Notes under the pieces: generated by a model
Told to the model about the DNA's origin: nothing
The model's input: the letters and a program-made list of their open reading frames with translations, nothing else
The model's database searches: none
In this document: positions 1-64,000 of the stretch, piece by piece
How positions within the stretch are numbered: position 1 is the first letter of the stretch
Layout: each line of letters begins with the position of its first letter
IMG/VR virus record: IMGVR_UViG_3300023107_000002
Coordinates: 4,746 to 68,745 of that record
Strand: one strand, 5' to 3'
DNA length: 64,000 bases
Source: a virus
Lineage: Duplodnaviria > Caudoviricetes
Made by a program: the position numbers and the translations under genes

Positions 1-2
1 TC

Positions 3-920
3 ACAGGCAAGCCAACAACACTTGTAGGGTATGGGATAACAGACGGGCAGCCTCTCGACGCAGACCTCACGGCCATTGCCAACATCTCCCCCGCAAACGA
101 TGATATTATTCAGCGCAAAGCAGGCGCATGGGTCAATCGTACCATGGCTCAGTTAAAAGCTGATCTGGGGCTGGTTAAAGGCGATGTAGGGCTTGGTAAT
201 GTGGATAATACAAGTGATGCTAATAAGCCGGTGAGTACTGCGCAGCAAACGGCGCTTGATCTAAAAGCGCCTTTGGCAAGCCCGGTATTTACTGGCACTC
301 CTAAAATAGCGAGTGACACGGTAGCAACAAAGGCTTATGCGAGGTCGGTAGCAGGCTCAGGTGGTAGTGGTGGTGTATCACAAGCGCAGGTTTCTCAGAT
401 TGTTTCAGACTCGCTTAATGCAAGCGCAAAGACCGTTCAAAATGTCGCCCGATCAGGATTTGATACGACCACCACAACGTCCGGGAATATTCTAAAATTC
501 AAATCATTCGCATTTAATGACGGTCCAAATTTTCAATGGAACAAGATAATTACAGACACCACGATATCTCTTAATCCAACGGTATCATCAAGCATCCCGA
601 CTGCTCATGTTCAATTTGTTTCCAGTACAACTTTCGCCCCTGACTTAGCACTTGGTGGTGCAGGGATTCAGAATAAAAGAAAGTATATCTACGAAGGGGC
701 TGCAAATGCATCATGGGTTCTCCCAACCGCCGCACAGTGGAACGGATTTGAATTAACCATACCAAACACAACGAACTTCTCAATTACGTTTAATGTACCG
801 GTTTACATCAATAGTACAACGATTATTTCTGCAGGTTCAATAGCGATACCAGCATTGGCAGGCGCTACTCTCACTAAACAATCTGGAACAGGCATTTGGA
901 TAATTGACACATACCGATGA
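3..920 (+). CDS. Tail fibre protein, 5'-truncated by window edge
   Basis: Frame is open from nt 3, upstream of the ATG at 144; contains the phage fibre repeats KPTTLVGYGITD and GLGNVDNTSDANKPVSTAQQTALDLKA. Confidence 0.85.
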   Translation, partial: TGKPTTLVGYGITDGQPLDADLTAIANISPANDDIIQRKAGAWVNRTMAQLKADLGLVKGDVGLGNVDNTSDANKPVSTAQQTALDLKAPLASPVFTGTPKIASDTVATKAYARSVAGSGGSGGVSQAQVSQIVSDSLNASAKTVQNVARSGFDTTTTTSGNILKFKSFAFNDGPNFQWNKIITDTTISLNPTVSSSIPTAHVQFVSSTTFAPDLALGGAGIQNKRKYIYEGAANASWVLPTAAQWNGFELTIPNTTNFSITFNVPVYINSTTIISAGSIAIPALAGATLTKQSGTGIWIIDTYR

Positions 921-2908
921 GAGCCATACTAACCATATTATCCTTCATAATCACCTCGGCTTTTTCACTTGCTCCGACAGCAACGGTCTACTACGTAAAA
1001 CCCACCGGCGGCACTGGCTCCGGCCTCGACGACGCGAACGCATGGAGCTTTGCTAAGTACAAGTCAATGGAAGGTTCATTGATCCCAGGTGATGCGGTTC
1101 TATTCAAAGCAGGCGAATCGTTCTACGGGTCCATCACAACAAGACCCGGCGTCAATTACAACAGGTACAGCACAGGTGCAAACCCGATCATTACAGGCTT
1201 CACCAGCGTAACCAGCTGGGCAAACGTAGGAACGAACCTTTGGGAGGCAAGTGTGAGTGCAGGAACGTCACTCAACATGCTCACAGTAAACGGCGTGGTA
1301 ACCGAACCAGGAAGATTCCCTAACACCGGTTGGCTGCCAATCATCAACGGCTACGACAGCACGATTGTAACAAATACGCCATCGCCTTCGACCTATTCAG
1401 GTGGCAAAATCGTAACGAAGAAAAAGCAGTGGGTGATTGACAAATGTCAGATAACATCTATTTCAGGCAACAACATCAATTTCACCAACCCTCGCCCAGA
1501 TCCATTAACCGGGTATGAAACTCAGCCAGCAGTAACGAACTGCGGGTTCTTTTTCACCGATCATCCAGCAACACTCGACGTGCAGAATGAATGGTATTAT
1601 ACCAGTGGCACACTCAGGATGTATTCGACGGTCAATCCATCCACTCTCAACGTTAAAGCGGCCACCATAAACACATTGGTTACCCTCGGCGGAGTCAGCA
1701 ATGCACGCTTCGCCACAATCGATTTTCAAGGCTCAAACGAAGACGGAATATTTGTCTCAGGCGGTTCAGGCAACGTGATTGAAAACTGCGGAATTGCTTA
1801 CACTGGCAGAAAGGGTATTTACTCTGTCTTCTCAAGCAATTTCACCGTTCAGAACAACAATATTTCAAATACCAACTGGTCGGGCATAGATGCAATTCTC
1901 GGATCGTATCAATATGTACTCAACAACAACCTTAACAACATTGCGATGCTGCGTAGCCTCTGCCAGCCTAACAACAATGCGAACCACGCTATATGGGCAG
2001 CAGGTAACCACAATTTAATTCAAGGGAACATCGGCAACTACATCGGCTATGTCGGCATCGACATGGGCGGTGACTATGATACAGCCCGGAATAATTTCAT
2101 GGACAACTGGTGTCAGATTGCAACGGATGGCGGCGGGATTTACATGGGTAGTGAACCGAATGGTATTGGCCGACTGATTGAGAACAACACATTCCTGCAT
2201 GGTTACGGCGCTCGTGATGGGTCCGAATATCCTTGGAACACGTTTGACGACAGCTACGGGATCTACCTCGACGAATCAACTGCGGGCGTAACAGTCAGAA
2301 ATAACTTCTCCGCCTTAAACGTAGGCGGCGGGGCATCCCTGCACATGGCGAATAATGTCACGTTCGACAATAATATATTCTACGGCAACGTCCATCGCCA
2401 GGTAAAGTTTCAGGAAGATAACGCTTTCAAGACTCGCATGGTGAATATTGAATGGACGAATAACAAGGCGCATTCACTCAATGGCAGCGAGCAGGTTTAC
2501 GTGTTTTATTCAGTTGACAATTCCAGCAAATTCTTTTCCCGATCAGCCAACAACATTCTCTCTAACCCCGGCAATCCTTCGAACCTGGTTCATGAAATAA
2601 TCGACTATTACGCCGGTGGAGATTACACCTATTCGCTCAATCAGTGGAGAACGCAGTATCCAAACTTCGAAACATTTTCAACCGGTGCGCCTGCTTCGTT
2701 TGGATCAGGTACGCCGCAAGTTCAAATCACTTATTCAGGAAAATACAATGCGCCTCTCGACGGGGTGTATCAATCTATTGACAGCACAATATATCAAGCC
2801 GGGACAATCGTATTGCAGCCGTTCAGCGGGGCAGTATTGAAGCGTACCGGTGATTTCGTACCGGTGGTGACAGTGCCACGGGTGGTTCGGGGATTTCGAT
2901 TTAGATAA
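917..2908 (+). CDS. Right-handed parallel beta-helix protein (pectin-lyase-like, putative depolymerase) with N-terminal signal peptide
   Basis: Asn-ladder repeats (NNNISNT, NNTFLHG, DNNIFYGN), DGGGIY motif, hydrophobic N-terminus MRAILTILSFIITSAFS. Confidence 0.8.
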   Translation: MRAILTILSFIITSAFSLAPTATVYYVKPTGGTGSGLDDANAWSFAKYKSMEGSLIPGDAVLFKAGESFYGSITTRPGVNYNRYSTGANPIITGFTSVTSWANVGTNLWEASVSAGTSLNMLTVNGVVTEPGRFPNTGWLPIINGYDSTIVTNTPSPSTYSGGKIVTKKKQWVIDKCQITSISGNNINFTNPRPDPLTGYETQPAVTNCGFFFTDHPATLDVQNEWYYTSGTLRMYSTVNPSTLNVKAATINTLVTLGGVSNARFATIDFQGSNEDGIFVSGGSGNVIENCGIAYTGRKGIYSVFSSNFTVQNNNISNTNWSGIDAILGSYQYVLNNNLNNIAMLRSLCQPNNNANHAIWAAGNHNLIQGNIGNYIGYVGIDMGGDYDTARNNFMDNWCQIATDGGGIYMGSEPNGIGRLIENNTFLHGYGARDGSEYPWNTFDDSYGIYLDESTAGVTVRNNFSALNVGGGASLHMANNVTFDNNIFYGNVHRQVKFQEDNAFKTRMVNIEWTNNKAHSLNGSEQVYVFYSVDNSSKFFSRSANNILSNPGNPSNLVHEIIDYYAGGDYTYSLNQWRTQYPNFETFSTGAPASFGSGTPQVQITYSGKYNAPLDGVYQSIDSTIYQAGTIVLQPFSGAVLKRTGDFVPVVTVPRVVRGFRFR

Positions 2909-2982
2909 CAATTACTCATGATGGATCAGCGCGGGTATCATGGGTAACAAAGGAAATATAATGATTAAAACAAAATGCTTGT

Positions 2983-3297
2983 ATGCCAAGCCAGGATAAC
3001 ATCGAAAAAATACTCTTCGGCGGCATAATGGCGACACTCGCAGCTATGGTAACAGCAATGTTAAGCAAGGAAGAGATTTGGGCAAAGGTGAAGACTTTCA
3101 TTGCAGGCGTGTGTTGCGGCATTGTACTGGCCTTGATACTTATGAATACCAGCATATCGGAAGCATGGAGAGGTGTAATAATCTCCGGAAGTTCTGCTTT
3201 CGTTTCAACATTCTGGCCTATGCTCGGAAGATTGACAACATCGCTGGTTGAAAAATATCTAAAAAAGAAAGCCGATGACTTTATTCCAAAGCCTTAG
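2983..3297 (+). CDS. Small membrane protein, holin-like
   Basis: 2-3 hydrophobic segments and a basic C-terminus (KYLKKKADD); first of three membrane ORFs. Confidence 0.55.
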   Translation: MPSQDNIEKILFGGIMATLAAMVTAMLSKEEIWAKVKTFIAGVCCGIVLALILMNTSISEAWRGVIISGSSAFVSTFWPMLGRLTTSLVEKYLKKKADDFIPKP

Positions 3298-3568
3298 TCT
3301 TTTGAATGCAAGCGGGTGTGTAGTAGGCATTGTTATGCTGGTTATGAGGCTGATAAAATATGAGATTCCGAGAGCATGGCAGGTGTATATGTTTTTTGTC
3401 TTTGCACTTACTTTTCTTGTGGCAATCGGACAAATGTTCACGTTCTTTTATTTCCCGCGAATTAGCCCATGGTTGAAAATGTGGGCGACCGTTTACTGGA
3501 TAAAAACCATTTGGTTTTGTCACGTCATCAAATCAGTATCAATGCTTAAAAAGAACTTTTATAAATAA
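3275..3568 (+). CDS. Small multi-TM membrane protein (lysis cassette candidate)
   Basis: Three hydrophobic segments, basic C-terminus, overlaps upstream gene. Confidence 0.5.
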   Translation: MTLFQSLSLLNASGCVVGIVMLVMRLIKYEIPRAWQVYMFFVFALTFLVAIGQMFTFFYFPRISPWLKMWATVYWIKTIWFCHVIKSVSMLKKNFYK

Positions 3569-3575
3569 TCGAATA

Positions 3576-4034
3576 ATGGAAAAACTCAAACAATTCTGGT
3601 CAACAAACAAAGTATTTATTCTCGGTTGCCTTTACGCAGCATTCATGGGTGTGCAGGAATTCTTTCTTGAACCTGTGATCGACTGGAAAGCAGTAGGGCT
3701 CGGTTTCGGCGTGGCAGGGCTCAGTTACCTGGCGAAAAACTGGCGAGGTCAGGCTGCATCAATGGTCGGAGTAATTGCAAATTCAATTATCTCATTCGCT
3801 ACACTGCAGGGCGATGCTCAAATGACCGTTTCGCAGTTGATAGGCCAAATCGTAATGGCCGTTGCTTTCTTCTTTCTTTCTGATCCAAAGAGCAGGGGAT
3901 ATGAAAACAGTACCATCATCAAAGCTGCAAAAGTAGACGGCGAAATGATCACACCTGCTGTAGGTACGAATGCCGAAATCAAAAAGCTGGCTGAAGCTGA
4001 GATTAAATACAACTCACAGGCACAAGACTCTTAA
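3576..4034 (+). CDS. Four-TM membrane protein, holin/antiholin candidate
   Basis: Four hydrophobic helices followed by a soluble tail. Confidence 0.5.
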   Translation: MEKLKQFWSTNKVFILGCLYAAFMGVQEFFLEPVIDWKAVGLGFGVAGLSYLAKNWRGQAASMVGVIANSIISFATLQGDAQMTVSQLIGQIVMAVAFFFLSDPKSRGYENSTIIKAAKVDGEMITPAVGTNAEIKKLAEAEIKYNSQAQDS

Positions 4035-4058
4035 AAACAACCATCAATAAAATAAATC

Positions 4059-5123
4059 ATGGCAGACAAGAAAATGACACAGGCGTCACTGAAACGCTGG
4101 TTAGTTGCACAACCGCTTACCAATTACAATGCACTGGCAGATAAGCCGACTGAAGATTCAGTTATCGGCGAAGTAATTATCGACAAGCAGGCTCAGAAAA
4201 TCACAAAGGAAGGCATGACGCTTTACCTAAAATTCAACAAGGTTCCAATGCCGAAGAAATTTCCTGCTGACTGGCTTTCCATGACTGCAAAACAACTTGC
4301 TGCAGCGTTCATTGCAATGATGTTATTGTTCGTTTGCACAACGGCATCTGCACAGCTTACTATTGATCTCGGTACAGTAAAGACAGCGAATAAAAACACA
4401 GCCGTCAATGTTGGGATCTCTTATTTCCGTTCTCTTGATTCGATTTGGAAAAGCAAGGATCTGTACTTCACTGGCAAGCATTCTATATTCTCATTCAATC
4501 CGGAATTCAATGTAAGATTCGGAACGCAGGACGCCTTTAGTTCTATCCAGGCAAAACTTGTCGGATCGTTCATGAGTTTTAAAATGACCGACTTTGAAGG
4601 CTTCGCTTCGCCCGACTTTTCCAAGACGGTAAACGTTTTCCCTGTTGCGCTTGGAGTTGAAACAAATTCAAGTTTCACAACTTACAATGGAATACTTGAA
4701 GCTGGTTACACGCCTTACTGGAAATCAGTGGGTGCAAGCGAATTCCTGAAGCATACCGATTTCTCATTGTTCGTGCAGGGTGGTTACAAGTTCCGCGGCG
4801 ACAGTTCAGCAACTGCCTTAACAGGCGGTGCAAAAGACGAATCATCTGAGAAAGTGCAGTCATCTATCCTTCGCGTTAAAAGCAGCCTCGGAATTGATAC
4901 CAAAGGCATTATTAAAGCACAAGGCTTCACGTTCGGGCTGACTGGTAAAGCAGATGTATGGTACGATGTAATTAACACACGGTTCTATCACAAGCTTGAC
5001 GCAATCGCCCGCTTCTATTTATCCAATGGTGCATGGGTCGATGCGATTTATTCCAAAGGCGCTGGAGCTCCAACATTCAATTCAAGCGAACAATACGGAG
5101 TTGGTTTCAAGGTTCAACTATGA
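4059..5123 (+). CDS. Predicted outer-membrane beta-barrel protein with internal signal peptide (alternative start 4281)
   Basis: Met75 begins MTAKQLAAAFIAMMLLFVCTTASA|Q; alternating aromatic/Gly strands; C-terminal strand YGVGFKVQL. Confidence 0.55.
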   Translation: MADKKMTQASLKRWLVAQPLTNYNALADKPTEDSVIGEVIIDKQAQKITKEGMTLYLKFNKVPMPKKFPADWLSMTAKQLAAAFIAMMLLFVCTTASAQLTIDLGTVKTANKNTAVNVGISYFRSLDSIWKSKDLYFTGKHSIFSFNPEFNVRFGTQDAFSSIQAKLVGSFMSFKMTDFEGFASPDFSKTVNVFPVALGVETNSSFTTYNGILEAGYTPYWKSVGASEFLKHTDFSLFVQGGYKFRGDSSATALTGGAKDESSEKVQSSILRVKSSLGIDTKGIIKAQGFTFGLTGKADVWYDVINTRFYHKLDAIARFYLSNGAWVDAIYSKGAGAPTFNSSEQYGVGFKVQL

Positions 5124-5150
5124 TCTCAGGAACACACATAAATGGTGTAA

Positions 5151-5188
5151 ACAAAAACCCGCAAGCCATTGCTGGTAGCGGGTTTTGT
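5151..5188. terminator. Inverted repeat, bidirectional terminator-like hairpin upstream of HNH gene
   Basis: acaaaa(a)cccgc ... gcgggttttgt. Confidence 0.55.
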
Positions 5189-5221
5189 CGTAAATTGAAG
5201 TCGCTAAACAAAACAATTTAC

Positions 5222-5806
5222 ATGTCAAATCTATGTAATTCCCTTGAGGAAATCTGGAAAGATGTACCCGGCTTCGAAGGGTTGTATGAAGTAAGTAACT
5301 ACGGTCGCGTAAAATCACTTCCTCGCCCGTGGTACAGAAAAAAACAATCAAACATATTAGTTGGCGTTCCGGACATTAATGGCTATCTCAAAGTCCCATT
5401 GAATAATCACGGAAAGTATAGCGTCCGACCTATTCATAGATTGGTTGCAATTGCATTTATTCCAAACCCTGAGAATAAGCCTTACGTGAATCATATCGAC
5501 GGCAATCCCAGCAATGCAAGGGTTGAAAATCTTGAATGGGTAACACCTCTGGAAAATTCGCAGCACGCATGGTCAACAGGATTAATGCACTCTGGCAAAT
5601 CTTCATTCTGGGGTAAATCCGGCGCCAACAGCCATGTAGCAAAAGCTGTGAACCAATATTCAAAAACAGGAGAATTGCTTAACACTTATCCCACTGTTCT
5701 TGCAGCATCCAAAGCAATCGGGTGTGACCATAGTTTTTTATGCAAAGCCGCTAGTGGTAAGCATGAATTCGCCTATGGCTTTAAATGGGAATACGCTAAA
5801 AATTGA
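5222..5806 (+). CDS. NUMOD4-HNH homing endonuclease with C-terminal NUMOD1-like domain
   Basis: EIWKDVPGFEGLYEVSNYGRVKS (NUMOD4); HRLVA...VNHIDGNPSNARVENLEW (HNH); VNQYSKTGELLNTY. Start taken as ATG 5222, not 5033. Confidence 0.9.
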   Translation: MSNLCNSLEEIWKDVPGFEGLYEVSNYGRVKSLPRPWYRKKQSNILVGVPDINGYLKVPLNNHGKYSVRPIHRLVAIAFIPNPENKPYVNHIDGNPSNARVENLEWVTPLENSQHAWSTGLMHSGKSSFWGKSGANSHVAKAVNQYSKTGELLNTYPTVLAASKAIGCDHSFLCKAASGKHEFAYGFKWEYAKN

Positions 5807-5815
5807 TTTGTACAA

Positions 5816-6739
5816 ATGAGAAAACTACTTTTTATTCTACTTATCCCTTTATCCTCACTCGCCCAAAACCCGTTCAGCACGTATGAACTGGTGAAGGATA
5901 GCGTAAAGGTTATCGCAACGGACATCGCGAAAACCAAAGCAGACAGCATCTTTGCCGCCCTGAAAATCCGTATCGACTCAGCGATCACGGTAATCCCGAA
6001 TGTTACCAGTCCGAAAGGCTTAGTAACAACTACCGCACTTGCGCAGAAGCCGGACACAGGAACTTTCCTGCCGCCGATCAGGGCAACGATCAACGCGAAG
6101 GCAAGTATGCAATCGCTTATGGACACGTCAGCAACCAAGCCTGATAAATGCGGAACGCTGGCTGAATTACGGTTAATGCCTGTAAGAGATGGCCGGGTTG
6201 TAGTGGTGGCAGACAAGGCTACTGCTTTTGATAATACCGGAGGGTTTTACCGGTGGAATCCAAACGCAACAGGAGCAGAAGACGCGAAGTATTTAAACAC
6301 AATAATATCCAGCCTTAGCAGTACCGGCCGTTGGATTCGAATGTTTCAAAGAGCGGTCGATATTTCGCCAACGAACGGAACGATGCTCACGCTGGCAGGA
6401 AACTATAAAGAATACACCGTTTCCGGAACAACCAACTCATCAGGGCAAATCGTTTGGAACCTCACAGATGATGGAACGGCGACGGGCAACGCTTTATTCG
6501 CCTCAACTAAAATCATTCTGGTTGAAGTCGATCAGGATCAGCCGCTACCGGAAGATGCGGTAACACCCCGGCGGATCTCGCTTTCTTCCAATCTTAAAGT
6601 ATTGACCTACGGATTCTCAAAACCAAAAATAAACCCGGTAACAACCGCACTGGCATTAATCGGTGTCAGCATTGTTCCGACTCAATCTGTTGCGGCCGGG
6701 GTTCCTGCAACACTCACCATTAAAGGACTTACTCCTTAA
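5816..6739 (+). CDS. Tailspike-adaptor-like protein with signal peptide
   Basis: MRKLLFILLIPLSSLA|Q; GGFYRWNPNATG...TGRWIR segment resembles tailspike N-terminal modules. Confidence 0.5.
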   Translation: MRKLLFILLIPLSSLAQNPFSTYELVKDSVKVIATDIAKTKADSIFAALKIRIDSAITVIPNVTSPKGLVTTTALAQKPDTGTFLPPIRATINAKASMQSLMDTSATKPDKCGTLAELRLMPVRDGRVVVVADKATAFDNTGGFYRWNPNATGAEDAKYLNTIISSLSSTGRWIRMFQRAVDISPTNGTMLTLAGNYKEYTVSGTTNSSGQIVWNLTDDGTATGNALFASTKIILVEVDQDQPLPEDAVTPRRISLSSNLKVLTYGFSKPKINPVTTALALIGVSIVPTQSVAAGVPATLTIKGLTP

Positions 6740-6748
6740 ACTAATTCA

Positions 6749-8623
6749 ATGAAAAACATACTTCTCGCATTCCTGGTTCTATTCTCTGCTGTTGGGTACG
6801 GGCAGGATCCTCCGACTGGTAGTAAGATTACGATCAGGTCATCTACACCAACCGCTGATCAGATCCTCCCCGGCACAACCAACACGGGATTTCGCAAAGT
6901 GGATAGTGCGAAACTGGCGGGGGTTATTGATAGTACATTGGTAAACTTAAAGCTTGCCACCAAACAGCAAACCATTGTACCGGCATCAAATTCCGAAATC
7001 ATAAACAACTCCCATATCGCTTTCTGGGGTGACAGTTTTTTATTCGGAGCAGGTGGTGGCGACGTGAATATTGTCAGCAGGTTTATTGAGTTATCCGGCA
7101 TGCAGGCTTTTAATGGCGGCATCGGGGGGCAACGATCAGACCAAGTGCTTGCAAGAGTAACAGCAGCAACCGACAAGACAGGATGGAGCGCTGTGATTTG
7201 GGTCGGGAAAAATGACTTCATTCAAGGAGTATCGCCAGCAACAATCAAGGCGAATATTGCTTCAATTGTTTCTGCCCTTGGTCACAACAGGTACATAATT
7301 ATAGGAGTAACCCCGTCTACCTCAGACCCTACCGGGAGCGGAAACGCAGCAGCAATTACAACTATCAACACTGACCTAGCCGCCATTTACGGTGTTCGCT
7401 TTTTTGACGCAGCGACCTATTTGAAAACGCAAGGCAATGGAGGTTCCGATAATACTGCAATATCGAACGGCTTGCTTCCGCCATCCTTAATGAACGACGC
7501 CATTCACCTCAATGCCGCTGGATATTTGCTTATCGCAAACTATCTCTACGCAAACAAGCTCAACATTCTTCAATCGGCTTCTACGAATGTCGTTCAGGTG
7601 GCAAACTCTTCATCCTTAAACATTGGAAGTCTCGATCAGGTCTATTTAAAACGAGGCGGCAAGGTGTTCATTGGCGGTTGGCCTGCAATTTATTCCCCAA
7701 ACCAGACAACGAATTCACTCAGTCTTTTTGTAGGCAACAGCTCTTCACCGGAACTTTTACAATCTGGTGCTACAGGCAATACCGGTGTAGGGCATAATTC
7801 ATTTTTCAACCTTACGACAGGGGACGATAATACCGCAATCGGGAAGGCTGCTTTGTATTATTTAACAACCGCAATATCTAACACAGCCGTTGGTTCAGCG
7901 GCACTGTTTAACAACACTGCAAATTATAATACGGCAATAGGATCGGATGCGCTGACATCGAACACCACGGGCAATAGTAATGTTGCAGTTGGCCAAAATG
8001 CACTTCTTAGCAATACCACAACTTCAAATAACACAGCGGTTGGGCAAGCAGCGTTAGGCTTAGGCAGTGGAGGAACTGGTTCATCTGGGTTTGGCTACCA
8101 TGCTTTATTAAGTTCAACAGGAAGCAACAATACTGGCATTGGGAATAACGCGGGAGACAATATCACAAGCGGAGCGAAGAACGTCATCATCGGCGCGGAT
8201 GCGGATGCGCAGTCGGCAACAGCATCAAATCAGGTGAACATTGCAAATGTTTTTTGGGCAACAGGCGCGTCAGGAACAGGCACAACGCCCGCGGGTAACG
8301 CAGGTGTTGGAACAAACGCCCCAAATTCCACCTTTCATATATCTGGTTCATTTGCTGGTGGTTATACTGCCAAGACAGCAACCTACACAGCTACCATATC
8401 AGATTACGTTATTAATTGTACAGCAAATTCCTTTACCGTAACCGTACCCAGTGCAGTTGGAATAGCCGGACGAATTTATATTATCAAGAACACTGGTGCC
8501 GGGACGATCACAATGGCGACCACTTCATCGCAAACGGTTGATGGAACTACTCCTCCAACGATAGCGGCTGGTGCAGTTTTGCAAATCATGTCGGATGGCG
8601 CAAACTGGATAAAATTGAACTAA
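6749..8623 (+). CDS. SGNH hydrolase plus trimeric fibre repeats (tail fibre/esterase) with signal peptide
   Basis: MKNILLAFLVLFSAVGYG|Q; SGNH blocks GDS, GGIGG, GKND, DAIH; ~14-aa NTAVGxxALxxNTT repeats; C-terminal fibre module TAKTATYTAT...IKNTGAGTIT. Confidence 0.8.
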   Translation: MKNILLAFLVLFSAVGYGQDPPTGSKITIRSSTPTADQILPGTTNTGFRKVDSAKLAGVIDSTLVNLKLATKQQTIVPASNSEIINNSHIAFWGDSFLFGAGGGDVNIVSRFIELSGMQAFNGGIGGQRSDQVLARVTAATDKTGWSAVIWVGKNDFIQGVSPATIKANIASIVSALGHNRYIIIGVTPSTSDPTGSGNAAAITTINTDLAAIYGVRFFDAATYLKTQGNGGSDNTAISNGLLPPSLMNDAIHLNAAGYLLIANYLYANKLNILQSASTNVVQVANSSSLNIGSLDQVYLKRGGKVFIGGWPAIYSPNQTTNSLSLFVGNSSSPELLQSGATGNTGVGHNSFFNLTTGDDNTAIGKAALYYLTTAISNTAVGSAALFNNTANYNTAIGSDALTSNTTGNSNVAVGQNALLSNTTTSNNTAVGQAALGLGSGGTGSSGFGYHALLSSTGSNNTGIGNNAGDNITSGAKNVIIGADADAQSATASNQVNIANVFWATGASGTGTTPAGNAGVGTNAPNSTFHISGSFAGGYTAKTATYTATISDYVINCTANSFTVTVPSAVGIAGRIYIIKNTGAGTITMATTSSQTVDGTTPPTIAAGAVLQIMSDGANWIKLN

Positions 8624-8633
8624 TTGGAATAAA

Positions 8634-9455
8634 ATGAAGCAAATCTTTCTATTAATACTGGCATCATGCACCCTTACTACGTACAGTCAACGTAGCAATT
8701 TATTACTCGAACAAACCTTTGATTCCAGCGTAGGATCATGGTTTGAAAACAGTACATACTATCCCTACTCGGCAACCATTTCCAGCTACACAGCAAGAGC
8801 AGCAAGAGCAGGAAAATCTCTAAAGTTAGAACTAAGGAAAGGTGAAAACATGCGGGCAGAATTGGGTACAAATCCACAATCCTCGCCAAAAGAAGGGTGG
8901 TACGGCTTCACTTTGTTTTTCCCGTCGGGCTTTGTCGCTGATGATTACCATGAAAGCATAATGCAGTTTCAATCATTCCCTGATCCGGGGGAAAACTGGA
9001 GAAGCGCAGTCATGTTTTTAGGGGTAGTAAAAGACAGATTAATATTAGCTCAATGGTCGGATTCAAATAAAATATCAGTACAGGGCTCACCCAAGTATTC
9101 ACAAACGGATTTCGGGCAGCTTGAGAAAAGTAAATGGCTTGACTTTGTGATTCATGCAAGATGGGCTTATGACGCCACAGGCTTTATTGAGATATGGAAG
9201 GATAATAAGTTGCTTCTACGGAAGTCCGGACCAAATTGCTACAACGACAACCTCAACCCTTATTTCAAAATCGGAATATATAAATGGGATTTTAGCCTCT
9301 CTCCGTTGACCAAACGGGAACTATACGTTGATGAGGTCAGAATTGGTAACGCGAACGCGAATTACTTCGACGTATTCCCCGGTAAAATCTCTACCAAAAC
9401 AATCAATTATTTTAATGACGGCAGTTCGTTGATTACTCCAAATAAATTGCCATAA
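8634..9455 (+). CDS. Polysaccharide lyase (jelly-roll, heparin-lyase-I-like) with signal peptide
   Basis: MKQIFLLILASCTLTTYS|Q; RAEL, EGWYGF, IMQF, GFIEIWKD, PYFKIGIYK motifs. Confidence 0.8.
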   Translation: MKQIFLLILASCTLTTYSQRSNLLLEQTFDSSVGSWFENSTYYPYSATISSYTARAARAGKSLKLELRKGENMRAELGTNPQSSPKEGWYGFTLFFPSGFVADDYHESIMQFQSFPDPGENWRSAVMFLGVVKDRLILAQWSDSNKISVQGSPKYSQTDFGQLEKSKWLDFVIHARWAYDATGFIEIWKDNKLLLRKSGPNCYNDNLNPYFKIGIYKWDFSLSPLTKRELYVDEVRIGNANANYFDVFPGKISTKTINYFNDGSSLITPNKLP

Positions 9456-9596
9456 CAATGCTCTACCTCATCCTCCTCTACCTATCCACACCGAAACTCC
9501 CGACCCATTTAATCCGGGTGCAGGAAGAAAGGGTTAATGAGCAAGGGTGCAGGTATTTGGTAATCCGGTTGGAAGAGGACACGACAAATAGAAAAT

Positions 9597-10046
9597 ATGA
9601 AAACAAACTTACAAGCCTTCCTTGATACGCTGGCATGGAGTGAAGGAACCGACAACGGCAAGCAGAAAACCAATGATCGAGGCTATGATGTTTTAGTCGG
9701 CGGCGGGTTGTTTCATACCTACACCGATCACCCGCGCAAATCAGTTCGGTTGAATCGCACGTTATGGTCAACTGCAGCAGGCCGGTATCAGATCCTTGCA
9801 AGGTATTATGATTCATATAAACGCACATTGGGACTAAAAGACTTCTCACCAGCATCGCAGGACGCTATTGCCATTCAGATGATCCGCGAACAGAAAGCAC
9901 TTGCCGATATTGAAGCAGGCCGGTTTGATGTGGCCGTTGTAAAGTGCAATAACATTTGGGCCTCTTTACCTGGAAATTCTTACGGGCAATTTATGCATCC
10001 GCTTGAAGCATTAAGGAAGGTGTATAAGGAAAAATTGAAAGGGTAG
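9597..10046 (+). CDS. Endolysin, lambda R-type lysozyme/transglycosylase
   Basis: AFLDTLAWSEGT, DHPR, STAAGRYQIL, DFSPASQD, WASLPG motifs. Confidence 0.95.
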   Translation: MKTNLQAFLDTLAWSEGTDNGKQKTNDRGYDVLVGGGLFHTYTDHPRKSVRLNRTLWSTAAGRYQILARYYDSYKRTLGLKDFSPASQDAIAIQMIREQKALADIEAGRFDVAVVKCNNIWASLPGNSYGQFMHPLEALRKVYKEKLKG

Positions 10047-10078
10047 GGAAGTGCTCGAATAATTCGAGTAGTTGACCG

Positions 10079-10106
10079 ACGCACTTTTAATGGGTGCGTT
10101 TCTTTT
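10079..10106 (+). terminator. Intrinsic terminator after endolysin
   Basis: acgcac-N9-gtgcgt followed by ttctttt. Confidence 0.65.
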
Positions 10107-10204
10107 ATAATTGGGTGGAATTCGACCCAATTGAATGAACCTCTATCCAGTCAACACAAGGTCAAAAATCGACTTTTTTTGCCCTTGTTTTTAACATAAA
10201 GTCA

Positions 10205-10441
10205 TTAGGTGGCACTATCCAGCGCACTCACAACGCAACTCCCAAACTCCTCCGCATATTCCTTCAACGCCCCGTCCTGGCTGTTGAAAGTCCATCTGTC
10301 GGTATAGGACAAGGAACCCCAATAAAAATTGTTTGCATACAAATGCCACGTTGCACTTGACCCGGCGCCCATCACCTGCGATAATTCGCCGTGGTGGGTT
10401 TTGTTGAGGTAGGTGAAGGTGACGGGTATAGGCATCATCAA
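10205..10441 (-). CDS. Hypothetical protein downstream of integrase
   Basis: 4-nt overlap with the integrase stop codon. Confidence 0.6.
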   Translation of the reverse strand: MMMPIPVTFTYLNKTHHGELSQVMGAGSSATWHLYANNFYWGSLSYTDRWTFNSQDGALKEYAEEFGSCVVSALDSAT

Positions 10442-11505
10442 CCCAGATCAATATTTATCTTATCCGTCCCGGTCCGTTTCATTTCGTTGGCAGTGTTCAC
10501 ATAACGCTGCGTGTGTTTCATGCTCGTATGCCCAAGTAGCTTCGATGTTGTCAGCACATCAATATCATTGAGGATCAGGTTGGTTCCAAACGAATGCCTC
10601 CCGTTATGCCAGGTAATTTTCTTTGTGATCTTTGCCCGTTCAACCCAGTCTTTCAGTGCGTAGTTTGCACCGTTCGCTGTGCCCAATGTGAATACAAGGC
10701 TGTTAGGCTTCCCCGGCTCACCGAGCAACTTGATTGCAGAAGCATTAAGCGGGATCGTTACCTCGTCTGATGTTTTGGCCTGGGTAATATGAAGTGAAGC
10801 TGAATCAAGTCTTACGCAGGACCAAGTTAATGCTTTGATGTCAGCCCATCGTAAGCCAGTGACACAGGTGAAAAGAAACGCCCGTTTCATCTCAGTAGCC
10901 TTTGTTTCAGTTGCATTAAGTCGCTTCAATTCATCCAAGGTCAGCACGTCTTTCTTTTTTGCTTTGCCCCGGATCTTCTTTTCAACAAAATCAAGTACAT
11001 TCTCCCGCATCATCTTTTTGCGGTACGCATGTTTGATCATCTTCTTGAACCGGTTATAATAAGAAGATGGTCCTTCACCTGTGCAAGTATCTTCTAAATG
11101 GTTCATGTACCCTTCGATCAGCAAGGCGTCAAGGTTTGCAAATGCGACATTTGAACGGTGCTGCAGAAACTCTTTGAACCGCTTCAGCGCACCTTCCATG
11201 TTCCGTTTGTCCTTCTTCGTGTACCCGTTCACATACGCCTGCATCCAGGCAACGACCGAAACGCTGGTATCTTTATTGGCGACTACATTATAATTATTTG
11301 CTTCAAGTTCTGCACCGTAGGACACTGCAATCTTTTCCGCTTGTCTTATTTTTGCTTTATTATCTTCCCTGGCTTCCGGCGTGGTAGGTTTAGCAAGCTG
11401 CAAGTGTTTCAATGTTTCAATGGATCGCTTACCATCCCGGTAAATGTCCAGTCGAAGGGAGATGGTGCCGTCCGCGTTTTTTCGTTTTCTTAAAGTTACA
11501 CTCAT
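10438..11505 (-). CDS. int: Tyrosine integrase (Bacteroidota arm-binding type)
   Basis: N-terminal arm-binding domain (SLRLDIYRDGKRSIETL); catalytic TGLR, HNGRHSF, LLGH, TQRY. Confidence 0.97.
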   Translation of the reverse strand: MSVTLRKRKNADGTISLRLDIYRDGKRSIETLKHLQLAKPTTPEAREDNKAKIRQAEKIAVSYGAELEANNYNVVANKDTSVSVVAWMQAYVNGYTKKDKRNMEGALKRFKEFLQHRSNVAFANLDALLIEGYMNHLEDTCTGEGPSSYYNRFKKMIKHAYRKKMMRENVLDFVEKKIRGKAKKKDVLTLDELKRLNATETKATEMKRAFLFTCVTGLRWADIKALTWSCVRLDSASLHITQAKTSDEVTIPLNASAIKLLGEPGKPNSLVFTLGTANGANYALKDWVERAKITKKITWHNGRHSFGTNLILNDIDVLTTSKLLGHTSMKHTQRYVNTANEMKRTGTDKINIDLG

Positions 11506-11526
11506 GTTTGACTCTGGTTGACTTCA

Positions 11527-11762
11527 AGGTACAGATTTGTTACTTGAGGTACAACAGGGGAACGCAAATAGCGCAAATGAGAACCCGGACAACGGCACAC
11601 TTAAGTCAAGTCAAAACATTAAAACGTAGGCTGAACGGGCGTTCTGCAGCATAAAAAAACCTCTCCGAAGAGAGGCCAAGTGCCCAGGACTGGCACATTT
11701 TTGTTGGCTAAGAGGTAGGCTGGTATTAGGTTTGCCTTTATTAAGGTACAACTAAGGCACAA
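11527..11762. other. attP region: tRNA 3'-end core (11680-11693) with AGGTACA arm-type repeats
   Basis: Minus strand CCAGTCCTGGGCAC resembles T-stem 3' strand, acceptor strand and discriminator of a tRNA-Leu; AGGTACA at 11527, 11547, 11744 and AGGCACA at 11756. Confidence 0.65.
11653..11675 (-). terminator. Intrinsic terminator directly 3' of the tRNA-like att core
   Basis: Minus strand cctctc-ttcg-gagagg followed by T7. Confidence 0.85.
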
Positions 11763-11770
11763 ATATTACA

Positions 11771-12019
11771 TTATCCGGTCGCAAGCATCCTTCCCGCAAC
11801 ATAATTGTCAGCGATAATATCCTGCTCAGTTGAAGTAACATTTGATTCACCCAGCATCCATTTTTCCAACCTCTCCCGGTCAAAAAAAATACTTCTTCGA
11901 TTTGGTTTACTGTGCGGGATTATGTTTTTGCTTGTCAACTTGTACATGTAAGATTTCTTATACCCTGTATAAAGACAAGCCTCGTCAAAAGTCAAAACCT
12001 TCTTAAGTAGAATATCCAT
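11771..12019 (-). CDS. xis: Excisionase (HTH_17/MerR-like)
   Basis: VLTFDEACLYTGYKKSYMYKLTSKNIIPHSKPN...IFFDRERLEKW, typical Bacteroidota Xis. Confidence 0.9.
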   Translation of the reverse strand: MDILLKKVLTFDEACLYTGYKKSYMYKLTSKNIIPHSKPNRRSIFFDRERLEKWMLGESNVTSTEQDIIADNYVAGRMLATG

Positions 12020-12084
12020 AGCGTAACGGTTTAATAAACGCTAAGTAAGGCAATAGTTTTCTTTTTGACAACTATTTGTATATT

Positions 12085-12360
12085 TTACTTATCCGGCTTG
12101 TGTCGTATAAGGTAAATAAAAATAAGAACAACTACCGGGGCTCCGCAATACACGACAAACTCGCTAAGATCGTACTGTTCAAATAACGTTGGTTGATAAT
12201 CAAAGACTTTAAAACCATCTAAAAAATTGCCTTCAGTCACTGATACAGGGCTATTGTCCAGAGGCCAAAACTTAAATTTATATTTCCCATCCCTGGCTAA
12301 GCTCAGTACCACTAAATGTATGAATATCCATAATGATAAAACCGCAATCCACTTTCTCAT
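12085..12360 (-). CDS. Small membrane protein in immunity region (possible superinfection exclusion)
   Basis: Two hydrophobic segments; lies between cI-like gene and xis. Confidence 0.5.
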   Translation of the reverse strand: MRKWIAVLSLWIFIHLVVLSLARDGKYKFKFWPLDNSPVSVTEGNFLDGFKVFDYQPTLFEQYDLSEFVVYCGAPVVVLIFIYLIRHKPDK

Positions 12361-12528
12361 AGGGTTTTAAGTTTTCTTTAATAAAATAAACTTCAGTATC
12401 ATTTTATGATCACTACATTGTATATCCAACCCCTGAAAAACAATTGCTTATCACTGTCAGCCCTTGATATAGTTACTTAATCCGTACACCCTTAAACTAT
12501 GAAATCATGGACAGTTGTTTGTCATGCC

Positions 12529-12954
12529 CTAAGAAACACCGTTGCCCTTGCTCCGCGCTCTCTGCGAAACTTCGCGCAAAGTTTTGTCCTTTTTTGAATC
12601 AGCAATCAAATGCTCGTAAAGTTCAGCTAATAACCGCTGATTTACCTGTACAGCCTCCCAGACATCGTCTAAACTAGATTCTTCTTCTCTTTTCTCTAAA
12701 AGGCGGTAGTATTTAGCCTGGTAATCATCATTAGCATGGTTACCAGTTTTCAATTTGTATACTTCAACAAACTTCAGATATTTGGTATAAGGAATATTTC
12801 TCCTATTCTTTACCACGTTTGATAAGCTCGTTTTGTCATATTTTATAGAAGTCGCAAGCACAGTGTAATCCTTTACTGTCCCATCTTTTATCAACTTATC
12901 AGCCTGCTCCAAAAACTGTTTAGTCAGATCTGTTTGCTCGAAAGGCTTGGGCAT
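12529..12954 (-). CDS. CI-like repressor (XRE HTH, no peptidase domain)
   Basis: HTH-like YTVLATSIKYDKTSLSNVVKNRRNIP; divergent from small cro-like gene. Confidence 0.65.
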   Translation of the reverse strand: MPKPFEQTDLTKQFLEQADKLIKDGTVKDYTVLATSIKYDKTSLSNVVKNRRNIPYTKYLKFVEVYKLKTGNHANDDYQAKYYRLLEKREEESSLDDVWEAVQVNQRLLAELYEHLIADSKKDKTLREVSQRARSKGNGVS

Positions 12955-13063
12955 TGATTCAGGTATTGTAAAAATATTTTGAAAATAATCTGCATATTAG
13001 TTTGCAGAATGAAAACTGTTTGTATATTTACATCGTACTCTAATACGAACTAAAGACAAGATA
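12955..13063. promoter_or_regulatory. Divergent lysis/lysogeny promoter-operator region
   Basis: AT-rich; -7-like TATATTTACATC at ~13023; palindrome tctgca-N8-tgcaga at ~12989-13008. Confidence 0.6.
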
Positions 13064-13297
13064 ATGAAACTTACCGAACAGGCTAAAACCGCTACCAATA
13101 AGCTGCAAACCAGATTGAAATTAGCGCTCGCTCTTAAAGTTTCTGAGAGGTGGATTTCGAAGATTCTTGAAACCAACCCGGATGATAATCTACTAACAAA
13201 GGCAGTCGCAATGAAGATTATCAAGAAAGAAACAGGGCTAAGACAATCGGAAATTCTTGAGGCATCAGAAGTAAGCCCTGCAAAGATGGCATCGTAA
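13064..13297 (+). CDS. Cro-like HTH protein
   Basis: 77 aa, LKLALALKVSERWISKIL; divergent from repressor. Confidence 0.7.
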   Translation: MKLTEQAKTATNKLQTRLKLALALKVSERWISKILETNPDDNLLTKAVAMKIIKKETGLRQSEILEASEVSPAKMAS

Positions 13298-13329
13298 CTA
13301 ACTCGTTCCTATACCCTAAACTGGTAAAA

Positions 13330-13872
13330 ATGAAAACCAAATATTATATCTACACGCTTCACAATCCTTACAACGGAGATGTATTTTATGTTGGTTGTAC
13401 AACGAATCCAGAGAAAAGGTACCAAGGTCACGTCAACCACTCGGTTTATGATTTTACAAAGAGAAAGGCGTACATCCTATCTCTAGAGTGTGATCCTGTA
13501 ATGAAAATAATTGAAGAGGTTATTTGCGACAAATTGAAATCATGTATTGTCGAGTCGTATTGGATTGAGTTGTTCAGAAATGCAGGATACCCGATCACAA
13601 ATCAAAAAACTCCGGACTGGATTAAAGGGGAAATAAAACGGTACACTCCACGGTTTAAAACGATACAGGCCAAAGAAGGGACTTTACTCGCTGATGTTTG
13701 CCTCACTCTCGCTTCTGCAATAGAATCAGTTGAGCAGCTGGAAGAGATGAAAAGTGAAATAGAAAATAAAGAAGGCGCTAAAACATCCGGCAATCTTTCT
13801 GAAAGCGAAATCCCAAAAACACCTGGGAGAAAAGGTTCGCGGCTACCAGTCATTCATCTCAATACAGTTTAA
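13330..13872 (+). CDS. GIY-YIG nuclease domain protein
   Basis: YYIYTL...FYVGCTTNPEKRYQGH...ESYWI. Confidence 0.85.
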   Translation: MKTKYYIYTLHNPYNGDVFYVGCTTNPEKRYQGHVNHSVYDFTKRKAYILSLECDPVMKIIEEVICDKLKSCIVESYWIELFRNAGYPITNQKTPDWIKGEIKRYTPRFKTIQAKEGTLLADVCLTLASAIESVEQLEEMKSEIENKEGAKTSGNLSESEIPKTPGRKGSRLPVIHLNTV

Positions 13873-13913
13873 TACTCCGCAACAAATAAAGTTTTGGTTA
13901 ATAGGGTGTAGGT

Positions 13914-13944
13914 AAAAGGCGGTTGCCCATGAGCCGCTTTTTTT
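13914..13944 (+). terminator. Intrinsic terminator
   Basis: aaaaggcgg ... ccgc-T7. Confidence 0.6.
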
Positions 13945-13969
13945 AAAAAGCAATTCAAAAAACAAAATC

Positions 13970-14377
13970 ATGAATACTCCGACTTACAAAGAACAGTTCG
14001 ACAAGATTACGAGAGCGTATATCGCAGATGAATTACAGCCAACAAATTCATGCGCTTGTTTTATCGGCAATCTTTTGAACAATAATCGCGAATGGGCTAT
14101 GGGGAGAGTCTTTGACTGGAAGAATCACGGTATCGGTGTCGTTGCTAATGAACATTTGATCATGCTGGTAGTTAACGCCGAAGCAAATGGGCTTTACAGC
14201 GCTCAGGAAATTGTTGATATGGAGGATAATTTTCTCTCCATATACAGCGACGGGTTCCAGTCCGAAGACGCCCTTTTCCACGCGATGGAATCCACCCTGG
14301 AAATGCTAAAGCAGATCCACATCAGCAAAGGCGAACAAGTCGATCCAATTCCATTCGCAAAACGTCAGCTGTGCTAA
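13970..14377 (+). CDS. Hypothetical phage protein
   Basis: A-rich initiation context; CACFIG motif. Confidence 0.75.
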   Translation: MNTPTYKEQFDKITRAYIADELQPTNSCACFIGNLLNNNREWAMGRVFDWKNHGIGVVANEHLIMLVVNAEANGLYSAQEIVDMEDNFLSIYSDGFQSEDALFHAMESTLEMLKQIHISKGEQVDPIPFAKRQLC

Positions 14378-14462
14378 CCGCCCTCACCATCCTCACCACC
14401 GCCATCTTCCTGTATCAATTCATCCGCAGGGAGTTTAAAGAACTCGGAAAATTTATTACGAA

Positions 14463-14612
14463 ATGATAACTAGTCTCATCGCAGCAATCGGGTTCGGCTA
14501 CCTGATCTACTCGCCAAGTATCGAACAATTCAGAAAGAGAAAACCGAAGCATGACGGGTCGGTTGCAAAGAGAGTTGGAGGCTATGTTGAATTTATAAAA
14601 ATTAAGCCATGA
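14463..14612 (+). CDS. Small single-TM peptide (49 aa), not in ORF track
   Basis: MITSLIAAIGFGYLIYSPS...; ATGA overlaps with neighbours at both ends. Confidence 0.55.
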   Translation: MITSLIAAIGFGYLIYSPSIEQFRKRKPKHDGSVAKRVGGYVEFIKIKP

Positions 14613-15016
14613 GAGAGATAAAATTCAGAGCCTGGCATAGCAACCAAAATAAAATGTTTTCTGCGGAAGAAATGGCAATCGATCAATTAACTCTTTTGAC
14701 TACTGGCAGGTTTATCAACGTTAGCGGCGCAAGTCAAAGGCTATCGAAAGTAATTAATAGCATGATCCCGTTGCAGTATACCGGATTTTCTGATAAGCAT
14801 AGTGTTGAAGTCTATGACGGTGATATTATTCAGCATTGCATTACAAAAACAAGGTTTGTTATTTACTGGGATCAAAACGGGTTTGCTTTTAAGAAAAAAA
14901 GATTAGACAACGGTAACACGTACAATCTTGATGTACACCAAACTCTACTTGAGGTGATCGGAAATATTTATCAAAATCCCGAATTAATTGAACAATTCCA
15001 AACTCAACCAGCATGA
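14609..15016 (+). CDS. YopX family protein
   Basis: MREIKFRAW...LQYTG..DK...VYDGDII...EVIGNIYQNPEL. Confidence 0.93.
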   Translation: MREIKFRAWHSNQNKMFSAEEMAIDQLTLLTTGRFINVSGASQRLSKVINSMIPLQYTGFSDKHSVEVYDGDIIQHCITKTRFVIYWDQNGFAFKKKRLDNGNTYNLDVHQTLLEVIGNIYQNPELIEQFQTQPA

Positions 15017-15255
15017 CCTACTCCCACATCCCGCTGATCGACGTTCCGGTAGAAGTATTTATCGCTGAGCAGGACAGACGTTTACGCGAAATAGAACCGC
15101 TGCCAATCGGTAGGCACGACTTCTCCCAGGCTACGTATGACGAACAAGTTCGAAGGGAGATAAGGCTTGAAAACAAGCACAACAAAGTGATCATGCTGCA
15201 GCTGATGATGGACGATGAAATGCTAACTCAAAAAGAAGAATTACTCAAATGCTAG
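15013..15255 (+). CDS. Hypothetical protein
   Basis: ATGA overlap in operon. Confidence 0.65.
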   Translation: MTYSHIPLIDVPVEVFIAEQDRRLREIEPLPIGRHDFSQATYDEQVRREIRLENKHNKVIMLQLMMDDEMLTQKEELLKC

Positions 15256-15335
15256 ACTTCATTCAATTAATCGGCTATCCGGTTGGACTGATCGGATGCG
15301 CGGTGTATTATTTCAGAACAAGTAAATAATTAATC

Positions 15336-15491
15336 ATGATACACGAATTACTAGCAATGGCCGTCACTGATCGGTATAAGAATACGCTTTATTCATTTCC
15401 TTCTGATGGGAGTCCATTGATACCTCGCCGAATGCTCAACCAACGCCAACGCAGAAAATTAAATAGGCAAGTTCCAAATCGCAGGAAATAA
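15336..15491 (+). CDS. Arg-rich 51-aa peptide, not in ORF track
   Basis: Ends ...RRMLNQRQRRKLNRQVPNRRK; A-rich start context. Confidence 0.55.
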   Translation: MIHELLAMAVTDRYKNTLYSFPSDGSPLIPRRMLNQRQRRKLNRQVPNRRK

Positions 15492-15546
15492 TGTGCTTAC
15501 CTGCCTCTCCACGAAAAGACCTATGAAAACTTAGGTCATGTTGGAC

Positions 15547-15575
15547 GGAGCCAGTTGAAGGTGCTGGCTCCTTTT
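15547..15575 (+). terminator. Hairpin with U-tract at the 5' edge of the structured RNA region
   Basis: ggagccag-N9-ctggctcc-tttt. Confidence 0.6.
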
Positions 15576-15727
15576 AAAACGAGTAAAACAAGTGCGTCGG
15601 GTGGAAAAACAGGCACATCAGAACCTGCCACAAACGCTCCTTAGTTCTTTCAAAATAATTGTGTTCCTGCGGCCGCTCCTGACTGTACAGAGGCTTAATG
15701 GCTATCAGGAGAAGCAGGGCACAATAC

Positions 15728-15830
15728 GGGGCGATCTACCAATGGCAGGTGTATCATCAAGGGTTCCGTGGTGCGTGAGGCTAACGCATCGCCTTGATGG
15801 GTAGTAGAGGTTCGATTCCTCTTTGCTCCA
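15728..15830 (+). ncRNA. tRNA-Ala-like RNA with extended anticodon arm
   Basis: Acceptor GGGGCGA/TTGCTCC+A (G3.U70, A73); D-arm TACC-AATGGCA-GGTG; T-arm AGAGG-TTCGATT-CCTCT; 5-nt variable loop; 37-nt insert in place of the 7-nt anticodon loop. Confidence 0.75.
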
Positions 15831-16010
15831 CAATACGAACGGATGGCTTAAGTAAGATTTCTTCGACAGTGTTGCTGAATGAAAAAAGAACCATTGAGGG
15901 AATGCAGAAAAGAAGCATGCAGGATCGCACCCTGCTCCGTTCGCCGTAAAAATTCATGGAAGTTTTTTGCTCTTAGGAGTTTTTTGGGGAACGTTCGAAT
16001 CGTCCTGACA

Positions 16011-16033
16011 GGCTGGAAAGACAGCCACTTTTT
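16011..16033 (+). terminator. Hairpin with U-tract at the 3' edge of the structured RNA region
   Basis: ggctg-gaaaga-cagcc-a-ctttttt. Confidence 0.5.
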
Positions 16034-16052
16034 AACCCTTATCAATTCAACC

Positions 16053-16223
16053 ATGCTCAAAACAATCAAAGCCATGCTACTGCTAATCTTAATGCCTGCC
16101 ATTCTACTATCAGTCGCATTGGTCGGCTACTTCGCAATCAAAGAACCGCTACCCGAACCGGACGAACCGCTGCATGAAGAATTGGATGATACAGTTTGGG
16201 GCGGAACATTAAATAATAATTAA
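16053..16223 (+). CDS. Small single-TM protein
   Basis: MLKTIKAMLLLILMPAILLSVALVGYFAIKE; start moved from 15879 to 16053. Confidence 0.6.
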   Translation: MLKTIKAMLLLILMPAILLSVALVGYFAIKEPLPEPDEPLHEELDDTVWGGTLNNN

Positions 16224-16234
16224 AACGAAATACC

Positions 16235-16666
16235 ATGGGAACAAGAGCCGACTTCTACATCAGAAATGAAAAATCAGAACCCATAATGGAATGGCTGGGG
16301 TCTATTGGATTCGATGGATATCCAGACGGGATTGCGCCCGGTGTTTTATATGCCACTGACGAAAATAAATATAGGGAACAGGTTAAATTATTCCTGCAGA
16401 TGGAACAAGGGACGTTGCCTGAGCGCGGTTGGCCATGGCCATGGGATAATAGTCAAACTACTGATTTCTCTTACATATTTGAGAATGATAAAGTACTGGC
16501 TAGTTCGTTCGGCTACCCACTCTTTGATCCGCTTTCCGACATTGAATCTGACGAAGAAGATTTTGACGCTCAGAAAATGACAGGCTTTTTCCCAGACATG
16601 AAGGGCGTTCAAAACGTCCGATTTGATGCAAAGGGATCTGGGATGATAATTATTAATGCAAAATAA
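16235..16666 (+). CDS. Conserved phage protein (MGTRADFY...DGYP family)
   Basis: MGTRADFY, DGYPDG and WPWPWDNSQTTDFSY motifs. Confidence 0.75.
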   Translation: MGTRADFYIRNEKSEPIMEWLGSIGFDGYPDGIAPGVLYATDENKYREQVKLFLQMEQGTLPERGWPWPWDNSQTTDFSYIFENDKVLASSFGYPLFDPLSDIESDEEDFDAQKMTGFFPDMKGVQNVRFDAKGSGMIIINAK

Positions 16667-16769
16667 ACCTATCCCATGCACATAGTAATAGGCACCCTTG
16701 CACTGATCTACTTCATCTGGGCGATCAGGGAATGCACAAAAGAAGACACCTACACCATCACGGTAGATA

Positions 16770-17138
16770 TTGAAAACAATAAAATTGATTGATATGCACA
16801 CCTTCATCCGCGTCTCTCACGACTGGCTTGCAACAGAAGATCGTTATGCCATCACTTATTACATCAATGGCAAGCCGCACTACTTCTCTCAGAACGCTTT
16901 CAACATGGCAAGGCTATGCAAGAAGTTCGAAATCATCACAAACTTTTGCACCGGACCGGTATTGAAAGTAATTACATGGGACCCTGAAACTTTTGAAGAC
17001 GGACATATCACATCTTTAATTCAGTTGGTGGGCAGTTGGTCACAATCCCGCTGGATTGACTTTATTACCTCTTATGAGCAATCCATCATGCTCGGTCAGG
17101 AATTAATTAACGCGAAAGCAAAATATCAGGCAGCATGA
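16770..17138 (+). CDS. Hypothetical protein
   Basis: Operon-coupled ORF; true start may be ATG 16794. Confidence 0.65.
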   Translation: MKTIKLIDMHTFIRVSHDWLATEDRYAITYYINGKPHYFSQNAFNMARLCKKFEIITNFCTGPVLKVITWDPETFEDGHITSLIQLVGSWSQSRWIDFITSYEQSIMLGQELINAKAKYQAA

Positions 17139-17410
17139 GTACAAAACAAGAATGGCAGCCAATAGAAACGGCTCCAAAATACCCAATAGATATCAATTAC
17201 AGAAGTCCAAAGTTTCTTGCTTTAACAGCGGAGCTAGATATCAAAGTAGCATGGTGGGCTTATCCGCATCCCTTATCGCAAAATTATAAAGACAACAGGC
17301 CGCCTTCGGTGGAATACTTGGAGAAGGACATGTTGTTTACACTCAGGCCCACCCATTGGATGCCACTGCCTGAACCTCCTCAACCCGAACCACATGACCC
17401 ACACCGTTGA
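17135..17410 (+). CDS. DUF551-like protein
   Basis: WQPIETAPK...PTHWMPLPEPP. Confidence 0.85.
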   Translation: MSTKQEWQPIETAPKYPIDINYRSPKFLALTAELDIKVAWWAYPHPLSQNYKDNRPPSVEYLEKDMLFTLRPTHWMPLPEPPQPEPHDPHR

Positions 17411-17651
17411 CATCTACTGCCCCGAAATCGACGATTACAAACCGCATGAAGTCGAGTTTAGTATCGAGGGGAAATATGTGCCTGAATGCAAGTACATGCG
17501 AAACGGAGATCCTGGGTACGAAGCGGAATACCCGGAAACGATTATCCATATCATCGAAGGAATTGATCTTAAGACGCTTAGTGCGTTCGAAATGAAGCGG
17601 ATCGAAAAGGAATGTTTTGATAGCAGGATGGTGGAGGAGTGGGAGTATTAA
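17394..17651 (+). CDS. Hypothetical acidic protein
   Basis: Operon-coupled ORF; GDPGY motif. Confidence 0.65.
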   Translation: MTHTVDIYCPEIDDYKPHEVEFSIEGKYVPECKYMRNGDPGYEAEYPETIIHIIEGIDLKTLSAFEMKRIEKECFDSRMVEEWEY

Positions 17652-17661
17652 AATAAAGAAA

Positions 17662-18291
17662 ATGAAAATGAGTGAAATTAATCTGGAAGCTAAGCCTAGA
17701 AATTTTTGGGTAAAGAATAAACAGCTTTTAAAAGAAGCGGTAGAGTCAGGTTTGCCATACAATGAGATAGCCGAAAAGTTTGGAACATCATTCGGGTCCG
17801 TCGCCAATGCGGTTTGGAGGCATAAGGTAATAACAAGAATCCCGCTTTATAAAACCGAAAAAGAACTTGTTACTAAACGAGTTTCTATTCATGAAATAAC
17901 TAACTGCTGGAACTGGCAAGGCGCTGTTAGTTCGAGCGGCTACGGTACGGTCAGGGTTGCTGGCGTTGCTTGGCAAGCGCACAGACTTTCTTTTTCGATA
18001 TTCAAAGGGGATGTCGGCGACCTCCATGTTTGCCATCATTGCGACAATAGAAAATGCGTAAATCCGAGTCACTTGTTTTTAGGCACACGCCAAGACAATA
18101 TGAAAGACATGGTGAAGAAAGGCCGCAATGTCGTAACAAATAGAAAATTCGCAGCTCATCAAATTGTGTCAATTCGCAAAGCAAAAGAAAATGAGGGAAT
18201 CAGCTATTGCGGACTTGGTAAGAGATACGGGGTATCGGCAGAGGTGATTAAATGTATTTGCCTTCGCACCACATACAGAGAAGTAGTTTAA
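17662..18291 (+). CDS. HNH homing endonuclease with N- and C-terminal HTH
   Basis: CWNWQGA..SSGYG...AHRLSF...VCHHCDNRKCVNPSHLFLGT..DNMKD. Confidence 0.92.
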   Translation: MKMSEINLEAKPRNFWVKNKQLLKEAVESGLPYNEIAEKFGTSFGSVANAVWRHKVITRIPLYKTEKELVTKRVSIHEITNCWNWQGAVSSSGYGTVRVAGVAWQAHRLSFSIFKGDVGDLHVCHHCDNRKCVNPSHLFLGTRQDNMKDMVKKGRNVVTNRKFAAHQIVSIRKAKENEGISYCGLGKRYGVSAEVIKCICLRTTYREVV

Positions 18292-18323
18292 CAATCAATG
18301 CTCGCCATCAAATCCCGCATCAA

Positions 18324-18548
18324 ATGACCATATCCATCATCACCCCAACTCACCGAATTATCTCGGCCACCGACATCGGAATAATCAAAGCCGCAATTTC
18401 TATCTCGAAAGCATGGAACTGCAAAGAATTGAATTACGTCCACATGGATAACGCAAACAGGAAAGCAAGCGTGGTGAAGTGGGAGAGGTGGAACGGAAGG
18501 ATTATCACAATAAAAAACCCTGCTGCAAACAGGGCTAGTAATAACTAA
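18324..18548 (+). CDS. Hypothetical protein
   Basis: Plausible start at 18324. Confidence 0.5.
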   Translation: MTISIITPTHRIISATDIGIIKAAISISKAWNCKELNYVHMDNANRKASVVKWERWNGRIITIKNPAANRASNN

Positions 18549-18571
18549 ACTAAAAAGTAAAATTAAGAATT

Positions 18572-19099
18572 ATGGACACACTCACAAAAACGCATTGGAA
18601 GAAGGAGTATAACTACGACTACATCGGTGCGTACAGTCTTCCAACGGATGGCAGCGATCTTATCCTGACGATCAAAGACACCAAGACAGAAAAGGTGATC
18701 GGTGGTGACGGAAAGAAACAGGATTGCTTCGTTGTGTATTTCGCGGAGAAAGATTCAAAGCCGATGATCCTCAACCGGACCAATGCGAAGACAATCCAGA
18801 AGGTTTACGGCACTCCATACATTGAAGATTGGGTTGGCAAAAAGATTCAACTCTATGCGACCAGTGTAAATGCGTTCGGCACTGTCACCGACGCACTCCG
18901 TATTCGCGATTTTAAGCCCGTTGTGAAGGAGATCGACATCAGCCAGGCAGTTGCAAAACTGAGCGCCGCAGCGAACCTGGAAGAGGTTGAGGCGGCCTTC
19001 AAATCACTGCCCAAAGCAGAGATGTACGACAAGCGCGTAATCGAGCTAACAAAAACTCTCAAAACCAAATTTTCCAGTCCTGAAACTGAATCGAAATGA
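18572..19099 (+). CDS. Conserved phage recombination-module protein (possible ssDNA-annealing partner)
   Basis: THWKK..NYDYIGA, KPMILNRTN and WVGKKIQLY motifs; coupled to YqaJ exonuclease. Confidence 0.65.
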   Translation: MDTLTKTHWKKEYNYDYIGAYSLPTDGSDLILTIKDTKTEKVIGGDGKKQDCFVVYFAEKDSKPMILNRTNAKTIQKVYGTPYIEDWVGKKIQLYATSVNAFGTVTDALRIRDFKPVVKEIDISQAVAKLSAAANLEEVEAAFKSLPKAEMYDKRVIELTKTLKTKFSSPETESK

Positions 19100-19764
19100 T
19101 CATACACAATTTCCTGCAACACTCCCCTGAATGGTACAAAATACGGGAAGCTAAAATAACCAGTACCAGGTTAAACAGTGTTATTGCTCCCAAAGGCGAC
19201 CGGGATAAAATGATCAACCGATTGATTGCGGAAGAAATCAGCGGAATGAGCGACGAATCAGATTATGTCAGCGATGATATGCAGCGTGGGACTGACATGG
19301 AACCTTTGGCAAGAAAGGATTACACCAGCGCAACCGGACGCGAAATAATGGAAGTCGGTTTTCTGCAGTCCGACCGCTGGCCTTTGCTCGGTGTATCCGC
19401 TGACGGGTTGGTCGGTTCAGACGGGGCGGTCGAAATAAAATGCCCTGACACGCATACGCACGTTGGTTATTTACGCAACGGTGTTGTTCCAAAAGAATAC
19501 AAGTCGCAGACCCTTTCTTACTTCCTTGTTCATGAAGATCTGGAATGGATCGACTTTATCAGTTACGATCCGAGGTTTATCATCAACCCATTATTCATCA
19601 AGCGAACACTTCGCGCTGATTGGTCTGAAGAAATTTCAATCGCATCGAAAGTGCTGGATAAGTTTTTCCAGGATTACGAAGCCGCAAAAGAAGCGCTGCT
19701 GTTCGGTAATGTATTTCTGGCCTCACCCATCCCCAACACGAATTCAATTTTAATATCAAAATAA
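19096..19764 (+). CDS. YqaJ/lambda-exonuclease family nuclease
   Basis: QHSPEWYKIR...ITST, MQRGTDMEP.AR, GVSADGLV, VEIKCP, WIDFISYDPR. Confidence 0.93.
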   Translation: MIIHNFLQHSPEWYKIREAKITSTRLNSVIAPKGDRDKMINRLIAEEISGMSDESDYVSDDMQRGTDMEPLARKDYTSATGREIMEVGFLQSDRWPLLGVSADGLVGSDGAVEIKCPDTHTHVGYLRNGVVPKEYKSQTLSYFLVHEDLEWIDFISYDPRFIINPLFIKRTLRADWSEEISIASKVLDKFFQDYEAAKEALLFGNVFLASPIPNTNSILISK

Positions 19765-19780
19765 ATCAAGCAAGCAATCG

Positions 19781-19963
19781 ATGAAAAAATTTACACTGGC
19801 TCTAATTATTCTCGGAATGGCATCATGTGATGATGGGGCAGAGAGCAACCCGGACGGCTTTACCTCCGCACCGCAACCACTCATGATGATGCAGCATCCT
19901 CCCGACGTGCCTATCATGCTTATTCCCGACTCCATGTGGGAATGGAAGAATTGGATCAGGTAA
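19781..19963 (+). CDS. Small lipoprotein
   Basis: MKKFTLALIILGMAS|C followed by acidic DD. Confidence 0.7.
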   Translation: MKKFTLALIILGMASCDDGAESNPDGFTSAPQPLMMMQHPPDVPIMLIPDSMWEWKNWIR

Positions 19964-20046
19964 TTAAATCACAAACGCCGCCTCGTGTAAGAGCGGGGCG
20001 GTTAAAAAAAGGAAGATGATCGTATCAACCTACTAAAAATCGAAGA

Positions 20047-20463
20047 ATGAGTACAACCCCGATCGAAAACGATCTGATAAATCAGTGGAGTATTACACTT
20101 GCCGAAAGGCTTGTTGATATAAGATTTATTGATTTAGATGAAATGAAAACGGCTATTTCTTCTTACATGAAATCGGCTCTTATGGATTGCTTGGCTGTTC
20201 AAATTTCAAATACTAGATCAACTCTCGATAGCCTTAAAATTCAATACAACACTCGCAAGGGCAATAGTAATGTTATCGCTGCAGAAATCGTAAAAACTAA
20301 GCAAAGGTTAAAGGCGGAGAATCAAATGTTCGCCCACTTAGATAGGGACCTTCAGGCAAAGGAATTGGTGAAATGGATGAGAAAAAACCATGAAGATTCA
20401 TTATTGAAGTTCTATAAAACGTTTGAAACTGTCCGAATAAAAATCGGAGATGAAAAACCCTAA
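20047..20463 (+). CDS. Hypothetical coiled-coil protein
   Basis: Operon ORF. Confidence 0.65.
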   Translation: MSTTPIENDLINQWSITLAERLVDIRFIDLDEMKTAISSYMKSALMDCLAVQISNTRSTLDSLKIQYNTRKGNSNVIAAEIVKTKQRLKAENQMFAHLDRDLQAKELVKWMRKNHEDSLLKFYKTFETVRIKIGDEKP

Positions 20464-20659
20464 AAAAACCAGCATGACGCACCCACCCACTAAAATCTAC
20501 CACACCGCGTCGCAAACAACCGGCGTGTATGTCAGGACGGAGAAGCACGCCAAGCTCGGCGAACAGTGGGTCTATCTCGGTTGGGCGGGTGAATATCACA
20601 TGACGGCGGCCAAAATCCAGGATTACATTAAATGCAAACTATTAACTGTTGAATTATGA
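20450..20659 (+). CDS. Hypothetical protein
   Basis: Overlapping operon ORF. Confidence 0.55.
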   Translation: MKNPKKTSMTHPPTKIYHTASQTTGVYVRTEKHAKLGEQWVYLGWAGEYHMTAAKIQDYIKCKLLTVEL

Positions 20660-21234
20660 CGGAAGAAGCATACCCTTTACAGTGGCCTACTGGTTATCCG
20701 AGAACGGAACGGCCTATTTCGGCTCAGTTCAATACCAGTTTCGCAGCAGCGAGAGACGCCGCCTTGAGAGAGGTTAGACTTCTCGGCGCAAAGAACGCTG
20801 TTATTTCCTCAAATGTCCCATTGAGAAGGGATGGACTGCCTTACGCAAACACGCAGAAGTTGAATGACAATGGGGTCGCCCTCTATTTCTATTACAACGA
20901 CAAGCAGTTGGTTTTAGCTTGCGATAAATGGAATGCTCCTGCTGATAATATGCAAGCTATCCGCAAAGCAGTAGAAGCCATTCGTGGCCTTGATCGCTGG
21001 GGAGTATCAGATATGCTCAATCGCGCCTTTACTGGGTTTACCGCGCTACCTAATGCAGCAACAAAAGAATGGTTTCAAATCCTCGGCGTTTCGAAATCTG
21101 CAACAAAATCAGAAATCACAACCGCTTATAAAATGCTCGCTCACATCATGCACCCTGACAAAGGCGGTTCGAGCGAATCCTTTCAGGAACTAAACGACGC
21201 TTACCAACAAGGGCTTAAACAATCTAACCCATGA
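20656..21234 (+). CDS. Phage J-domain (DnaJ-like) protein
   Basis: N-terminal YPLQWP.G.PRT...CDKW domain; C-terminal J-domain with HPD (MHPDKGGS). Confidence 0.92.
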   Translation: MTEEAYPLQWPTGYPRTERPISAQFNTSFAAARDAALREVRLLGAKNAVISSNVPLRRDGLPYANTQKLNDNGVALYFYYNDKQLVLACDKWNAPADNMQAIRKAVEAIRGLDRWGVSDMLNRAFTGFTALPNAATKEWFQILGVSKSATKSEITTAYKMLAHIMHPDKGGSSESFQELNDAYQQGLKQSNP

Positions 21235-21437
21235 CCATCAACGACCAACCAGTCACCGCAAGCCAGATCATTGTTCTGGCGAGATATCCGGAGGCGAAGT
21301 CAGACCTATTCGCAGATGGTGAGGGCGACTATCATGTTATCCTAAATGGCAATACCCTGGTCGGCTTCGGCTCCACCATCGCTCAAGCCTGGGAGAATGC
21401 GGCTGAGGTGATCTCTAAGGGAGTGAGGGAGAGTTGA
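21231..21437 (+). CDS. Hypothetical protein
   Basis: ATGA overlap. Confidence 0.6.
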   Translation: MTINDQPVTASQIIVLARYPEAKSDLFADGEGDYHVILNGNTLVGFGSTIAQAWENAAEVISKGVRES

Positions 21438-21525
21438 ATGGACGCCCACCTCACCGATACAAAAGTACAAAGCGCTCAAATACAACACAATACCCGAAAT
21501 AGGTACATTTTAAAAACGACACACA

Positions 21526-22923
21526 TTGTTCAATGCAGACTTTTTTCCTACGCCCTTCCCCGTCATCGAAACGATGCTGGACGGTGTAACCATTCAAAGC
21601 AAGGTGATATTGGAGCCATCAGCAGGAAAAGGAGATATTGTTGACTACCTGCAGAAACACGGCGCTGAAGTAATCGCTTGTGAAAAGAATCCGGACCTAC
21701 AGAAGATCGTTGCCAGTAAATGCAAATTACTGTCTTCCGACTTCCTCACTGTCGCCAGTTCCGACATCTCGCACATCGATCTGATTGTAATGAACCCACC
21801 TTTCAGCGAAGACGCAAAGCATATACAGCATGCGTTCAATATCGCTCCGTCTGGTTGCAAGATTATCAGCCTTTGTAATCTTTCAACACTGGTTAACACA
21901 TACAGCAGGCTTCGCGGCGAGATCGCGGCACTGATTCAGAACTACGGACGCTGGGAGAACCTGGGCGACTGTTTCACTCAGGCTGAACGCACCACTGGTG
22001 TTGAAGTCGGGTTGGTGATACTCAACAAACCGGGAGAAAGTTACCAGGCCGAATTTGAAGGATTCTTTACTGAAGAAGAACATGAAGAGCAAGCAAACGG
22101 AATCATGCCGTACAACTTCGTTCGTGACCTGGTTAACCGTTATGTAGGTGCTGTGAAGATTTACGACGAGCAGTTGGAAGCGGCGGTCCGCATGCAAGCA
22201 TTGACTGACGGCTTCTATTCATCTGAACTCGCCTTCCAATGTACGGAACAGGGCAAACCAAAACTTCGCAACGAATACAAAAAGGATCTGCAAAAAGCGG
22301 CATGGAAGTTCATTTTCAAAAAGATGAACATGGAGAAATACACGACGAAAGGTCTCAAGGATGACATCAACAAATTTGTCGAGCAGCAGCAAGGAATTCC
22401 CTTCACCATGCGGAATATTTACAAAATGGTTGAAGTGGTAATTGGTACGCAGGCTCAGCGGATGGACCGGGCCTTACTTGAAGTCTTCGACAAGCTCACC
22501 CAACACTATCACGACAACCGGTATAACGTCGAAGGCTGGAAGACGAATAGCCATTACCTGATGAATCAGAAATTTATTTTAGGATGGTGCGCTGAACCTA
22601 GTTACAGCGGCGGAATGACGGTCAAGTATGGCGGACATGGTGAGATCGTGGATGACTTTCAAAAGGCACTTTGCTACATCACCGGTACGGACTACTCGAC
22701 TGTTACCGACCTATGGCGGTTCTTCCATGATGACAAACATTCAATCTTTGAATGGAATACCTGGTACACCTGGGGATTTTTTGAACTGAAAGGGTTCAAG
22801 AAAGGAACCATGCACTTCAAATTCAAGTCAGAAGACGTCTGGGCGCAGTTCAATCAGCATATCGCGAGGATCAAGGGTTATCCATTGTTTGAAGGTGTTA
22901 AAAGAAAGGAGGCTGCTTTATGA
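21526..22923 (+). CDS. N6-adenine DNA methyltransferase with DUF4942-like C-terminus
   Basis: DFFPTP, LEPSAGKG (motif I), MNPPF (motif IV); C-terminal FKKGTMHFKF. Confidence 0.88.
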   Translation: MFNADFFPTPFPVIETMLDGVTIQSKVILEPSAGKGDIVDYLQKHGAEVIACEKNPDLQKIVASKCKLLSSDFLTVASSDISHIDLIVMNPPFSEDAKHIQHAFNIAPSGCKIISLCNLSTLVNTYSRLRGEIAALIQNYGRWENLGDCFTQAERTTGVEVGLVILNKPGESYQAEFEGFFTEEEHEEQANGIMPYNFVRDLVNRYVGAVKIYDEQLEAAVRMQALTDGFYSSELAFQCTEQGKPKLRNEYKKDLQKAAWKFIFKKMNMEKYTTKGLKDDINKFVEQQQGIPFTMRNIYKMVEVVIGTQAQRMDRALLEVFDKLTQHYHDNRYNVEGWKTNSHYLMNQKFILGWCAEPSYSGGMTVKYGGHGEIVDDFQKALCYITGTDYSTVTDLWRFFHDDKHSIFEWNTWYTWGFFELKGFKKGTMHFKFKSEDVWAQFNQHIARIKGYPLFEGVKRKEAAL

Positions 22924-23135
22924 CAACATCACAGAATCAACGGATCGTGGATTATTTGAGGGGTGGTCGAAAAATTACCAGCCTCGACGCATGGATTCAA
23001 TTCGGTTGCTCAGCACTGCATAGCCGTGCTGCAGATATCCGCAAAATGGGTTTACCGATTAAAGGAACCTGGATAACAGTTGATACGGCGTACGGGAAGA
23101 AACGGGTTATGGAGTATTCGATGGAGGTTACTTAG
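22920..23135 (+). CDS. Phage winged-HTH protein (HTH_39-like)
   Basis: QNQRIVDYLRGGRKITSLDAW..FGCSALHSRAADIRKMG. Confidence 0.85.
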   Translation: MTTSQNQRIVDYLRGGRKITSLDAWIQFGCSALHSRAADIRKMGLPIKGTWITVDTAYGKKRVMEYSMEVT

Positions 23136-23325
23136 TGGGTTTCTTTGCGGCGGGTTTGGGTTTCTTTTCCGCTATAACAGGTAGCACCAACTTTTTACTA
23201 TCAAAGTCTTGCTGAACAAGGATTTCAAGATAGTTAGCCTGGGAACGTTTATCAAGATCAGATAGCATTTTCAACTGTGCTTTCGTCGTTTCAGACAGGT
23301 AAAATGAAGTTGAAGATTTAGTCAT
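23128..23325 (-). CDS. Ribbon-helix-helix (Arc/CopG-like) regulator
   Basis: MTKSSTSFYLSETTKAQLKMLSDLDKRSQANYLEILVQQD; start moved to ATG 23325. Confidence 0.75.
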   Translation of the reverse strand: MTKSSTSFYLSETTKAQLKMLSDLDKRSQANYLEILVQQDFDSKKLVLPVIAEKKPKPAAKKPTK

Positions 23326-23370
23326 GATAATTTGATTAATAACGGAAACTCCGCTAACTTTACGGTATTG

Positions 23371-23387
23371 CAAAGATAACGATTATC
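23371..23387 (-). promoter_or_regulatory. Bacteroidota -7 element TATCTTTG overlapped by inverted repeat GATAA-CGA-TTATC
   Basis: Plus-strand caaagata at 23371-23378 is a perfect TAnnTTTG on minus; palindrome at 23375-23387. Confidence 0.6.
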
Positions 23388-23541
23388 GGCGTCATTTCAA
23401 ATGCCCGGTTCGTGTAGTTCTTTTTTTATCTGTTTCGGTTTTGACGCTTGGTTACACTTTGATTTTTGTAAAGGTGCAAAACGTTCAGATACAATCAAAT
23501 ACCACAATGTGGTTAGTTCTTTAATGTGAAAACTGAATACT

Positions 23542-24006
23542 ATGAAACAATATCAATCTGATTACGCTCAAAAACTTAAAGACCCACGCTGGCAAAGGAA
23601 GAGACTGGAAATTCTTAACCGGGATTTTTTCGCCTGCATGAGGTGTTTCAGCGAAACAAAAACTTTACACGTTCATCACAGGCTGTATAACAAAAGCGCA
23701 GAGCCGTGGGATTATGATAATGATGTGCTTGTAACACTATGTGAAGATTGCCACCAAGAGGAAGGTGAAAAAATGGCATTGTCGATAGAGCGACTTGCCA
23801 GGGAGTTTAAGCGCCTGTTTTTCTCTGAAGAAATAGACATGGTCACGGAAGGTTTGAAGCAGTACCAACATGTTCATTTAACCAAGATTTCAGCCGAGGT
23901 GGTGTCTTCTCTTTTTTCAAAAAGGGAATACGCAGAAAAAGAACTTAAGGCGACTCTATGGTACGAAGGCAAAGACAAACTTCATCAAATGCCTGACCCA
24001 TTTTAA
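23542..24006 (+). CDS. HNH-family nuclease-like protein
   Basis: DPRWQRKRLEILNRD..C..C...LHVHH...LVTLCEDCH. Confidence 0.85.
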   Translation: MKQYQSDYAQKLKDPRWQRKRLEILNRDFFACMRCFSETKTLHVHHRLYNKSAEPWDYDNDVLVTLCEDCHQEEGEKMALSIERLAREFKRLFFSEEIDMVTEGLKQYQHVHLTKISAEVVSSLFSKREYAEKELKATLWYEGKDKLHQMPDPF

Positions 24007-24011
24007 TAATC

Positions 24012-24671
24012 ATGGCAAAACGTCTATCAGATACCGACAAATGGAAGAAGCCATTTTTCAGGGGATTGCCGAGCGAATATAAAATGCTCTGGTTGTATCT
24101 CCTGGACGATTGCGACCATGCAGGGATTTGGCACGTTGACACCGAAGTGGCGGAAATAAGATTGGGGATCAAATTGTCACTCCAAAAAGCACAGGGGTTT
24201 TTCAAAGAAAAGATTGTTGTGTTTGACAATGGAACCAAATGGTTCATCCCGGATTTTATTCAGTTCCAATATGGTGATTTTAACGAGACAAATAAGATGT
24301 ACAAATCAATTTTACCAGTTCTTAAAAGATACGATCTGATCCCCCATTTATCCCCCATTTATGGGGCTAAGGTAATGGTAAAGGAAAAGGTATTAATTAC
24401 TAGTAGTATAATAACAGAAATGGAGGAAAAAGAATTTCTTACAAATCAGGCATGGAAAGAACAGTTCTGCATGGCGAAAAATATCAGCATGAAAGATCTG
24501 GAAACGTTTCAAAAGAAGTTCGTTGCTGATGTGAAGTTGAAGAACGAACCTATCGACAGCCTCAAGCGGTATTTCACCAACTGGTACAACAAGGTTCAAC
24601 CAAAGGCAGGACAACCCGAATTTACCCAAATAAGTGAGCACGAGAAAAAATTGAGGGCTGTAGGATTATGA
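24012..24671 (+). CDS. Replication initiator-like protein
   Basis: MAKRLSDTDKWKKPFF...LWLYLLDDCDHAGIW; precedes primase-helicase. Confidence 0.7.
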   Translation: MAKRLSDTDKWKKPFFRGLPSEYKMLWLYLLDDCDHAGIWHVDTEVAEIRLGIKLSLQKAQGFFKEKIVVFDNGTKWFIPDFIQFQYGDFNETNKMYKSILPVLKRYDLIPHLSPIYGAKVMVKEKVLITSSIITEMEEKEFLTNQAWKEQFCMAKNISMKDLETFQKKFVADVKLKNEPIDSLKRYFTNWYNKVQPKAGQPEFTQISEHEKKLRAVGL

Positions 24672-26362
24672 GTAACGCAGAACTTTTAATCGACAAAGGA
24701 ATAGACCTGAGAAAGCACACCAGCGGCAGCATTAAAACGCTTTGCCCGGAGTGTGCAGAGACCCGGAAGCATAAGAAAGATCCATCACTCAGCGTAGACA
24801 TTGACGAGGGGATGTACAACTGCCACAACTGCGGATGGAAAGGTAGAGTCTTTGAAAAGAAGGTCAAGGAATACGTGAAGCCATTGCCCCGGCTGGAAAA
24901 GTTAGGCAAGACCGCTTTGAATTATTTTGAAGAACATCGGAAGATTTCAAATAACACGCTTCTCCGCATGAACGTGACAGAGGCAAATGAGTGGATGCCT
25001 CAAACTGAATCAGAAGTGCCCTGTATTTGCTTCAACTACTACCGTGGTGAGGATTTGGTCAACATAAAATTTAGAGGTCCTAAAAAGTCCTTTAAAATGG
25101 CAAAAGACGCTGAGTTGATTTTTTACAACCTCAACGCGATTGCCGATATCGACGAATGCATAATTGTCGAAGGCGAGATTGATTGCCTGAGTTTGCACGA
25201 GGTCGGGATATTTAACAGCGTATCAGTTCCAAACGGCGCAAGCAAAGGGAGCCAGAAACTTGAATACCTGGATAACTGCTGGGATGCTTTCAAAGACATG
25301 AAGAAAGTTGTTCTCATGGTTGATCACGACGAAGCAGGGTATGCACTCCGGGAGGAACTGGCAAGAAGGCTCGGTAAAGACATCTGCTACAAAGTGACGA
25401 TGCCTGAAGGATGTAAGGATGCAAACGAGATCCTTGTCAAATACGGCAAAGATGTTTTACTGGAAACGATAGGAACGGCTTACCAGTGGCCTATCGAGGG
25501 AGTCTTCACTATGGAAGATATGATCGAGGACGTTTACAACCTATACGACAACGGGTATCCACAAGGCTGCAAGATCAAAAGTCCGGAGTTTGATAAACTG
25601 GTATCATTCGTTCCCGGCGAAATGACCATTGTAACCGGGATACCTGGCAGCGGGAAAAGCGAATTCATGGATCTTGTTATGTGCTCACTTGCAAAACATC
25701 ACAATTGGTCATGGGCGGTCTGCAGCTTCGAAAATCAGCCATCATCTCAGCACGTTACGAAGTTGCTGGAAAAGATTACCGGCAAAGCATTCGGTTTCCG
25801 GGATAATCCATCATTCAGGATGAATGTCGATGAAAGAGATTACGGTATTTACGTGGTTGACAAGTTTTTTCACTTCATCAACATCAGCCAGATCGACGTA
25901 ACGCTGCCTGGTATTCTCGAAAAGACAAAGGAACTGGTCGTTCGTAAAGGCGTAAAAGGGTTAATGATCGATCCATGGAACTACATCGAACACAAAATTC
26001 CGAAAGGCTATACCGAAACGCAGTACATCAGCGAAAGCCTTACCCTGCTGAAAACGTTCGCATTGAAAAACGGAATTCACGTTATCCTGATTGCTCACCC
26101 GACTAAAGTTCCAAAGGACAGGCAGACAGGCAAATCAGAAGTGCCAACGCTTTATAGCATTGCAGGCTCAGCGCACTTCTTCAATAAGACCGATAACGGC
26201 ATAACGGTCTACCGGGATTACGAAAAGAAACTGGTTGACGTGTACGTGCAGAAGGTTCGGTCATCCTGGCTCGGCCATACCGGATTTGCAACATTCGAAT
26301 ACGACACCATGATTCGTCAATACAAACCTGTGGTTCCGGGATTTGAACCGTTCGATAATTAA
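24668..26362 (+). CDS. Primase-helicase (T7 gp4/Twinkle-like)
   Basis: Zn finger CPEC..CHNC; TOPRIM IVEGEIDC..MVDHDEAG..KDANE; Walker A TGIPGSGKS; IDPWN; IAHPTK. Confidence 0.95.
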   Translation: MSNAELLIDKGIDLRKHTSGSIKTLCPECAETRKHKKDPSLSVDIDEGMYNCHNCGWKGRVFEKKVKEYVKPLPRLEKLGKTALNYFEEHRKISNNTLLRMNVTEANEWMPQTESEVPCICFNYYRGEDLVNIKFRGPKKSFKMAKDAELIFYNLNAIADIDECIIVEGEIDCLSLHEVGIFNSVSVPNGASKGSQKLEYLDNCWDAFKDMKKVVLMVDHDEAGYALREELARRLGKDICYKVTMPEGCKDANEILVKYGKDVLLETIGTAYQWPIEGVFTMEDMIEDVYNLYDNGYPQGCKIKSPEFDKLVSFVPGEMTIVTGIPGSGKSEFMDLVMCSLAKHHNWSWAVCSFENQPSSQHVTKLLEKITGKAFGFRDNPSFRMNVDERDYGIYVVDKFFHFINISQIDVTLPGILEKTKELVVRKGVKGLMIDPWNYIEHKIPKGYTETQYISESLTLLKTFALKNGIHVILIAHPTKVPKDRQTGKSEVPTLYSIAGSAHFFNKTDNGITVYRDYEKKLVDVYVQKVRSSWLGHTGFATFEYDTMIRQYKPVVPGFEPFDN

Positions 26363-26370
26363 ACTAACCC

Positions 26371-26724
26371 ATGAAACAAATCATCAACGGCATCTGCCCA
26401 TCGAAATCAAATTGCTATCGCGTCAACCCTCACACGAAAGGGTTATTCAAAACGAAAGCTCTAACCGAATACGAGAAGTCTTTCTACCTGCAGTGCAATC
26501 ACTACCGGAACCAGAACATCGAAGGGTTATTTGAGCTGCACGTTGACGTGTACTACCCGAATCAACGAGCCGACCTGGATAACGCAATGAAGATTATACT
26601 CGACTCACTGCAAGCCTGCAAAGCAATTCCGAACGATAACAAGTGCGTCAAGATCGTCGCGCAAAAGTTTCTCGACAAAGACAAACCAAGAATCGAATTC
26701 ACAATTAACCAAGTAAATCAATAA
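26371..26724 (+). CDS. rusA: RusA-like Holliday junction resolvase
   Basis: PSKSN, RADLDNAMKIILDSLQ...IPND, PRIEF. Confidence 0.9.
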   Translation: MKQIINGICPSKSNCYRVNPHTKGLFKTKALTEYEKSFYLQCNHYRNQNIEGLFELHVDVYYPNQRADLDNAMKIILDSLQACKAIPNDNKCVKIVAQKFLDKDKPRIEFTINQVNQ

Positions 26725-26726
26725 AA

Positions 26727-27071
26727 ATGGCACTACAAGTAAAGGGAACAGTTGACACGGTATTCCCGACCGAAACGGTAGGAACCGGATCATTCCAGAA
26801 ACGCCCGTTCTGGCTGACTATCGAAGAGGACACGAAATATCCTCAGAAGATCCAGCTCGAATTCACCCAGGCAAAATGCGTCGAGCTGGACAAAATCAAA
26901 CCAGGAATGAAGGTCGAAGTCGATTTCAATATCCGCGGAAACGAGTATAAGGGCAAAGTGTACGTCAACCTGCAGGCATGGAAGATCGCTGTGATCGGTG
27001 GATCTGCATCGCAAAAAACTGAACTGGTCGATGAGATTAATAACGATTCAAGCGAGAGTTTGCCCTTCTAA
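26727..27071 (+). CDS. DUF3127 OB-fold protein (SSB-like)
   Basis: FQKRPFWL...YPQKIQLEFTQ...VEVDFNIRGNEY...VNLQAWKI; acidic tail ending LPF. Confidence 0.9.
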   Translation: MALQVKGTVDTVFPTETVGTGSFQKRPFWLTIEEDTKYPQKIQLEFTQAKCVELDKIKPGMKVEVDFNIRGNEYKGKVYVNLQAWKIAVIGGSASQKTELVDEINNDSSESLPF

Positions 27072-27129
27072 AATCTTCAATACCCCCTGCATCAACCCGG
27101 TGCAGGGACAAAACGAAAAAAGAGAAAAT

Positions 27130-28197
27130 ATGAAACTAGCATCAGCAGAACGAATCTTAAAGATTGAACCAATCGAGGGAGCCGATTTAATCCAGAAGGC
27201 TACCGTGCTTGGTTGGGAACTGGTAATCAAGAAAGATGAATTCAAAGTCGGCGATCTGGCTGGCTACATCCAAATTGATACCGTTGCGCCTGAAACACCG
27301 CAATTTGAATTCCTGCGCGAAAGGAAGTTCCGTGTAAGGACTATCAAACTCAGAAAACAAATCAGTCAAGGCTTACTGGTTCCACTTCCTGAAGGAAAAT
27401 GGAAGGAAGCCGATGACCTAACCGATGCGCTTGGAGTTAAGAAGTTTTCCAAAGACAACGAGGTGGAAGTTCGCCCAAGAGTGCCGAAAGTCTGGTACAA
27501 GAAGTGGTGGTACATGTTCAAGTACAACGTATTGGTCAAAGTGTTTCCGGGCCTCAAAACTTTCAATCGGGTTGCCTTTCCTAAACATCTTGTTCCGATT
27601 ACGGACGAAGAAAGGATTCAGAACATTCCCGGCGTTCTGGAAACATACAAAGGCAGGGACTTCATTGTTTCTGAGAAGTTGGACGGAAGCAGTATCACCA
27701 TCATTCATGAAGTAAGCAGATTCGGCAAACACAAATACCGCGTTTGCTCCCGCAGGTTTGAACTGTTCAACACAAACAACGAATGGCATCGTGTAGTCAA
27801 GTCCACCGGTTTTGAAGAAAAAGTCAAGGCTATCTGCTATCACAAAGAAGTCGGGAGTAACAACGTCATCGTACAGGGTGAGTTCATCGGGCAACCACAA
27901 GGAAACAAGTACCAGTTGGAAGCGAACGAGATTCGGTTGTTCAACATCTACGTGAATGGTAAACGCCTCCCGCAAGATCAATTCTACCGCATCTGCGATG
28001 AACTCGAAATCCCATGCTGCCCGATGATCGGCAACCTGTCTTTAAACTTTACTCTACCAGAGATTATGCAATTCGCTGAAGGAAAATCACTGCTGAATAA
28101 AACGGCTGAGCGTGAGGGGTTAGTATTCCGATGCATTGACGACAACATGAGTTTCAAGGTGATCAGTAACAAATGGCTCTTAAAAAATCAGGAGTAG
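27130..28197 (+). CDS. RNA ligase (Rnl2/DRB0094-like)
   Basis: N-terminal LAS..RI..IEPIEGADLI; motif I SEKLDGSS; VQGEF; LFNIY; EREGLVFR; FKVISNKWLL. Confidence 0.92.
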   Translation: MKLASAERILKIEPIEGADLIQKATVLGWELVIKKDEFKVGDLAGYIQIDTVAPETPQFEFLRERKFRVRTIKLRKQISQGLLVPLPEGKWKEADDLTDALGVKKFSKDNEVEVRPRVPKVWYKKWWYMFKYNVLVKVFPGLKTFNRVAFPKHLVPITDEERIQNIPGVLETYKGRDFIVSEKLDGSSITIIHEVSRFGKHKYRVCSRRFELFNTNNEWHRVVKSTGFEEKVKAICYHKEVGSNNVIVQGEFIGQPQGNKYQLEANEIRLFNIYVNGKRLPQDQFYRICDELEIPCCPMIGNLSLNFTLPEIMQFAEGKSLLNKTAEREGLVFRCIDDNMSFKVISNKWLLKNQE

Positions 28198-28204
28198 TTA
28201 CCCC

Positions 28205-28414
28205 ATGCTCACCACCACCGCCCTATACCGCCGCGACAAATCGATTGAGATCCTGAAGCACCTAGCAAATGGGATGACACTCAAAGAAGCGGCTCAGGCA
28301 ACCAACGTCCACCACCGCACCTGCGAGAAGTACATGGAATACCTGCGGGGGAAGTACGGGGCGAAGAGTACCGGGCAGCTGATTTATTTGATGACTAAAA
28401 GTAATGCAATATGA
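28205..28414 (+). CDS. LuxR-type HTH protein
   Basis: EILKHLANGMTLKEAA...HHRTCEKYMEYLRGKYGAKS. Confidence 0.85.
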   Translation: MLTTTALYRRDKSIEILKHLANGMTLKEAAQATNVHHRTCEKYMEYLRGKYGAKSTGQLIYLMTKSNAI

Positions 28415-29145
28415 AAACGAATAAAGAAAGACCGATCCTGTTTTCGACGCCAATGATGCAAGCCATACTGGAAGGCAGGAAGACGCAGACGAGGCGGATT
28501 GTGAAGCCAATGGCGGGCAAACAGTCCGAATGGCTTACAGCGGAGATGATTACGCAATCCCCCAAACTAACCATCACAAAATCTCACGAAGGTGACGGCT
28601 ACGGCGAACTTGGCGTACAGATGGAACACCCGAAAGGTGGTCCGTTGGGATGGGTTAAATTTCCCTACGGTTCAATCGGCGATGTTTTGTGGGTGCGGGA
28701 GACATGGGCATTCATCGAAACAGCAGGCGACGAACCTGATGGCTACTTGGTTTACAAAGCCAGCAATGCCTTCGCTGGGAAATGGCGCCCCTCCATCTTT
28801 ATGCCTCGCGCAGCCTGCAGAATCAAACTCGAAATAACAGACATCAAGATTGAGCGGTTGAAATCAATCACTGAAGCCGATGCCATTGCGGAAGGCGCAT
28901 TCTTCACAGATTACGGAAGGATTTGTTTTCATAATGGAAGCGTCAGCGAAGTAGGCGATTGCCCAGCCCCCGTATTACATCATCCACTCAAAAACGGTTG
29001 GTCACTTGTAAAAACAACGCATCCTGATCAATGTCTTGGTTCAGCTCGATCCGCATTCGGCAACCTATGGGGCAAAATAAACGGCGCCGAATCATGGGAA
29101 CAAAATCCTTTTGTCTGGGCAATCACCTTCAAACGTATCGTATGA
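28411..29145 (+). CDS. ASCH/PUA-like conserved phage protein
   Basis: ERPILFSTPMMQAILEGRKTQTRR...GDVLWVRETW...WRPSIFMPRAACRI...NPFVWAITF. Confidence 0.88.
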   Translation: MKTNKERPILFSTPMMQAILEGRKTQTRRIVKPMAGKQSEWLTAEMITQSPKLTITKSHEGDGYGELGVQMEHPKGGPLGWVKFPYGSIGDVLWVRETWAFIETAGDEPDGYLVYKASNAFAGKWRPSIFMPRAACRIKLEITDIKIERLKSITEADAIAEGAFFTDYGRICFHNGSVSEVGDCPAPVLHHPLKNGWSLVKTTHPDQCLGSARSAFGNLWGKINGAESWEQNPFVWAITFKRIV

Positions 29146-29441
29146 ACAAATGCTACATCACCGGCAAGATTACCGGGTTAACGGAAAACGAGTACACAGG
29201 CATGTTTCAGGAAGCGCAACACGAAGTTTGCAAACTCGGCCTCATTCCAGTATCTCCGCTAAACCTCCCACACAACCACGGCAAGACATGGTCCGAATTC
29301 ATGCGGGAAGATCTGAAAGCCATGCTCGACTGCACCCACGTCTATGCTTTGTCGAATTGGCGGCAATCACCGGGAGCGACGATTGAGATGAACCTGGCGC
29401 TTTCGCTCGGGCTGAATATTATTCATCAGGAAAACTCGTAA
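29142..29441 (+). CDS. DUF4406 protein (nucleoside deoxyribosyltransferase-like fold)
   Basis: YITGKITG...WSEFMREDLKAMLDC..VYAL.NWRQSPGATIE; start at ATG 29142. Confidence 0.88.
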   Translation: MNKCYITGKITGLTENEYTGMFQEAQHEVCKLGLIPVSPLNLPHNHGKTWSEFMREDLKAMLDCTHVYALSNWRQSPGATIEMNLALSLGLNIIHQENS

Positions 29442-29444
29442 GAC

Positions 29445-29879
29445 ATGCCCGGTAGCCTCCTAACCGAAAAAGAACAGCTTTACATCCATGCCAACTACAA
29501 GTTGCAGACCATCAATTTCATGGCGCTGGTCCTTGGAAGAGACCGGGCAACGGTTTCGACTTGTGTACATGCGCTAAGAAAGCGGTCAGAGAAAACGCTA
29601 CACTTTTTTGAAATATGGATTTCAGGCAAGCATGTCGAGGATATTACAAAAGATGAGGAGCTAACCGACTTCCAGCAGCTTTCAAATATCCATGAGAAGT
29701 ACAAACTGGACTTCGCTACCCGGCCATACTACATCTACAAACGAATCAGGGCAAGGTTACCTGAATACATCGAACCAACTAAACCTTATCCGCTCCGGCC
29801 TGTGCCAGAGGGCTACACAGAAAGAAAAATTGATCACAAAATTCCTAAACATCAACCGCTCGTAAGGGCAAAATGGTAA
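29445..29879 (+). CDS. Hypothetical protein with possible N-terminal HTH
   Basis: MALVLGRDRATVS. Confidence 0.6.
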   Translation: MPGSLLTEKEQLYIHANYKLQTINFMALVLGRDRATVSTCVHALRKRSEKTLHFFEIWISGKHVEDITKDEELTDFQQLSNIHEKYKLDFATRPYYIYKRIRARLPEYIEPTKPYPLRPVPEGYTERKIDHKIPKHQPLVRAKW

Positions 29880-29883
29880 AAAA

Positions 29884-30321
29884 ATGCAAAAACAACTAGA
29901 ACTCGTAAAACAATGGAACGATGCATTTGGTGTGGCATATCCTGACCAGCCTACCCCGCTTGATCCGAAAGCCGCAAGGTTCCGCTACATCCTGATGAAA
30001 GAGGAACTGAACGAATGGCAACACGAAGCGCTGTTTGACGGTCCGGTAACGAACAGGGCGAAGGAATTGGCTGATCTGGTCTGGGTTGCACTGGGAACCG
30101 TGATCCAAGAAGGCTTGCAGGATCAGTTTGAGAAGGTTTTCCAGGCTGTGTATGTGAGTAACATGAGTAAGCTGGGCGATGATGGCAAGCCGACGTATAG
30201 GGACGACGGAAAAATCAACAAAGGACCGAATTACGTTAAGGCTGATCTTTCATTCCTCACAGAACACCCGCCATTGTCAATACGGGGCGAATCCCAGCCC
30301 TCAAACCTTCCAAACGGGTAA
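29884..30321 (+). CDS. MazG/PRA-PH-like NTP pyrophosphohydrolase
   Basis: LMKEELNE...KELADLVWV...VYVSNMSKLGDDGKP..RDDGKI.KGPNY. Confidence 0.9.
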   Translation: MQKQLELVKQWNDAFGVAYPDQPTPLDPKAARFRYILMKEELNEWQHEALFDGPVTNRAKELADLVWVALGTVIQEGLQDQFEKVFQAVYVSNMSKLGDDGKPTYRDDGKINKGPNYVKADLSFLTEHPPLSIRGESQPSNLPNG

Positions 30322-30373
30322 ACACATCAAACAACCACAAACACGCCGATTTGAGGCGGTAAAATTGAGAAGT

Positions 30374-30634
30374 ATGAATGAAGAAAATAGAATGGAGATC
30401 AAGGTAACCAATAACGATCCGATTGAAAACGCGAAAACCTACACTATTTGGACTATACAGGATATGGTGAACAGTCTGACCAGCGACAGGATCGACGGTT
30501 TTATGAAGGATTTTGAGATTGGATTGAGGTCGATTGTGATGGCGAATGACATTGCTAGAGCCGTCAGCGAACAAAATCTTATTGCTCACCCGATGATCTG
30601 GACAGACGATCACAAGCCAACCACCACCCCATGA
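30374..30634 (+). CDS. Hypothetical protein
   Basis: Start moved from 30179 to 30374. Confidence 0.6.
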   Translation: MNEENRMEIKVTNNDPIENAKTYTIWTIQDMVNSLTSDRIDGFMKDFEIGLRSIVMANDIARAVSEQNLIAHPMIWTDDHKPTTTP

Positions 30635-30804
30635 TAAAAACAATCGACGCTTACGTGCTGAAGTGTGACGGCTGCAGCAAAGAATACCCCGACATCTGGC
30701 TCAACGAAAAACAGGCGAAGAAAGAGGCTGAAGATGCTGGTTGGTTTATAGCCAAGGGTATCGAGTTGTGCCCAATTTGCAGGGAGAAGATGGAGGAGAA
30801 TTAA
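30631..30804 (+). CDS. Small zinc-finger protein (57 aa), not in ORF track
   Basis: CDGC...AGW...CPIC; ATGA overlap. Confidence 0.7.
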   Translation: MIKTIDAYVLKCDGCSKEYPDIWLNEKQAKKEAEDAGWFIAKGIELCPICREKMEEN

Positions 30805-30821
30805 AAAAAAATCAAACAACA

Positions 30822-31070
30822 ATGAGCAAACGCAAAACGGCTGAAGAGATAATCAAAGAAAAGTTCAAGACCCCGCCATCACAAGGGTATAACCCCGTTC
30901 TCGAAGCCATCCGCGAAGGCATGAGGCAGGAACGGGACGCGGCTTTGGAGTGGGCGGCGGAACAGGCAAGGATAGAGGTAATTCGAAAAGAGGGATGGAA
31001 CACCGCCTACAGGGTTAATAAAGAAACAATCCTATCCGGCAAAACCTCCCCTGAACTCGAAATCATATGA
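30822..31070 (+). CDS. Hypothetical protein
   Basis: A-rich start at 30822. Confidence 0.6.
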   Translation: MSKRKTAEEIIKEKFKTPPSQGYNPVLEAIREGMRQERDAALEWAAEQARIEVIRKEGWNTAYRVNKETILSGKTSPELEII

Positions 31071-31228
31071 CCTACACCTACAAATCCAACAACTAAACCC
31101 TCATCTCCACCGGCCTCATGAAAGTCTACGGCCACTGGATCGAGTGCGTGATTTACCAGGATAGCAAGGGGAAGACCTACGTCCGGGCGAAAGATGATTT
31201 TTTTGAGAAGTTTAAACCTTTGACATGA
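31067..31228 (+). pseudogene. DUF1653-like small gene with in-frame TAA at codon 10
   Basis: MTYTYKSNN*TLISTGLMKVYGHWIECVIYQDSKGKTYVRAKDDFFEKFKPLT; TAA at 31094-31096. Confidence 0.6.
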
Positions 31229-31315
31229 AGCGAAAACTACCACTCGAAACGAAGATAAAAAAAGCATTGAAAAAAGCAGCACAACAAGCAGGGTTCAGAG
31301 TAAAAGCAATAAACC

Positions 31316-31666
31316 ATGAAAATACAATTTATTTCACCGAAAAGGCCAGATCCGAAAACGCTGAACTTCGCCAAGAACGGAGCGGTTTATTTTAAAAAAG
31401 AAGACGCAGAAAAGTTTGGATTCATTGACGAGGAACTGTTGTCAATTGGAACCGATAGCGACGATCCAAAAAACGAATATTTCTACATCATTCGTCCGGG
31501 AACAGGGGCAAATATTGACGGATATAAACTTAAGCGGCGTGCTGGTAGTTGGTATCTCCAAATAATGTATGCATTAAATCAGTTAAATATCAAGTATCCT
31601 GCAAGATATGAGTATGAAATCTTTGAAGATGAAATACATAAAGGATTTAAAATAAGGGTTAAATAA
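31316..31666 (+). CDS. Hypothetical protein
   Basis: Good start context. Confidence 0.65.
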   Translation: MKIQFISPKRPDPKTLNFAKNGAVYFKKEDAEKFGFIDEELLSIGTDSDDPKNEYFYIIRPGTGANIDGYKLKRRAGSWYLQIMYALNQLNIKYPARYEYEIFEDEIHKGFKIRVK

Positions 31667-31676
31667 AATCCACCTC

Positions 31677-31889
31677 ATGACAAAACAATATCTCACGCCT
31701 AAAGCAATCTGGCGAGAAACCGGGATCACACAACGCCAGCTGCAACATGCCAGAAAACGTAAATACTTGACCGACGTAAAAGAAACAGTTGGCGGTAGGC
31801 TTTATTATTTTACTATTGAAGAAGTGTGTAAAGTATTCCCGACAGCTAAACAGCCCGACAATATCGCCAACTACGTCACGAAAGGATAG
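31677..31889 (+). CDS. Small HTH (MerR/Xis-like) protein
   Basis: YLTPKAIWRETGITQRQLQHARKR. Confidence 0.65.
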   Translation: MTKQYLTPKAIWRETGITQRQLQHARKRKYLTDVKETVGGRLYYFTIEEVCKVFPTAKQPDNIANYVTKG

Positions 31890-31929
31890 CTGCTAACTAT
31901 TATAAAGTAGATAGCCTGAACTTCACGCT

Positions 31930-32631
31930 GTGAAGTTTTTACCTCTACTTTTATTGTCGATTCTCCTCTCCTGCAAGTCAGACCTCACCACTCCTGACAA
32001 ACCCTGCTTTCTCCGAACTCAGTACGCAGCTGGAAATTCCTTCACAGCCGGACCCGGAGCCATCTCTTACCCGATCCAACTTGGCGTCCTGCTCAATCAA
32101 GATAAAATGACTGTCGGAGGGTTCGAGGGAGTGCATCAATTGCATCTGGAAAACAATTCGGTCATAAACGGTGGAGTGTCAGGAGCGACCAGTACTGAAA
32201 TCGCTGACAGTTATTTAGCAGACCCTCGCAGATTCGGTCGCAGCCTGATCATAGAGGCCGGACGCAATAACGCATGGGAGCAGGATAAGATCATTGCAGA
32301 TATCGACCGCATGATCGAAGGAAGAGAAGATTACGTCGTGCTTGAAATATTGAACGGGACGTGGGTATCGGAACAAAAGGGTACCCCGTATTACAACAAC
32401 CTGGCTGAACTCAATCTACGCCTGGCAATCAAGCATAAACAACATTTCATTTCAATTAAACCATATCTGCAGTCATTCTCCCTTCCATCCGATTTGATCT
32501 ACATCGAACGGGATCAGGTGCCGCAATCGCTGTTAATTGATTCACTCCACCTCAATACAACCGGATATAAGCATTACGCTGAGGCGATTGCAAAGGCGGT
32601 GAGGGTTTGTGATAATACAAGTAACCTATGA
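31930..32631 (+). CDS. SGNH hydrolase lipoprotein (putative esterase)
   Basis: Lipobox LLLSILLS|C; AGNSF, GGVSG, EAGRNN, DSLH blocks. Confidence 0.85.
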   Translation: MKFLPLLLLSILLSCKSDLTTPDKPCFLRTQYAAGNSFTAGPGAISYPIQLGVLLNQDKMTVGGFEGVHQLHLENNSVINGGVSGATSTEIADSYLADPRRFGRSLIIEAGRNNAWEQDKIIADIDRMIEGREDYVVLEILNGTWVSEQKGTPYYNNLAELNLRLAIKHKQHFISIKPYLQSFSLPSDLIYIERDQVPQSLLIDSLHLNTTGYKHYAEAIAKAVRVCDNTSNL

Positions 32632-34085
32632 ATATACCAAACGTAATATTTCAGGAACCGCTAGTTATCAAGAAGGGCGGTAAATATACCGGCAACTACA
32701 AATCTACAGATCCGGCTATTCCTGCCATCTGGATATGGACTAGCGAACCTGTAGAAATAACCGGCTGTATAATTGTCGCTGCTGGTAACGGCATTCATTT
32801 CGGTGGTGGCGGACAGTTCAATGTTCATCACAATTCGATCTACGGCATTTACCCTTCTGACACTTCAAAGATGAAAGGCAGGGCAGTTTACTCTTATCAG
32901 CCCAAATCAGCTGTGATCGAAAACAACTACTGCGAAAATACAGGCGGTGGATTCTTTCTTGAACAAACCGAAACACCGGCAACGCTCGTTAGGATCAGGT
33001 ACAACCAGGTAAAGAACATTGATAAACGTACTGGCGCCAACGTCAACGGACCGGAACATAGAGCGGGCATCATGCTTTCTTCCGTCGTGAAGGTGAAAGA
33101 ATGCGAGATTGCCTGGAACGAGATCATAAACGAAGCAGGTAATTCGTCTGTAGAAGATATTATCAACATTTTCAATTCATCCGGCCTTGCAGATAGCCCG
33201 ATAAAAATTAACAACAATTACCTGGACGGCGCCTTCCCTTTCCCGCTTTCTGCTGATTCATTCTCTGGATCAGGTTTGACAGTTGATGGCGATCCTGGTA
33301 AAAATACACTTGATACCGTTTCGGCTTACATAAATGCATATGACAATCAGATCATTCGCACATGTAACGCCGCCGCGAATATTGCTGCAGGCCACGATGT
33401 GAAGTTTTATAACAACACGATGGTCAGTTCAGGTAAATATCCTGATGGCACACAGTCTTACCGGTTTTGGGGTGGTTGCTGCATTTTTGATGGATCGAAG
33501 GTTGGAGCCAGCGTCTTCACTCGCAACAGCATCAAGGGTAACACCATCGGGTACGCACGTCCCGGCATAAACGTTCCTTTTAAAGATCGTCAGGACTGGG
33601 TGGTTGAACCAAATACACCTTCAGATATTGCAGTAAAGGCGGCCGACAATACCTCATTGCCAAACCCGATTACTAAGGCAACAGAAGATGCAGAGTTGCC
33701 TAAATGGATTGCGAAGCTTGCTGCCAATAAAATAAAGATTGGCAATACCGAAAATACTGCCGTTGTCATTCCTGAGCCTAAGCCAACCGAGAAGTCGTTC
33801 ATGATTGGGGAAGTATTAAAAGCCACTATTACAGCGGTTGATGATGCACAAAAGCCCGTTTCTTACAAAGTAGGGACAATCACTATTACCGGAGATGCAT
33901 TGACGGGTGTTATCAAAGACACCGCTGATGAGAAGTCGTTCAGCCTGAAGGCAATTAATGCTGGCACGTCCACTCTTACAATCTCGCTGCAGAACCTGTA
34001 CGGCGAAACGATCACGAAGACAATAACGGTTACCGTAACGCCTGCACTGGACAGAGCAACAGGAATTTTGATCAACTGGCAATGA
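32628..34085 (+). CDS. Right-handed beta-helix protein with C-terminal Ig-like domain
   Basis: Repeats IENNYCE, IAWNEIIN, INNNYLDG, FYNNTMV; C-terminal beta-sandwich with a TKTITVTV strand. Confidence 0.75.
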   Translation: MNIPNVIFQEPLVIKKGGKYTGNYKSTDPAIPAIWIWTSEPVEITGCIIVAAGNGIHFGGGGQFNVHHNSIYGIYPSDTSKMKGRAVYSYQPKSAVIENNYCENTGGGFFLEQTETPATLVRIRYNQVKNIDKRTGANVNGPEHRAGIMLSSVVKVKECEIAWNEIINEAGNSSVEDIINIFNSSGLADSPIKINNNYLDGAFPFPLSADSFSGSGLTVDGDPGKNTLDTVSAYINAYDNQIIRTCNAAANIAAGHDVKFYNNTMVSSGKYPDGTQSYRFWGGCCIFDGSKVGASVFTRNSIKGNTIGYARPGINVPFKDRQDWVVEPNTPSDIAVKAADNTSLPNPITKATEDAELPKWIAKLAANKIKIGNTENTAVVIPEPKPTEKSFMIGEVLKATITAVDDAQKPVSYKVGTITITGDALTGVIKDTADEKSFSLKAINAGTSTLTISLQNLYGETITKTITVTVTPALDRATGILINWQ

Positions 34086-34393
34086 AGCGCGACTTATTAA
34101 AACGTGATATTATGATTAATACCAAGAGCGACGAGGAGGAGGATTACGAAGATATTACGATTGAAGAGTTGTTGCCAGTATGGCGAGAAAATGGGAAATA
34201 TTATGGCTATCCTACTTGCTGCATTGAAGACTTATGTGACCGCGGATTTGACAAGGAACCATCGCCTGAACAAATAAAAGCAAGCTCATTCTCTGGTTTT
34301 GTGCCTTGTGTTGATTGCTCAAAGAAAGTGAACGAGGGGTTGCCTCTGCAATCTTTAATTACTGATAGAAGATGCAAAACGCCATTCCAATGA
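34082..34393 (+). CDS. Hypothetical Cys-containing protein
   Basis: GKYYGYPTCCI...GFVPCVDC motif. Confidence 0.65.
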   Translation: MKRDLLKRDIMINTKSDEEEDYEDITIEELLPVWRENGKYYGYPTCCIEDLCDRGFDKEPSPEQIKASSFSGFVPCVDCSKKVNEGLPLQSLITDRRCKTPFQ

Positions 34394-34484
34394 AACGCGA
34401 CCCGTCCGAATATCTCTTTCTCGCTGTATGCTGGTTGATTTGTGCCGGACTGGTATTTCTCATCCTTAAATCCATCGAAGCATC

Positions 34485-34673
34485 ATGAACCGCATCGAAC
34501 AACTTGAAGCCGAGATCCGCGAATACGAACTGCGAAAAGAAGAGATCAATACGAATCTCACGAACATGATCAACAACGCGCATTACCGGAAGATAGAGAT
34601 TGACGAGATGATAGAGAATAAGAAGCGGTTGATTGAGCGGTATAGGAAAGAGCCAACCGAACCGCTATACTGA
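34485..34673 (+). CDS. Small coiled-coil protein
   Basis: Heptad pattern. Confidence 0.55.
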   Translation: MNRIEQLEAEIREYELRKEEINTNLTNMINNAHYRKIEIDEMIENKKRLIERYRKEPTEPLY

Positions 34674-34928
34674 TTTCCCGTCGATCAGGTAGTCATAAGA
34701 AACATTGAACTTTCGAACGATACGCCGTAAAACATCAAATAAAGGCAATTGGAGCCCTACTTCGATCTGTTTAACCTTAGATTCACTCACGCCGCAGATC
34801 TTCGAAAATTCAGCCTGTGTGTAGCCTTCTTTGATCCTTACAGCACGAACCCGCTTACAGATGGCAACATTAGCCTTTGAATGAGTTGAATTCGGGTTTA
34901 ACTGGAACCCTTCAGATTTCTTTGGCAT
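34665..34928 (-). CDS. XRE-family HTH regulator
   Basis: RVRAVRIKEGYTQAEFSKICGVSESKVKQIE...FNVSYDYLIDG. Confidence 0.9.
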   Translation of the reverse strand: MPKKSEGFQLNPNSTHSKANVAICKRVRAVRIKEGYTQAEFSKICGVSESKVKQIEVGLQLPLFDVLRRIVRKFNVSYDYLIDGKSV

Positions 34929-34943
34929 TGGTAATTCAAGATT

Positions 34944-35300
34944 ATGACGCTACAACTCATAGAAAAAGCAATCAGACCACAGTTCGTATGGGCAGAGCAT
35001 CCCCGTCGTAGGCTTCAAACTTCCGAAAATAGGGGAAAAAACACAGGCTTCGCTATGGTGATCTTTATCGGTATCGCCGAATCGTTCAATATACCTGCAA
35101 AAGAAACCGCTCAATACCTGGATATCGGATCTCCTGAATACGAACGAAAGAGCCTGTTCTACGCCCGTCATTGGGAAGTCGCGATGCAGCGCAAGGAGCA
35201 GGGGACGCTGTGTAAAGGGAAGCAGAAAGACCGGACAGATTGTGTCTGGCTTAAAACAAAACTCACTTTAAACGCCCTGAACTCCCTGCAACGAATGTAG
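34944..35300 (+). CDS. Hypothetical protein, possible HTH regulator
   Basis: IPAKETAQYLDI; divergent from XRE gene. Confidence 0.55.
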   Translation: MTLQLIEKAIRPQFVWAEHPRRRLQTSENRGKNTGFAMVIFIGIAESFNIPAKETAQYLDIGSPEYERKSLFYARHWEVAMQRKEQGTLCKGKQKDRTDCVWLKTKLTLNALNSLQRM

Positions 35301-35319
35301 GTTACGTATTGTAACTGGC

Positions 35320-35700
35320 CTATACTGCTTTGAGGGCATCTCGTAACCGCTGGATATCTTCCGGAACGTCTTCTTCCAGCACTTTGATTCTTTTTGGTTT
35401 TCGGTCATACCTGAGCTTTACTTCCACTCTGCAGCCGCAGGTCTGTGCAATCCGTTCGAGCGTTTCCAGCGTAATGTTTAGCTCACCTCTTTCTAATTTT
35501 GCGATCTGATTAACCTTGTGGGTGCCTTCTGGCATCTTAGCCCAGTAATTTAACCCGAGCTGAGTCATGTTTGCTCTTGAACGAGCGATGGCAATAGCTT
35601 TGCCGATTTCCTTTAGGAGTTTTGATGTCACCATGTTAGTTTTTGCCTGTTTGATTTCCGGTAGGTGACCGGATTTAAAAACGCTTTTTTGAAAAAGCAA
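35320..35700 (-). CDS. XRE-family HTH protein
   Basis: IGKAIAIARSRANMTQ...QIAKLERGELNITLETLERIAQ. Confidence 0.8.
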   Translation of the reverse strand: MLFQKSVFKSGHLPEIKQAKTNMVTSKLLKEIGKAIAIARSRANMTQLGLNYWAKMPEGTHKVNQIAKLERGELNITLETLERIAQTCGCRVEVKLRYDRKPKRIKVLEEDVPEDIQRLRDALKAV

Positions 35701-35705
35701 TAAAT

Positions 35706-36059
35706 CTAAGATAGTAGAAATTTCTTGTAGTAGCCTTTATGCAAATCAATTTTCTCTTTTTGAAAGAATTGCCCGGCATTTTTTAGGAAGTTTTGAATTT
35801 GCGCATCCGTTCCATTATTCACCTCGATATGCCTTCCTGAGACAAACGACCCTGAAAATTGGATCAAAATACTATAACCTGGAACAGATGCTACCGGCCA
35901 TGTGGAATTGGCCATGGATGATAGATAGGCATCATTGTCTTTAAACGTCAAAACCCTTCCGATATAGAAAGGGGCAGATGTTTCAATGATAAACCCGGCT
36001 CCGTCGATGACGTGCCGGGCTTCTGCAAATATGTATGGGGTCTTTAGGGTTGGGTGCAT
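35706..36059 (-). CDS. Hypothetical protein
   Basis: GFIIETSAPFYIGRV. Confidence 0.65.
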   Translation of the reverse strand: MHPTLKTPYIFAEARHVIDGAGFIIETSAPFYIGRVLTFKDNDAYLSSMANSTWPVASVPGYSILIQFSGSFVSGRHIEVNNGTDAQIQNFLKNAGQFFQKEKIDLHKGYYKKFLLS

Positions 36060-36376
36060 ATTCTTTCAAGTTTTATCACGTCTCTGTGCCATTTGTCTGT
36101 CTGTAGATGATTTTGCCTGTCGTAAAGCTCAATCTTTCCGCCTGGTTTTGTTCCTACCACTTCTAAGACGCATTCCCCCCTTTTAAACTTGTCGCCAATT
36201 CTTATTGTTGTATTTGGAACTTCAGTTTCTATCTCGAATAGGTAAAAATTATTGCCAGCACTTACGTACTTATAAGGGCGAAGGTAATAGGCAGTAGGAT
36301 AATTTTTAGCGGCAATTTCAACTGCTTCTTTCTTTGATGAAGCGAAAATGACGTGTTGAATGTATTTGTATTGCAT
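36044..36376 (-). CDS. Hypothetical protein
   Basis: Preceded by conserved leader motif. Confidence 0.6.
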   Translation of the reverse strand: MQYKYIQHVIFASSKKEAVEIAAKNYPTAYYLRPYKYVSAGNNFYLFEIETEVPNTTIRIGDKFKRGECVLEVVGTKPGGKIELYDRQNHLQTDKWHRDVIKLERICTQP

Positions 36377-36428
36377 CTTTTTATCGCCCCTTTACAGTGG
36401 GCATCTGATTTTATAGTTGTGAAATTAC

Positions 36429-36587
36429 TTATTCTGGTTTATAAGTCAAAATGTAAGTCTTGCCAAACATTTGCACCTTTGTTATACCCGGCAGAATCCA
36501 ACCTTCTTTGATTGCCTTTCTCACTGCCTGTGTTGAGATCCCGCGAATCTCTGCGTATTGAGTGACTGTAATTTGTTGCGCTTTCAT
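36429..36587 (-). CDS. Small HTH protein (52 aa), not in ORF track
   Basis: MKAQQITVTQYAEIRGISTQAVRKAIKEG; GAAA-tetraloop hairpin upstream. Confidence 0.7.
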   Translation of the reverse strand: MKAQQITVTQYAEIRGISTQAVRKAIKEGWILPGITKVQMFGKTYILTYKPE

Positions 36588-36652
36588 GGTTCTAGTTTGT
36601 TTACTGCCTTTCGGCAGTCATCACAATTTGAGGGACTTTGAACCCGTAGAAC

Positions 36653-37261
36653 CTAATTGATACCGGCAATAATTTTACCTGTATTCAGGTCTTTATAGAT
36701 TAACCTATAATCGTGTATGCGATCAATCCAAATCAGGTCCAGCAATTCAACGTTATCTGAGCGAAAAGCAATCTTTTGAGTGAACCTGTAGTAAACATTT
36801 GAGGCTGTCTGGTCAACTCCGCCCCATTGTTCCGGCTGCCAATCTCCGTTTGCCTGTATCTGCCACCCGTGATCCTTACCAATTTTAGCGAAGATGTTTA
36901 ACACGTCTGCCCGGTATTTGTAATCGGTTAAAGTGTGCGCTGTTTGGCGTGAGCATTGAACGTACTTAGCACATGCAACCTCTTTTACTTCTCCATTTGG
37001 CAGAACATCGAGCGCATGTGAAGTATGAATATACATATCGTCCATTGAATCAAAATAGCCGTATTGTCTGCGTTTAACGATGTTTTCTACCTCGTTGTAA
37101 GTTGGTCCGAAGATCCATTTAACATCTACTGAGTTGCCACCCGCGAAATTTTCAGACTTAACGCTGAATTTAGTTGTTGGGTATTTGGCTTTCAAGATTG
37201 CTTTAATCTCTTTGGCTGCCTGTGCTGATTCTGATTTGATTTTCATTTTGCTTGTTACCAT
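36653..37261 (-). CDS. LPD29 (large polyvalent protein-associated domain 29) protein
   Basis: AKEIKAILKAKYPTTKFSVKSENFAGGNSVDVKW..GPT...GYFDSMDDMY. Confidence 0.8.
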   Translation of the reverse strand: MVTSKMKIKSESAQAAKEIKAILKAKYPTTKFSVKSENFAGGNSVDVKWIFGPTYNEVENIVKRRQYGYFDSMDDMYIHTSHALDVLPNGEVKEVACAKYVQCSRQTAHTLTDYKYRADVLNIFAKIGKDHGWQIQANGDWQPEQWGGVDQTASNVYYRFTQKIAFRSDNVELLDLIWIDRIHDYRLIYKDLNTGKIIAGIN

Positions 37262-37299
37262 TGTTATACTGTTGGCATCAGTTTTTGAAGTGTTGTTGA

Positions 37300-37548
37300 T
37301 TATTTAGAAGCAATCTGGTTTTGTAACATATCGTCTAACTGATCATAGTCCAGTTCAGGATGTTCCATGTGCAGTTTGTCGATCTGATAGCAGTCTGATT
37401 CCTCTTGGCATTCTTCCTGATCATGTACATAATTTACCTGGCCTTTGTACGGGCATAACTCCCACTGGCAGGAATGAGAAACCAGGGCATAAATTACGAT
37501 GGAAACGAAAGTGAAAACAATAACGATTTGAAGTACTTTGTTTTTCAT
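37300..37548 (-). CDS. Small protein with N-terminal TM segment
   Basis: VLQIVIVFTFVSIVIYALVS; first gene of leftward operon. Confidence 0.6.
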   Translation of the reverse strand: MKNKVLQIVIVFTFVSIVIYALVSHSCQWELCPYKGQVNYVHDQEECQEESDCYQIDKLHMEHPELDYDQLDDMLQNQIASK

Positions 37549-37598
37549 GTGTTTGTCGCCCCTTTTTTATCGGTGGGCATCCGTTTTTGTTTGTTGAT

Positions 37599-37627
37599 GA
37601 TGTAAATATATGTTGCTATATCGCAAC
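37599..37627 (-). promoter_or_regulatory. Leftward promoter -7-like element with adjacent palindrome
   Basis: Minus-strand TATATTTACATC (same 12-mer as upstream of cro); gttgc-tatatc-gcaac at 37612-37627. Confidence 0.55.
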
Positions 37628-37752
37628 TAACAAGGATTTACCAAACTATTTTAAAAATATTTTTTCAGCCTATTATTCTAATTTATCGAAACTCAACGCT
37701 GCAAAGGATTACAGGCCATATCACCACCAGAAAAATATTTCGTATCTTACAC

Positions 37753-37767
37753 GTTACGAATCATAAC
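37753..37767 (+). promoter_or_regulatory. 15-bp motif GTTACGAATCATAAC, copy 1 of 6
   Basis: Exact copy ending 2 nt before the AAA ATPase ATG. Confidence 0.8.
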
Positions 37768-37769
37768 TC

Positions 37770-38783
37770 ATGCCCTATAATAAATCGGACCTGCGTAGAC
37801 TACTCGAAGAATCAGATATTAACCTGATTGATCCTATCTCTATCCCGGAATCTCTCATTGAGTTTAATAGCGCACCTGTCGCAACACTTGGTAACTTCTC
37901 AGCCATTATAGGTAGGGCAAAATCAAAGAAAACATACTTCCTGACTTATCTCATGGCTCAGGCGTTTAAATCAACCACAAAAAAGATCAATATAACCAGA
38001 CCAAAGGGGAAATCTGGTGTTGTATTATTCGATACAGAACAATCATCAACCAGGACCCAAAAAAACATAAATACCCTGGGTAAAATGTGTTCTGACAGTG
38101 AAATTGATCTGAAGATTAAAAACCTGCGTAAACATCAGCCATCATTAAGAGCAGAACTGATTGAACAATACTTAGAAGATAATCATGAGGACATCTGCTT
38201 GGTTGTTCTCGATGGCGTAAAGGATTTGGTTAACTCGATCAACAATGAAGAACAAGCAACATATATTGTTAGTAAACTCCTGCAATGGACTGACGTATAT
38301 AACGTACACATTATTGTAGTGCTTCACCAGAATAAAGCCGACTCAAACGCTCGTGGTCATCTTGGGACTGAAATAGTGAACAAGGCTGAATCAGTGATAG
38401 AAGTGATGAAGGATCAACACAATAAAGACATCAGCCATATTAAATGTGTATTTGCTCGTGATAAAGAGTTTGAACCTCTTACGCTGTTGATCAAGCCGGA
38501 TGGAATACCAGAACTGATAGAAGATCGAAAAGTTTTCAAATCTACACAGGACAAATACGATGACAGCGATCTAGTGCAAACCATTCTGACTGATATCTTT
38601 TCAGAATACCCCTCTCTCACTTATGGGTCACTCAAAAGCCAGTTGAAACAACATTGCATCAAGAATAGTCTGTCACACCACGACAAAAAACTGGTTGCAA
38701 TTATTGCCGAAAACAAGCAAAATGGCAATTTAACCACGAAAAAAGGTGCAAAAAACACAACTATATATCAATCAATACTTTAG
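37770..38783 (+). CDS. AAA_25/RecA-like P-loop ATPase (RepA-type helicase-like)
   Basis: Walker A IGRAKSKKT, FDTEQS, LDGVKDL, VLHQNK, RGHLGTE. Confidence 0.88.
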   Translation: MPYNKSDLRRLLEESDINLIDPISIPESLIEFNSAPVATLGNFSAIIGRAKSKKTYFLTYLMAQAFKSTTKKINITRPKGKSGVVLFDTEQSSTRTQKNINTLGKMCSDSEIDLKIKNLRKHQPSLRAELIEQYLEDNHEDICLVVLDGVKDLVNSINNEEQATYIVSKLLQWTDVYNVHIIVVLHQNKADSNARGHLGTEIVNKAESVIEVMKDQHNKDISHIKCVFARDKEFEPLTLLIKPDGIPELIEDRKVFKSTQDKYDDSDLVQTILTDIFSEYPSLTYGSLKSQLKQHCIKNSLSHHDKKLVAIIAENKQNGNLTTKKGAKNTTIYQSIL

Positions 38784-38886
38784 GTGTTGGTGTGGTGTTG
38801 GTGTGGTGTTAGGGAATGTTTAGTGTGGTGTTGGTGTATGTGCGTATATATAGTACGCACTATACCCACACTGACTCACACTGACT
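38783..38886. repeat. Iteron-like 11-bp repeats, palindrome and 10-bp tandem repeat
   Basis: GGTGTTGGTGT at 38783, 38794, partial 38805, and 38827; GTGCGTA-N7-TACGCAC 38840-38860; CACACTGACT x2 at 38867-38886. Confidence 0.85.
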
Positions 38887-38895
38887 GGAATACAT

Positions 38896-39252
38896 TTATC
38901 TATCATAACGCTCTTTCCTTGCTGTTGTCTCGATCAGATTCAACGTGTTCATTCCTTGTACAGACACTTTATATCTCAATGGCTTAAGATCAACAGTTAT
39001 TAAAAACCCTCTTGTACATAATTCCCGGCAAACGTCATATAACCTCTCTGAACTGGCTCCATGACCACAATGCGTTAACAGCTGATCAACTACACTTACT
39101 TCGACAAATTTATTCTGAGCATCATTGATCGCAAATGCGTACAATATGTTAGCCTGTAATATACTTAGTGAACCGTATTTCTTTGAGTACTTCCTTAAAG
39201 CCTTCTTGAATAGAAAAGCTCTGGTAAAATTGCGATAGCTGGCTTTGGTCAT
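38896..39252 (-). CDS. Winged-helix-like protein
   Basis: LYDVCRELCTRGFLITVDLKPLRYKVSVQG. Confidence 0.6.
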   Translation of the reverse strand: MTKASYRNFTRAFLFKKALRKYSKKYGSLSILQANILYAFAINDAQNKFVEVSVVDQLLTHCGHGASSERLYDVCRELCTRGFLITVDLKPLRYKVSVQGMNTLNLIETTARKERYDR

Positions 39253-39566
39253 AATCCAAGTTTTGATAGTATACCCTTGTGTAAACGTGGGGATTCTTGT
39301 ATATAATACAGGGTTGATCGATTTACAGGGACTTTTGTAGGTGATAGAAAGGTGGAAGACATTAAACGCAGTTATTCAACGACAACCGCAGCAACATTGC
39401 AATTATAACCCACATCACACATCTGATCCATAGACCCAGGCTGCGTTTCCCCTGTCTAATTACCTGACATATAGGCAATTTCCCCCTGATTTGCCCTAAA
39501 GTTCCCCAATGTGACAAATCCGTTTATTTTAAATCATTGACAATCAATGAAATCACGTTTTTGAAT

Positions 39567-39594
39567 TGTCCATATAATTACGATTATGTTAAGT
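39567..39594 (+). other. dif-like XerCD site
   Basis: tgtccatataa-ttacga-ttatgttaagt; right arm matches the E. coli XerD arm TTATGTTAAAT at 10/11, left arm 7/11, 6-bp spacer. Confidence 0.7.
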
Positions 39595-39686
39595 AGCTAT
39601 TTGGAATTTGAAATCGGCAAAGTTCGACCCACCCCTTTGCCAGTTTCCGTTTCCCTTTCCGCGATGAACCCGGTGCTATAATACAC

Positions 39687-39929
39687 TTACCCCAAATCAG
39701 TATCCACACATTGCTTTTTTGCTTCTTTACCATCATCAGCAAACTCCAGTGCCTTGCTGCATGTTGAATACATCACTGAGATAAACGAGAGGAATTTCAC
39801 TATAAACCAACCTAAAGAATCTCCGTTTCGAATAGAAGCATTCAGGACATCATCTGCAATAAAAGACATCGTCAGAAAGCCTCCTGTCAAAACGATAGCA
39901 AGCAATATTCTCCAATGTTTATTTTTCAT
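39687..39929 (-). CDS. Two-TM membrane protein
   Basis: Two hydrophobic segments. Confidence 0.55.
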   Translation of the reverse strand: MKNKHWRILLAIVLTGGFLTMSFIADDVLNASIRNGDSLGWFIVKFLSFISVMYSTCSKALEFADDGKEAKKQCVDTDLG

Positions 39930-39941
39930 ACTCTAAATTTT

Positions 39942-40310
39942 CTAATCCACCCTAACCCACATCTTCCGATCCAGGTTGAGTGTATAAATGCGTACCGGTT
40001 TATTGAGTGCTCGTGCTTTACTAATCGCATCGAGTGATCCACCAGACACGCCATCCCAGAAAGCAACCATTTCGTCACAGTCAGCGGCTATTATACCATT
40101 CCTGACCTTCGGCGCTTTGTATCGACCATAAGTCTCGTAATCAGGCAAATGCTCTGTAAAGGGGATATTATTGCGTTTAGCGTAATCTACTGCCAGTGAA
40201 TCAACGCCGACTGCTCCACCAGATACAACGTGCTGCAGTTTAAGCGCATCGAATGTTCGGTCTGAGATGTGTTTGATCGAGCGAGATCCTATGACGGCTG
40301 TTTTACGCAT
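39942..40310 (-). CDS. SLOG (YspA/DUF2493-like) protein
   Basis: AVIGSR, VVSGGAVGVDSLA, APKVRN, VAFWDGVSGGS. Confidence 0.88.
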   Translation of the reverse strand: MRKTAVIGSRSIKHISDRTFDALKLQHVVSGGAVGVDSLAVDYAKRNNIPFTEHLPDYETYGRYKAPKVRNGIIAADCDEMVAFWDGVSGGSLDAISKARALNKPVRIYTLNLDRKMWVRVD

Positions 40311-40527
40311 GAGGTCTGTTGCCAGCGAACCTACATAACACTCGCATAAGCCTGTCGAGGTAGGGTTTCGCTTCTTCTAACGAACCGGCTAATTGTATGT
40401 ACGCACGTTCAATCTCCTTCCAATTCGTTATCCTCGGCGCATTCGGGTCAATCTTCCAGGTGTTGTTCATGGCGTTTGTTTTGTGATCCAAGACTTGAAA
40501 GCATTTTAAATTGGGCAAAGACGCCAA
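40303..40527 (-). CDS. Hypothetical protein (true start probably internal)
   Basis: Operon ORF overlapping neighbour. Confidence 0.45.
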   Translation of the reverse strand: MASLPNLKCFQVLDHKTNAMNNTWKIDPNAPRITNWKEIERAYIQLAGSLEEAKPYLDRLMRVLCRFAGNRPHA

Positions 40528-40654
40528 TAATAGCCGCTGCCCATCCTAGCATGCCACTTAGTTCGTGATTGTAAATACACAGAACTTCGTTTGACCCATA
40601 CAAAACAAGCAGAAAATACATTAACCGTTTTCGGTTACTCTTAGTTTCTTTCAT
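40448..40654 (-). CDS. Small membrane protein
   Basis: Hydrophobic segments. Confidence 0.45.
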   Translation of the reverse strand: MKETKSNRKRLMYFLLVLYGSNEVLCIYNHELSGMLGWAAAIIGVFAQFKMLSSLGSQNKRHEQHLED

Positions 40655-40703
40655 TCAGTTCATTTACCCCACATCAACAGCTGCAGGGATAGTTCGAGAT
40701 CGG

Positions 40704-41021
40704 TCATGGCAATCCAATATAAGCAGGTTCATACATCGCTTCGAAAGCAGCCTTTCGCATGACGTACTTTGTGTTATCGGTTCTGGTGATAACGTAATCG
40801 TCCGGCAGCACCGGAATAGAATCGCCAACGTAAGGTATCGACACAAGCCAGTCGTCTTGATCAATCACCTGGGTGTAGAAGTGCGCGAACAGATCGAGCG
40901 CTGCAGGAATCGGGTTAACGTCAAGCGTGTCCGACGTAAACGAAATAAAGCCGTCTTCCATGCCTTGTTGGTATGGATCAGCTTCGATTGTCGGTCCGGG
41001 CTTTAATTGGTATGTTGCCAT
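40704..41021 (-). CDS. Conserved phage protein (PGDYII-type)
   Basis: VLPDDYVITRTDNTKYVMRKAAFEAMYEP. Confidence 0.7.
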   Translation of the reverse strand: MATYQLKPGPTIEADPYQQGMEDGFISFTSDTLDVNPIPAALDLFAHFYTQVIDQDDWLVSIPYVGDSIPVLPDDYVITRTDNTKYVMRKAAFEAMYEPAYIGLP

Positions 41022-41195
41022 TATGCTTGTTTAAGAATTTCAGCGTCAATGTCTGCCAACAATCGCTCGTAATCTCCGTCGTGCTGGATATAATACACTT
41101 GAGCATTCCACCAAATATTATCAATCTCCTGCCTATCAGAGATTATGTATTCCCTGAACTCGGGTAACGATTCGCAAACAGTAGTATTCCCCATA

Positions 41196-41468
41196 TCAAT
41201 TCAGTTTCAGTAAAACATTCTCTTTCCTCACTAGCCTGCACTTCACACCGCCTTCCTCAACTTCTATCCCGGCATTCTCTTCATACAGGACTTTATCACC
41301 CGGAAGTAGTACAGTCTCTTCGTCAAGCAGCAAGCCTTCGCCAACCGCCCGGACAAACCCGGTGTTCTGTTTTTGTTTTGCTGTAGGGGGAATGATGATA
41401 CCGCCTGAAGTTTTATCGCCAGGCACAATAGGTTCGATTAAAACGCGGTCGCCGATTGGTTTGATCAT
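41196..41468 (-). CDS. groES: Co-chaperonin GroES
   Basis: IKPIGDRVLIE, KTSGGIIIP, GFVRAVGEG, PGDKVLY. Confidence 0.92.
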   Translation of the reverse strand: MIKPIGDRVLIEPIVPGDKTSGGIIIPPTAKQKQNTGFVRAVGEGLLLDEETVLLPGDKVLYEENAGIEVEEGGVKCRLVRKENVLLKLN

Positions 41469-41469
41469 A

Positions 41470-41727
41470 TTAGGAATTTTGTTTTTTAAGTCCTATTAAG
41501 ACCTCTTTTGCTTTGTCCCAAGCAGACAGCCATTCATGAGGCATAGCAAAAGCGTTGACCGTCCCTTCAGAGTCCTGCAATACTTCGCCAGCATTTTTAT
41601 CTTGCTCATGCAGGCTAAAAAGTATCTCTAAAACTTCCATTGGCGAAGGATTTGTATCGCCTTTGTTTTTCTCTTTGTAAAAACGATTGTCCAATTGGTT
41701 CATGTTATAATCTGTTTTTGTATTCAA
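41470..41727 (-). CDS. Hypothetical protein
   Basis: Operon ORF. Confidence 0.55.
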   Translation of the reverse strand: MNTKTDYNMNQLDNRFYKEKNKGDTNPSPMEVLEILFSLHEQDKNAGEVLQDSEGTVNAFAMPHEWLSAWDKAKEVLIGLKKQNS

Positions 41728-41920
41728 TAATTTTATCCTTCCAATTTTTAAACCCCATGAATTTTAAAACAGTTTCGTTCAGCTCAATGTCACATGGCAA
41801 ACAAATCGGCCTGTACGTGTTATTGTCGGAACAGATTTGCCATTGAAAGGTAGCGGTTGCTTGACAGCGAAAACACTTCATTCGCCTGATACCGATTTGA
41901 GTGTATGGCTTCTTTCTCAT
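41705..41920 (-). CDS. Small zinc-finger protein
   Basis: CFRC...WQICSD...CLPCD. Confidence 0.65.
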   Translation of the reverse strand: MRKKPYTQIGIRRMKCFRCQATATFQWQICSDNNTYRPICLPCDIELNETVLKFMGFKNWKDKIIEYKNRL

Positions 41921-42237
41921 TTGAATCGTGTTGTCGGGGAAGGATAAGGGAGTGTTACCAGCACTTTGCCCCTTACCTATATTCCCTTTTGCTTACGAGG
42001 CTATTTTGAACAACGTATGTGACTATACGCATTTGTCGTTTTAATCCACCAATGGTACACCGAGTCTGTTCCTTTTTTAATCTTGCAACCGCACTCATAA
42101 CAAACACGGTCACGTTTTGAACGGACGATCTTCGGCAGGTTTTCATTTTTCATGGCTTGTTTTAAAAAACCCAAGCCGTGGAGAACGGCTCAGGGGTAAA
42201 TCTTAAATTTCCAATACCTATGTGAAAGAGATTTAAA

Positions 42238-42339
42238 GTTACGAATCATAACGCAATAAGTAAGCATTTTTATCCCACTTTATTTGATCCAAATAATCTT
42301 GCCGTAATATTTACAGGGGTAAAGGTTACGAATCATAAC
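42238..42339. promoter_or_regulatory. Divergent control region with 15-bp motif copies 2 (42238-42252) and 3 (42325-42339)
   Basis: Two exact GTTACGAATCATAAC copies between the leftward operon and the late operon. Confidence 0.8.
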
Positions 42340-42340
42340 T

Positions 42341-43222
42341 TTGGGGCTTATGGTGTACCCAAAATCCCCGGTCAATACTATTCTCGTGCAGATCGAAAAA
42401 AAGTATGAGGATGAAATCATTACGGGTAGTGGCATAAAGTTATACAAGGACACATCGTACAACCCGGAATGGAACGTTACCGCTACGGGCAAAGTCGTTT
42501 CTGTTCCTGCAAGGTTGGCTGATCGTGTTACGGAGGCCGGGACGTTCGTTGCTGGTGATTCTCCTACGCTGATTGTGCCTGATGTGCAGGTCGGGGATGA
42601 ATTATTCTTCGGCTACAGCGTGATTGAGGACAAAGACTACATAAACAGCCCGGACGCTTTCCGGGAAGTCGAGGATAGCCAGTCAACGCTATACTCCAAC
42701 AGCAAAAAAGAACAGCTGCGTTTACAGAAACTCTCAAAGAATCTCGCTATCTGCATCTGGACGGACGCGAATAACAAAAGACTCGGTGGATACCAGGGCA
42801 AACCGGACGAATGTATCAAATGGTTGCAGCAGAATTTCACGTTTGCGGGTGATGACAACTTGGTTTACAAAAACCTGCTGCCTTACAACGGCGAAGATTA
42901 CTGGATGGTGAACTACCTCGAAGCAAAAGGCGTGAAAAGAGACGGTGAGATCATCATGCTTGCGGGAAATGTTCTTTGTGAAGCGCCGGAAGAATCAACA
43001 GGCTTTGAACTGGACGAAAACAAACTGCTTCATACGGTAAAAAAGGTTGACAAGAGTATACTAACCGTTGTTGCGACAGGGAAGCCGCTTAAAAATGAAC
43101 CGGAGTTAGGGTTGCAATCCGGTGATAAAATCAAAGTAAACGCAGATCACGTTCAAACATATACCGTCTGGGGTAAAGAATACGCCATGATCGATCAAAG
43201 ATCAATATTCGGCAAATTATGA
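42341..43222 (+). CDS. Tandem GroES-like protein (two GroES folds plus insert); start may be ATG 42350
   Basis: N-terminal NTILVQIEKKYEDEIITGSGIKLY..GKVVSVP..VQVGDELFF; C-terminal LTVVATG...GDKIKV...GKEYAMID. Confidence 0.75.
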   Translation: MGLMVYPKSPVNTILVQIEKKYEDEIITGSGIKLYKDTSYNPEWNVTATGKVVSVPARLADRVTEAGTFVAGDSPTLIVPDVQVGDELFFGYSVIEDKDYINSPDAFREVEDSQSTLYSNSKKEQLRLQKLSKNLAICIWTDANNKRLGGYQGKPDECIKWLQQNFTFAGDDNLVYKNLLPYNGEDYWMVNYLEAKGVKRDGEIIMLAGNVLCEAPEESTGFELDENKLLHTVKKVDKSILTVVATGKPLKNEPELGLQSGDKIKVNADHVQTYTVWGKEYAMIDQRSIFGKL

Positions 43223-43875
43223 CACTGAAAGAGATACATGATTTCATTCTGCTTGTCATTGACAAAGAAATATCTGGATGGGTGCGTCCGGAAGATATCG
43301 ATCAAGCGCTTGACAGGTCGAGCATGTCGATATTTCGCGCCATGCTGAAAGGGTATGCTAAAAATCAGGAATATCAGGACGCATTATCTCCGTTTAAAAC
43401 ACCACACGTTTTTACAAATACAACATCGAGCGCCGGGGTGATCACACTTCCTGAAAATTATGTTCATCTGCTTTCTATAACAGCGCTCATATTCGACAAT
43501 GACACCGAAGCAAACAGGCAATTACCTGTCGAGGTCGTCAATGCGGATGAACTGGCTGAAAGACTTGGATCACAATTAAAGCCGGTCACTTCGAATAAAC
43601 CCATCGCGCATTTTATAGGCAAAGGCAAACTGCAGTTGTTCCCATCGAAACCAGCGGTCGGACAAGTTTGGTATCTCAAACGGCCAAACAAGCCTGAGTT
43701 TAAATACACGCAATCAGGCAGGGCGGTTACATACAACCCGTCTACTTCCGTTCAACTCGAATGGGGCGAAGTAGAAACGAACGCTGTGATTTACCAGGCA
43801 TTGCAACTTCTCGGAGTGAATCTGTCTGACGAGCAGATGGTTCAGTACACTCAACTTAAACTATCTGAAGCGTGA
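43219..43875 (+). CDS. Tail ring/tubular adaptor protein 1
   Basis: Size and position before nozzle gene; VITLPENYVH, QLFP, WYLKRP..P pattern. Confidence 0.6.
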   Translation: MTLKEIHDFILLVIDKEISGWVRPEDIDQALDRSSMSIFRAMLKGYAKNQEYQDALSPFKTPHVFTNTTSSAGVITLPENYVHLLSITALIFDNDTEANRQLPVEVVNADELAERLGSQLKPVTSNKPIAHFIGKGKLQLFPSKPAVGQVWYLKRPNKPEFKYTQSGRAVTYNPSTSVQLEWGEVETNAVIYQALQLLGVNLSDEQMVQYTQLKLSEA

Positions 43876-44504
43876 TAACCATTGGCAAAATAACAGAACA
43901 GGCTAAACGGCTGATCAAAGGCGGCAATCCGTCTGCGGGTAGCAATGTCTGGTCTGAAGAGATCCGGGAATACATCGGACAGTGCGTCAACAAGATGCTC
44001 AAATCGGAAGTGTTTACAACTGTACTACAGACCGGCGAAACAATACCGTCTGGTTGCATGCTCGCTACGTACAACGGCATTCCTGTGGAACAATACAAAA
44101 AGACCAGTCGGGCGAAACTCCCGGCGATGCCTGTCAGCCTGCCTCGCAACATGGGATTGTTCTATGTGGGAGATGATAGCGATGACGCTTGTGAATACAT
44201 TCCGCTTCAACCCGGCCAGCGCAGGATTGTTTCTACGCAGTCGCTCTTAAACGAACTGTTGGGCATCACCTACGAACCGGAAGAAGGACATGTAGTATTC
44301 TCAAAAGACCTGTCAGATAAAACAGTCTGCATCAAACTCGTAGTTATGGACGCCTCAAAGTATGGCGACTATGATATTTTGCCACTGGCTCCCGATATGG
44401 AAAAAGACGTGATTGATATGGTGGTTGCAAGATTTACAAATCAGCCATCGCCGGATAAGATCGAAGACAGTGGGTCAGAACCAACTAAACAGCGAGGCCG
44501 ATGA
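43872..44504 (+). CDS. Tail ring/adaptor protein 2
   Basis: Position and size in late operon. Confidence 0.55.
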   Translation: MITIGKITEQAKRLIKGGNPSAGSNVWSEEIREYIGQCVNKMLKSEVFTTVLQTGETIPSGCMLATYNGIPVEQYKKTSRAKLPAMPVSLPRNMGLFYVGDDSDDACEYIPLQPGQRRIVSTQSLLNELLGITYEPEEGHVVFSKDLSDKTVCIKLVVMDASKYGDYDILPLAPDMEKDVIDMVVARFTNQPSPDKIEDSGSEPTKQRGR

Positions 44505-44809
44505 ACAGCAATTTAAAGCAAGAAATGAATTCAAACTTTTCACTAGGAGATGCGGTTTGTGTCAACCTAGGAGTTGCGGGATGTGTTATTGGAGAGATAT
44601 CAGGAGTTACTTTTAAATCCGGTCTTGTTAATTACAATGTTGTGGTTAGGCCATTTACGGACGAGGATGGCAATGAAAATATTACAGTAGAGCTCAACGA
44701 CATAAGAAGCTATTTTATAGAAGAACCTACAGCAAGATTTCAAAAAGCCATTTATCCTAATGGGCGTAATGGGAAAAGTGAAGTAGGTCTCAAATTAGCA
44801 CTCAACTGA
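44501..44809 (+). CDS. Hypothetical AT-richer gene inserted between ring genes
   Basis: Overlaps both neighbours; visibly more AT-rich. Confidence 0.55.
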   Translation: MNSNLKQEMNSNFSLGDAVCVNLGVAGCVIGEISGVTFKSGLVNYNVVVRPFTDEDGNENITVELNDIRSYFIEEPTARFQKAIYPNGRNGKSEVGLKLALN

Positions 44810-45489
44810 TGAGATACAAATCACTTCATGAAATAGCCAACAGCGTACTCTTTCAAAAGGGCTACAGTATCCACTGGTACGTTCAAGTGCTGAAACATGC
44901 GGCTGACTGTTTACGTGAACTGCAGTTTGACGTGATCGGGAATATTCGCACGAGAAAACTTGAACTGAATAATTACGGATCGGTTGAACTGCCTTGCGAT
45001 TACGTGGATTACGTGCGTATCGGTACACCGTGGGGCGGGAACGTACGACCTGCAGCGCTTTCGTTCGGAGGCAATCGGTTGGTTAACCTGGATGAGAAGG
45101 GTAATAAAGTTCCATACGGCGGATCAAACTGGACCTACGGCAATGAATACGGCGCGTGGCTTTACCCGGATGGATTACATCTGACACCTCAGCGCGAAAC
45201 GGACGGCTTTATGATAGTCAACGAGCGGCGCGAAGTTCAGTTTACAAATTACCGGGAGGGCGGTTTTATTATTCTGGATTACATAACGGATGGATCAGAG
45301 ATTGACAATGCGACGCAAGTTGACCCATACGCGCAAAAAACTATTGAAACGTACGCAGAATGGAAAATGAAAATCGGCAGCGAAGACGAATACAATAAAC
45401 AGTACCGGATACTCAGGGGCAGGAAAAACGACATAACCCCGGCCAGTGTACGCGCAAGTATGCAGGCTGCTTATGGTAAAGTGAAATGA
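44809..45489 (+). CDS. Tail ring/adaptor protein 3
   Basis: VELPCDYVDYVRIG; IILDYITDG; precedes nozzle. Confidence 0.6.
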   Translation: MRYKSLHEIANSVLFQKGYSIHWYVQVLKHAADCLRELQFDVIGNIRTRKLELNNYGSVELPCDYVDYVRIGTPWGGNVRPAALSFGGNRLVNLDEKGNKVPYGGSNWTYGNEYGAWLYPDGLHLTPQRETDGFMIVNERREVQFTNYREGGFIILDYITDGSEIDNATQVDPYAQKTIETYAEWKMKIGSEDEYNKQYRILRGRKNDITPASVRASMQAAYGKVK

Positions 45490-48400
45490 TTCAGAATGAA
45501 AAGAAATATCTCAGTGATGGCATCAATGCAGATGACGCACCTTTCGTCGTGGGCAAAGGTGAACTGATCAATGCCGTAAACCACCGCTTCGGAAGTTCTG
45601 ATGACGGGGCGATAGGTTTTAATGAATCAGTGCCTGGCAATCAAGCGATCGACTCAAGTTATTTTCAACTGAACAGCGGCAGTCCTCTCGGGCAAGCAAA
45701 AGACGAAGTAAACAACCGCGTTATTGTATTTTACTATGAGCAGGCAAACAACCTGAAAGGCCAAATCTTTTGCATTGAACTTTCAACCATGACAGTCAGG
45801 CTCGTTTGTTATGACGGCCAGGTGAAAGGGGGGTTAGGTTTCACTCCATCTTCCTATATCAACGACGCATTTGTTATCAATGGCAAAGTGTACTGGGTTG
45901 AAAACGGGAACGATCCCCGGTCTTTAAACATTGATGCCGGGATAAAATCGAACGATTCGACTTATGTAACAAGTGTTGCACCGTATGAAACCATCGACCA
46001 GAACACAATTAGGCTAATCAAGAAAACGCAGAACCTGCCCCTTATGGTGCGCAAGGTTCAGGCTTCAACCATACCTGCGATCGCGTCATTCGATGGCAAT
46101 CATTTGACTGACGCTTATCAATTCTTTGTTCGTTATATCTATCGGGATAATGAACGGTCGGTTATTGGACCTTATTCAAAACTGATTGAATACAATTACA
46201 AAGACTCGCCATTAAACGCCGTAGAAATCACGTTCAACTCTGCAGAGCCAATTCATCCTGACGTACAGATCATTGAACTCGGCGTGAGGTACAACAATAT
46301 CGGCAAAGGCTACATCATCAAACAGTGGGACAAAGCAAACCCTACCGATGCTGCTGCTATTCTTTCTCACAACACAAGCGCTCCGCTTCGATATTATTTC
46401 TTAAATACTGAATCAGGAATTGCAGTTGATCCCATCGACCTGGCAAAACCATTCGATTCTATTCCGCTTCGGGCAAAAACCGCCGCTCTTGCGCGGAACA
46501 GGTATTTTCTCGGGAACAATCTATTTGGTTACAATACGCCAAAATCAACCAGTCTTGCCATTACCACTACTACGGTAGGTGGATCAGGTGGGATGCTGGC
46601 AACATGGTACACGTACAACACGAAATACAATTTACCTGGCGGTCGCAGCGTAACCATGCCAACCATTGTGGCGGACCTTGGACCTTCCGCGGCAAAGCGG
46701 TATCTCTTTTTTGAAGAAACGCAGCTGGATTATTCCATCGACATTACAAACGATGTTGGCTTAGTTAATACGTCTTTCGTTTACCCTACCTCAATTTCGA
46801 GCAGCAAGATCACTTTACAGACAGCAAATATTTCTGACATTGATTTACTCATCTCAAGACTTCGACGGGCTTTAACTGGCACCACAACTAATCTAACGCA
46901 CACTGCGCTTGTCTCATCCGGTAAGACCGTCTTGGTTATAAACAACCTTACTGCGGGACAATCTCGGACATTTAAAAGCGGGAGTGCCGTAAAAGTGGGG
47001 GTCGTATTTTTTGACGAAGACAGAAGGAAGAGTGGCGTCGTTACAAACGATACGCTTCGCAAATCATTCCCGGGCAGACAGTTTAGTCAGATTGCTTTCA
47101 ATAACATGCTCGGGTGGTCTTTATCCAACACGAACAACCTGATTGAAATTCCTGATTGGGCGAGATACTATGCCGTAGTGCATACTAAAGATCTCACAAC
47201 AGACTTCTTCTTTCAGGGTCACGCTGTTGACATTGGGTACGCCGCAAAAGATTCAGCAGGGGTGTACACGTTCAACCACTCCGCAGGTCCTGGACCGGGT
47301 GGTTTCCCGCCAGCAGTAGTAGGTGTTGGGTTGAAGATTACCGACATGATCAGCTACGGTTTGGGATACACGTATGCTCAAGGCGATTTGGTCAATCTTT
47401 ATTTTCCTGCAAGAGTGCCGGTCTTAAACGTCCCGGTTATCGGGCAATATGGCGATTGGATAATTATTGAACGGATTAACATTGGTGCGCTTGACGAAAC
47501 TGTACAAGTCATTTTCGATGTGTTTACGCCGCATAAGGAATCAGTTAACGAAGGCTATTATGAAGTAGGTGAAATCTACGAGGTGTTAGATCCCGGCACC
47601 CCAACCCGGGCTTATTCAAAGACTTCAGGGATAATAAACGGTAATGTATATGCGATCAGCCGGGCGAAGAATTCAACCGATACCATAGCCGGTTTTTTTT
47701 ATACAGCAGAGGCGATGTCGCCAAACGACAATTACTGGAAGAACTGGTGGACAGATGCGGGATGGATAAATATTGTTGATACAATCGGGCAGCAACGCAG
47801 ACCAAACTCAGTTGCATGGAGCAATATTCTAATCCCTGGCACAAAATCAAACGGCTTAAGTTCATTCGATGCGCTTGACGTAAAAGATTTGCCAGTAGAA
47901 AACGGCGAACTGAATAAACTTATACTGGCTTCAAAAGTTCAGGACGAGGGAAGCGTGATGCTTGCCATTGGCCGAAACGAGACAGCCAGCATGTACTTGG
48001 GCGAAACGCAAGTTATCGACTCAGTCGGATCTTTGTCACTCACCGCAAGTTCTGCAGGTGTTATCGGAACAATCAATAACCTGAAAGGATCATTCGGAAC
48101 GGTCAACCCTGAATCAGTAAAAGAGCATCAGGGTATTGTTACCTGGTTCGATGTGTTGAAAGGGAAACTTATTCAATATTCCAGCAACGGATTAACACCC
48201 ATCAGCGATTACAAATTCACGAAATTTTTCCGGAAATACGCGAGGAAATATGTTCAGAACAACAGCACTTACAAGATTATAGGCGGGATTGATCCAACAT
48301 CGGATGAATACCTGCTCTCTATGATCAGCGAAGAAGATACAGGCTTTTCAGGGCTGTTGCCTACAACTGGGCTGCCAAATGAATTCGATTTGTATGATGG

Positions 48401-48938
48401 CAAAACAAAAACACTTGGCTTTAAAATGGGCATGCAGAGATTTATTTCATCTTACCCATTTTATTACCAGATGATTATCAATTCCGGAACGCAGATGTAC
48501 ACGTTCATGCGAAGCCGGTTATTCAAACACTCTGATTCTCTTGTTCCGGATAATAATTTTGATGAACAGCAGTACACTACTAAGTTGATGTTTCTGGCAA
48601 ACACTGACCCAAACAGGGTGAAAGTGTACAGCAACATTGCGATTGAAGCGAACATGCCTCCGGTCAGAGCGATCTTTTATTCTCTTGATCCGAATGAGCA
48701 AATCACCGACTTGGTTGAATCTGATTTCATCCTGAAGGAAGGCGTTTATTACGCCAATCTGTATCGGGATCGCTTGTCACCAAACGTCACAGGGTCTGCA
48801 GATCAGAAACTATACACAGGCGACAAGATCAGGTCAACAGCTCTCAAGGTTCAATTGGAATTTGCCACAGCGACAAAGAAACTGCAACTCAAATTCGTAA
48901 ACATAGGGTATCACATTTCAAAAGGACATTCAACTTAA
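45486..48938 (+). CDS. Tail nozzle/stabilisation protein
   Basis: 1150 aa, beta-rich; podovirus-type position; YGTV-like FGTVNPES..WFD C-terminal region. Confidence 0.7.
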   Translation: MIQNEKKYLSDGINADDAPFVVGKGELINAVNHRFGSSDDGAIGFNESVPGNQAIDSSYFQLNSGSPLGQAKDEVNNRVIVFYYEQANNLKGQIFCIELSTMTVRLVCYDGQVKGGLGFTPSSYINDAFVINGKVYWVENGNDPRSLNIDAGIKSNDSTYVTSVAPYETIDQNTIRLIKKTQNLPLMVRKVQASTIPAIASFDGNHLTDAYQFFVRYIYRDNERSVIGPYSKLIEYNYKDSPLNAVEITFNSAEPIHPDVQIIELGVRYNNIGKGYIIKQWDKANPTDAAAILSHNTSAPLRYYFLNTESGIAVDPIDLAKPFDSIPLRAKTAALARNRYFLGNNLFGYNTPKSTSLAITTTTVGGSGGMLATWYTYNTKYNLPGGRSVTMPTIVADLGPSAAKRYLFFEETQLDYSIDITNDVGLVNTSFVYPTSISSSKITLQTANISDIDLLISRLRRALTGTTTNLTHTALVSSGKTVLVINNLTAGQSRTFKSGSAVKVGVVFFDEDRRKSGVVTNDTLRKSFPGRQFSQIAFNNMLGWSLSNTNNLIEIPDWARYYAVVHTKDLTTDFFFQGHAVDIGYAAKDSAGVYTFNHSAGPGPGGFPPAVVGVGLKITDMISYGLGYTYAQGDLVNLYFPARVPVLNVPVIGQYGDWIIIERINIGALDETVQVIFDVFTPHKESVNEGYYEVGEIYEVLDPGTPTRAYSKTSGIINGNVYAISRAKNSTDTIAGFFYTAEAMSPNDNYWKNWWTDAGWINIVDTIGQQRRPNSVAWSNILIPGTKSNGLSSFDALDVKDLPVENGELNKLILASKVQDEGSVMLAIGRNETASMYLGETQVIDSVGSLSLTASSAGVIGTINNLKGSFGTVNPESVKEHQGIVTWFDVLKGKLIQYSSNGLTPISDYKFTKFFRKYARKYVQNNSTYKIIGGIDPTSDEYLLSMISEEDTGFSGLLPTTGLPNEFDLYDGKTKTLGFKMGMQRFISSYPFYYQMIINSGTQMYTFMRSRLFKHSDSLVPDNNFDEQQYTTKLMFLANTDPNRVKVYSNIAIEANMPPVRAIFYSLDPNEQITDLVESDFILKEGVYYANLYRDRLSPNVTGSADQKLYTGDKIRSTALKVQLEFATATKKLQLKFVNIGYHISKGHST

Positions 48939-48944
48939 AATTAT

Positions 48945-49787
48945 ATGGAATTTATTTTCTGGTTCATCACGATCAACCTGTTATTGTCGTTTATTCCTAA
49001 GAGGTTTCGCTACCAACCCGATTGCCTGTTTATTGTTCCGGCGATCATGGGCGGTATTGCACTGGCCGGGGCGATTGTGAAAGGTGTGCAGGCAGCAAAA
49101 CAAAACAGCCTGGCAAACGGCATCAATCCGAACGATCCGACTTACGAGGTGTCGCCTTATGCAAAAGCGAATCTTGGACTGGCTAACTCGTTGTATAATG
49201 GCAGGATGGCCGGGGCGACTGATCTGGAAAGAAACATTCAAGGCAATCAGGCGACAACACTTGGATCGATCAACCGTAACGCAACAAGCAGTTCACAGGC
49301 TCTCGCACTCGCCGGGGCTGCACAAGGTCAAACGAACGCTGCATTATCCGGACTTCAAACAACCGAAGCACAGAACAAATACGCTCTCGCCGGTCAGGTG
49401 GCAAACGCGAACCGTGATATGGTAAACGAAGAAGGCAAAGTTTATCAGGACCAGTTGCGTAAATACCAACAGGACGTTCAGGCGAAAGCGGCATTGCGTC
49501 AAGCAGCAGCAAATAATATGTCAGGATTATTCGGTGACCTAACATCCGGCGCTATGATCGCAGGCTCGATGGGTGCGTTCGGTGGTGGTGGCGGGAACAT
49601 GGGTTTTGGTAACATTCCCAGTGCGCAGATACCCGGGTCAATGCCACTGGCAGGAATGGCAAACACGTCAGCCGCTTTAAATAATTACGGGCAACCAAGT
49701 ATGCAGGCGCCAGTTCCACAGATTTCGGCACAGAACGGCATGGTTAGTCCCGGTGGATATTTCTTTAACCCTTTTGCAAGAAGATAA
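48945..49787 (+). CDS. Internal virion/ejection protein 1 (pilot-like)
   Basis: Hydrophobic N-terminal helices; Ala/Gln/Gly-rich helical body. Confidence 0.65.
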   Translation: MEFIFWFITINLLLSFIPKRFRYQPDCLFIVPAIMGGIALAGAIVKGVQAAKQNSLANGINPNDPTYEVSPYAKANLGLANSLYNGRMAGATDLERNIQGNQATTLGSINRNATSSSQALALAGAAQGQTNAALSGLQTTEAQNKYALAGQVANANRDMVNEEGKVYQDQLRKYQQDVQAKAALRQAAANNMSGLFGDLTSGAMIAGSMGAFGGGGGNMGFGNIPSAQIPGSMPLAGMANTSAALNNYGQPSMQAPVPQISAQNGMVSPGGYFFNPFARR

Positions 49788-51509
49788 ATGGCTTACTCGA
49801 ACATTGATCAGGCAGTAACGATTCCGCAGAACCAGCAGTTAGCCGGATTTGCCCAGCAACTATATGCTCAGGGTGAACGGGACAGAAGACTTGCGCAGCA
49901 GATGGCAGAAGATGATCGCCAGCGGCAGGACACACTTGCCCGGTATGTTGGGCAAGAGTTCAACAACAAGGATTACATGACCGGGACGGTTGCTGATCCG
50001 CTCATCAATCAACGTATAGCCGACCAGAAGCAGAAGTATTTGTCGATGCTTTCTCAGAACCCTAAAATGAGCAACGCTGATCTGCAGTTCATGATGCAAA
50101 AAGACATTGGCGATTTGTCTTCTATGTCATCCGGATTAAAAAACGGAAACGCGAATATTCAGGCTCAGGCCAAAGCATTCTCAAAATATCCAGGGGTAGA
50201 TTCAAACGCTATTGAACAGATGGCAAGAGCGAGAATGCTGTATGATATTGATCCTAAGACCGGGGCAAAGAAAATGAAAGACCCGGCGACTATAGATTAC
50301 AGCAAAGATTACGTGTCGGAAGTTATTATGGAACATCCCGAAGTAATTACCAAAGGAGATTCTGGCCTACGCGCATACCTCAAAGGATTTCAATTAAGCA
50401 AAATCGGGAACTCTGAGCAATTCGAAAAAGACGGAGTAACCAGAAAGCAGGTTTACACTTTAGAAAAACCTGACTTCATGGAAGAAGTAAGAGATAAACG
50501 AGGCTGGGTGACAGGGGCAAAAGTGAGAAGCGAAAACATTGCCGGGGTTGAAGTGGCAAGCCAAGATGTTTATGAAGCGTTTAATACCGACCCTTCAACT
50601 TCCATTTATTTGCAATCACGTTTCAAGGATTGGAACAAAAACAGTAAACAAAAAATTGACCCAGCCTCACCGGAGGCTGATATTGTAAAAAGAAAAATAC
50701 TTTTTGATGAACTGCAACAAAAAGCAGTCACAAAATTTGACGCTGGCTCAACTCAAAGTAACAATACATTGGTCGATAAACAACAGATGGGCATCCCGCT
50801 TCAATCATACCGGGCGGGGTTGTCAGATGCTGCAAAACTGCTCAAAGAAAATCAGAAACTCGAAGGACTGGATACAGGACTGCTCATGCGCGGACTTGGC
50901 GGCGAAGCGACTGTACTTGAAGGTGCGCCGACTGTCGAAGTAAACGGCAGGCCACAGTACGATATGACCAGTACCATCGGCGGAATGAAGGTGGGGTATG
51001 ACAAAGAGAGAAAACCTATTTACGCGACAGGCGTTTTCGTCGATCCGATCACAAAGAAGATAACCCTACAAACAGCGGATGGCATGAAAGAATACGCTGG
51101 CAAAGATATTCGCCGGATGATCAAGCAGGTGTCAGAATATAACGGGGTAACGCTGGATAAAGCAGACAAAACCTTGAATCTGTTCATGGACAACCAGGGA
51201 AATTACAAAGGCAGCAACGGCGACCTCGCAGCATTGCAGGCACAACAAGATGTGCAGCGTCTTCAGTCGAGGAAAGAATTGCAAACGACCGCGACGCAGT
51301 TTGAATCGTCAAAAGACATTACTCAGCTCGAAGCGGTCAAGGGGCAGTCTCTCAAAAACGGGACGATTATCAAAGACTTCGGTGAACGTGGTGCCATTAA
51401 ACGGGGGCTCGGCATGGACCCATATTACATCACCCTTGAAGACGGTTCAACCAAAACATTCAAGACAGCATTTCTTCTTTCGAAATACATCAAAGACAAC
51501 CTGAAGTAA
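49788..51509 (+). CDS. Internal virion/ejection protein 2
   Basis: Gln-rich helical N-terminus; position between pilot and giant protein. Confidence 0.6.
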   Translation: MAYSNIDQAVTIPQNQQLAGFAQQLYAQGERDRRLAQQMAEDDRQRQDTLARYVGQEFNNKDYMTGTVADPLINQRIADQKQKYLSMLSQNPKMSNADLQFMMQKDIGDLSSMSSGLKNGNANIQAQAKAFSKYPGVDSNAIEQMARARMLYDIDPKTGAKKMKDPATIDYSKDYVSEVIMEHPEVITKGDSGLRAYLKGFQLSKIGNSEQFEKDGVTRKQVYTLEKPDFMEEVRDKRGWVTGAKVRSENIAGVEVASQDVYEAFNTDPSTSIYLQSRFKDWNKNSKQKIDPASPEADIVKRKILFDELQQKAVTKFDAGSTQSNNTLVDKQQMGIPLQSYRAGLSDAAKLLKENQKLEGLDTGLLMRGLGGEATVLEGAPTVEVNGRPQYDMTSTIGGMKVGYDKERKPIYATGVFVDPITKKITLQTADGMKEYAGKDIRRMIKQVSEYNGVTLDKADKTLNLFMDNQGNYKGSNGDLAALQAQQDVQRLQSRKELQTTATQFESSKDITQLEAVKGQSLKNGTIIKDFGERGAIKRGLGMDPYYITLEDGSTKTFKTAFLLSKYIKDNLK

Positions 51510-54500
51510 ATGCCAGATCCGATAAAAGATTTACAGGCCGGGCTTAGTGATGACAAACTGAAGCAGAAATACAAGATGTCAGACGACGATGTTTTTAATC
51601 TGCGCAAGTTCAGTTATGTCACAACCAAAGGCGGGGCGTCGGTAGATGATGCGCTGGAACTATACCCAACCGTATCGAAATACGTTAAACCTGCCGGTAG
51701 CAAAACACCGATTGCGTCAGAGATTGAAACATTCGATCCGAAGAATCTAAAAGTCGGCAATGATCAACCCGTTATGCCTAACGGTAAAGCGCAGCCGGAC
51801 ATCACACCTGCATTAAAAAAACAAATGCAGGACAATGCACCTGCGTTCAGTTTAGGGCAAGCCATCGCGTCGCAACCTGCCAAAGAATTGATTGCACAAG
51901 AAACGGGCGTTCCGGTTAATATGCAGCGGACGCTTGACCCGGTTGCGGCACCCGAACCGAAAGAAGATAAGCAAGCAATAAAGAATCAGGAGGATGCGGA
52001 TATACTGTACAGCACTCCGCAAGGCAGGATGTATTATGATCTGATTCAACCGATCTGGAAAACAGCAACAAAGGCTGGTGGCAACATAGCTGCTGCAGTA
52101 GTTCGCGGGTCCTCAATGGTAGTTAACCCACTTAACAAAGCGTTGGGGAATGACGAAAAATCTGCTGCTATAGCTGATGGGCTGGTTGATTATTTCGATT
52201 TTGACAGACGAGCAAAAGAAAACCGAACCGATGCAGCGATATATGCCACACCTACAAAACTGCAAGGCAATCTGATCAACGACGGCAAAGTCAGTACAAC
52301 TAAGCTGATCCCGAAAACGATTGAGAACCTAACCAACATGGCAATTCTTGTCGGCGGCGGCGGCGTAGGCAAAGGTGCGTTATTCGTGAAGTCATACCTC
52401 ATGACTGAAGAAGATTACCGCAAGCAGGGGAAAGACGCCGGACTAAAAGGCGGACAACTCGATGCGTTTGCAACCGTTGCTGCCGGTTTAACTTCCGTTC
52501 TCGAAGGCATCTCACCCAACAACGCAGCGCTTGGACAGTTTAAACCAAAACTGGTTGCCGCAGCTGTGAAAGACATTAAAGCAGGAGTAAGTGTTACGAC
52601 GGCGCTCAAACGTGCTGCAAAAGAATACGGCAGCGAGAATGCAAAAGAAGTTGGTCAGGAACTTTTTCAAAACTTCGGTGATCATGTAGTGAAGAAAGTT
52701 TCAGACGAATCTTTCGACTCGCAGTTCAATGACAACATGCAGTACAAGGACGTGCAGAAAGAAGTGCTGGAAACGGCGCTTATGACTATTCTCCCGACTA
52801 CGCTACTCATGACGCCAAGTGCCATTCGCCAGTACAGACCGAACAATCAAACAATATCATCGCTTGATTTCGCGGCAGATAATCAAGAGGTTTTTAACCA
52901 GGCTGTAGATAAATCAGTCGCGTCCGGCCAGTTCACCGATACTGATGCGCAGACAATGAAGGATAACGTTGGCCTGTATTCCACAAAGGTCAAGCAGATG
53001 CGCGAGATGGGTTATTCCCCGGACCAGTCTGCACGTATCGCCTTTGCTGCATACAAGGATGCCAAAACCAAAGTCGGCACTCAGGCAATCACTGATTCGC
53101 CGGTACTGAAAGCAACACTTGGCGCTGAAGCGAAAAAGGACGAAGAGCAGCTGCAGAACGAAGTGAAAGACGCGGCCATGGGTATTCCTGAAGTCGGAAC
53201 AGAATTGTCAGGAGTTGACTTGTCAAAAATTGTCAACAACACACCAAATAGCCCATCCACATTAGTCGATCAGATCAAAGACAAAGATTACGTAGTAGAC
53301 GAGATTGATTTGCAGGAGAAATATGACAACGATCCTGCTTTCAAATTACAGGTTGAAGCGGCCAAAGAATCAAAAGAAGATCCGGAAGGTTTGCGAACAC
53401 CTGCCATCATCGACCAGTCAGGTGAAGTGTTGGACGGAAACAAGCGACTTGCACAGCAGTTTGCGGATGGCGAGACTACAGCCAGGGTGTTCAGGGAGTT
53501 AAAAGCAGAACCCGATACTAAACCATCGGTGATTATGCCGCAGGATAATAAGCCTATTGAAACAATAACTATTCAGGCGGAAGAACCTGCCATCGGTACA
53601 ACCGATACCAGCTCTGAAACCCCATCGGAAGTAGTTGATACAGAACCAATTGAGCCTATTGACCCCGACGCGGTTGATTACGAGGCACCTGTCACCAATT
53701 ACGAAAAAGCCAAATCCATTGCGGATAAAATGAGGGCGTTTGCTTCATCCATTGAAGTTGATGCGAACGCAGCATACTCACGTCCCGACGTTATTCCACG
53801 TGCTATGCTGGCTACCGGTATTCGTCTCGCAGCCAAAGCGGTCGAAGCGGGTGGAGCCATTGCGGACGGCATTAAAGCGGCGGTTGATTACATCAAGTCG
53901 CAGAACACAGGGATGGATGATAACATGATCCGAGAAGAAGTGGTGAATGCTATCGTGGGTGCCGGGATAAAGCAAGCCCCGAAACGCACAAGCGTAAAGG
54001 CATCGATTAAAGGTGCCACGAATACAACGGTTAAAAACAAGATCGTTACTGTTGTAAATGAACTTGACGCCTTACGCAAACAGATCAAGGAGAAATACAA
54101 AACGATTGTCGCGAATGAACTCAGGGCAAACATTGATGATCTGCTGAATAAAGCCGAAGAACGGGGCGCATTTACTTCCACCGCCAAAGCAACAGCAGTA
54201 GCCAGTATCGCGCGTATTCTCAACAAAGCGACTACCCCTGCCAAATTATTGAAGGCTGTCGATAAGATCGGAAAGGTCATCGAGAATGTTGAATATGAGA
54301 AAGACCTGAACCAGGCGAATGACACCCGTTCGAAGATTGCCAAAGCGATAAAGGGAAAATCACTAACCAGAGCAGCATCCAATGTTGAAACAACCAAAGC
54401 GTTCCTTAAGATCAAGCCTGAGAATGTTTCTGACCTGGCAGCTTACAACGAGATCGCGGCAAAGGTTCTTGAAACACAGAAAGCAGCATCGGTAAAAATC

Positions 54501-57458
54501 GTTGAGGGTAAAGGCGTGGCGAAAGACGAAGCGGCGACCCTGGCGAACCGAGACATTCGGAAATACACCGACGATCAATTAACCTTCGCGGAAGAACAAG
54601 CAAAACAAAAGACCGCAGAGAATTACCAGGATTTGGTTGACATCGGTGTAATCGATCCTAACACAATGTCGCTGGAAGAAATGCAGGCAATTATCGACGG
54701 CATAAACGATCCTGCTGCAACGCCTGAACAGATTCAGGACCTTAACAACTCGAAGCAGAAAGAAAAAGAGAACGCTTTCCGTCAGCTGATCGAAATGCAG
54801 CAATCCAGCTTGCAAGAGATGATGGACGATGTAGCGTATCTCGATTTGCTTACCCCGCAGGAAGATGTGCTGGTTAGAAAAATACTGGCACTCGATCCAA
54901 AAACACTGTCTATTTCACAGATGGTCCGGATGAACGACGTGATCAACAACATCATAGCCAACGGTGAGTTTTTTGGAGCGGGGGAACTTGCGATACTGTC
55001 TGACATGCAGGCTGACAATAAAACCATGGCGACTGAGATTAAGGCGTCCGGAATCAACCTGAGCAAGTTTGCTGATAATCTATTCGGCAGGATGGCGAAA
55101 GGGTTTGCATCGGTTCAACTCATGTTTGAGTTTATCGCCAAAAGTACGAAACTCGCGTCCAGGATGCAGCAGTTATCAGGTATTCGGGCAGTGTTCAACG
55201 GGCATTCTCGCGCAACCGTTACGCAGGAAGCAACATTGGCAGAGTACGATAAACTGAAGCGAAGCATGGGCAAGCGTCTCGACGAACCTGAGAACAGGTA
55301 TCGCCGGGGAGTGTATGCCCGTATCGTTCAGGATCTCGGCGGAACGGCTGAAGACATTAAAGCAGAGTTCGACAGGGTAAAACAAATCATTCAATTTAGT
55401 TACGAAAGGCTGAGCGCTTCTGAAGACAAAACGGATATTCAGGAAGGCAAGGTTCTACAGAAAGTGTATGATGAAATCCTGAAGGATTCTGAATCAGCAG
55501 CAGACGTGCGCTCTAAACTGGAAACCATCGAACCAGCCAACATTAAACTGGTCGAGTTCTGGCAGAACAAGTTCGGCGAACGTGTTGACGAAGTTGCTGC
55601 CAGTTCAGAAATTTACAACAACAAAATATTCGAACGGTACAACAATTACACGGCGACCAAAGCAAAAAAGATCAACGGGGAACCAATCACTTCTGAGCAG
55701 GAAGATATTTTTAAAGTCACCATGTCAAGCAAGAAGCTGGACGTGTCGCCTTCCAAAACTAAACTCAATCGTATCAAGACGGGGATGCTTCCAGCAGGGA
55801 CTGTATTTGATCTTGATTTTGATTCTGTCCAGGCTGAAAGGTTCTTCCAGACAAACTACGATCTTGAAACGGCGCCTGCCATTGCGAAGGTTCGGGCATT
55901 CTTTGATTCACCGGATTCTGCAAAGTTACTCGGCGGTCAGAAGAACAAGAATACCGTCATGGAGAATATACGGCAAGCAGTACTGAAACAAAAGAACAAA
56001 CAGTTGCCAGCGCCGGAAGCAGAACAGAACTTTGTAAAGTTGCTGAATGTGCTGCAGGTCAAAGGCGCACGTATCGCACTTGGCTCACTGTCTCAGTTGC
56101 CAAAGCAGTATTTGTCCGTAGCCAGCTCAACACTTGCGAATCTCGGAACTGATCTGCCGCTGTACTTTAAAGCATTCGGCGTATCGAATAAGATTAAATT
56201 ATTCGATCTATCCAGCATCGCTACACGTGGAGGCGCAAAGGCTGGGTATAATCACGACGCTGATGTAGCGGCAATCGAACGGTCCATCACGGCCAATGAT
56301 ATTCGTCGCAATACAAAAGAAGTCATGAACACGATGGCGAAGATTGCCGAGTCTTCCATGAGCGCACTGGTTAAATCAGATGTAAGCGTTGCCCGTACTT
56401 CATGGCTTGCCTACTACATGCAGGATCTTAAACGCCAGGGAACGGACATTTCTACAATCGACTGGAACAAAGCGCACGAATCGTTCAATGAAGAAGCGGC
56501 GGCCTATGCAGAACAAATGGTCAGCCGGTCACAGAACCCGAATAACAATACCGAACTCGCAACATATTACCGCGACACAAAAGGGCTTGGTTCGGTGCTG
56601 AAAAATCTGGTACTCCCGTTCAGTTCATTCTCTACCAACCAGCGCGTAAGAATGACGAACGATATGCAGAAGATATGGAAAGGCGGGAATAAAGCAGAAG
56701 CGGCACGATCACTCGCAGCGACCGTTGTAGAAACAGGCGTATTCAACGCGATCAAGATTTACGCACTATCTGGCTGGATTACAACTCCTGCGTCACAATT
56801 CTTAGCATCCGTGTTCGGCATGTGGGATGAAGAAGATGAAAAGAAAGTAGATGACTACCAAAGCGTTGACATCAAGGTAGGCGAATCTACATTCAACGTC
56901 AGCGACAAACAGAAGCGTCTTGTAGCAAACATGATGAATGATTATTTATTCTCCGGGTTGGGCGGAGCAGTTCAAGGAGCCAGTCAAAAAGGAATGAACT
57001 GGATTTATTCGAACATAGCTAGTGAAGAATATCCAAACGGCGGCAAGGCCAGTAAATCTCCGAAACTATTCTACGAGTTTGACGATTCAAAAAACGGCGG
57101 GTTTAGTTCATGGGGAATGTATGGCATCCTGCCAACGCAGGTTAACGCACTTTCAAAGAATGCAGAAGAAGCGATTCTGGGGCAGACTGACAGGGTTGTA
57201 AAAGGCGGCATGGGCGATAAAGTCGTAACCGAGAAAACTGAGATTACCACACAGGAACAGCAAGCCGCAGCATTAAACTTCATGATTAATTCATTCGCCT
57301 TGTTCGGAATAGGTGACGCTGAAGTCACAAACATCAACCGTAAACTTGGTGCTATCATGGAAAAGAAGATGAAAGCAAGGTACGGCGGGGAAAATACAAT
57401 TACCATTTCCAGTAAAGGCAAAGGTCAGCCGCAGTCGTCCGAAGGCAATCTGCCGTGA
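51510..57458 (+). CDS. Giant internal virion/ejection protein (1982 aa) with ParB/Srx-like segment
   Basis: Largely helical; PAIIDQSGEVLDGNKRL motif at ~aa 630-650. Confidence 0.65.
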   Translation: MPDPIKDLQAGLSDDKLKQKYKMSDDDVFNLRKFSYVTTKGGASVDDALELYPTVSKYVKPAGSKTPIASEIETFDPKNLKVGNDQPVMPNGKAQPDITPALKKQMQDNAPAFSLGQAIASQPAKELIAQETGVPVNMQRTLDPVAAPEPKEDKQAIKNQEDADILYSTPQGRMYYDLIQPIWKTATKAGGNIAAAVVRGSSMVVNPLNKALGNDEKSAAIADGLVDYFDFDRRAKENRTDAAIYATPTKLQGNLINDGKVSTTKLIPKTIENLTNMAILVGGGGVGKGALFVKSYLMTEEDYRKQGKDAGLKGGQLDAFATVAAGLTSVLEGISPNNAALGQFKPKLVAAAVKDIKAGVSVTTALKRAAKEYGSENAKEVGQELFQNFGDHVVKKVSDESFDSQFNDNMQYKDVQKEVLETALMTILPTTLLMTPSAIRQYRPNNQTISSLDFAADNQEVFNQAVDKSVASGQFTDTDAQTMKDNVGLYSTKVKQMREMGYSPDQSARIAFAAYKDAKTKVGTQAITDSPVLKATLGAEAKKDEEQLQNEVKDAAMGIPEVGTELSGVDLSKIVNNTPNSPSTLVDQIKDKDYVVDEIDLQEKYDNDPAFKLQVEAAKESKEDPEGLRTPAIIDQSGEVLDGNKRLAQQFADGETTARVFRELKAEPDTKPSVIMPQDNKPIETITIQAEEPAIGTTDTSSETPSEVVDTEPIEPIDPDAVDYEAPVTNYEKAKSIADKMRAFASSIEVDANAAYSRPDVIPRAMLATGIRLAAKAVEAGGAIADGIKAAVDYIKSQNTGMDDNMIREEVVNAIVGAGIKQAPKRTSVKASIKGATNTTVKNKIVTVVNELDALRKQIKEKYKTIVANELRANIDDLLNKAEERGAFTSTAKATAVASIARILNKATTPAKLLKAVDKIGKVIENVEYEKDLNQANDTRSKIAKAIKGKSLTRAASNVETTKAFLKIKPENVSDLAAYNEIAAKVLETQKAASVKIVEGKGVAKDEAATLANRDIRKYTDDQLTFAEEQAKQKTAENYQDLVDIGVIDPNTMSLEEMQAIIDGINDPAATPEQIQDLNNSKQKEKENAFRQLIEMQQSSLQEMMDDVAYLDLLTPQEDVLVRKILALDPKTLSISQMVRMNDVINNIIANGEFFGAGELAILSDMQADNKTMATEIKASGINLSKFADNLFGRMAKGFASVQLMFEFIAKSTKLASRMQQLSGIRAVFNGHSRATVTQEATLAEYDKLKRSMGKRLDEPENRYRRGVYARIVQDLGGTAEDIKAEFDRVKQIIQFSYERLSASEDKTDIQEGKVLQKVYDEILKDSESAADVRSKLETIEPANIKLVEFWQNKFGERVDEVAASSEIYNNKIFERYNNYTATKAKKINGEPITSEQEDIFKVTMSSKKLDVSPSKTKLNRIKTGMLPAGTVFDLDFDSVQAERFFQTNYDLETAPAIAKVRAFFDSPDSAKLLGGQKNKNTVMENIRQAVLKQKNKQLPAPEAEQNFVKLLNVLQVKGARIALGSLSQLPKQYLSVASSTLANLGTDLPLYFKAFGVSNKIKLFDLSSIATRGGAKAGYNHDADVAAIERSITANDIRRNTKEVMNTMAKIAESSMSALVKSDVSVARTSWLAYYMQDLKRQGTDISTIDWNKAHESFNEEAAAYAEQMVSRSQNPNNNTELATYYRDTKGLGSVLKNLVLPFSSFSTNQRVRMTNDMQKIWKGGNKAEAARSLAATVVETGVFNAIKIYALSGWITTPASQFLASVFGMWDEEDEKKVDDYQSVDIKVGESTFNVSDKQKRLVANMMNDYLFSGLGGAVQGASQKGMNWIYSNIASEEYPNGGKASKSPKLFYEFDDSKNGGFSSWGMYGILPTQVNALSKNAEEAILGQTDRVVKGGMGDKVVTEKTEITTQEQQAAALNFMINSFALFGIGDAEVTNINRKLGAIMEKKMKARYGGENTITISSKGKGQPQSSEGNLP

Positions 57459-57498
57459 TAATTAATAAATTCCAAAAAACAAGTCTAATTTTATATTA

Positions 57499-57513
57499 GT
57501 TACGAATCATAAC
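57499..57513 (+). promoter_or_regulatory. 15-bp motif copy 4
   Basis: Exact copy ending 3 nt before ATG 57517. Confidence 0.8.
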
Positions 57514-57516
57514 CCT

Positions 57517-58110
57517 ATGAACTACACGGAAAAAGATTTCAACGGGTGCCTGTTTAATCCGCTCAAGAAAGATTTGTTCAAGACTTATCCGAGGTTGAGC
57601 GAGATGTTCCCTGATGGGGTGTCTAATTCGGACACGCTTGCAGTAAAATACATTATCTGCATGTATGATCCGAAGTCACCCTTTATTAAAGAGTACAGCG
57701 ACCTCACTGTTAGAAAACAATCTGCCGCGTTATACGCTGGATATGAGTTGCTTTCGAACCAAGTGATTTTAGAAAGCATGTTTCAGTTCTCGGAAGACAG
57801 GTTTACAGTAGCTGTTGATTATTTCTTGAGAATGTTTGTGAGGTCAAGGCTTTGGGCAATGATCATCAGCATGGAACAGGTGTGGTGGGGTTTTAATAAT
57901 CGCATTACCAAACCTGTTAAAGCTGAAAAAGACAAAGAGGAGCTGCAGGCGTATCAAATTATTTCCACGATAGGCGATGAAATGGATAAGTTAAATGATA
58001 GGTTGGAAGGTTATTACCGCAAATTCTACAGCGAGGATGATGCCCTGCTTGACGCTGCGAATAAGATCCACAGAGTTTCACCCGAATCAATTGCGATAAA
58101 TGGAAAATAA
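57517..58110 (+). CDS. Helical protein heading the packaging operon (small-terminase candidate)
   Basis: Position upstream of terL; no diagnostic motif. Confidence 0.45.
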   Translation: MNYTEKDFNGCLFNPLKKDLFKTYPRLSEMFPDGVSNSDTLAVKYIICMYDPKSPFIKEYSDLTVRKQSAALYAGYELLSNQVILESMFQFSEDRFTVAVDYFLRMFVRSRLWAMIISMEQVWWGFNNRITKPVKAEKDKEELQAYQIISTIGDEMDKLNDRLEGYYRKFYSEDDALLDAANKIHRVSPESIAINGK

Positions 58111-58885
58111 ATCCTGTATAAAATGCGGTAATCAGAAGTCTATCAACGAATTCTACTTCAGAAAAGATAGTCAGAAATACCGAGATGAATGCAAATCGTG
58201 TGTTTCAGAGAGGAGCAGGATATTTCATCATGCCAACATTGATTCTAATAAGAAAAGGCAAAAATTATACAGGGACAATAATAAAGAGTCACTTAACGCA
58301 TCAAGTAAGCTATGGCGGGAAGCCAACAAAGAGAGGGTTACAAAGAATCATTTGATTTATAATGAGTTGAACAAAGAGCAAATAATTTTAAAAAAAGCTG
58401 CCTTTTACCTAAAAAATAAAGACCGGATTAACGCTCAAAAAAAAGAATACAATTTAAGAACTGCAGAGAAAAAAAGAGAGAGGCAGCGAAAGTACGACCT
58501 AGAAAACAAGCAACACCTTCGAAAAAAAAGAAGGGAATGGGAAAACGCAAGGCTGGATTCTGATCCGGAATACAGGATAAGCAAGAATGTCCGGCGAAGA
58601 ATTACGATGGCGTTAAAAACAGGAACCAATGGAATACGCACATGTCAACTGATCGGGTGTTCTATACCTGAATTAAAGTTACACTTAGAGTCTCAGTTTT
58701 CGGAAGGGATGTCGTGGGACAACTACGGGCAATGGCATATTGATCACAAAATCCCGTTGAGTTGGTTCAATCTTACAAACGAATCCTGTCTGATGACTGC
58801 GCTAAATTTCAGAAACCTACAGCCACTATGGGGCATAGATAACATTAAAAAAAGCAACAAGGTCGCGCATGTATTATCCTATTAA
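58100..58885 (+). CDS. HNH endonuclease with N-terminal Zn finger and Lys/Arg-rich coil
   Basis: CIKC..EFYF...CKSC; LIGCS..ELK.HLE.QF..GMSWDNYGQWHIDHKIP...NLQPLW..DN..KSNK; AT-rich; overlaps terL start. Confidence 0.88.
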   Translation: MENKSCIKCGNQKSINEFYFRKDSQKYRDECKSCVSERSRIFHHANIDSNKKRQKLYRDNNKESLNASSKLWREANKERVTKNHLIYNELNKEQIILKKAAFYLKNKDRINAQKKEYNLRTAEKKRERQRKYDLENKQHLRKKRREWENARLDSDPEYRISKNVRRRITMALKTGTNGIRTCQLIGCSIPELKLHLESQFSEGMSWDNYGQWHIDHKIPLSWFNLTNESCLMTALNFRNLQPLWGIDNIKKSNKVAHVLSY

Positions 58886-60866
58886 AGACGGATCGGTTGA
58901 AAAGATATATGGCTATGAATGCCAATTGCCGCCTGTTGGGTATGGGAAAAATGTGGTCAATGGTGAACTGGAATTTGTTGGCATTGCATCGTCGTCGTCA
59001 ATAAAAAAAGAACAGGTATGGGTTAGAACAGAACTGCCGAAAGACTGGAAAATAAAGCGGGGAAAAGAGTTGTTAAAAATGTCTAATGACCCGGACTACA
59101 TTGACCCTGCATTAGAGCAATTTAGGCAGCAAGAATGGAGAAGAAGGTTATGTGGGTATTGGTTTATGAATAATGGCATCCCGACCTATATCACAGGATT
59201 AAACTATTTCTATGCCACATGGTGGAAGTTGGATGGCATATACCCCGATTACCGAGACTCTGACCGAAAATACTATTATGTCGTAGCGTACTGTATCGAA
59301 GATCCCCGTTGTGCCGGGTTGATATATGCAGCTAATAGACGCGCGGGTAAAACCTACAAAGGCACCTGTTTACTCTTTGAATACATTTCCAGATCACAGG
59401 ATAAGTATGCTGGTATTCAATCTAAAACAGGGGCAGACGCTAAGGCTGTTTTCTCAAACAAGCTAATTAATAGCTTTTACAATCTGCCTGATTTTTTCCG
59501 TCCCGTGTTTGATACAGGCAAATCCATCAGACCGTCTGCTGAATTACGTTTTCAAAATGCGAATAAGAAAGGCGCGAAGGCTGTTTTGGATTTTGGAAAA
59601 GTCGAACTTAATTCTTGGATTGACTGGAAATCTTCTGAAAAGTTTGCTTACGATGGCGCGAAACTTCATAGATATCTTGGCGATGAAGTGGGAAAAACCC
59701 CCAATGAGGTAGACGTATATGCCCGTCATCAAGTTGTAAAATATTGCCTTACGCAAAATGGGCAATGGGTTGGTTTTGCGATTTATACAACAACGGTCGA
59801 ACTAATGGAGTCAGGCAACACATTCCAAAAAATGTGGATGGATAGTGACCCTCAAGTTCGTGACAAGAACGATCAGACAAAAACAGGGTTGTACAGATAT
59901 TTTATTCCCGCATTTGAAGCAACCAGCTTTGACAAATACGGTATGCCAAATGTGGAAGAGGACAAGCTATTTTACCTCAATAGAAGGGCTGCGTTATCTG
60001 GTAACGATCTAACTTCCGAGATAAAGAAAAACGCCTTTAATGAACACGAGATGTTCATGACCAATGGCGAGAAGTGCCTGTACAATTCTTTGAAACTTAA
60101 CCAGCGGCTTGACGTGCTTTCCTGGAACGAAACAACCGAACGCGGGAATTTCGAATGGAAAGATGCTGTCAGAGATTCAGAAGTGTTGTGGGTTAAGACA
60201 AAAAACGGTAGATGGGAAATGCCATTGGGATTTTCTCTTGCTGTTCCAAACAATACGATACATCGCGGCAACGGGTATGTGCCGGGGAATAAAATGCGAT
60301 TCATCTCGGCGGTTGACCCGTATGATCATGATACTACGCAGGACGATGGACGGCAATCAAAAGCAGCAAGTTTCGTTTTGCAGAAAAACAACCCCCTGGA
60401 CGGAGACAATCCGTTCAATAAAGCATTCGTGTGCAAGTATCACGCAAGGCCAGCTATGGCAAGCATGATGTACGAGGACATGATTATGCAGTCGTTCTAC
60501 TTTGGCTCTCCATTGCTTTATGAAACCAACAAACCGGGGATCAAACGATACTTCTTTGATCGGGGATACGGCGGGTTCCTGATCTACATACCCGGATACA
60601 AAGAGCCTGGCATTCCATCAACGCCTGAGAATAAACAAACACTGGCAGAACTCACAGAGGAGTATGTTGAGAACCATATTGAAAAAGTTTTCTTCAGTTC
60701 GCTTTGTGTGGACTGGTTAAACTTTGATCTCAAGAACACACAACCTTCCGATGAAGCTATGGCAGCAGGATGGACGCTGGTAGCAGATATGCAAATCGTA
60801 TTTAAACGTGAATCTTCCAGCACCCGCGAAGTCACCGATTATTTCAGAATGAAAAAAGTAAGTTAA
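58869..60866 (+). CDS. terL: Terminase large subunit
   Basis: Walker A NRRAGKT, Walker B YLGDEVGK, YTTT coupling motif, nuclease SAVDPYD, LYETNKPG, DEAMA. Confidence 0.93.
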   Translation: MYYPIKDGSVEKIYGYECQLPPVGYGKNVVNGELEFVGIASSSSIKKEQVWVRTELPKDWKIKRGKELLKMSNDPDYIDPALEQFRQQEWRRRLCGYWFMNNGIPTYITGLNYFYATWWKLDGIYPDYRDSDRKYYYVVAYCIEDPRCAGLIYAANRRAGKTYKGTCLLFEYISRSQDKYAGIQSKTGADAKAVFSNKLINSFYNLPDFFRPVFDTGKSIRPSAELRFQNANKKGAKAVLDFGKVELNSWIDWKSSEKFAYDGAKLHRYLGDEVGKTPNEVDVYARHQVVKYCLTQNGQWVGFAIYTTTVELMESGNTFQKMWMDSDPQVRDKNDQTKTGLYRYFIPAFEATSFDKYGMPNVEEDKLFYLNRRAALSGNDLTSEIKKNAFNEHEMFMTNGEKCLYNSLKLNQRLDVLSWNETTERGNFEWKDAVRDSEVLWVKTKNGRWEMPLGFSLAVPNNTIHRGNGYVPGNKMRFISAVDPYDHDTTQDDGRQSKAASFVLQKNNPLDGDNPFNKAFVCKYHARPAMASMMYEDMIMQSFYFGSPLLYETNKPGIKRYFFDRGYGGFLIYIPGYKEPGIPSTPENKQTLAELTEEYVENHIEKVFFSSLCVDWLNFDLKNTQPSDEAMAAGWTLVADMQIVFKRESSSTREVTDYFRMKKVS

Positions 60867-63214
60867 TGTATCCTGATCCAAACATAGACCCGAAGACGAA
60901 AGACAAAACATTCATGCTGGCCTACGCAAAACAGGCATGGCGAGACAGCGTGAGCAACAACACGTCGACCGGGATCGCGTCAAGCATCTTTTATGGGGCG
61001 TCGCAGAAATACGAGACGTTGAAAAAGTATGCGCTGGGTAAACAGGATACGAAGAAATACGGACTGCCTTATGTTGACAAGGACGGCAAGACGTTTGCAA
61101 CCGGACTTGATCTTACAGTTCGTCCGGTGATCTCTAAATACCGGGATATTGCCATCAGTAAATTGCAGCAGCGGCAGTATAACATCGTTGCTACGCCTAT
61201 TGACGCACTTGCGAAAGACGAGACCGAAAAGTTCTTCAACGAAGCGAAGGTTAAGATCATGATGCGGGACATGGCGAAACAGGCCAATCCGGAATTACTT
61301 GATTCGCCACAATTGAAACAAGAGCCAGGTGAAGCGGAAGACCTGGAAGAACTCGACATGCAGAAGGATTACACCTACAAGCATAACATGGCGATGGAAG
61401 CTGAAATGGCGTGGGAACTTGTAGCGGACATGAATGATTTCCCGGAAGAAAGAAACATCACCATCACGAACTGGTATGACTACGGCGTAGGTGGGTACAA
61501 AGAATGGAACGACGAGAACGGGAACACATGCGTTCGGGCTGTTAATCCGGCGAATATTATCTGCAGTCGGTCGGTTCGGGCAGACTTCAAAGATTGCACC
61601 CATTTTGGGGAAGTGATCGAAGTGAATGTTTCGGAACTAGTGCCTTTATTTACAAAGGACGAACTTGATATAATCAAGAATGCAAACGATCAGAATGCAT
61701 ATCGACCAACCGCTACATTCGGCACAAAAGAAAAGTCAAAGGTTTACGTGCTTGACTTGGAGTTTATTTCTACAGACGAGATGGTATTCTCGCAACGTGT
61801 AAACAGCAAGGGCAATCTTGTCTTTGGCCGGGATAAATACGAATACAAAAGGAAGGACACGAAAGTTGTTATTGACGGGAAAGAGGTGCCAAAATTTTCA
61901 ACCCGCAAAGTTCAGCAGGTATATAAATGCAAATGGATCATTGGTACCGAATTCGTCTACGATGAAGGGCTGGCTACTAACCAGAAGCGCGAGAAATCGA
62001 ATCTTGCAAAAGCCTGCCTTAGTTACCACTTGTACGCCTTCAACTTTTATAACATGGTGGCTGTCGGTGTAATGGAACGCCTTGTTCCTACACTCGACGA
62101 ATACCAGGAAACGGTTGTGAAGATCCGCAACTTCAAAAACAAATGGATTCCGTATATCATTGATATTGACATGGACGCGCTGGAAAACGTTGCGTTAGGT
62201 CAGGGCGGCCAGTCGATGAAACCAATGGAACTGATTGACATGATGTTCCAGACGAACGTTATGCTTTCCCGAAAACGCGATGGCAGTACCGGCAACATCA
62301 ATTACAAATCTGTAGATGTTCAGCCAACACCAATGGCAAATGAATTTGCGGTATTGCTGCAGGACTTGTCACGCCTGCTTCAGGAGATCAGCGATTTATC
62401 CGGGTTCAACCAGCTCACAGACGGCTCGACGCCAAACGCGAAAACCCTTGTTCCTGTGGCAAATTCGGCTATCGATGCTACCAACAATAGCCAGTACCCA
62501 ATCATTCGTGCTGACAAGAACGTAAACGCCCGTCTCGCAAAGGGATGTATTCAGCGTGTACAGGCCGCTTTAAAATCAGGCAAGACGGTTCAGGGTGTTA
62601 TAAAAGATGCGCTCGGTTCCAATACGGAGAAATTCTGGCAGGCATCACCTGATCTGAAACTATACGAGATCGGCATCATGGTAGAGGACAGGCCAACCAA
62701 TCAGGAGTGGTCAATGCTGATCCAGGATCTCAATCTGAAAGATGCGCAAGGACAGGTTGATCCGTCCGTTAAGGTTATGATTCGTAACTGTCGCAGTCTG
62801 AAGCAGGCTGAAATGTTACTTGCTTTCCACGTTAAAAAGAAACGCGAGAAAGATCAGCAAATGGCAATGCAAAATGCGCAACAGACCGGTCAGATTCAGA
62901 TTCAATCAGCACAGGCAGCAGAGAAAGCAAAGCAGGAAACGTTGAAAGAAGAATACCGCTTAAAGAAAGAACTTGCTGATTTAGAAAAAGATTGGGATTA
63001 TAGAATAGCAAAATTAAAATCAGATAACGCAAACGCTATTCAGCAATCATCTGCCGGAATGAAACTAGCAGGCACCATGATGCAGCAGGATCACGACGAA
63101 AGGAAAAGCAAAATCGAACAGGGGATAACTGTTCCGGAACCAGCGCCACAGCCCACGATGGAAGAGATGCCTATGGAGCAAATGACTGAGCCACCCACAG
63201 AGCAATTAATTTAA
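60866..63214 (+). CDS. Portal protein
   Basis: 782 aa immediately after terL; podovirus portal size with Gln-rich C-terminal coil. Confidence 0.88.
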   Translation: MYPDPNIDPKTKDKTFMLAYAKQAWRDSVSNNTSTGIASSIFYGASQKYETLKKYALGKQDTKKYGLPYVDKDGKTFATGLDLTVRPVISKYRDIAISKLQQRQYNIVATPIDALAKDETEKFFNEAKVKIMMRDMAKQANPELLDSPQLKQEPGEAEDLEELDMQKDYTYKHNMAMEAEMAWELVADMNDFPEERNITITNWYDYGVGGYKEWNDENGNTCVRAVNPANIICSRSVRADFKDCTHFGEVIEVNVSELVPLFTKDELDIIKNANDQNAYRPTATFGTKEKSKVYVLDLEFISTDEMVFSQRVNSKGNLVFGRDKYEYKRKDTKVVIDGKEVPKFSTRKVQQVYKCKWIIGTEFVYDEGLATNQKREKSNLAKACLSYHLYAFNFYNMVAVGVMERLVPTLDEYQETVVKIRNFKNKWIPYIIDIDMDALENVALGQGGQSMKPMELIDMMFQTNVMLSRKRDGSTGNINYKSVDVQPTPMANEFAVLLQDLSRLLQEISDLSGFNQLTDGSTPNAKTLVPVANSAIDATNNSQYPIIRADKNVNARLAKGCIQRVQAALKSGKTVQGVIKDALGSNTEKFWQASPDLKLYEIGIMVEDRPTNQEWSMLIQDLNLKDAQGQVDPSVKVMIRNCRSLKQAEMLLAFHVKKKREKDQQMAMQNAQQTGQIQIQSAQAAEKAKQETLKEEYRLKKELADLEKDWDYRIAKLKSDNANAIQQSSAGMKLAGTMMQQDHDERKSKIEQGITVPEPAPQPTMEEMPMEQMTEPPTEQLI
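62774..62788 (-). promoter_or_regulatory. 15-bp motif copy 5 (reverse orientation, inside portal gene)
   Basis: GTTATGATTCGTAAC, exact reverse complement. Confidence 0.65.
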
Positions 63215-63266
63215 AAAACCTGCCGTAATATTTGCAACGTATTGAAAAAAGTGTTTGAGTTTTGTA

Positions 63267-63281
63267 GTTACGAATCATAAC
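63267..63281 (+). promoter_or_regulatory. 15-bp motif copy 6
   Basis: Exact copy ending 15 nt before ATG 63297. Confidence 0.8.
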
Positions 63282-63296
63282 TATAATTCTTGTTCT

Positions 63297-63689
63297 ATGG
63301 AAGGTGTTTATAAACAAACAGTAACAGTTGAAAAAATCGCATTCAACGATTCGATTAAAAAGAAACTGAAGGCCGGAGAAAAAGCCGTAAACGCTGACGT
63401 TAAACTTAACGAAGAAGGTGAATTCACTTCCTTTCGTTCTGTAAACAACCTGCAGACCGCAGTTAAAGAAGGCCAGTCGCTTATCACATTTGCTGATGGC
63501 AGCCAGAAACTTCTGACTGAAGAAGATGCAAAAGAAAACCTGACCGTTTCAAAGAAGAAAGAAACAGCAGAAGATGAAACAGCGCAGGTTATTGTGAAAA
63601 CAACAGACGGCACACAAACGATTCTTGACGCTGAAACTTCAGCCGATATTTTGAAAGGCGACGACTCCAAATCCGGGAAGAAAAAATAA
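63297..63689 (+). CDS. Hypothetical head-operon protein
   Basis: Start moved from 63255 to ATG 63297; internal repeat TFADGSQKLL / KTTDGTQTIL. Confidence 0.65.
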   Translation: MEGVYKQTVTVEKIAFNDSIKKKLKAGEKAVNADVKLNEEGEFTSFRSVNNLQTAVKEGQSLITFADGSQKLLTEEDAKENLTVSKKKETAEDETAQVIVKTTDGTQTILDAETSADILKGDDSKSGKKK

Positions 63690-63715
63690 GATAATCCGTA
63701 CCCTAAAAAACCCTA

Positions 63716-64000
63716 ATGGAATATCCCGGAGAATTTAAAGGAGCGACCGCAGAAACGATTCGCATCATTGATCCCAACGCAGCGCCAACGCCAACCCAGG
63801 AAACCGAGACGGTAACTCCCGAGGTTCCAGCACAGACGCCAATAGTTGATACGGTAGAATCTACTCAGCCAGCAGAAGTAACGCCCGACGTTACGCCAGC
63901 CGAGCAGCCAACACCAACAGCACCGCCTCCCGCTGTCCCCCAAGAGGCTACGCCCCCGGTAGTACAAAAAACCTGGAAAGATCTTTTAAAAGAGGATGGT
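63716..64000 (+). CDS. Pro/Thr/Glu-rich protein, 3'-truncated (scaffolding-protein candidate)
   Basis: MEYPGEFKGATAETIRIIDPNAAPTPTQETETV...; open to window end; follows portal. Confidence 0.55.
   Translation, partial: MEYPGEFKGATAETIRIIDPNAAPTPTQETETVTPEVPAQTPIVDTVESTQPAEVTPDVTPAEQPTPTAPPPAVPQEATPPVVQKTWKDLLKEDG

Follow-up and report, generated by a model that had tools for sequence, protein, structure and literature searches.

Positions ~15576-16033 of the window (the whole 64-kb stretch of virus DNA that was analysed) are best explained as a non-coding cassette bounded by terminators, in which several tRNA-derived structural RNAs form a short array that would be processed into small RNAs. 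We assign this explanation a probability of about one half. The cassette has a modular structure, tRNA geometry and tRNA identity elements. It is read as an array because every module is closed by a stem of its own, because the spacers between them are only 3-6 nt long, and because the second of the tRNA-shaped modules again shows the geometry of an acceptor stem joined to a T-arm.

The phage and its non-coding gap

The window covers the larger part of an IMG/VR virus contig of 68.7 kb, which is 56% complete according to CheckV and in which no genes for FemAB, the MprF C-domain or SmpB were found. Genes for an integrase, YopX, YqaJ, RusA, SSB, GIY-YIG and HNH homing endonucleases and a primase-helicase were identified, and this gene set marks the phage as temperate and tailed. 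Since the gene content includes a primase-helicase with 34-38% identity to its counterparts in phages of Flavobacterium, Riemerella and Tenacibaculum, the host likely belongs to the Bacteroidota. The sole match in the window that reached an Rfam gathering score was a twister-P3 self-cleaving ribozyme, located 20 kb from the cassette.

Positions 15492-16052 form a non-coding gap of 560 nt, and the features in and around it are compiled in Table 1. The 51-aa ORF at its left boundary showed no Pfam or PHROG match. For the right boundary, a full phmmer scan with the ORF 15879-16223 (114 aa) yielded homologues of 45-54 aa which align to residues 59-114 only, and therefore the real gene is the one for the 56-aa membrane protein. 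No homologue of the ORF 15592-15804 was found among 5.8 billion proteins, and none was found for the minus-strand ORF 15848-16102. The non-coding character that had been proposed in an earlier reading of the sequence alone (in the following, the sequence-only reading) was thus borne out, as neither of the two overlapping frames, 15592-15804 and 15879-16052, has conserved homologues. Inside the gap, no convincing promoter of the Bacteroidota or the sigma-70 type was obtained from a scan or by reading of the sequence.

Table 1. Positions of the cassette elements, of the genes bordering the gap and of the RNA ligase gene within the window
Feature	Positions	Strand	Basis
51-aa ORF, left boundary of the gap	15336-15491	+	ORF list
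Terminator-like hairpin T1	15547-15575	+	Read from sequence; inverted repeat I1
27-nt bracket repeat, left degenerate copy	15599-15625	+	Family D1
Hairpin H1	15659-15724	+	Fold
Alanine-identity tRNA mimic	15728-15830	+	Read from sequence; relaxed ARAGORN
Rod in place of the anticodon arm	15754-15800	+	Fold, -20.6 kcal/mol
Second tRNA-shaped module	15836-15943	+	Fold; strict geometry scan
U-rich tandem 17-nt repeat, two copies 81% alike	15954-15986	+	Family D3
Weak hairpin with canonical T-loop sequence, GGAACG-TTCGAAT-CGTCC	15987-16004	+	Family D4
Terminator T2, GGCTG-GAAAGA-CAGCC then TTTTT; right bracket copy	16011-16033	+	Terminator scan
56-aa membrane protein gene, right boundary of the gap	16053-16223	+	Homologues of 45-54 aa
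DRB0094-like RNA ligase gene	26998-28197

The hairpin T1, downstream of the 51-aa ORF, consists of GGAGCCAG, a loop of 9 nt and CTGGCTCC (15547-15571), followed by TTTT. Its 9-nt loop exceeds the loop limit of the terminator scanner, which explains its absence from the scan. On the other side, the pairs of T2 showed a probability of 1.0 in the full transcript. T2 also lies in the right copy of an imperfect direct repeat of 27 nt, the copies of which (15599-15625 and 16011-16037) bracket the cassette with an identity of 20/27 (74%; p=0.02 in 300 shuffles); the left copy resembles T2, but the hairpin cannot form there. Among all parts of the cassette only T2 has a recognisable relative, which was found at L148:5644-5684 in a phage with a 50%-identical primase. 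This counterpart comprises three compensatory changes in the stem and precedes a small membrane ORF. Based on the bracket repeat and on the counterpart in L148, these data suggest that ~385 nt (15626-16010) were inserted as a discrete unit at a pre-existing terminator.

Modules of the cassette

The tRNA mimic starts at G15728, 3 nt after H1. Its acceptor stem of 7 bp (GGGGCGA/TTGCTCC) includes G3:U70 (G15730:T15827) and is followed by A73 (A15830). With G1:C72, G2:C71, G3:U70, G4:C69 and A73, the identity set of tRNA-Ala is complete. The D-arm TACC-AATGGCA-GGTG comprises a true 4-bp D-stem as well as A14 and G18-G19, U8 is also present, the variable loop of 5 nt gives an A15:U48 pair, and the T-arm AGAGG-TTCGATT-CCTCT has a loop that fits TTCRANY. 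Taken together, U8, A14, G18-G19, A15:U48 and the TTCGATT loop mean that all elbow-forming bases are present in the mimic. Of the modelled pairs, 33/33 were standard. A CCA end is not encoded, which is usual for phage tRNAs of the Bacteroidota type (PMC10879173).

The position of the anticodon arm is occupied by a rod of 17 bp, composed of 9 bp, a 6-nt bulge on the 5' side (GUUCCG), 8 bp and a 7-nt loop (GAGGCUA). A 5-bp anticodon stem is missing, and the apical loop shows A33 and not U33, and U37 instead of a purine. For the upper helix of the rod, probabilities of 0.93-1.0 were calculated. Since the rod replaces the anticodon arm, the mimic is unable to decode codons. The recognition of a tRNA by AlaRS is based on the acceptor stem and not on the anticodon, and for this reason AlaRS is expected to charge the mimic once CCA has been added. 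The mimic was detected by ARAGORN only with lowered thresholds (relaxed mode) and gave no RF00005 match at E<=10, the gathering threshold of this family being 29 bits. In the energy model of the full transcript, its acceptor stem reached a probability of ~0; such models leave out the tertiary contacts of tRNAs.

The relaxed ARAGORN call corresponds to an intron-bearing tRNA-Ala(CGC), in which the removal of 15758-15788 would leave the loop UUCGCCU on a 5-bp stem. The alanine anticodon obtained in this way agrees with the G3:U70 identity, and the DRB0094-like RNA ligase encoded by the phage might seal the two halves. Nonetheless, an intron is very improbable here: the splice sites 15757/15758 and 15788/15789 lie within helices, there is no bulge-helix-bulge of the archaeal type, in which each splice site sits in a 3-nt bulge and the two bulges are 4 bp apart (the sole bulge being the 6-nt one on the 5' side), position 37 would be C, and a length of 31 nt falls well below the size of a group I intron. 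Furthermore, the intron mode of ARAGORN is noisy, as it reports a short intron roughly once in every 23 kb of phage DNA, and gave inconsistent results on the other long mimics described below, and the ligase is missing from most of the records containing these (over the cut-off in 3/36).

Upstream of the mimic, the strings of H1 were located at 15659 (TTGTGTTCCTGC) and 15714 (GCAGGGCACAA), with the inner CTCCTGA at 15676 and TCAGGAG at 15705. The hairpin folds into an outer stem of 11 bp with one bulge, an internal loop GGCCG/AA, an inner stem of 7 bp and an apical loop of 22 nt which includes GAGGCUUAA. Its stability corresponds to z=-3.1, an equally stable fold being obtained in 1 of 200 shuffles, and its pair probabilities in the full transcript amount to 0.95-1.0. 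Two features recur in both H1 and the rod, namely CCG at the end of a 5' bulge and GAGGCU(U)AA at the apex.

The second tRNA-shaped module begins on the same strand 6 nt past A73 of the mimic. It is closed by an 8-bp stem, in which CGAACGGA at 15836 pairs with TCCGTTCG at 15936, and contains a long central arm as well as a T-like arm, GCAGG-ATCGCAC-CCTGC (15919-15935, with GCAGG at 15919 and CCTGC at 15931), that abuts the 3' strand of the closing stem. The loop ATCGCAC is non-canonical for a T-loop, and neither the GG of a D-loop nor the T54-A58 pair is present. Strict geometry required a Watson-Crick stem of 7 bp and a second stem of 5 bp with a 7-nt loop, the latter lying directly against the 3' strand of the former. 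In both strands of the 64-kb window a single site, 15837/15919-15942, fits this definition, compared to a background of 1.2 per 128 kb; its placement next to the mimic on the same strand has a p of ~0.006, calculated post hoc. Relaxed ARAGORN reads the module as an intron-bearing tRNA, in a mode in which false positives are frequent. Further downstream, the weak hairpin at 15987-16004 contains the T-loop-like GTTCGAAT at 15993 and shares 10/12 bases with the T-loop region of the mimic. The very relaxed ARAGORN call for it was poor.

All strings quoted in the sequence-only reading were recovered at the positions given there. These include the 9-mer CACAATACG at 15720-15728 and 15829-15837, each copy of which spans the end of one module and the first G of the next, the 8-mer ACCTGCCA at 15623, which is complementary to TGGCAGGT at 15743, and the closing hairpin at 16011-16026 followed by TTTTT. 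As a measure of chance, 1000 dinucleotide shuffles of the 444 nt were used. A direct repeat of >=9 nt occurred in 28% of the shuffles (p=0.28), in line with the caution of that reading that the 9-mer is weak by itself, and three perfect 8-mer inverted pairs were observed compared to 1.66 expected (p=0.26). Based on these frequencies, the 9-mer, the ACCTGCCA/TGGCAGGT complement and the CGAACGGA/TCCGTTCG complement prove nothing when taken singly.

The fold of the whole region was unexceptional compared to shuffles, with z=-1.49 for the plus strand and -1.13 for the minus strand. The elements that are robust in the ensemble of the full transcript are H1, the upper rod, both T-type arms and T2, all of which are local. 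From the proposal of a multi-domain ncRNA of ~450 nt, the non-coding status and the several structured domains around the mimic can be retained, but not the single RNA of ~450 nt, given the z value of the whole region. The comparison to GOLLD and ROOL could not be upheld either, as no match to these families, to HEARO or to any other Rfam family was obtained, the whole-region fold is ordinary and the element is absent from 50 related phage records.

A related explanation would be a single regulatory RNA with several domains, or a leader that acts on the downstream genes, for example through processing or antitermination. It could also be a switch, the mimic being unfolded when its D-arm (15743-15750) is paired by 15623-15630. 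When this 8-mer pairing was forced, the energy was -142.0 kcal/mol, only ~1.4-1.5 above the MFE, and the pairing had a probability of 0.2, whereas the forced cloverleaf gave -138.0 (5.4 above the MFE). The nearness of the alternative pairing to the MFE and the long-range complements I3, I4 and I7 present in the region agree with this explanation. So does the position of the cassette, which is flanked by a terminator-like hairpin on one side and by the gene of a small membrane protein on the other, as is an unrelated structured gap in L148. However, we consider this explanation distinctly unlikely, since the 8-mer complements occur at chance frequency, the robust elements are all local, the whole-region z is -1.5, an Rfam match is missing, and T2 stands between the cassette and the downstream gene.

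Relatives, look-alikes and known systems

A blastn search with the cassette gave no match in 50,697 phage records, and scans of IMG/VR with exact and degenerate patterns (T-arm/acceptor; terminator) returned the contig of L148 only. None of the loci retrieved via YopX, the primase-helicase, the neighbouring 143-aa protein or the 56-aa membrane protein contained the cassette in nhmmer and blastn searches. The best neighbour identity among these loci was 55%, and the closest relatives by protein were P0002, 60% identical to a neighbour of the cassette, and P0122, 61% identical to the membrane protein. The single-sequence covariance model R1 detected nothing in 50 related phage records and only ordinary tRNAs in 151 Bacteroidota genomes. 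For 15200-16300, no Rfam family matched even at E<=10.

This absence from related phages would also be expected if the cassette were the decaying relic of a phage tRNA cluster, in which one former tRNA was split by a hairpin insertion of ~31 nt and which is non-functional and tolerated between genes. Several observations agree with such an origin. Default ARAGORN found 0 tRNAs in the 64-kb window, and the Rfam tRNA model misses the mimic itself. The resemblance to a tRNA fades in the second module and still more in the T-loop-like hairpin that comes third. The T-arm of the mimic is identical to the T-arm of an ordinary Bacteroidota tRNA-Gln, and the homologue of the neighbouring 143-aa gene in L188 sits within a cluster of 19 tRNAs. 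On the other hand, 33 unbroken pairs including the rod, together with an intact elbow, are unexpected in free decay unless the insertion was very recent, and comparable long mimics of the alanine type occur repeatedly in phages that are not related. We therefore regard a relic as possible but doubtful.

The long mimics in other phages were obtained with an IMG/VR pattern consisting of a GGGG start, U8, the D-loop AATGG.A, 45-75 nt and GGTTCGA.TCC, which matched 36 loci. According to covariance model and folding, many of these are tRNA-likes of 101-117 nt with a paired acceptor, intact D- and T-arms and an enlarged central region. About half of the long tRNA-likes carry G3:U70 and A73, a share that is biased by the GGGG start fixed in the pattern. 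Among the 15 distinct long examples, nine lie no more than a few hundred nt from real tRNAs or from tRNA-shaped modules, and in the clearest arrays the spacers amount to 8-14 nt. The examples at L349:2121-2229 and L346:8872-8983 resemble the mimic in their length class of 101-117 nt, in G3:U70 and A73, in the intact D- and T-arms and in the enlarged central arm. In L349, a complete phage of 69 kb, a gap of 570 nt contains a long hairpin and a 77-nt tRNA-like (45.6 bits with Rfam tRNA); after a spacer of 2 nt comes an alanine-type mimic of 109 nt, and the 3' part is T-loop-like. The combination of hairpin, tRNA-like, mimic and T-loop-like element is thus common to L349 and the window. In contrast, the central arms of the long tRNA-likes cannot be aligned with that of the window, and the long tRNA-like of L346 reaches 56 bits with the Rfam tRNA model compared to no score for the mimic. 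A literature search for long-arm or intron-bearing phage tRNA-likes revealed no description of such a class. A connection of the long mimics to an RNA ligase was considered and rejected, as PF09414 exceeded the cut-off in only 3 of the 36 records with long mimics and is absent from the complete L349 record.

Among known systems, the layout of the cassette is closest in kind to the small stable RNAs rnaD (species 2) and rnaC (species 1) of T4. These comprise 119 and 139 nt, form the end of the tRNA cluster of T4 with a spacer of 6 nt between them, and are matured by RNase P. As in the cassette, non-decoding RNAs are placed head to tail in a tRNA-type array, with spacers of 1-6 nt in T4 and of 3 and 6 nt between H1, mimic and second module in the window. 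The 3' end of rnaC consists of the canonical T-arm CCGGG-TTCGAAT-CCCGG and an acceptor-type strand of 7 nt, and a GIY-YIG homing endonuclease gene is found nearby in T4 and in the phage of the window. There are also clear differences: no sequence similarity exists between the two sets of RNAs, the T4 RNAs follow eight real tRNAs whereas a decoding tRNA is missing here, and the mimic, unlike the T4 RNAs, shows a full cloverleaf body with alanine identity.

The mimic also has features of the tRNA-like domain (TLD) of tmRNA, namely G3:U70, a T-arm, the lack of an anticodon and a long helix that replaces the anticodon arm. Topologically, it is a tmRNA tRNA-like domain with a closed P2 helix. However, it contains a 4-bp D-stem with a G18-G19 loop, in contrast to the D-loop without a stem of this kind in tmRNA, and it has no tag frame. 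No tmRNA was found by ARAGORN in tmRNA mode, and the Rfam tmRNA models matched only the T-arm, with 12-13 bits compared to gathering thresholds of 47-70 (for example 12.8 compared to 70 for cyano_tmRNA). An assignment of the mimic as tmRNA or as TLD-only mini-tmRNA was rejected on the grounds of the true D-stem, the missing tag frame and the missing model match. A 'TLD only' tmRNA has been described for the Mycobacterium phage DS6A, and a TLD-only molecule is noted to inhibit tmRNA strongly, perhaps via titration of SmpB (PMC4131195). This would give a role as decoy a concrete mechanism.

In gut phages of the Bacteroidota, theta ribozymes are structured RNAs located directly 3' of a CCA-less phage tRNA, and RNA ligases of the DRB0094 family are reported to be enriched 140-fold in phages of this type (PMC10879173). 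The phage of the window shares with them the DRB0094-family ligase and the placement of a structured RNA directly after a CCA-less element of the tRNA type, but an HDV-like fold was not found in 15590-16033. Such a ribozyme would show a nested P1/P1.1/P2/P3 fold, a catalytic C and a cleavage site at most 5 nt from the tRNA end, and the descriptor used was derived from examples given in the supplement of PMC10879173. Since this loose scan gave no match in 15590-16033 and Rfam gave none, a theta or other HDV-like ribozyme following the mimic was rejected.

Proposed processing and role

The coaxial geometry of acceptor stem and T-arm, which two of the modules show, is recognised by RNase P, RNase Z and the CCA-adding enzyme. 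For the array of tRNA-derived RNAs, it is assumed that the cassette would be transcribed as one precursor, in which the RNase P of the host would cut 5' of G15728 and probably also 5' of G15837. Trimming at the 3' side and the CCA-adding enzyme would then complete the ends, and two or three small stable RNAs would be released, as in phage tRNA clusters or for rnaD and rnaC of T4. The mimic could serve as a decoy or titrant for host proteins that bind tRNAs, for example SmpB, EF-Tu, AlaRS or tRNA-directed nucleases.

A more far-reaching version would see the cassette as a functional operon of tRNA mimics, in which the alanine-chargeable RNA with the rod is a tag-less mini-tmRNA or a decoy against SmpB, EF-Tu, AlaRS or a defence nuclease. 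The bulge ending in CCG and the GAGGCU(U)AA common to H1 and the rod would then be the signature of a bound protein, and together with the look-alikes the mimic would represent an undescribed but widespread class of non-decoding alanine tRNA mimics in phages. In this full form, we consider the proposal unlikely.

The gain from the cassette itself is modest: its flanking modules are real, but known from a single sequence. Phage tRNA genes are usually interpreted as codon supplements or as replacements for tRNAs that are cut by host defences. An alanine-accepting end and an elbow without a decoding arm serve neither of these roles directly and point to a mimicry of the tRNA-binding machinery. 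Altogether, putative small processed arrays of tRNA mimics, here and in other phages, are a testable model and may aid the annotation of long, seemingly 'empty' gaps in phage genomes.

Comparable loci in other phages

The window's cassette is a non-coding interval with hairpin H1, an alanine-identity tRNA mimic, a second tRNA-shaped module and a terminator. Its layout was also found in a 570-nt gap (L349:1795-2367) of a complete 69-kb phage, there as a long hairpin, a tRNA-like and an alanine-type long mimic. For L148, a phage related to the window's (primase 50% identical), a 330-nt structured gap (L148:5360-5690) was determined upstream of a small membrane ORF, and the terminator is the only part that this gap and the window have in common. 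The multi-branch of the L148 gap encloses a T-loop-like hairpin, CAAG-GTTCGCAAT-CTTG.

Furthermore, a set of tRNA-likes of 112-117 nt was found within large phage tRNA arrays (seven loci). In all of these, the segment that links the D-arm to a short anticodon-like hairpin carries a small hairpin and, after it, ACAGCA(A/C); L342 has CTGCAA in place of this motif. The ARAGORN intron readings disagree across the set. A 19-tRNA cluster was also observed in L188 (13-6230), a high-GC phage unrelated to the window's, where the gene homologous to the 143-aa gene of the window sits mid-cluster.

Coordinates of the features in the window and in the compared phages
Feature	Location	Strand	Details
Long tRNA-like in array	L345:4005-4120		
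Long tRNA-like in array	L371:11794-11909	-	
Long tRNA-like in array	L344:11398-11509	-	
Long tRNA-like in array	L356:5928-6043	-	
Long tRNA-like in array	L367:303-419	-	
Long tRNA-like in array	L369:7513-7629		
Long tRNA-like in array	L342:7805-7921		
Long hairpin	L349 ~2001-2037		
tRNA-like	L349:2041-2117		Rfam tRNA, 45.6 bits
Alanine-type long mimic	L349:2121-2229		
Hairpin after mimic	L349 ~2299-2314		GCGGG-TTCGCCC-CCGC
Multi-branch, 8-bp closed	within L148:5360-5690		AAGCGGGG...CCCCGCTT
143-aa gene	window 16235-16666		homologue in L188 (IMGVR_UViG_3300015360_000089)
GIY-YIG homing endonuclease, free-standing	window 13330-13872	+	
HNH homing endonuclease, free-standing	window 17617-18291	+	
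RNA ligase	window 26998-28197	+	PHA02142 OB-fold + PF09414 domain; phrog_968
Type-P3 twister self-cleaving ribozyme	window 36588-36653	-	58.8 bits, E=2.7e-10

RNA ligase, ribozyme and endonucleases of the window

DRB0094-family RNA ligases are reported to show a 140-fold enrichment in Bacteroidota phages with tRNA-linked theta ribozymes (PMC10879173). The window's ligase scored 100.6 bits against TIGR02306 (DRB0094 family), under the 151-bit cut-off, and no polynucleotide kinase was seen near it. In the window, this ligase occurs together with the tRNA mimic and a twister ribozyme, which exceeds the twister-P3 gathering score of 39.9 bits and sits immediately downstream of an LPD29-domain ORF (36653-37261, -).

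The cassette is flanked on both sides by homing-endonuclease genes, each ~1.7 kb off, an arrangement reminiscent of T4, in which segB lies within the tRNA cluster.

Shared sequence features of H1 and the rod

A 26-codon ATG frame (window 15699-15779, +) starts inside the H1 loop, 4 nt past GAGG, and stops with the TGA inside the apical loop of the rod that takes the place of the mimic's anticodon arm. GAGGCU(U)AA is present in both of these loops, and both helices comprise a 5' bulge ending in CCG. These likenesses may reflect either chance or a common binding motif.

What the first reader, a model, noticed from the sequence alone, without database searches (positions are those of the whole stretch)
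15728..15830. Alanine-identity tRNA mimic with a 30-nt longer anticodon arm
Seen: a full cloverleaf scaffold. Acceptor GGGGCGA/TTGCTCC+A; D-arm TACC-AATGGCA-GGTG with the GG pair; stem TCATC/GATGG; variable loop GTAGT; T-arm AGAGG-TTCGATT-CCTCT. In place of the 7-nt anticodon loop are 37 nt: AAGG/CCTT extends the stem and a distal hairpin GTGCGT-GAGGCTA-ACGCAT has a 7-nt loop centred on GGC, an Ala anticodon. Established: G3.U70 and A73 are sufficient AlaRS identity elements and are used by tmRNA; CCA can be added enzymatically. Inference: an RNA that could be processed by RNase P/Z, alanylated and bound by EF-Tu but is unlikely to decode. It could be a decoy for anticodon nucleases or tRNA-sensing defence, a sponge for AlaRS, EF-Tu or SmpB, an Ala donor, or a processing signal that releases neighbouring RNAs.
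Basis: partly seen in the sequence, partly recalled or inferred. Interest (0 to 1): 0.88.

Follow-up and report, generated by a model that had tools for sequence, protein, structure and literature searches.

The report
Phage tRNA look-alike, over-long anticodon arm
A soil phage carries a real tRNA-shaped gene, derived from an alanine tRNA, whose decoding arm is a 47-base rod with no usable anticodon; it is most likely a non-decoding tRNA mimic of a kind that recurs in phages, and its job is unknown.

Summary
Window 15728-15830 (+) folds as a full cloverleaf with 33 pairs: 27 Watson-Crick, 6 G-U and no mismatch. All the nucleotides that build the tRNA elbow are present. Acceptor positions 1-5 and 68-73 are identical to E. 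coli tRNA-Ala. The anticodon arm is 47 nt instead of 17.

A rule-based tRNA-body scan finds only this site in the window and none in 300 shuffles. ARAGORN (default) and Rfam do not call it, and it is not a tmRNA.

No single excision restores a canonical tRNA. The native helix register offers no U33. The best ARAGORN "intron" solution gives Ala-CGC, but with C37 and no nucleotide 26. There is no bulge-helix-bulge motif and no room for a ribozyme.

The element lies in a roughly 450-nt non-coding stretch between two terminator-like hairpins. The stretch also holds a long hairpin and a second tRNA-shaped unit, each followed or preceded by the linker CACAATAC. The second unit recurs at about 97% identity in another soil metagenome with different flanks. 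Related phages carry other tRNA bodies with altered anticodon arms.

Best reading (0.5): a processed, non-decoding tRNA-Ala-derived mimic. Charging, expression and function are untested. The element is a singleton, so covariation could not be tested.

This scan has noted similar phage look-alikes on other DNA.

The parts
15547..15579 (+). Terminator-like hairpin (9-bp G+C-rich stem, then TTTTAAAA) that ends the upstream genes and bounds the non-coding stretch on the left
   Evidence: Folds with z = -3.7, 0 of 200 shuffles as good. Seen as inverted repeat I3. The consensus scan missed it because its loop is 9 nt.
15655..15727 (+). Unit 0: a long hairpin (7 + 5 + 7 bp) whose 3' strand includes the first copy of the linker CACAATAC (15720-15727). 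Its loop holds GAGGCTTAATGGCTA.
   Evidence: Folds with z = -3.7, 0 of 200 shuffles as good. Linker repeat is family D10.
15728..15830 (+). The finding: a tRNA-Ala-derived cloverleaf with a 47-nt anticodon arm (103 nt, no encoded CCA)
   Evidence: ARAGORN calls it only with introns allowed and the threshold at 95% or lower. Rfam tRNA gives 14.5 bits for a partial alignment.
15754..15800 (+). Extended anticodon arm: proximal 9-bp helix (15754-15762 with 15792-15800), 6-nt 5' bulge GTTCCG (15763-15768), distal 8-bp helix (15769-15776 with 15784-15791), 7-nt loop GAGGCTA (15777-15783)
   Evidence: Minimum-free-energy and centroid folds agree; z = -3.3. Pair list.
15829..15836 (+). Second copy of the linker CACAATAC. 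Its first two bases are C72 and A73 of the element. It ends immediately before G1 of unit B.
   Evidence: Exact 9-nt direct repeat CACAATACG at 15720-15728 and 15829-15837, spacing 109.
15837..15944 (+). Unit B: a second tRNA-shaped unit. It has a perfect 7-bp acceptor-like stem (GAACGGA/TCCGTTC), a 5-bp T-like hairpin with a non-canonical loop ATCGCAC, no GG D-loop, and a long central arm.
   Evidence: Fold. ARAGORN calls it only at 90% threshold. Window 15829-15944 lies on a 151-nt contig of soil metagenome run X1 (4 differing letters in 116, about 97%) with unrelated flanks. Its T arm plus 3' acceptor strand recur in metagenome contig L162.
16011..16034 (+). Terminator-like hairpin plus T run that closes the non-coding stretch before the next gene (the only ATG seen there is at 16053)
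   Evidence: Consensus scan. A 41-nt stretch around it is 83% identical to L067:5644-5684, which also follows a non-coding gap.

Best explanation
The element is a gene for a stable, non-decoding tRNA look-alike that descends from an alanine tRNA.

Inferred mechanism:
- It is transcribed as part of a roughly 450-nt non-coding transcript (about 15580-16035) that also holds a long hairpin and a second tRNA-shaped unit.
- Its intact acceptor/T-arm stack and D-loop/T-loop elbow make it a substrate for the host's tRNA-finishing enzymes: RNase P at the G1 that follows the linker CACAATAC, then 3' trimming and CCA addition after A73.
- This would release an RNA of about 106 nt.
- The anticodon arm is not an intron. 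It is a permanent 17-bp rod with a 6-nt bulge, so the RNA cannot read codons.
- The RNA therefore acts through its upper half, as a tRNA-shaped handle or decoy that carries a stable hairpin module, much as engineered 'tRNA scaffolds' do.
- Because the acceptor end is that of tRNA-Ala, and AlaRS ignores the anticodon, it could be charged with alanine. That step is possible, not shown.

Shown: the shape, the ancestry, the non-coding setting, and the impossibility of restoring a canonical tRNA by one excision.
Inferred: transcription, processing, stability and any charging.
Unknown: the partner or target.
For: 1. The cloverleaf is far beyond chance and obeys tRNA tertiary rules (U8, A14, A15 with U48, G18 G19, T54-A58, G53-C61).
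2. All 33 pairs are intact. The six that are not Watson-Crick are all G-U on the + strand, which would be A-C mismatches on the other strand. The + strand folds at -37.8 kcal/mol against -28.8 for the reverse complement. This pattern points to an RNA read from the + strand rather than to a DNA palindrome or a decaying gene.
3. Acceptor positions 1-5 and 68-73 are identical to E. coli tRNA-Ala.
4. No excision gives a canonical tRNA. In the native register (stem 15754-15758 with 15796-15800), every 7-nt loop built from the two ends of the insert has C or A at position 33 (read). The ARAGORN solution needs a shifted stem, lacks nucleotide 26 and has C37.
5. The arm is unusually stable (z = -3.3).
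6. Setting: a gap between two terminator-like hairpins. The ORFs that overlap it have no PHROG or Pfam family. The same 8-nt linker precedes both tRNA-shaped units.
7. Unit B is kept at about 97% identity in another metagenome with different flanks, so these units behave as discrete genes.
8. Phages related through the primase-helicase carry tRNA bodies that pass or approach the Rfam tRNA threshold but have non-decoding arms. L020:2559-2630 has a 6-bp stem and a 3-nt loop (23 bits). L044 has two (42 and 36 bits) and L055 one (35 bits), with 31-66 nt where the model expects 13-17. ARAGORN (default) did not call these four as tRNAs. A truncated arm cannot be repaired by splicing, which favours mimics over introns in this phage group.
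Against: - The element is a singleton. Seven exact or degenerate pattern scans for the element in viral contigs, metagenome contigs and species-representative genomes found no second copy. BLAST against GenBank phages also found nothing. So there is no covariation test and no evidence that selection keeps it.
- There are no expression data.
- Rfam tRNA does not reach threshold (14.5 against 29 bits).
- The best 'spliced' reading gives an Ala anticodon (CGC) that matches the Ala acceptor identity. That coincidence favours the intron rival.
- CCA is not encoded, and the host is unknown.
- No convincing promoter was found (one search gives only weak sigma-70-type matches).
- The function is not identified.
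Confidence: 0.5

Rival explanations
1. It is a working tRNA gene interrupted by a short protein-dependent intron, like the 'enigmatic introns' of Lak megaphage tRNAs. A host or phage nuclease (for example RNase III on the 17-bp arm) cuts out about 31 nt and a ligase (the phage has one at 26998-28197) reseals the exons, giving tRNA-Ala(CGC).
For:
- Deleting 31 nt from 15758 gives a tRNA that ARAGORN accepts even at 105% of its threshold, and the anticodon agrees with the G3-U70/A73 identity.
- The phage encodes an Rnl2-type RNA ligase with a PHA02142 OB domain.
- Insert-bearing tRNA genes exist in other phage tRNA clusters: L160 (49 bits, 53 nt in place of the loop) and L158 (two genes whose inserts share CAGCATTA).
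- Introns in Lak phage tRNAs are published (PMC6784885).
Against: - The product would be abnormal: C at position 37, no nucleotide 26, a 6-nt variable loop, and a stem register shifted by one against the far more stable 9-bp helix of the precursor.
- Both proposed splice sites lie inside continuous helices. There is no bulge-helix-bulge motif, and 31 nt cannot hold a ribozyme.
- The ligase has no homologue in five (incomplete) phage records that carry extended tRNA bodies.
- A related phage has a tRNA body with a shortened arm, which splicing cannot explain.
Confidence: 0.15
2. It is a dead tRNA-Ala gene: a remnant whose anticodon loop was destroyed by insertion or expansion of a palindromic sequence. 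It is carried along without function.
For: - It is a singleton, absent from related phages and from all collections searched.
- Its Rfam score is below threshold.
- Phage tRNA genes turn over quickly (general knowledge).
- The proximal arm is a perfect inverted repeat (I12), as template-switch events produce.
Against: - A decaying gene should show mismatches. Here 33 of 33 pairs hold, all elbow nucleotides are kept, and every non-Watson-Crick pair is G-U on one strand only. Under a transitions-only neutral model that outcome has a probability of about 1 in 64.
- The distal helix has two G-U pairs, so it is not a DNA palindrome.
- It sits in an organised, terminator-bounded array with repeated linkers, next to a unit that is conserved elsewhere.
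Confidence: 0.25
3. Its role is only that of a processing signal (a 't-element'). RNase P and RNase Z cut at the tRNA shape to release and stabilise the neighbouring RNAs (unit 0 and unit B), and the excised look-alike itself is a by-product.
For: - The same linker CACAATAC lies directly 5' of both acceptor stems.
- After a cut at G15728, unit 0 would end as a nearly blunt, very stable hairpin.
- In related phage L044, a tRNA body ends 17 nt before the start codon of a YopX-like gene.
- t-elements are established in plant mitochondria (PMC1920247, listed; the mechanism is from general knowledge).
Against: - RNase P needs only the acceptor/T-arm stack. This reading does not explain why a complete D arm, the elbow contacts, the Ala-type acceptor and a 17-bp arm are kept.
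- The stretch has its own terminator, so there is no downstream mRNA to release.
Confidence: 0.1

Closest known systems
Bacterial tRNA-Ala (for example E. coli alaV, NC_000913 225500-225575)
   Same: Acceptor pairs 1-72 to 5-68 including G3-U70, A73, A7-U66, U8, the GG D-loop, and the T loop TTCGAT with G53-C61. The overall cloverleaf with a 5-nt variable loop.
   Different: The anticodon arm is 47 nt instead of 17. There is no U33/R37 loop. Two nucleotides separate the D and anticodon stems. CCA is not encoded. It falls below the Rfam and default ARAGORN thresholds.
Insert-bearing tRNA genes of Lak megaphages ('enigmatic introns'; Devoto et al. 2019, PMC6784885)
   Same: A phage tRNA-type gene with a short, ribozyme-less insert in the anticodon region and no known mechanism.
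   Different: In Lak phages, tRNAscan in eukaryote mode recovers a typed tRNA, and intron-less alleles exist. Here no excision restores a canonical tRNA and no intron-less allele or homologue was found.
tRNA-like domain of tmRNA (SsrA)
   Same: An alanine-type acceptor with G3-U70, a canonical T arm, and a non-decoding RNA that host tRNA enzymes handle (general knowledge).
   Different: tmRNA has no D stem, is 300-400 nt with pseudoknots and a tag reading frame, and needs SmpB. Here there is a full D arm and a closed arm. ARAGORN finds no tmRNA, and the Rfam permuted-tmRNA model gives 9.3 against 47 bits, for the T arm only.
Engineered tRNA scaffolds for RNA expression (Ponchon and Dardel; PMC3753655, listed; design recalled from general knowledge)
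   Same: A foreign hairpin grafted onto a lengthened anticodon stem. The tRNA body provides RNase P/Z processing and nuclease resistance.
   Different: This one is natural, its cargo hairpin has no known ligand, and it is derived from tRNA-Ala.
YrlA / bacterial and phage Y RNAs (Rfam RF02553; Chen et al. 2014, recalled from general knowledge)
   Same: A non-decoding RNA with a genuine tRNA-like elbow, found in bacteria and phages.
   Different: In YrlA the ends lie in the helix that replaces the anticodon stem, the acceptor end is closed, and it partners a Ro60/Rsr protein. Here the topology is that of a normal tRNA, with no Rfam match. No Ro60-type gene was seen among the ORFs scanned, but not all were scanned.
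Other phage tRNA bodies with altered arms found here (L020, L044, L055, L158, L160)
   Same: Intact acceptor, D and T arms with a non-canonical anticodon region. They lie in phages related by primase-helicase or by the neighbouring gene family.
   Different: There is no sequence similarity to the element. Those in L044 and L055 have a leucine-type D arm and other modules. They score higher against Rfam tRNA.

Membership tests
Canonical tRNA (Rfam RF00005) | Score at or above the curated threshold (29 bits), or a default ARAGORN call | tested here: not met
   14.5 bits, E = 3.2, for a partial misalignment of 15770-15830. ARAGORN default finds 0 genes. The search of the window's own genome finds 0 matches.
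Canonical tRNA (Rfam RF00005) | 7-bp acceptor, D arm with GG, T arm with TTCRA, and the conserved tertiary-pair nucleotides | tested here: met
   all present, with 0 of 300 shuffles matching.
Canonical tRNA (Rfam RF00005) | 5-bp anticodon stem closing a 7-nt loop with U33 and purine 37 | tested here: not met
   The arm is 9 bp + bulge + 8 bp. The terminal loop GAGGCTA has A at the place of U33 and U at the place of R37.
tRNA-Ala identity set (AlaRS substrates) | G3-U70 in a regular acceptor helix, with A73 | tested here: met
   G15730 pairs with U15827, and A is at 15830. Positions 1-5 and 68-73 are identical to E. coli alaV. Charging itself is not testable here.
tmRNA | tRNA-like domain without a D stem, a tag reading frame with resume codon, and pseudoknots; detected by ARAGORN or Rfam | tested here: not met
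   ARAGORN finds no tmRNA. Rfam tmRNA_permuted gives 9.3 against 47 bits, covering the T arm only.
Archaeal/eukaryal-type spliced tRNA intron | Bulge-helix-bulge at the splice sites (or position 37/38), with exons that join into a canonical tRNA | tested here: not met
   The 3' strand of the arm is continuously paired and the only bulge is 6 nt on the 5' strand. No deletion gives a canonical product (and inspection).
Group I intron in tRNA | A self-splicing ribozyme core of about 200 nt or more; an Rfam match | tested here: not met
   The insert is about 30 nt. There is no Rfam match at E up to 10.
Lak-type 'enigmatic' phage tRNA introns | A short insert in the anticodon region of a phage tRNA gene whose removal yields a typed tRNA; the same insert conserved across related phages | tested here: inconclusive
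   The insert is present. Removal gives only a non-canonical tRNA-Ala(CGC). No related copy was found.
YrlA / Y RNA | A permuted tRNA-like domain with its ends in a Ro-binding helix; a neighbouring Ro60/Rsr gene; Rfam RF02553 | tested here: not met
   There is no Rfam match at gathering score in the window, and the topology is that of a normal tRNA. The Ro60 gene was not searched for exhaustively.
t-element / tRNA punctuation signal | A tRNA-like fold inside a longer transcript, cut by RNase P and RNase Z to make the ends of neighbouring RNAs | not testable with these tools
   The layout is compatible (identical linkers 5' of both acceptor stems), but no RNA ends are available.

The most novel reading that the evidence does not exclude
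The element and its two neighbours form a small phage operon of processed, non-decoding tRNA mimics. Unit A is finished with CCA and charged by host AlaRS, giving an alanyl-RNA that EF-Tu can bind but the ribosome cannot use. It would serve either as a decoy that soaks up a host defence or toxin aimed at the acceptor end or elbow of tRNAs, or as a dedicated alanine donor. This would be a natural, chargeable 'tRNA scaffold' and a member of a so far undescribed class of phage RNAs.
Probability: 0.12. Interest if true: 0.85.

Novelty: new variant of a known kind. Interest (0 to 1): 0.5.

Why it matters
Phages are known to carry tRNAs to feed translation and to replace tRNAs cut by host defences. 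A tRNA-shaped RNA that keeps the charging end and the elbow but cannot decode points to a different use of the tRNA fold: a handle, decoy or carrier.

Together with the other altered-arm tRNA bodies seen here in related phages, and with the 'enigmatic introns' of Lak phages, this suggests a recurrent and uncharacterised class of phage RNAs. Standard tRNA finders and Rfam miss this one, although Rfam's tRNA model did pick up several of the related-phage bodies.

This instance is easy to test (103 nt, with clear predictions for size, ends and charging). As a singleton without expression data, it adds an example rather than an answer.

Tried and rejected
- **Homologue searches, all empty.** BLAST of 15400-16200 against GenBank phages. 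Exact or degenerate patterns for the 3' half, the acceptor plus T loop with a long gap, the D arm, the arm hairpin, and a relaxed Ala-type pattern, in viral contigs, metagenome contigs and genome contigs. The single-sequence model R1 on 151 related loci and on the window's own record found only weak hits to other tRNAs.
- **Synteny route.** The downstream gene family (16235-16666) has 547 homologues, the best at 60% identity. 80 loci were fetched.
- **Expression.** No RNA holder was listed by the look-up of sequencing runs. The one DNA run laid covers only 15829-15944.
- **RNA ligase link.** No homologue of the window's ligase was found in five records that carry extended tRNA bodies, all of them incomplete. 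This gives no support either way.
- **Neighbouring protein.** It has no Pfam or PHROG family. The AlphaFold model is good (pLDDT 84), but there is no PDB fold match, and the protein atlas gives only unnamed viral clusters.
- **Motifs.** GGCTWAA and CACAAWACG are not enriched in the window. The 8-9-nt complementarities between the element and upstream sequence are at chance level. No antisense target of the arm loop was found in the window.
- **Overlapping ORFs.** ORFs 15592-15804 (+), 15848-16102 (-) and 15879-16223 (+) have no family support.

Full report
**Where it lies.** The window is most of a 68.7-kb linear IMG/VR virus contig, estimated 56% complete.

Genes identified in the window:
- a tyrosine integrase (10438-11505, minus strand)
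- YopX (14609-15016)
- HNH and GIY-YIG endonucleases
- a YqaJ recombinase
- a primase-helicase (24668-26362)
- RusA
- an SSB
- an Rnl2-type RNA ligase with a PHA02142 OB domain (26998-28197)
- tail and virion genes

The one sequencing run that shares any of the stretch is a soil metagenome. Neither default ARAGORN nor Rfam at gathering score finds a tRNA or tmRNA in the window. The only Rfam hit is a twister-P3 ribozyme elsewhere.

- With the cloverleaf written out, all 33 proposed pairs form: 27 Watson-Crick, 6 G-U, no mismatch.
- The nucleotides that build the tRNA L-shape are all in place: U8, A14, A15 opposite U48, the GG of the D loop, A21, G53-C61, and the T loop TTCGA.
- The anticodon arm is 47 nt. 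It has a 9-bp helix, a 6-nt bulge on the 5' strand only, an 8-bp helix stacked on the first on the 3' side, and a 7-nt loop. Its minimum-free-energy and centroid folds coincide, and none of 200 shuffles folds as well (z = -3.3).
- A scanner that encodes only textbook tRNA rules finds this single site in the window. In 300 dinucleotide shuffles it found 5 sites with a T arm plus acceptor, 1 with U8 added, and 0 with a D arm added.
- A covariance model made from the element alone returns real tRNAs and tRNA-like genes as its best matches in 1.7 Mb of other phage DNA.

The shape is therefore real and of tRNA origin. Alignment with E. coli alaV shows the same acceptor positions 1-5 and 68-73, including G3-U70 and A73. 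The parent was an alanine tRNA.

**Why it is not an ordinary or interrupted tRNA.**

- Rfam's tRNA model gives 14.5 bits for a partial alignment (threshold 29). The tmRNA models give nothing useful.
- ARAGORN calls it only when introns are allowed and the threshold is lowered. It proposes tRNA-Ala(CGC) with a 31-nt intron.
- Removing those 31 nt gives a sequence that ARAGORN accepts, and the anticodon fits the acceptor identity. This is the best argument for an intron.
- However, that solution uses a stem register shifted by one against the 9-bp helix. It leaves no nucleotide 26, a 6-nt variable loop and C at position 37.
- In the native register, every 7-nt loop that can be made from the two ends of the insert has C or A at position 33.
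- If the inner 5 bp are taken as the stem, a loop GTTCCG+G with a canonical 37/38 insert appears (anticodon UCC). But the stem would then be 9 bp long.
- The proposed splice sites lie inside continuous helices, there is no bulge-helix-bulge, and 30 nt cannot hold a ribozyme.
- The terminal loop has GGC at its centre but lacks U33 and R37, and lies 12 bp too far from the elbow.

I conclude that the arm is most likely permanent.

**Strand and selection.** All six non-Watson-Crick pairs are G-U on the + strand. On the other strand they would be A-C mismatches, and the reverse complement folds 9 kcal/mol worse. Two of them are in the distal helix, so the arm is not a DNA palindrome. This pattern is what an RNA under structural constraint shows. 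It is unlikely for a decaying gene (about 1 in 64 if only transitions occur). It is weak evidence, because it rests on one sequence.

**Surroundings.** The element sits in a gap with no supported ORF.

- On the left is a strong terminator-like hairpin at 15547-15579 (z = -3.7).
- On the right is a terminator-like hairpin with a T run at 16011-16034. The sequence around it is 83% identical over 41 nt to a site in related phage L067 that also follows a non-coding gap.

Between these two sites lie three structured units:
- Unit 0 (15655-15727) is a long hairpin (z = -3.7).
- Unit A is the finding.
- Unit B (15837-15944) has a perfect 7-bp acceptor-like stem, a 5-bp T-like hairpin with a non-canonical loop, no GG D-loop and a long central arm.

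The 9-mer CACAATACG occurs exactly twice in the window, and each copy ends on the first G of a tRNA-shaped unit. In each case the first two letters of the repeat are the last two letters of the preceding unit.

Laying the contigs of the one soil metagenome run that shares words with the stretch gave a 151-nt contig. It matches 15829-15944 (linker plus unit B) with four differences and has unrelated sequence on both sides. One of the three listed differences (G15900A) turns a U-G pair of the proposed arm into U-A. The other two weaken a possible 4-bp side stem.

A JGI metagenome contig (L162) shares only the T-like hairpin and the 3' acceptor strand of unit B. Unit B therefore behaves as a discrete, conserved module. 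Unit A has no second copy anywhere that I could search.

**Relatives with altered arms.** Seventy-one loci from phages with a related primase-helicase (50-66% identity) contain several tRNA bodies that default ARAGORN misses and that Rfam's tRNA model detects, three of the four above its 29-bit threshold:

| Locus | Length | Rfam bits | Anticodon region |
|---|---|---|---|
| L044:3705-3795 | 91 nt | 42 | 31 nt where the model expects 13 |
| L044:2384-2517 | 134 nt | 36 | 66 nt where the model expects 13 |
| L055:3409-3522 | 114 nt | 35 | 58 nt where the model expects 17 |
| L020:2559-2630 | 72 nt | 23 | 6-bp stem with a 3-nt loop |

- The L044 and L055 genes share a leucine-type D arm, and the L044:2384-2517 and L055 genes also share acceptor and T-arm sequences, but all carry unrelated modules in between. 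Unit B looks like a degenerate relative of them.
- L044:2384-2517 ends 17 nt before a YopX-like gene.
- My rule-based scanner found seven distinct extended bodies in 1.7 Mb. They include two in L158 whose inserts share CAGCATTA and two in the tRNA cluster of a 111-kb phage.

The literature holds one description of short, unexplained inserts in phage tRNA genes, in Lak megaphages of Prevotella (PMC6784885). Earlier notes of this scan describe many phage tRNA look-alikes on other DNA, including alanine-type ones and a leucine-type family with swappable modules. I used them as leads. The leucine-type pattern I saw independently in L044 and L055.

**Mechanism.** I commit to the following, at 0.5.
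1. The stretch from about 15580 to 16035 is transcribed as one non-coding RNA.
2. The intact acceptor/T stack and elbow of unit A recruit RNase P (cut before G15728, after the linker), 3' trimming and the CCA-adding enzyme.
3. The product is a stable RNA of about 106 nt with a tRNA upper half and a rigid 17-bp arm. It cannot decode and acts through the upper half or through the hairpin it displays.

AlaRS could charge it, because AlaRS reads the acceptor helix and not the anticodon (established knowledge). But the G3-U70 pair may be only inherited.

Rival readings:
- spliced tRNA-Ala: 0.15
- dead gene: 0.25
- pure processing signal: 0.1

**What failed or was closed.** The protein next door is a widespread phage protein without family or fold match. 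The ligase does not co-occur with extended bodies in five incomplete records.

**Verdict.** This is a real, tRNA-Ala-derived, non-decoding tRNA look-alike. It is one more instance of a recurrent but uncharacterised kind of phage RNA. Its interest is moderate: it is a singleton with no covariation or expression evidence, but it is cleanly testable.

Noticed in passing
window 36588-36653 (-): A type-P3 twister ribozyme (58.8 bits, E = 2.7e-10). It starts at the last base of the stop codon of ORF 36653-37261 (-), which carries an LPD29 domain. It would cut the 3' end of that message.
   Followed up: no
window 15837-15944 (+), with linker 15829-15836: A second tRNA-shaped unit (perfect 7-bp acceptor-like stem, T-like hairpin with loop ATCGCAC, no GG D-loop, discriminator G followed by CC). 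It recurs at about 97% identity on a soil-metagenome contig with unrelated flanks. Its T hairpin plus 3' strand recur in metagenome contig L162:2807-2833.
   Followed up: partly
window 15655-15727 (+): A very stable long hairpin (z = -3.7) whose 3' strand is the linker that precedes the tRNA look-alike. Its loop holds GAGGCTTAATGGCTA, which resembles the arm loop GAGGCTA and the D-loop AATGGC of the element.
   Followed up: partly
L044:2384-2517(-), L044:3705-3795(-), L055:3409-3522(+), L055:3651-3744(+): Related phages carry tRNA bodies with unrelated 30-66-nt modules in place of the anticodon arm. The two L044 genes and L055:3409-3522 share a leucine-type D arm (GTGGCGRAAYTGG..ACGC). L044:2384-2517 and both L055 genes share an identical acceptor stem and near-identical T arms. 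Three pass the Rfam tRNA threshold; default ARAGORN called none of the four as a typed tRNA.
   Followed up: partly
L020:2559-2630 (+): A 72-nt tRNA-like gene whose anticodon arm is a 6-bp stem closed by a 3-nt loop, so it has no anticodon at all (Rfam 23 bits).
   Followed up: no
L158:7361-7476 and L158:8195-8314; L160:320-437(-) and L160:189-313(-): Four tRNA genes in the tRNA clusters of two large phages (125 kb and 111 kb) carry 40-50-nt inserts in the anticodon region. The two L158 inserts share a hairpin followed by CAGCATTA, as a common intron family would.
   Followed up: partly
L151:5678-5789 (+): A 112-nt tRNA-like element (good acceptor and T arm, about 44 nt in the D region) lies about 290 nt downstream of the homologue of window gene 16235-16666. 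ARAGORN does not call it.
   Followed up: no
window 26998-28197 (+): A phage RNA ligase of the Rnl2 type with an N-terminal PHA02142 OB domain, between an SSB gene and a gene of unknown function. No polynucleotide kinase/phosphatase partner was recognised among the ORFs scanned.
   Followed up: partly
window 16235-16666 (+): A widespread phage protein family (547 homologues; invariant MGTRADFY and GWPWPW motifs) without Pfam or PHROG family or PDB fold match, despite a confident model (pLDDT 84). In L114 its homologue sits between two tRNA clusters.
   Followed up: partly
window 15954-15986 (+): A tandem 16-nt repeat (TCATGGAAGTTTTTTG / TCTTAGGAGTTTTTTG) between unit B and the terminator-like hairpin. 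Its purpose is unknown.
   Followed up: no
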